IMG/VR virus record: IMGVR_UViG_3300037484_000176
Span: 1 to 35,800 of that record
Strand: one strand, 5' to 3'
DNA length: 35,800 nucleotides
Source of the DNA: a virus
Lineage: Duplodnaviria > Caudoviricetes
The notes below the pieces were generated by a model. It was not told where the DNA came from, made no database searches, and was given only the letters and a program-made list of their open reading frames with translations. The translations under genes were made by a program, and so were the position numbers. Each line of letters starts with the position of its first letter. The stretch's first letter is position 1. Positions 1 to 35,800 of this stretch are shown in pieces.

Positions 1-421
1 GCCCTATTTCGCAACGGTTTATTGTCACAATCCGAAGCGCTCCATCCATGCTTGTCCATGCCAGTTCGCCGTCCGACTGGTTAATCTTTTGCCCCTTGTC
101 CCACACAAGCCATTTCCCCGTCTGCGGCAAAATGTCCGAAAAATAGTTTCCACCCCAAATAATTTGGTCACGTGAAACCCGTCTTATTTCATCGAAAACA
201 TCAACCCCTGGCCTGCTGGCATCCCACCCAAGGTCTTCGTGATGGCTGCGCGTATTCACGCGCCCGTTCTTTGTGGACACCATGCCTGCTTGTCCAGACC
301 TACCAATCCCATACGGCGGGTCGGTCAAAATCAGGTCGCATTCCGGCAGCAGCGGCAGCACTTCCCGGCAATCGCCGTGCCACAGTTCAGCGTTTCCAAT
401 CACTACTTTTTCAGCCATCAT
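1..421 (-). CDS. DNA amino-methyltransferase (N6A/N4C, beta class), 3' end outside window
   Basis: Manual translation MMAEKVVIGNAELWHGDCREVLPLLPECDLILTDPPYGIG...IIWGGNYF...WLVWDK; DPPY catalytic motif; GAGG SD; start 421 or 418; open to the window edge (absent from the ORF track). Confidence 0.92.
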   Translation of the reverse strand, partial: MMAEKVVIGNAELWHGDCREVLPLLPECDLILTDPPYGIGRSGQAGMVSTKNGRVNTRSHHEDLGWDASRPGVDVFDEIRRVSRDQIIWGGNYFSDILPQTGKWLVWDKGQKINQSDGELAWTSMDGALRIVTINRCEIG

Positions 422-437
422 GCTTCCTCAAAAAGAC

Positions 438-502
438 CGCTAACACGTCATTCCAGCGGGACCGGGCGAAAAGCCGCCCGCCCCTGAATTCAGCCGTTGG
501 GC
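438..502 (+). other. Integron attC-like recombination site (65 bp)
   Basis: CGCTAAC-ACGTC-ATTCCAGC-GGGAC-CGGGCGAAAAGCCGCCCG-CCCCTGAAT-TCAGCC-GTTGGGC. This reads as R'' (..TAAC), 5-nt spacer, L'' with an extra C, central hairpin, L', 6-nt spacer and R' GTTRRRY. Confidence 0.85.
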
Positions 503-783
503 ACCAAAGCGCGCGCAGCCTGCCAGGCCAGCGGTTTCCGGCGCTCGTAATCCGCCTTCATTTCGGGGATTCTGCGGGCCTCGTGAAAAGGCAGGGTGTG
601 GTGGTTCTCGATCCTGGCCTTCATATCCTTCAGTTCCACAAGCTCTGTCAGCGCCTCGCGCAGCCGCTCAATCTCGTCTGCCGCTTCAGCCATCACCCCC
701 TCGGCAGCCTCGGCGTCTTTTTCTCCAAGAGTTCCCGCCTTAAACGGACACCCAAACCGCAGCCGCTCAATAATGTTTTCCAT
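490..783 (-). CDS. Hypothetical phage protein (cassette-like; stop codon inside the attC-like site)
   Basis: SD GGAGAGG 7 nt before ATG 783; AADEIERLREAL coiled-coil motif; ends ...ALVPNG* within the attC R' arm. Confidence 0.8.
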   Translation of the reverse strand: MENIIERLRFGCPFKAGTLGEKDAEAAEGVMAEAADEIERLREALTELVELKDMKARIENHHTLPFHEARRIPEMKADYERRKPLAWQAARALVPNG

Positions 784-803
784 CGTCATTCCTCTCCGGG
801 CCA

Positions 804-812
804 GTGCCCAAC
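804..812 (+). repeat. GTGCCCAAC, exact reverse complement of GTTGGGCAC at 496-504 (core/inverse-core pair)
   Basis: 9-bp inverted repeat containing RYYYAAC, lying between the upstream gene's stop (815-817) and the SD of the 490-783 gene. Confidence 0.75.
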
Positions 813-814
813 AC

Positions 815-952
815 CTACGCAGCCTTAGCCTTCTCGCCCTTCGGCACAATCTTCAACTCAGGCTTACGCTCGACCGCGGCCAGCAGCAGGCGCGCAAAGG
901 CTGCAGCGCTTGCCGGTGGCGGGGTTCCGGATGACTTAGAGGTGATTTTCAC
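815..952 (-). CDS. Small hypothetical protein (45 aa)
   Basis: GTG start overlapping the stop of 949-1338 (GTGA); MKITSKSSGTPPPASAAAFARLLLAAVERKPELKIVPKGEKAKAA. Confidence 0.6.
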   Translation of the reverse strand: MKITSKSSGTPPPASAAAFARLLLAAVERKPELKIVPKGEKAKAA

Positions 953-1338
953 GACTGTGCTCCGGTCGGCACATACAGGCCGCCGAATAACCGAATGACG
1001 GGATTGCGCGCGGCAGGCCGCACGTATGCCTTGTGCCCATTTCCATTGACGTTTTCCGCAAGGCGCGCGCCTATTTCTCGGGATGAAACGGTAAGGGGCA
1101 CCAGTGCGCGATAGACGTAGCAAGGCTTGCCGTCTGGGCGCTTGCCATTGCGGGCGCGCTTGATTTCCCGAGCGTTCGTCATGCGCAGAAGGTACTGCGC
1201 CAGGCGTCGATTGGTAATCTCGGCATCCGTTATCAGATCAACAACCATCGTGCGCAGTTCAACCATCGTGCGCGGCCCATCAATAAGCGCGTCGAGGATG
1301 CGCTGTCGCTGGCGTTCTGCTTGTGCCAATCGGGTCAT
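949..1338 (-). CDS. Putative winged-helix DNA-binding protein
   Basis: RILDALIDGPRTMVEL...LAQYLLRM...KPCYVY pattern; coupled to both neighbours by 4-nt overlaps. Confidence 0.7.
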   Translation of the reverse strand: MTRLAQAERQRQRILDALIDGPRTMVELRTMVVDLITDAEITNRRLAQYLLRMTNAREIKRARNGKRPDGKPCYVYRALVPLTVSSREIGARLAENVNGNGHKAYVRPAARNPVIRLFGGLYVPTGAQS

Positions 1339-1784
1339 TGGCCGTCCTTTGGCGCCGGCAACATCTTCGCTGCCTGCGCATGTTCTAAAAAAGTCTTGCC
1401 GCTCGGCAGCAGTAGCTGGCCAAGGAACGCGCCTTCAAAAGTCAAAATCCCCGTCTCGATGGCCGTAACCTGCCCTTTTATCCAGTCACGCAATATCGAG
1501 TAGACCGCCGTGCTGGCAATCTCCAGCGCCTTGCGCTCGTGGTCGGCCCTCGTTGCCCGGGTCCGGTTGGTGTACGGGTGCTCCTTCATCCACGCCGCCG
1601 CATAGCCGCGGATCGAAGCCCGCACGCTCACCGGCTGACCGCGAAACTCGAACTGGACCATGATTTCCTGCGCGTCGTCGTCGACCATGCTGCCGAACTT
1701 GGAGCAACCGAAGCCGCGCAGTATCTTCTGGATTTCACCCAGGGCGCGCTCGCCGCTGGTGCTGTTTTCATAGGGGAGCGGCAT
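1335..1784 (-). CDS. Conserved phage hypothetical protein
   Basis: MPLPYENSTSGERALGEIQKIL...ILRDWIKGQVTAIETGIL; TAATG coupling with the upstream gene. Confidence 0.85.
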   Translation of the reverse strand: MPLPYENSTSGERALGEIQKILRGFGCSKFGSMVDDDAQEIMVQFEFRGQPVSVRASIRGYAAAWMKEHPYTNRTRATRADHERKALEIASTAVYSILRDWIKGQVTAIETGILTFEGAFLGQLLLPSGKTFLEHAQAAKMLPAPKDGQ

Positions 1785-1987
1785 TAAGCGTCCCTCCATT
1801 GTTTGTCTGTGAGATCAGGCCTGGTGTCGGTATAGCCATCAACCCTGCATCGTTGCTGCGGCAGAAGAATTGACGGCTGTGCCTTCGGCCTGACGACTGC
1901 GCATTGTGGGCACGGCACGCCGAATTTCTCGCGTAGGCGCTTCTTGTGATCCTTGATGTCGCGGAACACTTCGACTTCTTCACTCAT
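1784..1987 (-). CDS. Small hypothetical protein, possible Zn-binding
   Basis: 67 aa with CPQC...C; operon-coupled. Confidence 0.75.
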   Translation of the reverse strand: MSEEVEVFRDIKDHKKRLREKFGVPCPQCAVVRPKAQPSILLPQQRCRVDGYTDTRPDLTDKQWRDA

Positions 1988-2159
1988 CGTTGCCTTCCCC
2001 GAATACCTTGGCCTCGATCTGCGCCAGCGCCTTTTCCTGCTTCTCGCTCAAGGTCGTGCGCTGGCGGACGCTTGGCATGAACTCGAACCGCTCCCACGAT
2101 GAAAGGTCGGAGCCGACCGCTTCGGCCAGGATGCGGTCTACGCGCTGGGCGGGGGTCAT
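1980..2159 (-). CDS. Hypothetical protein (59 aa)
   Basis: Manual translation MTPAQRVDRILAEAVGSDLSSWERFEFMPSVRQRTTLSEKQEKALAQIEAKVFGEGNDE; ATGA overlap with the upstream stop. Confidence 0.75.
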   Translation of the reverse strand: MTPAQRVDRILAEAVGSDLSSWERFEFMPSVRQRTTLSEKQEKALAQIEAKVFGEGNDE

Positions 2160-3234
2160 GCTTCACCGCCATTCGGATACCCGTCATGCTGCGCACCATA
2201 GAGCAGGCGGCCGGCGAGCTTCTTGCCGATACGGAATATGTGTTCGGCCTTGTCGTGTCGCGGCTCTGCATCCTCCCCGAGCTCATAGGTGCCGTTGGGG
2301 TTCACCCACCCGCCTATCCGGCTGTTGTCATAGCAAAAATTTGTATCTCCGGTCGCATGATCCTCGGAGACAAACTCCCCCCACTGCTTGAACAGGAACG
2401 GCACGCCAGCGTCTGCGCACTGTTCGCGCAGGCTGCGTACCCAATCCGGGTGCATGGGGCGGGCGTTGGGGCCGGACTCGCCGCCAACGATGACCCAATC
2501 CAGCAGGCGCACGCTGCCGTGACGCAGTGCCAGCGCACACTTCTGAGGGTCTCCATCTGGTCCCATGTGCCAGCGCAGTGCGCGGCCTCGGCAATGTCGC
2601 ACGCCGATTCGATGTCAACCGCCCCCAGCAGCGGCTCCATGCTCAGGAAACGCACCGCGGCCGGAACTGCCAGCAGCTTCGGAATATCGCGGTCGGCCTC
2701 TTCCTGGTTACAGATCGTGGCGCCGAGCCAGACGTTCGGAGGCAGGCCGTTCAGGCGCAGGATCTGGCGCAGCATGTTCTGCACGTTGCCAATCCGCTTC
2801 GTCAGCAGCATCCAGTCCAGGTTCGGCGTGCTTTCAATCAGCGCGAACAGGTCATCGCGCCACGCCGGGTCAACCTCGTTGTCGAACACGTCGGCCAGGC
2901 TCGCGCAGAAGACGCGGCGGCGGGCCGGCTTGAATAGGCGCGGCAAGTGGTTGCAGCTCGGGCAACATCCGTTGCGCACATCGGCCTCGCGCCACTCGCC
3001 GCGCCATTGGCACTCCGGGCATTCGACAAAGGCCTGAGTGTTCCACTGCAGCGGCTTCTTCCAGTTCCCAGCGCTGGTGCGCACGCGCGGCTTGCCTTGA
3101 CCCCATTCGACGCGCCCAAAGCGCTTGGTGTCGCGCTCGGCGTAGCAGTGATCGCAGGCCGGGCTGACCTTGGTGCAGCCCATCCACGGGTTGAAGGTTG
3201 AGTCGGCCCACTCAATTCCGGTCTGATCGCTCAT
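2156..3234 (-). pseudogene. Phage Gp37/Gp68 (DUF5131) family gene, frameshifted near 2540
   Basis: N-terminal part IEWADSTFNPWMGCTKVSPACDHCYA...FLSMEPLLG is in one frame; C-terminal part LDWVIVGGESGPNARPMHPDWVRSLREQC...FLFKQWG is in the -1 frame. Confidence 0.85.
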
Positions 3235-3467
3235 TCCGCTTCGATCCGCGTGAACTTGTGCTTGCCTTTGATGTGCGCATGCAGGTGCTTGCCGACCGAC
3301 TCGCACTTGCACAGGTCGGCGTACTGCTCGGCGCTGACGCCTTCATAGTGGTAGCGGCCGCCGCTGGCGTACTCGACGCACAGCGTATTGGTGGCTCCGC
3401 AATGGCCGTGTGCCTTGACCTGGCTTGACTTGCAGGACTGCATGGTGGGGTTGGGTTTGGTGGTCAT
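3231..3467 (-). CDS. KTSC domain protein
   Basis: SSQVKAHGH...TLCVEYASGGRYHYEGVS...SVGKHLHAHIKG fits the KTSC pattern; AAGGAG SD. Confidence 0.85.
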   Translation of the reverse strand: MTTKPNPTMQSCKSSQVKAHGHCGATNTLCVEYASGGRYHYEGVSAEQYADLCKCESVGKHLHAHIKGKHKFTRIEAE

Positions 3468-3519
3468 GTTCTTCTCCTTGATTCGGGCCGGCCGACACTC
3501 AGGCCGGCCGGTTCATTGC

Positions 3520-3777
3520 TTAGAAGCGATCCTTGGCATCCGGGCGGCCGAACAGGACCGTGAAACCGGCGGCTTCCTTGATCTTGTCGATCTCGGTTGC
3601 AACGGCGGTCTTGAACACGCGATCCGGACGGACAAGCTCGTACCAGAAGCTCAAGGCGCTGCCAGCCTTGCCAGTGGCGTCGACCGCCTTGACCACTTCG
3701 GCCAGGGCGTCGGATGCGTCGTCGAGGAAAACGCCGCCATTCAGGTGGCGCAGGGTGTCTACGATGGAACGGGACAT
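3520..3777 (-). CDS. Probable deletion-fusion of a YfdP-like N-terminus and a YfdQ/DUF2303 C-terminus
   Basis: MSRSIVDTLRHLNGGVFLDDASDALAEVVKAVDATGKAG joined to LSFWYELVRPDRVFKTAVATEIDKIKEAAGFTVLFGRP; AAGGAG SD. Confidence 0.65.
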   Translation of the reverse strand: MSRSIVDTLRHLNGGVFLDDASDALAEVVKAVDATGKAGSALSFWYELVRPDRVFKTAVATEIDKIKEAAGFTVLFGRPDAKDRF

Positions 3778-3781
3778 GCGG

Positions 3782-4060
3782 TTACTCCTTGTGGTTGGAA
3801 AGGGTGAGGCTGGCATTTGCACCAGGCGGGTCATACGGCAGATCAATCCCGGTGGCCGCGCCCAGCGCCGTGAGTGCTTCCTTGACGCGGAACAGTTCGG
3901 GGCCGACCAGCCCGGCCTGGCGGGCGAACGGAACGCCGCTCATTTGCACGGCCTCCTGTTGGTGCAGGCGCTCGTAGGCAAGCCGCAATATCTCGCGCAT
4001 GGTTTCGATGTCGCCGTCGAAAAGCTCGATGAACACTCGGGCGGATTTGTCGATTCTCAT
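3782..4060 (-). CDS. Hypothetical protein
   Basis: 92-aa ORF, ATGA-coupled to the YqaJ gene. Confidence 0.75.
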   Translation of the reverse strand: MRIDKSARVFIELFDGDIETMREILRLAYERLHQQEAVQMSGVPFARQAGLVGPELFRVKEALTALGAATGIDLPYDPPGANASLTLSNHKE

Positions 4061-5736
4061 GCTGCCACCCTGAGCGCGCGCGCGGCCTTGAATTGCTCGT
4101 ATGCCATCAGGAAGGCGCGCATCCGGCCGCGTTCCTTGTCGGGCACGCTCTGCTCGTTGAGGAAGTCGCGCACGTCGTCACCGGCATCGACCAGAACTGC
4201 GCGCTTTTCATCCGATGTTGGTGGGGTACTCGCTGAAGCTGTCTCATACAAAGCCTCGGCTTGCGGGCTCGCTGGCCTCGCCTCATCAGCTTTCCCCCGT
4301 TGATCTGCTGCTGCAACGTCGGCAACCCGCTTGGCCTCGGCTTGGCGCTCCGCTTCGACCGCTGCCGCGGCGCGCGCTTCGCCAGCCTTGCGCTCGGCCT
4401 CGACGGCTGCAGCAATGCGGGCTTCCTCGGCTTTGCGTGCGTCTTCCTTGCGTACCGCTTCCTGCTGGATCCGCATGGCGTGCAGCGCGGCGAAGTCCTC
4501 GCGCGCCTTGGCGCAGACCTGGGCGAAGTCCGGGAACAGGTGGCTGGTGTCGTTCTCGGTGCCGATCAGCAGGCTCTTGCGGTTGGCCTCGATGGTGTCG
4601 GCAATCTCGTTCGCCTCGATCTTGGCATTCGCCAGCGCGCCGGCAACCTTGTCGCGCATGGAGTCGAGCGACTTCAGGCCCTTTATGGCGTCGGCAAATA
4701 CGCCGGGGTTCAGCGGCGGCAACCAGTTTCCACCGATGCGCTGCACCAGCGCGGCGCGGTGCTGCATGAGCGCCTGCTGCGCCTCGGACACGATTTCGCC
4801 ACGGCGATTCTCTTTTTCGGCCTTCACCAGCTTGTCCAGCGCCAGCCGCTTCGAGCGCATCTGTTCGCTGATCGCGTCCACGGCGCGGAACAGTTCGTCG
4901 ATGCTGGCCGTCTGCGACAGTGCCTGCGATTTCGCCAGCGCCAGCCGTTCCTCTCCGTCCTTGAGGAACTTCACCATCTTGTCGGCGTCGGCGAAGTCCT
5001 GATCGTTGACCAGTTCAGTCTTGATGCCGTCGATAAACTTCTGTGCCGACAGCTTGAAGGCGTCGAGGTTGGTCGCCAGCACCTTGCCCTCGACCTGAAC
5101 GAACAGGGCCGGCAGGGCTTCGATGGTGGCGGCTACCGGGGCGGCGACGGTTTCGACGTGGACATACTCGGCCAGATCCTTGGCAAACTGCTTCCAGCCT
5201 GAAATCAGCGCGGCGCGGCGCGACGGCATCGACGTGTACCACATGCCAACCGTGTTTTCCGGCGTGCCGTCGCTGGTGGTGAAATAGACCCTCTCGGCGC
5301 CCGATACCAGAAGCTGCTGCTCAAGCTGCCAGTAGTAATGCGGCTCAAGCTGGCCGGCACGGATGGCATCGGCCAGGGTGGCATTCCACAACTTGTTTTC
5401 CCAGCACAGGTCTTCAAGCATGGTCAGGCCGTCGAACGAGGCCAGCAGCGGCAGGCCGTCGACCTCAAGCGATCCGGTGGCCGGGTACAGTTCAACCTGC
5501 ATAAGTCCCTCGGCGATTGGCCGCGCGGCGGCTTCGGCGGCATGGCCGCGGTCAAACAGGCGCTGCGTGCCGGCATCCACGTCCTCGGCCAGTCCGGTCG
5601 CCTTCTGCTTCAGCAGGGCGGTGCGGGTCTGGTACTTGCTGGCGCCCATCATGGCCGGCGCTTCGCTGGCGGTGAAGTGCTTGGCGCGGATGTCCAGCCA
5701 TTCCTGGCTGCCCTGTGCTGCGTCGATGACGTTCAT
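4057..5736 (-). CDS. YqaJ-like (lambda-exo type) recombination exonuclease with long coiled-coil tail
   Basis: QGSQEWLDIR..FTASEA...GHAAE...ASFDGL...WENK...YYWQLEQQL nuclease motifs. Confidence 0.92.
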   Translation of the reverse strand: MNVIDAAQGSQEWLDIRAKHFTASEAPAMMGASKYQTRTALLKQKATGLAEDVDAGTQRLFDRGHAAEAAARPIAEGLMQVELYPATGSLEVDGLPLLASFDGLTMLEDLCWENKLWNATLADAIRAGQLEPHYYWQLEQQLLVSGAERVYFTTSDGTPENTVGMWYTSMPSRRAALISGWKQFAKDLAEYVHVETVAAPVAATIEALPALFVQVEGKVLATNLDAFKLSAQKFIDGIKTELVNDQDFADADKMVKFLKDGEERLALAKSQALSQTASIDELFRAVDAISEQMRSKRLALDKLVKAEKENRRGEIVSEAQQALMQHRAALVQRIGGNWLPPLNPGVFADAIKGLKSLDSMRDKVAGALANAKIEANEIADTIEANRKSLLIGTENDTSHLFPDFAQVCAKAREDFAALHAMRIQQEAVRKEDARKAEEARIAAAVEAERKAGEARAAAAVEAERQAEAKRVADVAAADQRGKADEARPASPQAEALYETASASTPPTSDEKRAVLVDAGDDVRDFLNEQSVPDKERGRMRAFLMAYEQFKAARALRVAA

Positions 5737-6734
5737 TATTCGGCTCCTTCGGTGTTGGTTGCGGTCTTTCCGGGCAGCGCACGGACCATCTCGATTTGCT
5801 TGTCGGTTAGCGTGTTGCGCGTCTTCAGCATGGCAATCAGGCTGTCGTGAGTCTTCTTGCCGCTGGCAAGCAATTTCTCCCAGCCCGGCATATCGGCATC
5901 GAACTTGTCATCCGGATAGGGTGGCAGCGGCTCCTTCTGCTTGTCTTCGCCGGCTGCGGACGGATCGAACCACTCCGCTGCGGTTGACATGCCGTCGCGC
6001 AGGCTGACGTAGATTTTCTTCAGGCTGACCACCTGGGCGGGCTGGATGGCGTCGATACGGCGCTGAATGCGCGTTTCGATCTGCTCCTTCGTGACGCCGA
6101 ATGCGGCAAACGCCTCGATCATGTTGGCCATGGCTTCCGCGCTGCAGTCTGCCGTCGTCTTGAGGGTGACGTCGGCCTGTTTCATCGCGGCCTCGGTGAC
6201 GTCGCCCGGTATGATCGACAGCAGGCAGGCACGGACGCGGCGCTGCGCCATGTTAGCGACGAGCTCGTAAATCTCGCGTTCTTCCTTGATCGGATAGCCG
6301 CCGTTGCGGGTATCGCGCCAGTGCGGCACGATGAACTGCAGCGGCTTGCGGGTCATGGTTTCCATGTCCCAGGCGTAGGCCTCGACCTCGGAATAGGCTT
6401 TGCCGTCTGCGCCGATGCCGCGAGACAGTTCACGGAAACCGAAATCAATGTTCCCCCACTGCTGGGCAATCGCTTCGGCCGCGCGGATCGACGGGCCGGA
6501 GACATCGGAGCCGCCCTTGGCGTACTGGTATTGCGATACCGCCGCAAGGGTGGGGCGCGCAAAGGCGTTCATGATCTTGTCCATGGCGACAACCGGATCG
6601 CGCGGAAAGCGCTTGGCCATCATTACGGCTGCTTGAACTTCGGCAATCGCGCGCTGCTCATTGCCGCGCGCCATTGCGCCGCCGGCTGCCTGCGATGCCG
6701 GGGCTGGGAATGGGTTTGTAACTGGTGCGTTCAT
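5736..6734 (-). CDS. Probable ssDNA-annealing protein (recombinase partner of YqaJ)
   Basis: AKRFPRD...GPSIRAAEAIAQQWGN...RRVRACLL motifs; coupled to the exonuclease gene. Function inferred from position. Confidence 0.7.
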   Translation of the reverse strand: MNAPVTNPFPAPASQAAGGAMARGNEQRAIAEVQAAVMMAKRFPRDPVVAMDKIMNAFARPTLAAVSQYQYAKGGSDVSGPSIRAAEAIAQQWGNIDFGFRELSRGIGADGKAYSEVEAYAWDMETMTRKPLQFIVPHWRDTRNGGYPIKEEREIYELVANMAQRRVRACLLSIIPGDVTEAAMKQADVTLKTTADCSAEAMANMIEAFAAFGVTKEQIETRIQRRIDAIQPAQVVSLKKIYVSLRDGMSTAAEWFDPSAAGEDKQKEPLPPYPDDKFDADMPGWEKLLASGKKTHDSLIAMLKTRNTLTDKQIEMVRALPGKTATNTEGAE

Positions 6735-7005
6735 TTAATGCTCCATCCAATAAAGAAAGCCAGCAGCAGCACGACGACGGCAAGGCCGACCCAGCCGCTG
6801 CGGCTGCGTTGAAGAAAGGTAATGCGCCCCGGTGCCGGGTCGCTGTGGCCGAACGCTTCGCGGCACAGCGCGGAAAGCGCGCGGTCAGGTTGTCATCGGT
6901 ACAGGCGGTGCCGTCGACGAGGAAGGACAGCGGGGCCGGGCGGCGCCCGCGCTGTGCCGCGACGAGTAGCGGGCTGCGGAGTTGGGTCTGTTGGCGAATG
7001 GTCAT
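6731..7005 (-). pseudogene. Small membrane protein gene, frameshifted near 6862
   Basis: ...ARFPRCA continues in the -1 frame as EAFGHSDPAPGRITFLQRSRSGWVGLAVVVLLLAFFIGWSIK*, which has a TM helix and an ATGA overlap with the next gene. Confidence 0.65.
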
Positions 7006-7589
7006 GGTTGTTCTCCTTTGGGTGCGGCGGATAGAGCAATGTCGATTGCATCATCAAGGTCATTTGCCCCTTTGCTGTTTGGGATTTCTCTGTCATCCAT
7101 CATGTCCAAAATCAGGCCTGGACGATAATTGCGCAGCCATCTGTATCTGTCGGCATCCTTTTCCACGTCTGTCGGTATGGTTGGGGCGGAGGTGTAGGCG
7201 AGGTCAGCTCGGACGTATGGCACATAGCAGTCCAGCGCAGCGTCTTCGCACCAGTTGATTCCTTCGTGGTCATCCGGGAACGGCTCGTCGTCATGGATGC
7301 TTTCTTCTGAAACCAGCAGGTAGATTTTCTCGGGCGCGGTCAGCCGAACCTCGCGGCCTTCCGGCTCACCCTGCCGCTTGATCGCTTCCCACGCTGCACA
7401 CGAACCGCATTGCTCTTTTGTTTTCGTGCCGCCGTAGCAACAGTGACCGAGTGGAGAGACCTGCTGCTTGATCGCTTCCTTGAGTGCGGCGATGGTTATA
7501 TCGCGCTCATTGATAATGTCCTGACATTCACGAAGCAGTAATACTGCTTCGTCGTGCGTAAGCTGGCCGTCCATTACTTGCTTGCTCAT
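7002..7589 (-). CDS. Ea/Ead-like mosaic early protein
   Basis: KDADRYRWLR and LDDAIDIALSAAPKGE motifs typical of lambdoid early-arm mosaic proteins. Confidence 0.75.
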   Translation of the reverse strand: MSKQVMDGQLTHDEAVLLLRECQDIINERDITIAALKEAIKQQVSPLGHCCYGGTKTKEQCGSCAAWEAIKRQGEPEGREVRLTAPEKIYLLVSEESIHDDEPFPDDHEGINWCEDAALDCYVPYVRADLAYTSAPTIPTDVEKDADRYRWLRNYRPGLILDMMDDREIPNSKGANDLDDAIDIALSAAPKGEQP

Positions 7590-7590
7590 T

Positions 7591-7929
7591 TCAATCCCCC
7601 ACAAAGACCGGCGCGATCGTCCGGCGCCTGCACTCTGCATAGAACTGCCCCAGCGACTCGCCGAACAGGCGCGTCGATTCGGCAACTTTTTCCGGGGTGC
7701 GGGCGTACTCGATCACGGCGTGCGGCTCGTTGCTGACGCCCTGGCGCACGTTGATCGGCGCCCACACGTCGGCCTTGGCCGGGGCCATGCCGCGATCCAC
7801 CAGCCAGCGGCGTTCGTTGGCGATCAGGATTTCGTCGGCGCTCAGCAGCGTTTCGTATGGGGTGGCGTCAAGCCCGAGCGCGCGGCAATAGGCGGCGGTT
7901 GTGCGGTTGAGTTCGTTGAACAGGTACAT
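7591..7929 (-). CDS. Hypothetical protein, first gene after PL
   Basis: 112-aa ORF with AGGAGG SD. Confidence 0.8.
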   Translation of the reverse strand: MYLFNELNRTTAAYCRALGLDATPYETLLSADEILIANERRWLVDRGMAPAKADVWAPINVRQGVSNEPHAVIEYARTPEKVAESTRLFGESLGQFYAECRRRTIAPVFVGD

Positions 7930-7989
7930 CGCGCTTCCTCCTTATTGGTTGTCCACTTACCGGGCCGCGATGTTTTGCGACTTGAAATA

Positions 7990-8019
7990 AGTTTATAGGA
8001 CACTTAACGAAGGTGTCAA
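7990..8019 (-). promoter_or_regulatory. PL promoter with operator
   Basis: Minus strand TTGACA (8019-8014), 18 bp, TAAACT (7995-7990); operator GTTTAT-AGGACA-CTTAAC (7991-8008) resembles the OR palindrome. Confidence 0.8.
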
Positions 8020-8047
8020 GCGTTTACTTTACTTTTTCTTCGGGGCG

Positions 8048-8072
8048 AAAAAAAACCCGCCGAAGCGGGCTT
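8048..8072 (-). terminator. Intrinsic terminator of the immunity operon
   Basis: Minus strand GCCCGC-TTCG-GCGGGT continuing into an 8-T run. Confidence 0.9.
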
Positions 8073-8158
8073 GATGCCTTAGTGTTTTGATGCTCAGTCG
8101 TTAGGTGTGTTGTTGTATGGGCCCAGCGTCTGCGGCTTTAAATTTCTGTTGTTTGAAG

Positions 8159-8467
8159 TCAATTGCACCGTGCCACACACCTGCCGTGTGCCGCAGCGCA
8201 GTTGGCAATACATTGGCTGCTGTTCTCACATTGGCTAATGCAAATCCCCTGCTCGCTGGCGCAGTCTCCCATGCACTGCCCAATATCGTTTATTGCGAGA
8301 AGCATTGTTTCCAAACTTCGCCCGGAAGAATGGCGGTCTCCATTACGGCTTTGTTCGCATCGGTTGCTGATGGATAGACTTGCTGTTTCTGTCGCGCTCT
8401 CGGTAATCGAGTTTGCAAATGCACTTGCGCTAATCGCCATGAGCAATACTGCAAGAATGTTTTTCAT
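8159..8467 (-). CDS. Small secreted cysteine-rich protein
   Basis: Signal peptide MKNILAVLLMAISASAFA; C-terminus with four Cx3C pairs; GGGGAG SD; lower GC than the flanks. Confidence 0.85.
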   Translation of the reverse strand: MKNILAVLLMAISASAFANSITESATETASLSISNRCEQSRNGDRHSSGRSLETMLLAINDIGQCMGDCASEQGICISQCENSSQCIANCAAAHGRCVARCN

Positions 8468-8518
8468 AGTGGCTCCCCTTATGTGTTGCGGCAAGAAGAC
8501 GGCGCTGCCGCTGTGCGC

Positions 8519-8764
8519 CTATTCGTCGTCATTCCGCGCCCGGATGGCTATGTCGTCAGATAGCATGCAGACGACGCCCAAGGCGAACAGCGGGTTTCTG
8601 TACGCTTCGCCAGCCGTGTCGACGATACACGAACGCCGCTTCATCATCGCACCGTAAGCGATCCCGATCAATTCCCCGCGCCTGGCCTCATGTAACAGAA
8701 ACTCCAGCGCCTCCACCGTGTCATGAGATACCGCTTCCCTGACGATGGAGAACGGGGCTTTCAT
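8519..8764 (-). CDS. Conserved hypothetical protein in the immunity operon
   Basis: SHDTVEALEFLLHEARRGELIGIAYG; ATGA-coupled to cI. Confidence 0.8.
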   Translation of the reverse strand: MKAPFSIVREAVSHDTVEALEFLLHEARRGELIGIAYGAMMKRRSCIVDTAGEAYRNPLFALGVVCMLSDDIAIRARNDDE

Positions 8765-9186
8765 TTGTCCGGCCCCAAGGCGCGTGATTTTTTTGCCTTT
8801 CCCTTTTCTCTTGGCGGGCCGCCAGTAACGGCGGTGGCTGGGCGCGTTGGCGGCGGACGCGAAGCCTGATCGATCACTCCTTGAAGCGCGTCAATCATGC
8901 CGTCAGAAACGTCCTGACTTGCAATTCTCCGGATCAGGTCGCGCCGCTGCGCAGACAGTCCAGCCCAAGCGTCCCCCTGCGCGCTGACCGGTACGGCCGC
9001 ATCAAGCGGAGTGTCCAAGTACATCGATGGCATGTCATAGGTCTTTTCCAGCCGACGCGCGGCCTTCTCCCCGAATGACGCCTTCCCCTTTTTTAGTTGG
9101 GATAGGTAGCTCTTTTCTTCTTCCGGCATTGCCATGTCTTTGAACCACAACGCAAGACGGGCGCGCCTGATTTCTACTATTTCCAT
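8761..9186 (-). CDS. cI: CI-like repressor (141 aa, HTH, no S24 peptidase domain)
   Basis: MEIVEIRRARL...SYLSQLKKGKASFGEKAARRLEKTYDMPSMYLD is a phage repressor N-domain; divergent from the cro-like gene. Confidence 0.85.
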   Translation of the reverse strand: MEIVEIRRARLALWFKDMAMPEEEKSYLSQLKKGKASFGEKAARRLEKTYDMPSMYLDTPLDAAVPVSAQGDAWAGLSAQRRDLIRRIASQDVSDGMIDALQGVIDQASRPPPTRPATAVTGGPPREKGKAKKSRALGPDK

Positions 9187-9261
9187 GCCGTCAGTTTGTT
9201 TAGTGTCCGCTGAAGAAGCAAACGCTTGACAATACGGTTTAGCAGATACTAAACTGCGTTC
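9187..9261. promoter_or_regulatory. OR region: PR, PRM and two operators
   Basis: PR: TTGACA (9226-9231), 18 bp, TAAACT (9250-9255). PRM on minus: TTGCTT (9221-9216), 17 bp, CAAACT (9198-9193). Operators GTTTAG-CAGATA-CTAAAC (9237-9254) and GTTTAG-TGTCCG-CTGAAG (9198-9215). Confidence 0.82.
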
Positions 9262-9507
9262 ATGGACCTCAAAACATTTATCCAGACCAGCAAGCGCGGC
9301 ACTGCAAAGCGCCTGTCCGAGCAGATGGGAATTTCTGCTTCGTACCTTTCCCAGGTCGCATCGAGCGAGAACTTGCGCACCCCTGAGATGTGCGTGCAGA
9401 TCGAGCGCCTGACCCTCGGGGCCGTGCCGCGTCAACATTTGCGCACCAACTGGATGGACGTATGGCCGGAGATTTCGTCCATCCCTGCTGAGAAAGACGC
9501 CGCCTGA
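9262..9507 (+). CDS. cro: Cro/YdaS-like regulator
   Basis: AKRLSEQMGISASYLSQVAS...CVQIERLTLGAVPRQHLR..WMDVWPE. Confidence 0.9.
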   Translation: MDLKTFIQTSKRGTAKRLSEQMGISASYLSQVASSENLRTPEMCVQIERLTLGAVPRQHLRTNWMDVWPEISSIPAEKDAA

Positions 9508-9674
9508 TGGCCTTCGGATTCAACACATCCTCCCGCCTGCTTCGGCAGGCTTTCGCCTCGGGCATGCGCCGGGGCTTTTTTATGCAAAGCCGCGCGTCGG
9601 GCATCGTCCCACACGTGCAGCCACTTCCGGATCGGCTGCAAGTCGCCCGATTCAAACAAGTCCAGTTGTTCCAT
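9432..9674 (-). CDS. Possible antisense small protein between cro and cII
   Basis: Strong SD GAGGAG before ATG 9674; starts MEQLDLF; overlaps the cro 3' end antisense. Confidence 0.45.
   Translation of the reverse strand: MEQLDLFESGDLQPIRKWLHVWDDARRAALHKKAPAHARGESLPKQAGGCVESEGHQAASFSAGMDEISGHTSIQLVRKC
9555..9581 (+). terminator. tR1-like intrinsic terminator
   Basis: GCCTCGG-gcatgcg-CCGGGGC followed by T6. Confidence 0.6.
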
Positions 9675-9690
9675 TTCGCTCTCCTCAATC

Positions 9691-9996
9691 ATGGCTCCAG
9701 TGTCGGCGACGCCTGCTGAAAGGGCGAGAAAGGGCGCTCAACTCGCGTTGCAGCGGCTGCAAGAGCCTGGGACGGCTGCGCATGTTGCTGTTTCTATGGG
9801 TATTTCTGAGTCTACGATTTCGCGCGTCAAGAACGAGCGCTTGGAAGAGACGCTGCTGATGCTGGCCCACCTTGGGCTGAAGGTCGTGCCGTCCGATTTC
9901 AAGTGCGTCAGTCGAGAGACCTATGAGTTTCTGACCGCGACGCACCAGCGTGTGATGCAGGTCGCGCCTGAGCTTGTTTGGGATGTGGAGGATTGA
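9691..9996 (+). CDS. cII: CII-like transcriptional activator
   Basis: ERARK...VAVSMGISESTISRVK...LAHLGLKVVP; position after cro. Confidence 0.88.
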   Translation: MAPVSATPAERARKGAQLALQRLQEPGTAAHVAVSMGISESTISRVKNERLEETLLMLAHLGLKVVPSDFKCVSRETYEFLTATHQRVMQVAPELVWDVED

Positions 9997-10187
9997 AATG
10001 CGAGTGTCCCGCGTGCTCCGCCTTACCGAGTCCCAGCTACTCGCCCGAGTTCCGGCTGCAGGCCGAGGCAAAGCACATTCTCCAGTGGCCGCTGGCGCGG
10101 CGCCGTGCCTATCTGGCAGCCAAGCCGGTGCAGGGCAGGCGGGCGGAACTGGAAGCGGAAATGAAAAGACAGTGGGCGGAGAAGTGA
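9993..10187 (+). CDS. Hypothetical protein
   Basis: TTG start overlapping the cII stop; CECPAC...EAKHILQWPLARRRAYL...EMKRQW. Confidence 0.7.
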   Translation: MKCECPACSALPSPSYSPEFRLQAEAKHILQWPLARRRAYLAAKPVQGRRAELEAEMKRQWAEK

Positions 10188-10516
10188 TTTTGCCGTGGCC
10201 ACCGAAGGATTTGTCGCCCAATTCCCGGGTGCATTTCATGGCGCTATCGCGTGCCAAAAAGAAATACCGGATGCAGTGCTACCTGCTGACGAAGGCTGCC
10301 GGCCTGCGCGCGTCCGGGCGTGTGAGTCTGTCAGTTGAGTTCCGTCCGCCCGTGCGCCGCAAATGGGATGACGACAATCTTGTCGCCATGCTGAAGGCCG
10401 GGCGCGATGGCATGGCCGACGCAATTGGCATCAACGACAACCTGTTTTCCATGCTGCCGCCCGTGATCGGCGAACCCATTGCGGGCGGCGCGGTAATCGT
10501 GAGGGTTTCCACATGA
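10184..10516 (+). CDS. RusA-like Holliday junction resolvase
   Basis: LPWPP..LSPN...RRKWDDDNL...KAGRDGMADAIGINDN; GTG start overlapping the upstream stop. Confidence 0.85.
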   Translation: MILPWPPKDLSPNSRVHFMALSRAKKKYRMQCYLLTKAAGLRASGRVSLSVEFRPPVRRKWDDDNLVAMLKAGRDGMADAIGINDNLFSMLPPVIGEPIAGGAVIVRVST

Positions 10517-10617
10517 TGACGTTGCTCAAAGTAGCCGGCGCGCTGCTGGCCTGGTCGGCTCTGGTGGTGCTGGTGCTGTCGATGTTCGGGATTAATGAAC
10601 CGGAGGCGGGGGAGTGA
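10513..10617 (+). CDS. Small membrane peptide (34 aa)
   Basis: MMTLLKVAGALLAWSALVVLVLSMFGINEPEAGE; overlaps both neighbours. Confidence 0.6.
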   Translation: MMTLLKVAGALLAWSALVVLVLSMFGINEPEAGE

Positions 10618-11228
10618 TGCGTTGCGCCGCGCTCTTTGTGCAGGAAGATGGTTGCTATGCAGGGCGGCCAGATATTGACGCTTGGCCAGAGCAGCGGGAC
10701 GCGAGGCGCTACAGCGGCCCGCTGCCGGTAGTGGCGCACCCGCCTTGCCAGTTGTGGGGCGCGATGGCTGCGGTGAACTTTGCACGATGGGGCGGTGAAC
10801 ACAACAGACCGGGGAATGACGGCGGCTGCTTTGCCGCCGCACTGGATAGCGTGAGGCACTTCGGTGGAGTTCTTGAGCATCCGGCCAAGAGCCGGGCTTT
10901 CGCTGCGCACGGAATAGCAGCGCCGGCCGGAATTGGCTGGCAGCAAACAACTTGTGGCGGATGGGTTTGCGAGGTTTGGCAATCGGCCTACGGGCATCGA
11001 GCCAACAAGGCTACATGGCTTTATTACTGCGGCACGAACCCGCCGTTTGATCTTCGTTGGGCGAGGCCGGTAGGGACGCATCAAATCGGTTTTCATGACC
11101 GGCGAGGGAAGGCGGCGAACAAGCCGACTCTCGGCAAGAGAGAGGCGAACGCCACGCCACATGAATTCCGGGACGAACTGCTGCGCCTGGCAATGGCAGC
11201 GCATAAGGGGAACGTCTCATGCGCATAG
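10617..11228 (+). CDS. Short C5-cytosine methyltransferase-like protein
   Basis: AHPPCQ (motif IV PC), VLEHP (motif VI-like), YGHRANKATWL. Confidence 0.65.
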   Translation: MRCAALFVQEDGCYAGRPDIDAWPEQRDARRYSGPLPVVAHPPCQLWGAMAAVNFARWGGEHNRPGNDGGCFAAALDSVRHFGGVLEHPAKSRAFAAHGIAAPAGIGWQQTTCGGWVCEVWQSAYGHRANKATWLYYCGTNPPFDLRWARPVGTHQIGFHDRRGKAANKPTLGKREANATPHEFRDELLRLAMAAHKGNVSCA

Positions 11229-11518
11229 CCCAATCCTTCACCGCCTGCGACGCCTACGCTGCCCACCACGCCACCGGCAAGGCGTCGGCACAGTGCGCCC
11301 GCATCCTGGGCTTTATCGCGTCCCGTGGTGGCGACTGGTCAATCGGCGAGGTCGCGCACGCGCTGGGGCTGGAGAAGTCCACCGTGAGCGCCCGCATGAA
11401 TGAGCTGCTGGCGACCGGCGAACTTGAGGCCAAGCCTAACCGCAAAGACCGCCGAAGCGGCATCACTGTGCGGCCTGTTGGCTTGCCGGTGATGGGGCAG
11501 ATGGAGTTGATCGCATGA
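11219..11518 (+). CDS. Winged HTH protein
   Basis: WSIGEVAHALGLEKSTVSARMNELLATGEL. Confidence 0.85.
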   Translation: MRIAQSFTACDAYAAHHATGKASAQCARILGFIASRGGDWSIGEVAHALGLEKSTVSARMNELLATGELEAKPNRKDRRSGITVRPVGLPVMGQMELIA

Positions 11519-11631
11519 ATAGCTGGCTGGCGCTGTTCCTGCTGCAGACCGACATGCTGATGCTCGGCGCTCGGTTATCCTGGGATGCTCGCCAGCTCAC
11601 CCTGGACGCGCTCAGAAGGGCGATGTCGTGA
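11515..11631 (+). CDS. Small hypothetical protein (38 aa)
   Basis: Fills the gap with 4-nt overlaps at both ends. Confidence 0.5.
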   Translation: MNSWLALFLLQTDMLMLGARLSWDARQLTLDALRRAMS

Positions 11632-12458
11632 GCGTGCGCGTGATGTCCCTCGTGTGGGACAACTTCAACCGGGGCGGATCCGAGAAGCTGGCCATGCTGG
11701 CCCTTGCCGACTGGTGTAATGACCAGGGCGGCAGTTTGCATCCGTCCGTGGCAACGGTGGCCAGGAAGATCAACCTGACCGAAAAGCAGGCTCGGGTGAT
11801 TCTTCATCGGCTGATCGACGAGGGGTGGCTGGCGGTAATCGGCAACGAATTTGGCGGCAATCCTGGGCAGTCTCGACAGTATCGGCTGAACGTCGAAAAG
11901 CTGTTAACCCCTCCCGCCGAGGTTAGCCCTACCCCTCCCGTAGACGTTACCCCTCCCGTAGACGTTACCCCTCCCGTAGACGTTACCCCTCCCGCCGAAG
12001 TGACCCCTCCCGTGGAGGTTCGTGACCCCTCCCGTGGAGGTTCGTTTACCCCTCCCGTGGACGGGAGCCAATCCACCATAGAACCACCAATAGAACCACC
12101 AGTAGTAACCCCCCTACCCCCTGACGCGGTTGAAGACAGGTTCATGGAGTTCTGGACTGCATACCCGAAGAAGGTCGGCAAGGAGGCTGCGCGCAAGGTG
12201 TGGGTGAAGGTCAAAAAACCCGCCGAATCGCTCGATGCAATCTTGATCGCACTGGCCTGGCAGTCGAAGTCCGCACAGTGGACGAAGAGCCATGGCCAGT
12301 TCATCCCCAACCCGTCGACCTACCTGAGTCAGCAGCGTTGGCTTGACGAGCCGCCCGTCGTCACCACGCCGAAGCTGACGGCCGTAGGCCAGAAAAGCGC
12401 CAGTGCGGCGAGCCGCTGGCTTGATTCGCAGGGATTCCAAATGGAGAAAACCGTATGA
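11628..12458 (+). CDS. Replication initiator (lambda O-like, N-terminal HTH)
   Basis: EKLAMLALADWCND...PSVATVA; C-domain FMEFWTAYPKKVGK...FIPNPSTYLSQQRWLDE; internal iterons. Confidence 0.92.
   Translation: MSVRVMSLVWDNFNRGGSEKLAMLALADWCNDQGGSLHPSVATVARKINLTEKQARVILHRLIDEGWLAVIGNEFGGNPGQSRQYRLNVEKLLTPPAEVSPTPPVDVTPPVDVTPPVDVTPPAEVTPPVEVRDPSRGGSFTPPVDGSQSTIEPPIEPPVVTPLPPDAVEDRFMEFWTAYPKKVGKEAARKVWVKVKKPAESLDAILIALAWQSKSAQWTKSHGQFIPNPSTYLSQQRWLDEPPVVTTPKLTAVGQKSASAASRWLDSQGFQMEKTV
11907..12067 (+). repeat. Replication origin iterons
   Basis: Eight copies of ACCCCTCCCG at 11907, 11931, 11949, 11967, 11985, 12003, 12025 and 12048 (mostly 18-bp period), ending in the inverted repeat CTCCCGT-GG-ACGGGAG. 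Confidence 0.88.
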
Positions 12459-13111
12459 GGCACGAAGACAAACCGGATTTTGCCGGCCTGATGGTATCGA
12501 TCGGCGAGTATTACGGGCGCGAAATCAGCGATGGCCTGATGGATATGTACTGGCATGGGCTGCAGCACTACGATCTGGCCGCCGTGCGTGATGCGCTGAA
12601 CCGCCATGTCTCCAACCCTGACAGCGGGCAGTTCATGCCGAAGATTGCCGACATCACCAAGATGCTGGGTGGCACGACGCAGGACTCTGCGCTGCGGGCA
12701 TGGGCCAAGGTCGACCAGGCGGTGCGGCGGGTCGGGACTTACCGAGACGTGGCTTTCGATGACCCGCTGATTCACCGCGTTCTGCATGACATGGGCGGCT
12801 GGGTTGCGATGGGGCAGAAGACCGAGGACGAATGGCCGTTCGTCGCCAAGGAGTTCGAGAACCGCTATCGCGGCTTCCGGGCACGCTCGGAGACGCCGGA
12901 ATACCCGCCTGTCCTGAACGGCATCGCCGGGATGCACAACCGCCAGCAGGGGCACCAGATCGAGCCGCCGATGCTGATCGGCAATCCGACGCTGGCGCAG
13001 CAGGTGATGAAACTCGGCAGCGAGAAGCCGATGATCGGATTCACACAGGCCGGCGCCGTTGGTGCTGACTTGCGGCTGGTGAGCGACCAGCGCGACGAGG
13101 GCGCCGCATGA
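12455..13111 (+). CDS. DUF6475 protein, probable helicase loader (lambda P position)
   Basis: GQFMPKIADI...AWAKV...FDDPLIHRVLHDMGGW...F.NRY; follows the initiator. Confidence 0.8.
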   Translation: MRHEDKPDFAGLMVSIGEYYGREISDGLMDMYWHGLQHYDLAAVRDALNRHVSNPDSGQFMPKIADITKMLGGTTQDSALRAWAKVDQAVRRVGTYRDVAFDDPLIHRVLHDMGGWVAMGQKTEDEWPFVAKEFENRYRGFRARSETPEYPPVLNGIAGMHNRQQGHQIEPPMLIGNPTLAQQVMKLGSEKPMIGFTQAGAVGADLRLVSDQRDEGAA

Positions 13112-13605
13112 CCACTGCAACCAAGCCCCGCGCCCGCAAGCCCGAGCGCCTGCTGCTCACCGTCGTCAAGGGGGCGCTTGAGCCAGGCGACGGCTATACC
13201 GCCAAGCGCCTGCGTGAGCGCGGCTACAAGGTGGGCGACATCCTGCTGGCCGACCTGCGTAAACCACGCCACCCAGGCTTTCACCGCCTGGCGCACCGGC
13301 TGGGCATGCTGGTCGCCGACAACATCGATGAGTTCACCGGGCTGGACGGCCATGCCGTGCTGAAGCGCCTGCAGATCGAGGGCAACGTCGAGTGTGACGA
13401 GATCCCGCTGTTCCTCGACCTGTTGGGGCAGAAGGTCAAGATCATGCACCGGGTACCGCGCAGCCTGTCGTTCGCCAGCATGGACGAAGCGCAGTTCAAG
13501 GCGACGATCCGCCAGATTTCCAACTACATCGCCGAGACGTACTGGCCGAGCCTGACGCCGGAAGCGATCGAGGACATGGCAAGCGCCATGCCGGAGGCCG
13601 CGTAA
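13108..13605 (+). CDS. DUF1367/NinB-like protein
   Basis: KPRHPGFHR...PRSLSFASMDEAQF. Confidence 0.75.
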   Translation: MTTATKPRARKPERLLLTVVKGALEPGDGYTAKRLRERGYKVGDILLADLRKPRHPGFHRLAHRLGMLVADNIDEFTGLDGHAVLKRLQIEGNVECDEIPLFLDLLGQKVKIMHRVPRSLSFASMDEAQFKATIRQISNYIAETYWPSLTPEAIEDMASAMPEAA

Positions 13606-13781
13606 TGCCGACCGTCTACCCAGCCGACCCCTGCCAACCACCCCACGCCATCGCCAAGACCGTGCGCGAACTGCGCCTTGAAGCCATGCTTGCCGAAACC
13701 CTGCCCTATCTGCTGGTGATCGAGCAGCCCGGGGACAAGTTGCTGGACCTGATTGAGCGGGTTGTGGGGGAAACGAAGTGA
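13605..13781 (+). CDS. Hypothetical protein (58 aa)
   Basis: Manual translation MPTVYPADPCQPPHAIAKTVRELRLEAMLAETLPYLL...; overlaps both neighbours. Confidence 0.6.
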   Translation: MPTVYPADPCQPPHAIAKTVRELRLEAMLAETLPYLLVIEQPGDKLLDLIERVVGETK

Positions 13782-14071
13782 GCAAAATCACGGCCAGCGC
13801 CCGCGGCGAGGAATGCCAGGTCCGCATCCCAGGCGTTTGCACCTTCGACCCAGCTACGACGATCTGGAGCCACGCCCGCCACGGATCGGCAGGCAAGGGC
13901 AAGGGAATCAAGGCGCTCGACATTTGCGGCGCCTATGCCTGTACAGCCTGTGACGCGGCCTATGACCAGCTTATCGGCGTGCCGCACATGACCCGCTCGG
14001 AGGTAGACCTTGACTGGTTCCACGGCCACATGCGCTCGCTGGTGATCTTGGCGAAGAAGGGGCTGATTTAA
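13778..14071 (+). CDS. DUF1364 (YbcO-like) nuclease-fold protein
   Basis: SARGEECQVRIPGVC...GKGIKALDICGAYACTACD. Confidence 0.88.
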   Translation: MSKITASARGEECQVRIPGVCTFDPATTIWSHARHGSAGKGKGIKALDICGAYACTACDAAYDQLIGVPHMTRSEVDLDWFHGHMRSLVILAKKGLI

Positions 14072-14195
14072 TGCTGCGCGAACTATCCGAACAGGCTGGA
14101 ATGAAATGAGGATTTTGCAAAACAGACCGCAAAACACGCAACAAATTGCAAAAACGCGCAAAAGCCATTCAGATCAATAGCATAGGCGGAAAAAA

Positions 14196-14570
14196 TTGAC
14201 AAGCAGCCCGGCAAACTCTCGGAAAGTTCTCCACAAAATCATCGATTCGCTGTTTTTGGAGTCGCCAAATGACCTTTCAACCGTCGAAATTGCAAAACTT
14301 TGCAATCTGCACCCCGGATTGGTCGGCGCCATCCTCACCCGATCGCCCTGGGCGACCCGCCGCAGAAGGGTCCGCATCAATCGCAACAAATGCGAAACTC
14401 GGTGGTCGGCGAGCGATGCGGCGCTGATTGACTATGCCCGGCGGCATGCTGCGCTGACGGTGCGCAAGGCGGCGCTTCTGGCGTCGAAGGGTGTGCATGC
14501 CACGCCCGACAGCAGGGGGAGGGTCACGCTGCGCTGTGGCTCGGTTACTACGATTGTTCACGCGGATTGA
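14196..14570 (+). CDS. Putative DNA-binding protein, candidate late activator (Q position)
   Basis: LSTVEIAKLCNLHPGLVGAIL is HTH-like; basic protein; TTG start uncertain. Confidence 0.55.
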   Translation: MTSSPANSRKVLHKIIDSLFLESPNDLSTVEIAKLCNLHPGLVGAILTRSPWATRRRRVRINRNKCETRWSASDAALIDYARRHAALTVRKAALLASKGVHATPDSRGRVTLRCGSVTTIVHAD

Positions 14571-14579
14571 GGGGAAGAA

Positions 14580-14954
14580 ATGTCTTTGAACAGAGAAGCA
14601 CTGGAGCGCGAATCAGAACTTGCACGGCTGGCGGCAGGCCCGGCGACCATGCCGGCGGCTGAAGAAAGCACACTCGCCCTACAGATCCGCGCCGCCGTGA
14701 CGGCCCGGGTCGAGCCGTTCGAGGTCGAGATCGTCGAGATCGAGCGCGGCGCCCGCCTCATGGTCGGCGTGGTTGGCATCAAGCAGGTATTCGGTTACCG
14801 GCGGTTCATGGCTGACGGAGAGCGCAACCAGCACACGCCTGAATCGTTTGCTGATGCCGTGGTCGAGCAGGTTCAGCAGCATGTTGGCCGGGCGATGGCG
14901 GCGCAGGCGAAGCGGGATCGGAAGGCGGCCAGGCGGATCGGGAGGGCTGGGTAA
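14580..14954 (+). CDS. Hypothetical protein
   Basis: 124 aa, GAGGGG SD, TAATG coupling to the next gene. Confidence 0.75.
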   Translation: MSLNREALERESELARLAAGPATMPAAEESTLALQIRAAVTARVEPFEVEIVEIERGARLMVGVVGIKQVFGYRRFMADGERNQHTPESFADAVVEQVQQHVGRAMAAQAKRDRKAARRIGRAG

Positions 14955-15364
14955 TGGATCACTTCGGAATCGGAGCGGCAATGCGGGGCATGGCCATGAT
15001 GTACTTTCGGTCGGCTCGCCAGACCGGCCGGACGACATCGCTGGTGGAAAGCGTGAAGGATGGCGATCGCATCATCTTTGCGGACGGCAGGGAGGCCGCG
15101 CGCGTGCGGCGCATGTGCTCGGAGCGCGGCGTGAAGGTGGATTGCATCGTGGTTGAGCCCAAGACGCCAGAGCGCGTGTTTGAGCGCGGTACACCGGAGG
15201 GACGAACCATATTCGACCATTCATGGATCGAGCAGATGTACTTGCAAGCCATTGAGCGCACACAACAGGAGATCGACCACCTTGAGCGTGAGGCATCAGG
15301 CTACGGCGAGGCGCACCGCGAAACTAAACGGCGGCACTTGGAATTTGCGAAGTGGAGGACTTGA
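14954..15364 (+). CDS. Hypothetical protein with degenerate P-loop
   Basis: SARQTGRTT...TIFDH. Confidence 0.75.
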   Translation: MDHFGIGAAMRGMAMMYFRSARQTGRTTSLVESVKDGDRIIFADGREAARVRRMCSERGVKVDCIVVEPKTPERVFERGTPEGRTIFDHSWIEQMYLQAIERTQQEIDHLEREASGYGEAHRETKRRHLEFAKWRT

Positions 15365-15393
15365 CGCCAGACCGCGCGCAATCCACAACCCAG

Positions 15394-15415
15394 GCCCGCG
15401 CACTGCGGGCTTTTT
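15394..15415 (+). terminator. Intrinsic terminator ending the early right operon
   Basis: GCCCGC-gcact-GCGGGC followed by T5. Confidence 0.85.
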
Positions 15416-15419
15416 AACG

Positions 15420-15463
15420 TGCGGTGGGGGTGCAAGGCCCGCAACCGGCAGGCTTGGCAGAAT
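15420..15463 (+). promoter_or_regulatory. Late promoter motif copy 1 (lysis cluster)
   Basis: TGCGGTGGGGGTG-N21-TTGGCAGAAT. Confidence 0.75.
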
Positions 15464-15492
15464 CAGACCATGCCGCATACCTCCCAAACTCA

Positions 15493-15771
15493 ATGAACAC
15501 ACAGCCAATCGATGTCGACGTGCTGGCCGACACCATCATCACCCGGATGAAGCAGGAACATCATGTTTTCTGGGTGGATCCCGAGGCCCACGCCGAGCAG
15601 CACGGATTTCTGGCGCTGCTGATGAAGGAGCGCGAAGAAAAGTTGGCCAGGCGAAAACGCATCGAGGAAAAGATCGCCGGCTCGGTGCTGCTGTCGACCA
15701 TATTGGTGCTCATAGGGTTGATCGGCGCGGGTGCGCTGGCATGGCTGCGGATCAAATTCGGAAAAGCCTAG
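15493..15771 (+). CDS. Membrane protein, holin/antiholin candidate
   Basis: One C-terminal TM segment with a basic tail; first gene of the lysis cluster. Confidence 0.7.
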   Translation: MNTQPIDVDVLADTIITRMKQEHHVFWVDPEAHAEQHGFLALLMKEREEKLARRKRIEEKIAGSVLLSTILVLIGLIGAGALAWLRIKFGKA

Positions 15772-15968
15772 CCGCCAAGGCCGAGGGCCGGGTAATCAGC
15801 ATTGGCTTTCACGTCAGGCTGACCCCGCCGGCGGCCGAGCCCGGCGAGACTGACGCGGCGATCGAGATAGGGCGCGGGCTGATTCGCGAGGCGATGCTGA
15901 TGCTGAAGAATACGGGCGAGGCCGAGGGCTTCGTGGTCGATGTGGCGGCGGAACAGGTGGTGTACTGA
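15741..15968 (+). CDS. Hypothetical protein (75 aa)
   Basis: MAADQIRKSLAAKAEGRVISIGFHV...; start uncertain. Confidence 0.55.
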   Translation: MAADQIRKSLAAKAEGRVISIGFHVRLTPPAAEPGETDAAIEIGRGLIREAMLMLKNTGEAEGFVVDVAAEQVVY

Positions 15969-15970
15969 AT

Positions 15971-16237
15971 ATGGCGAATGAGGCAGACATGGCGGATCCG
16001 TACATCCAGCGCGCCGTCGACGAAGGCCTGGCACGCGCCAAGTGGGCGATGGATAACCCAAAACTGAGGCCGATCATCCTGGAGATGGACGGCCAGCGGT
16101 TCGGCGTCTGCCATCACTGCGAATCTCCGATCATCCCGGGCCACCTGTTCTGCCCGACTGACCCCATCGAGCCGGAGCACTCATGCGCGGTGGAGTGGGA
16201 ACACGCCAGGAAGCGGAAAGAGGATAGCGGGCTATGA
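15971..16237 (+). CDS. C4 zinc-finger protein (TraR/DksA-like N-terminus)
   Basis: MANEADMA...CHHC...FC...C. Confidence 0.7.
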   Translation: MANEADMADPYIQRAVDEGLARAKWAMDNPKLRPIILEMDGQRFGVCHHCESPIIPGHLFCPTDPIEPEHSCAVEWEHARKRKEDSGL

Positions 16238-16332
16238 GCCAGTTCATGATTGCGCTCGATCAACTGGTCAACACCGTGTTCAATGGCTGTGCCGCTGGCC
16301 TTCATCGTGGCACTAGCTGGGTGGTGAAATGA
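16234..16332 (+). pseudogene. Truncated or fused remnant of an 'IALDQLxN' phage protein
   Basis: MSQFMIALDQLVNTVFNG followed by unrelated sequence; another frame gives a hydrophobic tail VPLAFIVALAGW*. Confidence 0.45.
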
Positions 16333-16817
16333 ATCCAGATCTGTTCATTCGTAATGTCTTGGCCCCATCGCTGAAGCTCATGCCCGGAACGATGGATACA
16401 CCAGCGGCCCGCATCGTCTTGCTGGCTATCGCGTATCAGGAGTCCGCGCTTGGGCATCGCCGGCAGGTAGGCGGCCCGGCGCGCGGGTATTGGCAGTTCG
16501 AGCAGGGTGGCGGGGTGCGTGGGGTGCTGAACCATGCAGCGAGCAAGCCCCATATCCGCTCCGTGCTGACCGCGCTCGACTATGACCCTGATTCAAACCA
16601 GGCAACGTGCTACGCGGCGATTGAACACAACGATGTGCTGGCGGCGGCGTTCGCGCGGCTGCTGCTGTGGACCGATGCAGAGCCACTGCCGGCCGATGCC
16701 GTTGGGGCGTGGGCGCTGTATCTGCGCACCTGGCGTCCCGGGAAACCGCACCCGGACAAATGGGAAGTCAATTACCAGCGGGCAAAGGAGGCGGTCCATG
16801 TTTTCTCTCAAGGATAG
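16329..16817 (+). CDS. Putative endolysin (lysozyme-like fold)
   Basis: LLAIAYQES...GPARGYWQFEQGGGV...WRPGKPHP; flanked by membrane genes. Confidence 0.8.
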   Translation: MNPDLFIRNVLAPSLKLMPGTMDTPAARIVLLAIAYQESALGHRRQVGGPARGYWQFEQGGGVRGVLNHAASKPHIRSVLTALDYDPDSNQATCYAAIEHNDVLAAAFARLLLWTDAEPLPADAVGAWALYLRTWRPGKPHPDKWEVNYQRAKEAVHVFSQG

Positions 16818-17028
16818 CCGAGGCCGGCAGTCAATCACGCTGGTTTTCGTCGGCGCATCGTGGCTGGCGGTGTGGCTCAAATTCGTTCTCGCCGGCGCCA
16901 CTCTGCCTGTTTTTGGACTGGTGCCGCCGATGTCGGCAGGCGAGTTCGGTGCGGCAACTGCGTTGATCCTGGCGATCTGGCTGGGCCGCGAGTGGACCGA
17001 CAAAAAGACGCCGGGCGGTGTCCCGTGA
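16798..17028 (+). CDS. Putative holin (2 TM)
   Basis: MFSLKDSRGRQSITLVFVGASWLAVWLKFVLAG...FGAATALILAIWLGREWTDKK; GGAGG SD. Confidence 0.7.
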   Translation: MFSLKDSRGRQSITLVFVGASWLAVWLKFVLAGATLPVFGLVPPMSAGEFGAATALILAIWLGREWTDKKTPGGVP

Positions 17029-17038
17029 GGACGCACGC

Positions 17039-17566
17039 ATGAACCGCTACATTATCGCCGCTGCCCTGTTTGCCGCCGCCATCGCGCTGTGGTCACTGTG
17101 GCCGCGCCCCGTGCCCGTAGTTGGAGAGTCCGTCCCGCTGCCGCCAGCAAAGGAAGTCGTCACCGTCGAGCGCGTGCGCACCGAGGTTAAGGTCGTCTAC
17201 GTCTACCCGGACAAGGTGAAAGCCAAACTCGACCTGCCTAAATCAATCCAGCAGGACGCCTCCAAGCAAGTCACCGCCACCGGCAAACTGCACGCCGAGG
17301 AACGTCCCTACACCCTGACTGCCGTACTCGACACCGACACCGGAATCAGCGAGGTGTACGCCCGCCCTGATCCGCTGCCGTGGTTCGGACCCGGAAAGCG
17401 CGCCGAAGTCGGACTGGCCTACGGCATCAAGGACGGCGAACCCACAGCCAGGCTGTACGCCAGCCGCGACCTGATCCGGGTTAAAGCCCTGCACGCCGGG
17501 GTGATGGCAACGCTTGACCATGACGGCGAGTCCTTTGCGGGCGGATTCATCTCCATGAGGTTCTGA
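17039..17566 (+). CDS. Membrane-anchored protein in spanin position
   Basis: N-terminal TM segment, no lipobox, C-terminal amphipathic beta-strands ending in F. Confidence 0.7.
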   Translation: MNRYIIAAALFAAAIALWSLWPRPVPVVGESVPLPPAKEVVTVERVRTEVKVVYVYPDKVKAKLDLPKSIQQDASKQVTATGKLHAEERPYTLTAVLDTDTGISEVYARPDPLPWFGPGKRAEVGLAYGIKDGEPTARLYASRDLIRVKALHAGVMATLDHDGESFAGGFISMRF

Positions 17567-17567
17567 C

Positions 17568-18197
17568 GTGGGACAGCGAGTAAAGCGGACACTGGTGAAG
17601 GCCAGGCTGACCGCCATTCAGAAGGAAAACAAGAGGCAGGCCATTCTGGACGACATCCGCGCCGGACTGCTCAAGACCGCGCAGATCGCCGATAAGCACG
17701 GCGTCAGCTACCACACGATATACCGGATGCGGGGCATGGTGGGCAGCGAGAAGGACTTGCACGCCAATATCGTCTTCAAGGCCACGCAGGACGTGGTGGC
17801 GCTGCGCATTGCCGACAACATCAACGACAACGTGGTGGTGAACGAGAACGCGCAGATTGTGCTGGCGATGATGCGCGAGCACAGCCAGAGCGTGATGCGG
17901 GCTCGCGGCGTGGCGGCCCTGCTGATGGACGACCTGGAGGCCACGATCCGCAACCGGGCGGAAATCGAGGACGACATCGAGATCGAATGCAAAGACGATG
18001 AGAACACGCTACGCAAGTACAGGATGAAGCGCGCGGTGTCGCTGTCCGCCAACACCAAGGTTCTGGCCGACCTGTCCGGCGCCCTGAAAACCCTGATCGG
18101 GCTGGAGCGCGAAATGTTCAACATCGGCCAGGGCGACGACGGCAACGGCAAGCAGTCGCTGGAGGATTACGTGCTGTCGTTGCCGGCGGTGAACTGA
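17568..18197 (+). CDS. terS: Terminase small subunit
   Basis: N-terminal HTH (TAQIADKHGVSYHTIYR); C-terminal LKTLIGLEREMFNI motif. Confidence 0.75.
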   Translation: MGQRVKRTLVKARLTAIQKENKRQAILDDIRAGLLKTAQIADKHGVSYHTIYRMRGMVGSEKDLHANIVFKATQDVVALRIADNINDNVVVNENAQIVLAMMREHSQSVMRARGVAALLMDDLEATIRNRAEIEDDIEIECKDDENTLRKYRMKRAVSLSANTKVLADLSGALKTLIGLEREMFNIGQGDDGNGKQSLEDYVLSLPAVN

Positions 18198-18241
18198 TGC
18201 GGCGGGGGTGAGGCTGGCTGGCGAGTTCAGGTTGGCATAGT
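18198..18241 (+). promoter_or_regulatory. Late promoter motif copy 2 (fibre-like module)
   Basis: TGCGGCGGGGGTG-N21-TTGGCATAGT. Confidence 0.75.
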
Positions 18242-18288
18242 TGGCATAGCTGGATTATTTCAACCGTGCCAACCAAAGGAGCCACACT

Positions 18289-18798
18289 ATGAAGTCACTG
18301 AAACGCATCATCCTCGCCGGCCTGCTGGCCGTTGCCTCGCTCTTCGCAGGCGCCACCAACGCCGCCGCGCTCACCGATTTTGCCGAAAACAAGATCGTCG
18401 ACGCCACCCTGCGCGCCCAGGCCATCGGCACCCCGGTCACATGGTACGTCGCGCTCTACACCGCCTGTCCCACTGATTCTACCGGCGGCACCGAGGCAAC
18501 GGGCGGCGACTATGCCCGCGTCGCCGTCACCGCCGGCCTCGCCGAATGGGCGGGCACGCAGGCCGCGGCCAGCACCACGGCATCCAGCGGCACCGGCGGC
18601 ACCACCAGCAACAACGCGGCGATCACGTTCCCGACGCCGACGGCATCGTGGGGCACTGTGGTCTGCTGGGCCATCACCGACGCCTCGACCGCCGGCAACA
18701 TCTGGATTTACTCGGCGCTGACGGTCAACAAGGTCATCAACATCGGCGACAGCGTGAGCTTCGCGGCAGGCTCGGCCACGTTCCAGATCGACAACTGA
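18289..18798 (+). CDS. Fibre-like structural protein with N-terminal signal peptide
   Basis: WYVALYTA.PTD..GGTE...YARVAV...NNAAITFP...WGTV...DAST.GN resembles phage fibre proteins; leader MKSLKRIILAGLLAVASLFAGATNA; AAGGAG SD. Confidence 0.8.
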   Translation: MKSLKRIILAGLLAVASLFAGATNAAALTDFAENKIVDATLRAQAIGTPVTWYVALYTACPTDSTGGTEATGGDYARVAVTAGLAEWAGTQAAASTTASSGTGGTTSNNAAITFPTPTASWGTVVCWAITDASTAGNIWIYSALTVNKVINIGDSVSFAAGSATFQIDN

Positions 18799-18805
18799 GC
18801 CCGCC

Positions 18806-19354
18806 ATGAACCGCATCCTCGCCACCCTCGCCGCGCTGTTGTTTTCAGTCAGCGCGTTTGCGCTCACCCCGGCGCAGACCGCCACCCTGAAGGCCGCGCT
18901 GCTGGCCGAGCCGGGCATCGCGTCCTGCGTCACCGCGGGCGACGATCAGTGCGTCGCCGACTTCGCCAACGCCCCCACCGCCTTTGTCGTCTGGCGCACC
19001 TCGGTCAGCGAAGACGAGTACACCGGAGACGCCAGCAGCGAGGCATCGAACTGGTCGTGGCCGGCCTACATCGCGCGCAGTGTGGGCGAGCGCGACGGCT
19101 GGGCACGCATGTTCCGGGGCGGCTCGATCAACCCCGGCAAGGCCAATATCAGGCAGGGCATCGCCGACATTTTCAGCGGCACCGCCAACAACGCCGCCGG
19201 CCAGCGCGCCCACCTGCTGGCGATTTCCAAGCGCGCGGCGACGTGGGCGGAATCGAAGCTGTCCAGCGGCACCGGCACCAACGCCACCCCGGCTGTGCTT
19301 GGCTGGGAAGGCACGATTTCGCCCGGTGAAGCCGGCTCGATTTTGAGGAACTGA
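18806..19354 (+). CDS. Hypothetical protein with signal peptide (fibre module)
   Basis: MNRILATLAALLFSVSAFA-LTPAQ..LKAA...KRAATWAESKL..GTGT.ATPA. Confidence 0.8.
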   Translation: MNRILATLAALLFSVSAFALTPAQTATLKAALLAEPGIASCVTAGDDQCVADFANAPTAFVVWRTSVSEDEYTGDASSEASNWSWPAYIARSVGERDGWARMFRGGSINPGKANIRQGIADIFSGTANNAAGQRAHLLAISKRAATWAESKLSSGTGTNATPAVLGWEGTISPGEAGSILRN

Positions 19355-19355
19355 C

Positions 19356-19850
19356 ATGGAATCCATCCAGTACACCATCCTGCGCGACCTCATCGCCGCC
19401 AGCCCGGACATCCCCGAGGTGCTGGTGCATACCAATGCCACCCCGCGCGTGGACGGGCAGACCGCCCGCCGCGACGACGCCGAAATCGCCGGCATTCTGA
19501 ACAACCCCGCGCACACCCGCATCGTCGAAACCCGCGTCACCGACCTGTCGCTGATGGATGCGCTGGGCGTCACTCTGGCGAACGGCATCCTCGACAAGCT
19601 GACAGCGGCAGGCGCGACCAACAGCGCCATCCGGCGAGCGATGAAGGCGATTGAATCGGAACGCGGCATCGACATCGGAAACGACGAGGTGCGCGGCATG
19701 CTCGATCAACTGGTGGCTGGCGGCGTCATCACCCTGGCCGAATCCGACGCGCTGAAGGCGCTGGCAGTCAAGCCGTGCGGCATTGCCGAGCAAACGCTGG
19801 GTGCGCCCGTGTCCGGTGCCGACGTTTCCATCGCGCTGAGAGGGGTTTGA
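19356..19850 (+). CDS. Hypothetical protein (fibre module)
   Basis: RDDAEIAGILN...GIDIG...RGMLDQL...DVSIAL; GAGG SD. Confidence 0.8.
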   Translation: MESIQYTILRDLIAASPDIPEVLVHTNATPRVDGQTARRDDAEIAGILNNPAHTRIVETRVTDLSLMDALGVTLANGILDKLTAAGATNSAIRRAMKAIESERGIDIGNDEVRGMLDQLVAGGVITLAESDALKALAVKPCGIAEQTLGAPVSGADVSIALRGV

Positions 19851-19851
19851 G

Positions 19852-20283
19852 ATGGCATCCACCAAAAACGAAACCGTAGTCCAGTTCAGCGCCACCGATG
19901 AAATCACCATCAACAACAGCGCCACCTGGAACCTGTCCGACCTGGTCGCGCTCAACGTCGAGGACTGGGACGGCGAAGTGGAAATCTGGGCGGACAACCA
20001 GGGCACGCCCACCTCCGGCGACACCGTGGAAGTGCGCATTCTCTACACCAACGGCAACGTGGACGGCACGGCGGGGGATGATCACGTCAACGCCGACAAC
20101 GGCGAGTTTTTCGCGCTGATCGACACCTACAACAACGACGACGGCGCGGGCGTGGTGCTGGCGTCCATCCCTGTGCGCACCTGCCCGGATGGCTTCAAGC
20201 TGGCGGTCAAGGCCGCAGCCGGGGCAACGCGCAACGTCAAGTTCCGCGCCCTGCTGCAAACCCATCGCGGCGCGATCGCGTAA
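19852..20283 (+). CDS. Beta-rich hypothetical protein (fibre module)
   Basis: 143 aa, acidic, beta-strand pattern. Confidence 0.8.
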   Translation: MASTKNETVVQFSATDEITINNSATWNLSDLVALNVEDWDGEVEIWADNQGTPTSGDTVEVRILYTNGNVDGTAGDDHVNADNGEFFALIDTYNNDDGAGVVLASIPVRTCPDGFKLAVKAAAGATRNVKFRALLQTHRGAIA

Positions 20284-20292
20284 GGGCGGGTC

Positions 20293-22080
20293 GTGGGTCA
20301 CGCTTTCCGGCGCGAGGACTGGGTTCGGCAGCCGCAGGGGCCGGTTGAGGTTGACGGGTCAGTACTGCGACCTAATCAGTCCTTGGTGGTACTTCCAGGG
20401 GTTAATGCGCCTGCCACCCGTGTGTCGCGTTTAGGTACAGAACTGCATACGGCAGACGCCTACTACTACACAAATGCAGCCCCGATTGCCGATGCAAACG
20501 CAATGACGGTTGTTATCGCCGGTCGGCAAACGGCCACGCCGGGCAGCGCCAACGAACGATATTTCGAAATAGGGGGCTTTTCCGTCGGCGGCGGGTTCTC
20601 CGTAGAGCATGTCGCAAACAAGGAAAATATTATTGGTTGGAACGCAACATATAACGTCGTTGGAGACAGGAACTGGCTTGATAGCGATGTCGGCCCCCTG
20701 CATTTTTACGTTGCAACGATTTCTAACGGGACACTGAGTTTATTTCGTGACGGCGTGTTTCTCTCAAGTGCCGGAATTACATGTACTGCGGCTACGACTC
20801 GCCGGGTGGCAATCGGTGGCTCCACCGGCTCTAGTGGTACAGGTGACCGAAGTAGTAACTTTGGGGTATCCCTGTTCGCCGTCGATTTTGGTCGAGCAGT
20901 TTCGAATGATGTAGCCATTCGGCTTTCCGTCAACCCCTGGAAAATCCTCAGAAAGCGCCCCACCAACGTGCCCTTCGCCGTATCCAGTGGCGGGGCGACC
21001 CACAACCTCGAAGCCGCCGCCGCCGCACAAGCCGCCGCATCCGCCGCGCTCTCCGTCTCTGTGCCGCTGGCCGGGGCCGGCATCACGGTTGTTACCGCGA
21101 CCGGCGCTGTCTCCGTATCCGTCAATCCATCCGGCAACGCAACCGCGCAGGCAAACGCATCGGGCGGCCTGAGTCTGTCGATACCGTTCGGCGGCGCCGC
21201 GCTGGCCGAGGCGCTGGCGCAGGCGGGGCTGACGCAGGGGGTGCCGCTGGCCGGCGCGGCCATCGCCGAGGCACTGGCTACGGCCGCGCTGGCTACCGCC
21301 GGTGCAGCCGACCTGACCGGCGCGGCCGTGGCCGAGGCGGTTGCGTCCGCCGCGCTGTCGCATGGCGTCCCGCTGTCGGGTGCCGCAATCGCCGAGGCTG
21401 TTGCGGCTGCCGGACTGTCTCAGGGCATTCCGCTGTCGGGGGCCGCGTCGGCGCAAGCCATCGCCGCAGCCGCGCTGGCCATCGCCAACGCGCTGTCTGC
21501 CACGGCAACCGCGAGTTCGAGCGCATCCGCCGGGCTTGCCATCAACGTCAGTCTTTCCGGCGCGGCGATCAACGAGGCGGCGGCATCCGCCGGCCTGACG
21601 GTCGAAGGTGCCGGCGCGGTCGCGCTTGAGGGCAACGCCGCCGCCAGCGCCAACGCATCCGCCGCGCTCACCCATGCGGTGCCGCTCACCGGCGCCGCGC
21701 TCACGGTATCCAGCGCATCCGGCAATCTCACGCAGATCGTTGCAATCCAGGCCGCCGCTGCGTCCGCCAGCATGGCAACCGGCGGGCTGGATGTGGCGGT
21801 CAACCTGTCCGCCGCCGCGCTGGCCGCGGCGCTGGCCGCCGCCGGGCTGACGGTCGAGGCGGGCGGGCTGTCCGCCGCTGCCGCCGCCGAAGCCGCCGCC
21901 AGCGGCATCGTCACCCTGCGCGTGAACCTGGACGGCGCCGCGGTGGCTGCCGCCATCGCCGCCGGCGCGCTGTCCACGGCGGGGCTGATTGTCGCGTCAA
22001 CTCCAGGCTGGGCGTTCGACGCACCGAAACGAAATTGGCGGATTGATGCACCGAAACGAAATTGGAGGTTCACAGCATGA
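20293..22080 (+). CDS. Fibre-like protein: LamG/ConA-like domain plus Ala-rich repeats
   Basis: LHFYVATISNGTLSLFRDGV in a lower-GC N-terminal part; many ~21-aa L.G.A.A.A.A.A.L repeats; duplicated DAPKRNWR at the C-terminus. Confidence 0.8.
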   Translation: MGHAFRREDWVRQPQGPVEVDGSVLRPNQSLVVLPGVNAPATRVSRLGTELHTADAYYYTNAAPIADANAMTVVIAGRQTATPGSANERYFEIGGFSVGGGFSVEHVANKENIIGWNATYNVVGDRNWLDSDVGPLHFYVATISNGTLSLFRDGVFLSSAGITCTAATTRRVAIGGSTGSSGTGDRSSNFGVSLFAVDFGRAVSNDVAIRLSVNPWKILRKRPTNVPFAVSSGGATHNLEAAAAAQAAASAALSVSVPLAGAGITVVTATGAVSVSVNPSGNATAQANASGGLSLSIPFGGAALAEALAQAGLTQGVPLAGAAIAEALATAALATAGAADLTGAAVAEAVASAALSHGVPLSGAAIAEAVAAAGLSQGIPLSGAASAQAIAAAALAIANALSATATASSSASAGLAINVSLSGAAINEAAASAGLTVEGAGAVALEGNAAASANASAALTHAVPLTGAALTVSSASGNLTQIVAIQAAAASASMATGGLDVAVNLSAAALAAALAAAGLTVEAGGLSAAAAAEAAASGIVTLRVNLDGAAVAAAIAAGALSTAGLIVASTPGWAFDAPKRNWRIDAPKRNWRFTA

Positions 22081-22361
22081 GCGAACAGAAAGTAAAGCGC
22101 GTGGCCGAGTCCGTTGTTCTGGAGTTCGACTTTTCCAGCGAGCTGTCAGCCATCGACGTCGCGACAATGGCAATCGCTGTCGAAGGATCGAAGCCGGACG
22201 CCGCCGCTGCATCCGTGCTGGACGGAACCCATCAAATCAGCGGAAAGCTGGTCTATCAGCGCATTTCTGGCGGTGTTTCGGGTGTTCTGTATCACTTCAC
22301 CTGCCTTGGAACGAAGGGGCTCGACAAGATCGAGCGCGAGGGTCATGTGCTGGTGCGCTAG
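22077..22361 (+). CDS. Putative fibre adaptor protein
   Basis: K...ESVVLEFDFS...ISGGVSGVLYHFTC pattern of small phage adaptor proteins; ATGA overlap. Confidence 0.7.
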   Translation: MSEQKVKRVAESVVLEFDFSSELSAIDVATMAIAVEGSKPDAAAASVLDGTHQISGKLVYQRISGGVSGVLYHFTCLGTKGLDKIEREGHVLVR

Positions 22362-22363
22362 TT

Positions 22364-22407
22364 TGCGGCGGGGGTGAGCCTCGCGCCCTGACCCCGCTTG
22401 GCAGAAT
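22364..22407 (+). promoter_or_regulatory. Late promoter motif copy 3 (terL-head-tail operon)
   Basis: TGCGGCGGGGGTG-N21-TTGGCAGAAT. Confidence 0.75.
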
Positions 22408-22415
22408 CCGCTTCA

Positions 22416-24737
22416 ATGACCGAAGCCGAATCCCGTCTGCGCCGCCTGCTTGACGATTTCCCCTATTACGCCTCTCACGCGCTGCGTATCCGCGACAAGC
22501 GCGGGCGCGTGGTGCCATTTGCGCTCAACAGCGCGCAGATTCTGCTGCATGAGAAGGCTGAGGCGCAGTTGTCGAGCATCGGGAAAATACGTGCGCTCGT
22601 TCTCAAAGGACGGCAGCAGGGAATGTGTCTGGACCCGAACACGAAAGTCCTTACTGCTGATTTACGCTGGATTCCAATCAAAGACGTGACGGTCGGGCAA
22701 GAGCTTGTTGCCACAGACGAGAATCCAACCCTGGGCCTTGGTTGCGGTAACGGTTCGCAGAAAATGCGCACCTCAGTCACTGAAAAGGTCTGGCGCACAA
22801 AGAAGCAGTCATACCGGATCACGTTTGATGATGGGCGCAGTGTCGTGTGCTCGGCGAATCACAGGTGGTGGTCAAGGAAGTCTCAGCCACAGGGCGCATG
22901 GAGATCAATAGCCGGCAACGGTTTTGATGATGGACGGTCCGCGCTGAAACCTGGCGACATGATTCGATCCGTGGTTGCCCCGTGGGGTGAATCGACACTG
23001 GACGACGCATGGTTCGGCGGGATGGTCGACGGCGAGGGTTCGCTTGATTTCAAGAACAGGTCCGGCGTCGATATGGCAATCAGCCAAGTCGACGGCCCCG
23101 TGCTTGAGAAAATGAAGTCGCATTGTCTGGCGAGTGGGTATCGGCATTGCATTGTCAGCGATGACGGGCCGCGCAAAACAAAACTCGGGCAGCGCCCGGT
23201 TCATGCGATCAGTATCAGCAACGCTTCAGACGTGTTCACGTTGATCGGGAAGTCTCGCCCGCTTCGCTTCCTGGATAAGCGATGGTGGGAAGGCAAGCGG
23301 CCACCGGACGGAGGGTGGCGGGCTATTGTTTCAATAGAGCCGCTGCGCGAACAAATGCTGGTGGACATCCAGACAAGCACTGGAACATTCCTTGCGGAAG
23401 GGTTTGTTTCGCACAACTCCACTTACGTAGAAGGCCGCTTCTACCACAAGACCAGCACGCAGACCGGCAAGCGCGCGGTGATCATGACCCATGAGGCGAA
23501 GGCGACCGCCAACCTGTTCAGCATGGCGAAGCTGTTTCACGCCTGCTGCCCGAGCAATCTCAGACCGACTGCCAGCAAGGACAACGCGAACGAGCTTGTG
23601 TTCGGGCGCTTGATGAGTTCCTACAAGGTGCTCACGGCCGGTGCCGCTGAAACCGGGCGTGGCGACACGGCGCAGTTGTTCCACGGCTCCGAGGCGGCAT
23701 TCTGGACCAACGCGGCGAAGCACATGGCCGGCATCGGCCAGGCTGTCGCCGATATGGACGGCACCGAGATGTTTTTGGAGTCGACCGCGAACGGCGTCGG
23801 CAACCCGTTCCACCAGGCATGGCAGGACGCCGAGGCGGGGCTGACCGAGTACATCCCGGTGTTCCTGCCATGGTTCCTGCAGACCGAGTACCGCCGCGAG
23901 CCGCCGGCAGGCTTCGTTCTCGACACCGAGGAAGCGCAGTACGCCACCACCTACGACCTTGACGAGTTCCAGATGGCGTGGCGGCGCAACAAGATCCGCT
24001 CCGACTTCAAGGGCGACATCACCCTATTCAACCAGGAATACCCGGCCAGCCCTGAACTGGCGTTCATCCGCGCCGGCGGCGAGTCCTACATCAATCAGGC
24101 GCTGGTCGCCAAGGCACGCAAGCACAAGGCCGAGGCGCGCGGCGCCAAGGTGCTGGGCATCGACCCGGCCGAGTTCGGCAGCGATCGATCGACCTTCGTG
24201 CTGCGCCAGGGCTTGCGCATTCTGGAAACCAAGAAGTTCTCCAAGCTGGACCTGATGGAGCTGGTGGGCCATGCCTCGATGATGATCCACAAGGAAAACC
24301 CGGACGCGGTTTTTGTGGATGCGGTGGGGGTGGGGGCCGGCGTTTACAGCAGGTTGGCAGAATTGTTCCCGAATCGTTTGATTATCCGCGTCCACAGTGG
24401 CGCGGCGGCGTTTGACAAGGAAACCTATGCCAACGTGCGGGCCGAAATGTGGGGAAACATGCGGGAGTGGTTCACGCTCGAACCGCAGATACCGGACAGC
24501 GATGAATTCGCCGCTGACCTGTGCGCTCCCGGCTACAGCTACGACTCCGCGCGCCGCGTGCTGCTGGAATCCAAGGAAAAAATGAAGTCTGCGGGCGTGC
24601 GCTCTCCAGATTTTGCCGACGCGCTGGCGATGACCTTCTTCATGCCGGTCGAAGTGCGTACCGCTGAAATGTCCCCCTTGCAACAGAAACTCGCCGGCAT
24701 CCGACGTCGGCAGAAACGATCGGCAATGGCCGCATGA
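22416..24737 (+). CDS. terL: Terminase large subunit, intein-containing
   Basis: LKGRQQGM/ST Walker A, FHGSEAAFW Walker B, ESTANG, GIDPA and SPDFADAL nuclease motifs. Confidence 0.95.
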   Translation: MTEAESRLRRLLDDFPYYASHALRIRDKRGRVVPFALNSAQILLHEKAEAQLSSIGKIRALVLKGRQQGMCLDPNTKVLTADLRWIPIKDVTVGQELVATDENPTLGLGCGNGSQKMRTSVTEKVWRTKKQSYRITFDDGRSVVCSANHRWWSRKSQPQGAWRSIAGNGFDDGRSALKPGDMIRSVVAPWGESTLDDAWFGGMVDGEGSLDFKNRSGVDMAISQVDGPVLEKMKSHCLASGYRHCIVSDDGPRKTKLGQRPVHAISISNASDVFTLIGKSRPLRFLDKRWWEGKRPPDGGWRAIVSIEPLREQMLVDIQTSTGTFLAEGFVSHNSTYVEGRFYHKTSTQTGKRAVIMTHEAKATANLFSMAKLFHACCPSNLRPTASKDNANELVFGRLMSSYKVLTAGAAETGRGDTAQLFHGSEAAFWTNAAKHMAGIGQAVADMDGTEMFLESTANGVGNPFHQAWQDAEAGLTEYIPVFLPWFLQTEYRREPPAGFVLDTEEAQYATTYDLDEFQMAWRRNKIRSDFKGDITLFNQEYPASPELAFIRAGGESYINQALVAKARKHKAEARGAKVLGIDPAEFGSDRSTFVLRQGLRILETKKFSKLDLMELVGHASMMIHKENPDAVFVDAVGVGAGVYSRLAELFPNRLIIRVHSGAAAFDKETYANVRAEMWGNMREWFTLEPQIPDSDEFAADLCAPGYSYDSARRVLLESKEKMKSAGVRSPDFADALAMTFFMPVEVRTAEMSPLQQKLAGIRRRQKRSAMAA
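22626..23417 (+). mobile_element. Intein (264 aa) with LAGLIDADG-type motif in the TerL Walker A
   Basis: Starts CLDPNTKV; block B CSANHRW; FGGMVDGEG; ends LVDIQTSTGTFLAEGFVSHN followed by Ser. Confidence 0.95.
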
Positions 24738-26854
24738 CGAACACGACCCAAGCAACCGGCGACACCGCCGCCCAGCAGAACTGGGACCGTTACCGCTACG
24801 GCATCGAGCGCGGCCACCTGTCCTACATCATGCAGGCGATCCTGTGCGAACGGAACTACCTTGGCGGTGGGCTGCAATGGGACGACGCCGACCGCGACCA
24901 GTTGACCGCAGACGGCAAGCCGGCGCTGGAAGCCAACGAGATCATGCCGGCCCTGAATTCAGCCATCGGCTACCAGATCCACAACCGCATGGACATCGCG
25001 TTCCGCCCGCGCAAGGTAGTGAGCCAGGCGACCGCAGACATCCGATCGAAGCTGGCGATGCAGATCGCCGACAACAACAAACTGCACTGGATTGAAACCG
25101 GCGTGTTCTCGGACGGCATGATCGAGCAGCGCGGCTTTTACGACGTGCGCATGTGCTACGAAACCAACGTGCTGGGCGAACTGGCCATCACCGACCTCGA
25201 CCCGCGCGACGTGATCCCCGACCCGGACGCCAAGAGCTACGACCCGCAGAAGTGGGGCGACGTGACCGTGACCCGCTGGTACAGCCTTGACGACATTGAG
25301 GCGCTACACGGCCGCAAGGTGCGCGATGAGGTCGAAAAGGTCCACGGTTCCGAAGGCGAACAGGACTTTGGCGACGGCGTTGATGAGGCCGGCGACGATG
25401 GCGGCGAGCGCAACAAGTTCGGCGACAACCAGAGTGGCGGCCAGAGCTATTACGCCTTCTATCGCGGCAGCGCCAAGGACGACACCGCGCGCTACCGCGT
25501 CATCGACCGCCAACGTTTCGTCTACGAAATGGCCGACGTCGTGATTTCTCAGTACGGCGACGTGCATGTCGTGACCAAGACCAACGGTGACGCAATCGCG
25601 GCCGAGATTGCCGCCGGTGGCACGCCATCCAAGCGCATGACGCGCCGCGTCAAGTGGACCGTGACAACCCGCTACGTGACGCTATTCGACGAGATCAGCC
25701 CCTACGACCGCTTTACCGTGGTGCCGTTCTTCCCATATTTCCGCCGCGGCAAGACGCGCGGCATGGTGGACAACGCGATCGACCCGCAGAAGATTCTGAA
25801 CAAGGGCTTGAGCCAGTTCGTGCATATCCTCAACTCGGCGGCCAACTCCGGGTGGACCTACGAGCAGAACAGCCTGACCAACATGACCGGCGAGGATCTT
25901 GAGGATCGCGGCGGAGAGAACGGCCTTGTGATCGAGCACGCCAAGGGCACCCAGGCGCCGAAGAAGATCGAGCCGAGCCAGATCCCGAACGGCGTCGACC
26001 GCCTGATGGACCGCGCCTTGCTCACTTTGAAAGAAGTGACCGTACCCGACGCCATGCGCGGATCGCAGGGCGCCGAAGTCTCGGGCGTTGCGATCCAGAG
26101 CCGGCAGTCGGCCAGCCAGCAGCAACTTGCCGTGCCGCTGGACAGCCTAGCGCGCACCCGCGCGTTCATTGCCGGCTGGATCGACTACGCCATCAAGAAC
26201 TTCTACGACGCCCCGCGCATCGTCCGCATCACCGAAACCAACCCGGACACCGGCGCCGAGGAACACGAGTTCATCGAGGTCAACCAGCCTGACGGCCAGG
26301 GCGGCTACCTCAACGACATGAGCGTGGGCGAGTACGACCTGGTGATTACCGAGCAGCCGATGCAGGTGACGTTCGAGAACGGCCAGTTCACCCAGGCGCT
26401 CGAAATGCGCAAGACCGGCGTGGCCATCCCGGACACCGCCATCGTCATGAGTTCCAACCTGTCGCGCAAGCAGGATGTCATCAAGCAGATGGAAGGTATG
26501 GGCGGCAAGTCACCGGAAGAAACCGCACTTGCAGAAGCGCAGACCGCCAAGATCAACGCCGAGACGAAGCACCTCGAAGCCAACACCATCAACAAGCTGG
26601 TCGAATCCACTTTCAGCGCCATGCAGTCGGCACGCACCATCGCGGAAACCCCGCAGACCGCCGGCATGGCCGACAGCATCCTCAAGTCGGCCGGCTTCAA
26701 GGACATGGACGCCGCGCCGATCGTGCCGGAAGCGCCGGCAGGAATGCCCGGCTTGGACATGGCACCAATCGCAGAGAACACCTCGCCAAACTTTCCGCCA
26801 AGGCCAGAGAATCCGGCGGCTGGAATAAATACTGGAATAGAGGGCGGAGAGTGA
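24734..26854 (+). CDS. Portal protein (podovirus type)
   Basis: 706 aa after terL; YLGGGLQW...GKPALEAN...GMVDNAIDPQ..LNK...SGVAIQSRQ. Confidence 0.92.
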   Translation: MTNTTQATGDTAAQQNWDRYRYGIERGHLSYIMQAILCERNYLGGGLQWDDADRDQLTADGKPALEANEIMPALNSAIGYQIHNRMDIAFRPRKVVSQATADIRSKLAMQIADNNKLHWIETGVFSDGMIEQRGFYDVRMCYETNVLGELAITDLDPRDVIPDPDAKSYDPQKWGDVTVTRWYSLDDIEALHGRKVRDEVEKVHGSEGEQDFGDGVDEAGDDGGERNKFGDNQSGGQSYYAFYRGSAKDDTARYRVIDRQRFVYEMADVVISQYGDVHVVTKTNGDAIAAEIAAGGTPSKRMTRRVKWTVTTRYVTLFDEISPYDRFTVVPFFPYFRRGKTRGMVDNAIDPQKILNKGLSQFVHILNSAANSGWTYEQNSLTNMTGEDLEDRGGENGLVIEHAKGTQAPKKIEPSQIPNGVDRLMDRALLTLKEVTVPDAMRGSQGAEVSGVAIQSRQSASQQQLAVPLDSLARTRAFIAGWIDYAIKNFYDAPRIVRITETNPDTGAEEHEFIEVNQPDGQGGYLNDMSVGEYDLVITEQPMQVTFENGQFTQALEMRKTGVAIPDTAIVMSSNLSRKQDVIKQMEGMGGKSPEETALAEAQTAKINAETKHLEANTINKLVESTFSAMQSARTIAETPQTAGMADSILKSAGFKDMDAAPIVPEAPAGMPGLDMAPIAENTSPNFPPRPENPAAGINTGIEGGE

Positions 26855-27522
26855 TGCCTGATCGATACGGAAGATACACGGTGCTGCGTGAAGCCGGGAG
26901 CAAGCACGGGATGCGGGTTGTTCTGTGCAGATGCGACTGCGGAACAGAGCGCGAGGTGTACTTCAAGAACTTGCGGTCTGGAAATTCAACTTCGTGCGGA
27001 TGCAGGGCATCAGAGGTCACTTCGGCGAGAAACATGAAGCATGGCCAAGCGAAAACTCCAACCTGGCTGATATGGGTTGCGATGGTGCAACGATGCGGAC
27101 CAACAGCCAGCGGCAAAAACAGAGCATGGTATTTCGACAAAGGAATCCGTGTTTGCGATCGCTGGAAGTCATACGAGAACTTCTTTGCGGACATGGGTGA
27201 TCGCCCCGATGGGCACCAGATCGACAGAATTGATACGAACGGAAATTACGAGCCTGGAAACTGCCGGTGGGTTACTCCGAAGATCAATTCACGGAACCGG
27301 ACCAACAACACAAGGATTGAATTTGAAGGCGAATTGTTGACCGTTGCCGAATGGGCCGAAAAGAAGTGCTGGCCAAGGCACGTCATATCAAATCGCCTTC
27401 AATACGGATGGCCGATTGAGAGGATTCTCACCGAGCCTGTTCGAAAAATTGCCAATCGTCCCTCAAACCCGGCTGTCGGCATGAACGCAGGCATTGAGGG
27501 CGGGGAACCGGCCCTTCAGTAA
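26851..27522 (+). CDS. Free-standing HNH homing endonuclease
   Basis: CRCDCG...STSCGC...W..MVQRC...GIRVCDRW...IDRIDTNGNYEPGNCRWVT...NSRN; lower GC. Confidence 0.92.
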   Translation: MMPDRYGRYTVLREAGSKHGMRVVLCRCDCGTEREVYFKNLRSGNSTSCGCRASEVTSARNMKHGQAKTPTWLIWVAMVQRCGPTASGKNRAWYFDKGIRVCDRWKSYENFFADMGDRPDGHQIDRIDTNGNYEPGNCRWVTPKINSRNRTNNTRIEFEGELLTVAEWAEKKCWPRHVISNRLQYGWPIERILTEPVRKIANRPSNPAVGMNAGIEGGEPALQ

Positions 27523-27549
27523 CCACCAACCACAAAGGGCAAGCGAAGC

Positions 27550-27753
27550 ATGAGAACGATGTCTGCAATCGGACGCCGCGCGACCGGAGACAGCCGGATA
27601 ACCCTGTTCCGGGTTGAGAGCGATTTCTATTCCCGCGGCACCGGATGGAAGTTATCGCTATCACTTCACCCGCGCTTGTTTTACTGGCAGCGGCAGTGGC
27701 GGCAGCTTCGGGTCACGTTGCTCGGGATCAATCTGCACTGGAGATCGCGCTGA
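27550..27753 (+). CDS. Hypothetical basic protein
   Basis: 67-aa ORF, TGATG-coupled to the next ORF. Confidence 0.55.
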   Translation: MRTMSAIGRRATGDSRITLFRVESDFYSRGTGWKLSLSLHPRLFYWQRQWRQLRVTLLGINLHWRSR

Positions 27754-27914
27754 TGGCCTACCTCGGGCTTTTACCGGCAGCAATTTTCTGCGTCATGTGG
27801 TATTTCGCCGAGCGCCGACGGGCCGGGGCGTTCTACTTGCTAGACCGCCATCGCGAAGCTCTGCGACAGCGCATCGAAGCCACAGACCGGAGAAGCGGCA
27901 GTGGTTCACGATAA
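27753..27914 (+). CDS. Small membrane protein
   Basis: MAYLGLLPAAIFCVMWYFAERRR; GGAG SD. Confidence 0.55.
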   Translation: MAYLGLLPAAIFCVMWYFAERRRAGAFYLLDRHREALRQRIEATDRRSGSGSR

Positions 27915-27974
27915 CTTGCATCTAGCCACTGCACTCTAACCACCAAACCCCAACCACCACAAAGGACGCACACC

Positions 27975-28886
27975 ATGCCACCCGAAGCAGCAGTCGAAGA
28001 CGAAGCGATCGAAACCCTGGCCATCGAGGACGACGAGCCGACCACGCCGGAAGACCGCGGCGACGACTTCAGCCCGACGCCGGATGAAGTCGATCCCGTT
28101 GTAACGCCGGCAGCCGCCGCGCCTGAAGCCGAGGAAGAAGAAGCCGCCAAGCCCAACGGGATGATCCCCAAGGCCCGCTTCGACGAGGTGAACAACGCCA
28201 AGAAGGCCGCTGAACTGCGCGAGGCTACGCTACTGGCCGAGATCGAGGCGCTGCGCAAAGGCGAGGTCAAGCCGGAAGCCGCGAAGGAAGCCGCAGCGGA
28301 GCCGGCGCCGGAAGTGGCCGCCCTTGAGGACCAGTACACCGACGCCCTGATGGACGGCGACCGCGACAAGGCGCGCGAACTGCGCATGCAGATCAACGCC
28401 ATCATCCGCGACAGCGCGGTGCAGGAGATCGAGCATCGCACCAGCCGGGCGACCGAGAGCAACAACATCAACGCCGCGGCCGCCGCAGTGATCGAGCAAT
28501 ACCCGGAATTTAACGACGCCGGCGAGCACGCCAACGCTGAAGCCATTGACGAAATGGTCGAGATGCGTGACTTCTACATCACTTCCAAGGGAATGAGCCC
28601 TGCCGAAGCCATCACCAAGGCGGCCGAGAAGGTGGCTCGGATGTATGGCCTGGGCACCAAGGCAGAACCAGGAGGCGAGGAAACGCCGGATGAAACGCCG
28701 GCAGTTGACGACCGCACTGTGGTCGCAATCAAGCGTGGCGCGAAGATTGCCGCGTCACAGCCCAGCACCGCTGCGGTGGGGGTGGGCACGCGCCAGGACG
28801 CGGCCAAAGTTAATATCCAAACCATGAGCGAAGAACAGTTCGAGGCGTTGCCCGAGTCTGAAAAGAAACGGATGCGCGGCGACTGA
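27975..28886 (+). CDS. Capsid scaffolding protein
   Basis: Acidic; IPKARFDEVN motif; ends MSEEQFEALPESEKKRMRGD; directly before the capsid gene. Confidence 0.88.
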   Translation: MPPEAAVEDEAIETLAIEDDEPTTPEDRGDDFSPTPDEVDPVVTPAAAAPEAEEEEAAKPNGMIPKARFDEVNNAKKAAELREATLLAEIEALRKGEVKPEAAKEAAAEPAPEVAALEDQYTDALMDGDRDKARELRMQINAIIRDSAVQEIEHRTSRATESNNINAAAAAVIEQYPEFNDAGEHANAEAIDEMVEMRDFYITSKGMSPAEAITKAAEKVARMYGLGTKAEPGGEETPDETPAVDDRTVVAIKRGAKIAASQPSTAAVGVGTRQDAAKVNIQTMSEEQFEALPESEKKRMRGD

Positions 28887-29053
28887 TCGAAGCCCGAACG
28901 CCAGGCAGGATTCGCGCCCTGCCGGCGTAGCAAGACCCGCGATTCCGCAAGAGACAGAGCGTATCTGTCGTGGTTCGGCACCCAATTCAAGCCGGTTCCG
29001 CGATGTGGCGGCGTACAGCCTAGACGTTTTTCAACCTCTTTAGGAGTCGCAGT

Positions 29054-30154
29054 ATGTCCATGACAAACTTCGCGGCATTGACGCCGCAACAAAAACTGGT
29101 TTGGTCGCGCGATGTGTGGAAAGCCGCACGCGATCAAATGTTCATCAAAAAATTCACTGGCACGGGCGAAAGCTCGATGATCCAGCGCGTCACCGAACTG
29201 ACCAAGACCGAGAAGGGTGAGCAGTGCATCATCCATCTGGTCGCGGATCTGGTCGGCGACGGCGTGATCGGGGATAACGAGCGCGAAGGCAATGAGGAAG
29301 CTATGCAGTCGTATAGCCAAATCATCACCATCGACCAGCTTTCCCACTCGGTTCGCAACAAGGGCAAGCTGGCGGAACAAAAGACCGTCATCAAGTTCCG
29401 CGAAACCGGCAAGGATCGCCTGGCCTACTGGCTGGCCAACCGTGTCGACCAACTGGCCTTCCTCACCATGTCCGGCATCGGTTATTCCGTGCAGAACAAC
29501 GGTGCGGTCCGTGTCGGCTCGCCGTTCCCCAACCTGGCCTTCGCCGCCGACGTTTCCGCTCCGTCTACCGCGCGTTCGCTGATGTGGGACGGCACCGCCC
29601 TGGCGGCCAGCAACACCGCCAGCATCGCCAGCACCTACGTTCTGTCGTACAAGGCCATCGTTGACATGATCGCCTACGCGAAAGAGCACTACGTCAAGCC
29701 GTTGATGTCGGGTGGCAAGGAGTATTACGTCATCCTGCTGCACCCCAACAGCCTGGCGCAGTTGAAGAAGGACGCTGACTACCAGCGCGCCGTCACCACC
29801 GCCCTGCCGCGCGATGCACAAAACCCGTTCTTCACCGGCGGCACTGTGACCATCGACGGCGCAATCCTTCACGAGCACCGCTTGGTCTACACGACCAAGG
29901 GCGCCGCATCGGGTTCGAAGTGGGGCGCAGGCAGCGCAGTCAACGGCACCCGCACGCTGCTGTGTGGCGCTCAAGCTCTTGCGATGGCCGACCTCGGCGC
30001 ACCGGAATGGGACGAAAAGACGTTCCAGTACGGCAGCCAGCAGGGCATCAACATCGACAAGATGGTGGGCTTCCTGAAACCCAAGTTCCATTCGCTGTAT
30101 GACGACGCCGTTGAGGACTTCGGCATCGTCGCGGTGGACCACTACATCCAGTAA
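29054..30154 (+). CDS. Major capsid protein, N4-gp56/DUF4043 family
   Basis: TNFAALT...IQRVTELTKTEKG...DLVGDGVIGDNEREGNEE...GFLKPKF...EDFGIV; AGGAG SD. Confidence 0.93.
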   Translation: MSMTNFAALTPQQKLVWSRDVWKAARDQMFIKKFTGTGESSMIQRVTELTKTEKGEQCIIHLVADLVGDGVIGDNEREGNEEAMQSYSQIITIDQLSHSVRNKGKLAEQKTVIKFRETGKDRLAYWLANRVDQLAFLTMSGIGYSVQNNGAVRVGSPFPNLAFAADVSAPSTARSLMWDGTALAASNTASIASTYVLSYKAIVDMIAYAKEHYVKPLMSGGKEYYVILLHPNSLAQLKKDADYQRAVTTALPRDAQNPFFTGGTVTIDGAILHEHRLVYTTKGAASGSKWGAGSAVNGTRTLLCGAQALAMADLGAPEWDEKTFQYGSQQGINIDKMVGFLKPKFHSLYDDAVEDFGIVAVDHYIQ

Positions 30155-30208
30155 GCGACGGGGCGCCGTGAGAGCGGCGCTCCATTACTGACTTTCAAGG
30201 AGAAGCAC

Positions 30209-30604
30209 ATGAGCATCACCAAAAACAGCAACCGCCAGACCCCGCTGGTCGCAATGGTCGAGGTCAGCCTGGCTGACATCGCATCCGGCGTGGCCGCTGC
30301 TGCCGTCGAACTTCCGGGCGGCGCCATCGTCGTCGGCGGCGATGTGACCGTCATCACCCCGTTTGACTCCGGCACAACCGACGTCATCGACGTGGGCGAT
30401 TCCGGCACGGCAAACCGCTACCTGAACGACGGCAACATCGCCGCTGCTGGCCGCATCCCGCTGGTTCCGACCGGCTATGTGACCGAAAACATCGGCGACA
30501 TCAACGTGACCGTTACTTCTGTCGGCACCGCCGCGACCGAAGGCACCGTTCGCCTGACCGTCGAGTATGTCGTGGAAGGCCGCGCCTGTTCCTCGCAAGG
30601 CTAA
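30209..30604 (+). CDS. Probable capsid decoration protein
   Basis: LPGGAIVVGGDVTVITPFDS...DVGDS...RY; follows the capsid gene. Confidence 0.8.
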   Translation: MSITKNSNRQTPLVAMVEVSLADIASGVAAAAVELPGGAIVVGGDVTVITPFDSGTTDVIDVGDSGTANRYLNDGNIAAAGRIPLVPTGYVTENIGDINVTVTSVGTAATEGTVRLTVEYVVEGRACSSQG

Positions 30605-30613
30605 ACCACTGAT

Positions 30614-30642
30614 CGGGCCGCGCCTGTAACGGGCGCGGCCCA
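30614..30642 (+). terminator. Stem-loop after the decoration gene
   Basis: GGGCCGCGCCT-gtaac-GGGCGCGGCCC; weak U tail. Confidence 0.5.
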
Positions 30643-30662
30643 TTAATCACCAAGGAGAAACG

Positions 30663-31016
30663 ATGAAGTTCTTTCCGCCCGCCGACAAGGCTATCCAGAT
30701 TGCCCTGACCACCGGCCACATTGCCATTGTCGAACCGACTGGCACCGAGTTGCACCCCAATTTCCACCGCGAAGCGATTGCCCGTGGCTGCATGCCAGAA
30801 GGCGTCGAGCGCGAGATTCCTCAAGAAGGCAAGGCTTTCGACAAGATGAGCGCCATCGTCGAGGCCATGCAGATGATGGTCGAAGAACCGAACGAAGCCG
30901 ACTTCACCGCCGACGGCAAGCCCAAGACCGATGCCGTGTCGAAGATCGTCGGCTTCACCGTGTCGCGCGAAGAACGCGACAACGCATGGGAAGCCGTGGC
31001 TGACGACGGCGCGTAA
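30663..31016 (+). CDS. Conserved head-region hypothetical protein
   Basis: DFTADGKPKTDAVSKIVGFTVSREERDNAW; AAGGAG SD. Confidence 0.8.
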   Translation: MKFFPPADKAIQIALTTGHIAIVEPTGTELHPNFHREAIARGCMPEGVEREIPQEGKAFDKMSAIVEAMQMMVEEPNEADFTADGKPKTDAVSKIVGFTVSREERDNAWEAVADDGA

Positions 31017-31019
31017 CAA

Positions 31020-31652
31020 ATGACCCTGGCCGAACTCCGCTCGCTGTTCAGACTCAAGGCCGGCGATACTGCGATCCCGTATCTGTGGGAAGACGCGGAG
31101 GTCGACGACTACCTGAACGCAGCGGAGAGCGAGGCCGCAGAACGCGCCAGCCTGATTTACGACGACACCAGCGCAGCGTCGCTGATTGCCGTGGTGGCTG
31201 GCACCAAGCGTTACGCGCTGACGGCCGACGTGGTGCGGCTGGATTACGCAGAACTGACCACGCCGCCCGCAACTGAACCGCTTGAAGTGTCGATCATCGA
31301 CCGCCGCGAACAAGCAGGCAGGGCATTGTTCCTGGTCCCGGACGGCGCTGCCATCGAGCTCAACTTCGAGCCACAGGCGGACGGCACGTTGCGGCTCGGC
31401 ATGTACCGGCTGCCGGCCGCCGAAATGGTGCTGGTAACGGACACCCCGGAGATTGCGGCAAAGCACCACCGCAAGCTGCTGGACTGGGCGCTGCACCTGG
31501 CCTACCTCAAAACCGACAGCGATGGCTTCGACCAGGGCAAGGCAGATCGGCACGAAGGCGAGTTCATCGCGAACTTCGGCCAGCGCATCGACGCCAACGT
31601 GCAACGCAAGCAACGGGAGCGTCGGCGGCGTACCACCCGCTGCGTCTGGTAG
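31020..31652 (+). CDS. Head-tail adaptor protein
   Basis: MTLAELRSLFR...PYLWEDAEVDDYLNAAE.EA...PEI...HHRKLLDW...AYLK.D. Confidence 0.85.
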   Translation: MTLAELRSLFRLKAGDTAIPYLWEDAEVDDYLNAAESEAAERASLIYDDTSAASLIAVVAGTKRYALTADVVRLDYAELTTPPATEPLEVSIIDRREQAGRALFLVPDGAAIELNFEPQADGTLRLGMYRLPAAEMVLVTDTPEIAAKHHRKLLDWALHLAYLKTDSDGFDQGKADRHEGEFIANFGQRIDANVQRKQRERRRRTTRCVW

Positions 31653-31654
31653 CG

Positions 31655-32929
31655 ATGGCCTCCCAAGGGAAACCCGTCGCCCTGCGCTTTCCGGTAGGGG
31701 TCGACCAGGTATCGGCTGAAACCGACCTGTCGCCCGGCACCGCGCGGCGCATCGTCAACCTCGACATCCACAAGGGCGGCGTTACTCAAAAAGGCGCGGC
31801 CTACGGCGGGCGGCTGTCGCAGCGCAGCGCGGTCAAACTGGCCGTGGCCGGGACCAACACCCACAGCCTGTGGTCGTGCGATTACGCGACGTGCTACGTG
31901 GCGGCAGGGGATCTGATGGCGCTCGACGCCACCCTGACACCGAGCGTCCTGCGCGCCGGAATCGGCAACGCGGAAGTGTTCTGCGTCGAGGTCAATGGCG
32001 TCGTCTACTACAGCAACGGCAGTGTCACCGGCACGATCACGGATGGAATCGACGGCGCATGGGGCATTCCTGTCCCGACTGCGCCGAGCGCCTCCCCGAT
32101 CGCCAGCGGCGGGCTCGCTGCCGGAACCTACATGGTTGCGCTCACCCACCAGGACGCCACCGGGCGCGAGTCCGGCGCATCCGTGGCGGCTGTCGTTCAG
32201 GTGGCAGACGGCGGCGGCATCGCCCTATCTGGCTTGGCCACCCCGGTCGGACATGTCGCCCGCGTCTACGTCACGCCGACCAACGGAGACGCCTTGTACT
32301 GGGCGCAGAACGTGCCCAGCGGCATGGCGACCTCCTACGTCGGAGCGCACCAGCCCGGCAAGCTGCTGGCGACTCAGCACATGGAGCCGCCGGCGCCGGC
32401 AACCCACCTCGAATACTTCAACGGCCGCATCTACGGCGCGGTAGGCAACGCCCTGCTGGCGACCCAGGCGATGAACTACGACCTGACCCGCCCGGCGACC
32501 GACTACGTACTTATGCCTAGCCCGATCACCATGAACAAGGCGGTCGTCGACGGGATGTATGTCGGCAGCCAGTACGGCGTGACGTTCCTCTCCGGTAACG
32601 ACATCGGCCAGTTCGCCCCGCGCAGTGCCGACAAGCTGCCGCCCATCCCCGGATCGGCCATGAAGGTCGATGGCGCGCTGTTCGGCGTGCCAGGTGACGC
32701 CGTGGTGTGGCTGACGCAGCGCGGCTGGGTGCTGGGCGCCGCGAGCGGGCAGACAAAAAGATTGACGGAATCGCAGATGGCACTGCCCAAGTACGACCGG
32801 GCGGCGGGTCTGTTCCGTGAGCATGATGGGCTGCGCCAGTTGGTGACGTTCGTTAAGGGCGGGGGAGAAGCTGCAGGCGCTTCCGACTCGTATGACGTGG
32901 AAATTGTCCGCAACGGACGCATTCTTTGA
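31655..32929 (+). CDS. Tail nozzle/tube-like structural protein
   Basis: 424-aa beta-rich protein after the adaptor; function inferred from position. Confidence 0.7.
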   Translation: MASQGKPVALRFPVGVDQVSAETDLSPGTARRIVNLDIHKGGVTQKGAAYGGRLSQRSAVKLAVAGTNTHSLWSCDYATCYVAAGDLMALDATLTPSVLRAGIGNAEVFCVEVNGVVYYSNGSVTGTITDGIDGAWGIPVPTAPSASPIASGGLAAGTYMVALTHQDATGRESGASVAAVVQVADGGGIALSGLATPVGHVARVYVTPTNGDALYWAQNVPSGMATSYVGAHQPGKLLATQHMEPPAPATHLEYFNGRIYGAVGNALLATQAMNYDLTRPATDYVLMPSPITMNKAVVDGMYVGSQYGVTFLSGNDIGQFAPRSADKLPPIPGSAMKVDGALFGVPGDAVVWLTQRGWVLGAASGQTKRLTESQMALPKYDRAAGLFREHDGLRQLVTFVKGGGEAAGASDSYDVEIVRNGRIL

Positions 32930-32940
32930 TTGGAAAAAGC

Positions 32941-33540
32941 ATGAACATCGATCGTGATTTGCAAAAACATTCCCGCGAATTCGCGACCGCGCTGCGCAAT
33001 CATCAGTACGAAGTTTCTGATGAGGGGATCTACTTCCCCAAGCAAAGAGCGATCGCCCGCGGGGCTTACACTCACAACGTCAACGGTGCCGACGAGCGCA
33101 CGGACGACAATATCGTCGTGACTGAGGGGCTGAACCACATGCTCGACGTGGTGCTGCATGGCGTGACCGCCTTGCCGACGTGGTACTTCGGCCTGTTCTC
33201 GGCCAACTACACGCCGGTTGCGACCTTGACGGCGGCGACCTTCACCGCCGGCGCGACCGAGATCACATCGGATACCGAGGGCTACTCGGAAACCACGCGC
33301 CAGGCATTCGTCGAAGCCGCCGCAGCCGCAGGCAGCATCAACAACACGGCGAGCAAGGCGGCGTTCACCATCGCCACGGCGTCCACGGTAACGGTGTGGG
33401 GTGCGGGCCTGCTGTCTTCCAACGTCAAGGGCGGCACCACTGGCACGCTGATGTCTGCTGCCAAGTTCTCGGCAGCCCGCACGCTGTACGATACCGACGT
33501 GTTCAACCTGGGCTATACTTTGTCCCTTACGAGTAGCTGA
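32941..33540 (+). CDS. Virion structural protein
   Basis: NIVVTEGLNHML...WYFGLF..NYTP...NTASKAAFT...KGGTTGTLMSAAKF; alternative TTG start at 32926. Confidence 0.8.
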   Translation: MNIDRDLQKHSREFATALRNHQYEVSDEGIYFPKQRAIARGAYTHNVNGADERTDDNIVVTEGLNHMLDVVLHGVTALPTWYFGLFSANYTPVATLTAATFTAGATEITSDTEGYSETTRQAFVEAAAAAGSINNTASKAAFTIATASTVTVWGAGLLSSNVKGGTTGTLMSAAKFSAARTLYDTDVFNLGYTLSLTSS

Positions 33541-33547
33541 CATAAAC

Positions 33548-33575
33548 TTGACAGTCGCCGTAGCCATCTTATAAT
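33548..33575 (+). promoter_or_regulatory. Consensus sigma70 promoter
   Basis: TTGACA (33548-33553), 16 bp, TATAAT (33570-33575). Confidence 0.8.
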
Positions 33576-33606
33576 GAATCTTTCCGTTCATTTAGGGAGT
33601 GGTCAC

Positions 33607-34419
33607 ATGAAGTACGCTGCGGCGATTGCTAAGGGGATCATTCGTACTCGCACGGGGGCGTGGCGTATAGGCATGACCACGTACATCCAAGTCGCGTGCA
33701 GTGTGTGTGGCGAAGATTGTTTTGTGGTCAGGCACCTTGCGAAAGAAGGTGTTGCGCCAGTTTGCGGGCAGAAATGCAATGCCAAACGAAAGTCTTTAGC
33801 GCACACCGGGGCCAGGTGTGTGCAAAACGGGTATGTGGTGGTGCATCACTTAGGGCACCCGATGGCGAGTAAAGCCGGCCGTTTATTGGAGCATCGCTTG
33901 GTCATGTCCGAGCATTTGGGTCGATTACTCGAACCCGGTGAGGTTGTCCACCACAAGGACGGAAATCGCAGCAACAACGCGATTGAGAATCTAGAACTGA
34001 TGTCCGGGCACAAAGAGCACGCTGAAGCCCATGCCAAAGAAAGCGAGTTGTACCAGCTCCGGCAACAAGGCAAGTTGCGCTGCTCGGCTTGCAAGGAAGT
34101 GAAGTCGCTGGATAGTTTCGACATCGGCAACACGATGCGCTACGGGCGCAAGAACCAGTGCAAGGAATGCAGGGCCGCGGCCTATCTCAAGGCGCACCCT
34201 GACACCCGCCCGCACGATGTAATCATGCGCGAGCGGCACCAGAACAGGTGGCTTGCTTCGGATGCCTACAAGCTGTTTCTTGCTGGGCAGAAGGTTTGCC
34301 GTCACTGCAACGAGACGAAGCCGATTGACGACTTCTCGCCCTACGCGGGGAACAAGGACGGGCGCATGAGCTACTGCCGCGTGTGCCGTCGCAGCATAGC
34401 GAAAGAGAAAAAAGCATGA
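33607..34419 (+). CDS. HNH endonuclease with multiple CxxC zinc-binding repeats
   Basis: EHRLVMSEHLGR.L..GEVVHHKDGNRSNNAIENLELM; C-terminal CSAC..CKEC and CRHC..CRVC; GGGAG SD before ATG 33607. Confidence 0.92.
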   Translation: MKYAAAIAKGIIRTRTGAWRIGMTTYIQVACSVCGEDCFVVRHLAKEGVAPVCGQKCNAKRKSLAHTGARCVQNGYVVVHHLGHPMASKAGRLLEHRLVMSEHLGRLLEPGEVVHHKDGNRSNNAIENLELMSGHKEHAEAHAKESELYQLRQQGKLRCSACKEVKSLDSFDIGNTMRYGRKNQCKECRAAAYLKAHPDTRPHDVIMRERHQNRWLASDAYKLFLAGQKVCRHCNETKPIDDFSPYAGNKDGRMSYCRVCRRSIAKEKKA

Positions 34420-35800
34420 CCGACGAGCGCGGCGGCCGTTATTTCCGGGAGGCCAGATTCTTTCTGGCCGGGGATAGCCGTACCGCGCAGTCCCATATTC
34501 CTGAAGCGCGCAGCCTCATGGGGCACATGCGCGACATGCAGGCGCTGGGCGGGCCAGCCATTCAGGTCAAGTACTCGACCCTGCAGGACGGCACACAGAT
34601 CAAGGCGAGGATGATGAACGGGCAGTACCAGGCGGTTATCACCTCCCCAGGCTTGGTGCGTAGCGTTGTTCCGCGAGCGTTTCGTGGCGGGATTATCTGC
34701 CGTCCTTGCGCGACGTACCCGTCAGGCACTCCGCTTGCGGCGAACGGCTGGGGTGAGCCATTCACATACGACAGCGATGGGCACACAACGGCAGGGACTG
34801 CAGGGGGCGCACATCCGCATGTGATATTCGATCCGAACGAGACGGGGATGACGAAGCGCTGGCCCGAAATACAGCAGGCGTACCCCAAACTGACGGTCGA
34901 TCCTGTCTACTCGCAGCGCATCGGGTACGGGGGCTATTGGCGCTCAGAAAACTTCGATTATGTGTGGTCGTGGAATGAAGACTATCTCGTGTATCACCGT
35001 GGCAAGCAGGTACGGAATATGTACGCTGACATCCCGGGGACTTCCACGGTTCCGGCGCGAATTTCTGCTGTGGGTGAGTGGACGGAGTATCCCGATGCGG
35101 ACAGCACGGTGGTAGTGCTGTTCGTTCTTGTCAGGCACACAAGCCTAGTCAGCGGGGTGCGGACAAGGCTGATGCGGTACGTGGGAACACGTAGCGGGGA
35201 CGGTGATGGGGTGTCGTTTTCAAGCGTAAGCACTGTCTGGACTTCATCGTCAGCGTACCTTCCTTCCAATGAAAGGGGCGTGTTCAACCTCGCCGGATCG
35301 CGGTGTGTGTTGTGGGAGGGGGGCGACGCGGGCGATGGACCTGTGCCTACTATCTCGGTATTAGACATAGCCGATGCCTTAACCGTGACACCTACGTCGT
35401 ATCCGACACCATCCGACGCGGAGTTGCTGGTTTGGCGCGGTGATGCACCTTGCGTATTACGCGAACTACTTGAGCGGAGTGAGCAGGTCAATCTTGATAC
35501 CAGCGCCGTCACTACGCTTTTCTCTGGGTCATACGTAGATGACGGCGGCGAAGGCAACTACGTACGTAGCGTGTTTACAGCCATACTGGCCGCAGATTTA
35601 TGGGAGGACAAGTATGTAGTGAGGATGGGTGAGCGGGAGAGCATACTCACGCAACCCGATCTGGTCGCGATAGGGAGCTGGTCGTGGACACTGGCTTTTG
35701 TGGTGGGCGGCGTGACCTACCCCTTCCTGCATGACGAAAACAACCCGCCGCTTGCCTATTGGGCCACATCGACTTTTGAATCAAGCATGTGGCATCGGTT
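34416..35800 (+). CDS. Probable tail/receptor-binding protein, 3' end outside window
   Basis: Manual translation MTDERGGRYFREARFFLAGD... stays open to the window edge; ATGA overlap with the HNH stop; codon usage shifts after roughly 75 codons. Confidence 0.75.
   Translation, partial: MTDERGGRYFREARFFLAGDSRTAQSHIPEARSLMGHMRDMQALGGPAIQVKYSTLQDGTQIKARMMNGQYQAVITSPGLVRSVVPRAFRGGIICRPCATYPSGTPLAANGWGEPFTYDSDGHTTAGTAGGAHPHVIFDPNETGMTKRWPEIQQAYPKLTVDPVYSQRIGYGGYWRSENFDYVWSWNEDYLVYHRGKQVRNMYADIPGTSTVPARISAVGEWTEYPDADSTVVVLFVLVRHTSLVSGVRTRLMRYVGTRSGDGDGVSFSSVSTVWTSSSAYLPSNERGVFNLAGSRCVLWEGGDAGDGPVPTISVLDIADALTVTPTSYPTPSDAELLVWRGDAPCVLRELLERSEQVNLDTSAVTTLFSGSYVDDGGEGNYVRSVFTAILAADLWEDKYVVRMGERESILTQPDLVAIGSWSWTLAFVVGGVTYPFLHDENNPPLAYWATSTFESSMWHR

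Follow-up and report, generated by a model that had tools for sequence, protein, structure and literature searches.

Integrons have generally been treated as bacterial devices, in which the strand rules keep the cassette genes facing Pc. In phages, attC sites, CALINs and integrons have been reported as well, and IntI1 recombined five of the six sites put to the test (Qi et al. 2023, PMC9892861). The phage CALINs of that paper resemble the locus described here, with attC sites in phage genomes and often a DNA methyltransferase as cargo, whereas its text describes the complete integrons as host-type or class 1 pieces. The same text, figures apart, passes over ORFs that lie antisense to attC. Such an inverted layout is found in the published phage CALIN MW202573 (L356:2069-3738; loci are denoted here by L and a number), where our covariance model gave five minus-strand matches amid early genes annotated on the plus strand, unlike in TJE1, a phage of Qi et al. 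(2023), which has its sites and genes on the same strand in the ordinary way. A further integron screen found none (PMC13366799), and a literature search with most subscription journals outside its range returned no account of inverted phage cassettes. Clusters of attC sites in phages have already been published, and it is the inversion of the ORFs that we did not find described in the text of Qi et al. (2023).

SALINs and attG insertions also have some likeness to the locus, with, in the part of the preprint available to us, a single attC, no integrase nearby and a bare core at one cassette end (Loot et al., 10.1101/2022.09.11.507474). In the normal attG insertion described there the bare core lies at the cassette start and a full attC at its end, whereas the bare core of our locus is an R'' end. 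It is not a CALIN either (at least two attC sites without intI), as the contig holds one site only.

The window analysed here is an entire contig, a linear virus record of 35,800 nt that is estimated to be 58% complete. Its genes mark it as a temperate phage of the lambdoid type, with a leftward block of small genes that includes one for a RecE-like exonuclease, repressor-like and Cro-like genes near 8.8-9.5 kb, replication genes, terminase, portal and capsid. The attC locus lies at the left extremity of this leftward block, where the contig end cuts a DNA methyltransferase gene (Table 1). No TIGR02249 (IntI) match was found on this 58% complete contig, and neither an attI nor, by the covariance model, a second attC was found in the 35.8 kb. 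As the contig breaks inside the array, the absence of IntI says little; the contigs of four sequencing runs did not extend it to the left.

Table 1. Features at the left end of the window (positions in the 35,800-nt contig).
Feature	Position	Strand	Remarks
DNA methyltransferase gene, cut by contig end	2..421	-	phrog_67, E 1e-15; cargo of the cassette with attC 438-502
Leader of methyltransferase cassette	422..444	-	R'' core read on bottom strand, ribosome-binding site, start codon
Complete composite attC	438..502	+	54.3 bits, E 2.9e-11 (E-values rough); predicted crossover G496/T497
attC parts, left arm	R'' 438-444; spacer (5 nt) 445-449; L'' 450-457	+	L'' with one bulged C; followed by central hairpin
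attC parts, right arm	L' 483-489; spacer (6 nt) 490-495; R' 496-502	+	CTGAAT at 484-489
Small phage ORF, 97-99 aa	490..789	-	start 783 or 789; reads through R', AAC = Asn; own ribosome-binding site
Second cassette body	497..812	+	G/TT to matching R''; ends 9/9 complementary
Leader and R'' (806-812) of second cassette	791..812	+	same 22 bases in viral contigs; L'', hairpin, L' and R' absent
Upstream early-operon ORF, 45 aa	815..952	-	stop 2 bases from bare R''

The site at 438-502 is a real attC. The preliminary description, made from the letters alone, had assigned it a full attC anatomy, and each motif was found at the position claimed for it: R'' ends in AAC, R' starts with GTT, L'' and L' pair, and the extrahelical base lies on the R''-L'' arm. 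For the covariance model, the IntI of a viral contig was used as query to collect 80 bacterial loci with relatives. Scanning upstream of intI in 77 of these (L271-L273 left out) yielded 191 candidate sites on the expected strand and 12 on the other, and 82 of 114 short candidates were aligned with the attC pairing. The match of 438-502 to this model is significant and occurs on the + strand only. Since the + strand is the attC top strand, both neighbouring genes lie on the bottom strand, as had been described, the right one ending in VPNG with its stop (490-492) inside the attC of its neighbour. Near-identical sites are present in the viral arrays L052, L070 and L110; an Rfam search gave nothing relevant, and BLAST against phage and plasmid records only chance matches. 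The further attC sites that the preliminary description had proposed to look for did not turn up on this contig. Of 14 loose candidates from a heuristic scan of the window, 438-502 alone survived the model, and the next match in the 35.8 kb (12305-12343, 11.4 bits, E 0.88) was rejected as it lies inside the replication gene. A run of short direct repeats is present inside the replication initiator gene (11920-12065), likely the iterons of an origin.

Folding energy adds little to this. The free fold of 438-502 is no more stable than that of shuffled sequences (z -0.83 for the top strand and -1.40 for the bottom strand), and the significance of the site therefore derives from the profile, not from energy. 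With the fold constrained to the recombinogenic form, a rough estimate of its probability on the bottom strand is 4.7e-3, about equal to that of the top strand and lower than in 147 of 150 bacterial sites, a comparison set that was pre-filtered for good folding. The composite R boxes pair poorly. The low estimate suggests that the composite site may be a weak recombination substrate.

The second cassette begins at the G/TT of this site. The 9-mer at this boundary (496-504) is indeed, over all nine bases, the reverse complement of 804-812; both occur once in the 35.8 kb, and dinucleotide shuffles of 505-1500 produced such a complement 24 times in 5000. The phage integron L173 holds a cassette with these two ends around a different gene. 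The 22 bases 791-812, comprising ribosome-binding site, leader and R'', recur unchanged 11 times in 10 viral contigs, before 10 different ORFs, none of which is that of the window. In nine of the 11 copies a model-detected attC follows, and in the other two (L169 and L174) the site starts and then breaks off; contigs of three sequencing runs likewise continue from the leader into attC arms. Because the same 22 bases recur in this way, nine times ahead of a full attC, 804-812 is, judged by comparison of the sequences, a true cassette end. In the window neither an L'' nor a model match lies behind position 812: the arms are gone from the first base after AAC, and the boundary is the bare core, lacking an L-stem, that had been described. 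Cassette 497-812 lacks a complete terminal attC, and its ORF lies opposite the attC top strand. One contig each of runs X1 and X2 also covers the right junction, the former without difference and the latter with 13 differences over 142 bases, and the junction is therefore not an assembly slip; X1 may represent the sample from which the window came. The contigs of four sequencing runs contained neither circles of this cassette, which had been proposed as a check, nor its precise deletion.

The preliminary description had left two options for 804-812, a truncated attC or an entry point resembling attI or attG. Most likely it is the R'' of a lost attC, as its leader elsewhere runs into attC arms that are missing here. 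An attG-like secondary target, used in a rare top-strand crossover through which the unit 445-812 entered with its hairpin behind the ORF, is an unlikely origin. In its favour, attG requires only GWT (Loot preprint, 10.1101/2022.09.11.507474), and the top-strand cut falls where our junction lies, 0-2 bases from AAC; one crossover on the top strand, at a secondary site, would produce an identical scar (Nivina 2016, PMC5027507). The junction is moreover common to a second population, that of run X2. However, such a reading fits only with a top-strand crossover, and an attG insertion has the bare GWT core at the cassette start, whereas here, by the polarity of the site and by the relatives, the bare core is an R'' end. 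The supposed target half (438-444 with its leader) is an ordinary cassette end in L173, the hairpin of the relatives travels on the other side, and the minus-strand bases before the core are unlike the attI-like motifs of the relatives. Erosion, furthermore, does happen, since the sites of L169 and L174 with the same leader break off inside the arms.

Homologs of the methyltransferase, with 39-52% identity, were found in seven fetched loci, and those of L246, L268, L172, L204 and L221 are among the called inverted cassettes. The 10 bases that end its cassette, with a similar ribosome-binding site, also end the first cassette after attI in L173, where the gene is a different one. ORF 490-789 has no PHROGs or Pfam family, and the Atlas clusters closest to it (scores 0.91-0.92) consist of bacterial and viral proteins without a name. 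At least 46 viral loci carry its N-terminal motif, and mainly that motif, none with an attC match among those listed; at least two related metagenome loci are likewise attC-free among the matches listed, and the viral and metagenome scans gave no close copy of the ORF as a cassette among their listed matches. A scan for the 3' end of gene 815-952 returned six chance matches only. For the next gene, 949-1338, there is one viral relative (L110/L353); two attC sites lie there between xis and int, and the gene downstream of the relative is a different one. In L110 (1604-4403) these are two inverted cassettes and an attI-like end, located between excisionase and phage integrase without an intI.

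Antisense ORFs predominate among the called cassettes of viral arrays of this site type. The arrays were gathered by site-pattern and IntI scans, one duplicate locus and five weak or off-strand matches being dropped, and the orientation of a cassette between two detected sites was called from an ATG close to one of its ends together with a reading frame that spans 80% of it. Altogether 72 viral cassettes have their gene on the bottom strand, 13 on the top strand and 70 are uncalled (n=155), whereas the bacterial control gave 3, 58 and 25 (n=86); in this comparison the bacterial sites were located by heuristic and the viral sites by model, and several loci are close kin. The viral loci with intI contributed 37 bottom-strand and 8 top-strand cassettes, 14 with both and 26 with none (n=85), and five of the eight top-strand cassettes come from L259, an ordinary bacterial-type integron. 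For the other viral arrays, a set of 28 loci chosen from pattern matches for their attC-like look, the numbers are 35, 5, 16 and 14 (n=70), and for the bacterial intI loci 3, 58, 4 and 21 (n=86). The genome loci L271-L275, five in number, have the IntI that comes nearest to the phage type and gave 6, 1, 4 and 2 (n=13). With a noisier longest-ORF caller the bacterial cassettes were 80 top, 8 bottom and 11 unclear (n=99), those of viral intI loci including L271-L275 were 23, 51 and 41 (n=115), and those of the other viral arrays 5, 42 and 28 (n=75). The bacterial L271-L275 assemblies are labelled Sulfuricella, Nevskia, Azoarcus, Rhodocyclaceae and Pseudomonadota; with their phage-type IntI and mostly inverted cassettes they may contain prophages, and may include hosts suited to laboratory work.

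Many of the inverted ORFs run past the end of their cassette, and in 42 of 43 such viral bottom-strand ORFs the AAC is read as Asn, as in the ORF of the window. In L171 and L172 one and the same ORF ends in different tails, which depend on the neighbouring cassette. Most read-through phage ORFs take their stop from the neighbouring site, unlike those of canonical integrons. The canonical bacterial systems are alike in the anatomy and polarity of attC, in the G/TT junctions and in the complementarity of R' and R''; in the relatives, too, attI lies at the 5' side of intI and attC on the opposite strand. What differs is that the phage ORFs are antisense to attC, whereas in the bacterial control top-strand genes prevail (58 against 3). 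They point towards intI and are consequently unreadable from a Pc at attI. A layout with cassette genes and intI co-directional is known and recurs in the related phage integrons; unlike in that layout, however, intI and attC are here on opposite strands in the regular manner, and the ORFs are the reversed part.

A viral contig with the same attC family encodes an IntI well above the TIGR02249 cut-off (474.8 against 265 bits), and relatives of this viral IntI are present in 33 viral loci. At the 3' side of the ORFs the arrays end in a bare GTT that matches the first R'' by at least eight bases in 37 of 54 cases, mostly behind a shared attI-like motif; among the 37, one follows a missed attC and one is probably due to chance. 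At the promoter side a match is present at no more than 6 of the 48 ends; attC-like arms come after five of these and a further R'' after the sixth. In loci with an intI, this gene lies behind the attI-like site, on the strand of the genes, and the phage integrase comes next in L240, L246, L247 and L261, with tail genes beyond it in L246 and L247. Both types of cassette end of the window occur, with other genes, in the viral contig L173, which has an intI. A quick tree made from 100 IntI proteins places 19 located beside inverted arrays and six other viral ones on one side of a branch and 73 bacterial and two viral ones on the other, with a support of 89, below the bar of the tool, and a sampling that follows the query; this grouping can serve as a lead only. 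The virus Rctr41k has an IntI-like gene and no model match in its bases 1-9000.

Several of these loci have an organisation of their own. L070 (1844-5886, on the same contig as L239) is a complete inverted-cassette integron whose far end joins a cut reverse-transcriptase (RT) gene at G/TT. This RT gene belongs to a diversity-generating retroelement, with an Avd gene upstream, and the array appears to interrupt it. In L241, where two arrays flank intI, and in L274, two near-identical attI-like sites lie upstream and downstream of intI, each heading its own array.

Exchange in the relatives takes place at G/TT. All 12 array-internal breakpoints in three pairs of related elements are located at GTT (8/8 for L249 against L250, 2/2 for L263 against L267 and 2/2 for L179 against L235), the position where the preliminary description had proposed to look for them. 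The R''-side hairpin stays with its cassette, with a similarity of 0.95-1.0, against 0.44-0.87 where the neighbour changes. As this hairpin travels with the ORF, the mobile unit has normal polarity and only the gene inside is reversed. The earlier idea that early genes are shuffled as attC-bounded cassettes thus holds for the related phages, with antisense ORFs and junctions at G/TT; for the cassette of the window itself, neither a circle in the contigs of four runs nor, among the matches listed, a copy elsewhere was found. Opposite-strand recombination, which had been offered as the mechanism, is not supported: in the relatives the hairpin travels with the ORF and the bare attI-like end lies at the 3' side of the ORFs, both of which correspond to ordinary bottom-strand polarity. 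Nor is an ordinary phage tyrosine recombinase needed as the shuffling enzyme, as many related phages encode a true IntI beside their normal integrase.

It is very improbable that the sites are integron-derived hairpin repeats shuffled by homologous recombination of the phage RecE/RecT type, or RNA signals, without any IntI. The RecE-like exonuclease is encoded on the contig and IntI is not, the site family recurs in many contigs, and the folding estimate is low, all of which would suit such a reading. Yet the 12 breakpoints lie at GTT between dissimilar hairpins and not inside long homology, and intact intI genes and attI-like sites adjoin many of the arrays. Least probable of all is a lone bacterial cassette site inserted by chance by a host integrase, for although the contig has a single attC and no integrase, and such SALINs are, according to the available part of the preprint, common in bacterial genomes (Loot et al., bioRxiv 10.1101/2022.09.11.507474), there are two adjacent cassette ends here, antisense ORFs and leaders common to phage arrays, and a comparison of 78 inverted cargo proteins with 58 bacterial cassette proteins, a small sample, gave no match.

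We consider it likely that the integron attC at 438-502, which separates two early genes of the phage that face the reverse way, is the promoter-side end of a phage cassette array shuffled by IntI. In the relatives a unit consists of G/TT, the antisense ORF with its leader, and R'' with the hairpin, and related elements differ by whole units; the arrays are headed by an attI-like site where the early operon has its 3' end, and behind this there often come intI and, next, the phage integrase. By analogy, an integron integrase would shuffle the array of the window by ordinary bottom-strand recombination at G/TT, and the order of the genes suggests that the cassette genes are read from the leftward early promoter of the phage. 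New cassettes would enter at attI, last in the operon, and push the older ones towards the promoter, the fixed frame across G/TT presumably keeping the genes translatable after a swap. Cassette 497-812 would then be the oldest; with its hairpin lost it would no longer be excised normally, and may now be a fixed gene of the phage. The methyltransferase cassette retains its attC and may in principle still be excisable. Its start would be located off the contig, to the left of base 1, as would the attI and any intI, and the integrase could be encoded off the contig or be supplied by the host or by another phage. More speculatively, if replication starts from an origin to the right, at the repeats in the replication gene, the lagging strand would be templated by the bottom strand, a situation that in the part of that work available to us favours attC folding and excision (Loot 2017, PMC5371416).

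Several observations sit less well with a shuffled array in this phage. The contig, 58% complete, has no IntI, attI or second attC; ORF 490-789 was not found as a cassette elsewhere among the matches listed, and the contigs of four runs showed no circle or precise deletion. The bottom-strand recombinogenic probability is low and about equal for the top strand, none of the six matching distal array ends (of 48) has a bare R'' without a trace of L'', the junction immediately follows AAC, where a crossover on the top strand would place it too, and 70 of the 155 viral cassettes are uncalled for orientation. The attC in the window is real, and so is the cassette, though disabled; both are part of a widespread phage variant of the integron system.

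Taken by itself the locus is a modest example, with one site, a cut contig and no integrase, and its interest lies mainly in the family. Its own contribution is a cassette that was apparently fixed by loss of the hairpin. Phage arrays that obey the same strand rules with their genes backwards offer a site-specific route to mosaicism of the early region, and the genes swapped include methyltransferases, which likely guard against restriction. Tentatively, and at somewhat less than even chance, we suggest that temperate phages of Proteobacteria run an integron branch of their own, with a phage-adapted IntI lineage, an attI where the early operon ends and a distinct, mirror-image pool of cassettes read from the phage promoter with frame-locked ends, in which ordinary phage genes are recruited into shared attC-leader frames and fixed again by hairpin loss. 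If so, the window would show the last step, the fixation of a gene, and such phages would be a place to watch cassettes being formed. How cassettes are made is, to our knowledge, an open question, and the joining of one leader-attC frame to many unrelated phage genes bears on it: a single leader carries 11 different ORFs, 10 in viral contigs and that of the window.

Elsewhere in the window, the gene for a DUF5131 protein (phrog_2045, 2156-3312) is split over two overlapping frames, by a frameshift or an assembly error. Two genes for HNH endonucleases (26851-27522 and 33574-34419) lie within the block of head and structural genes.
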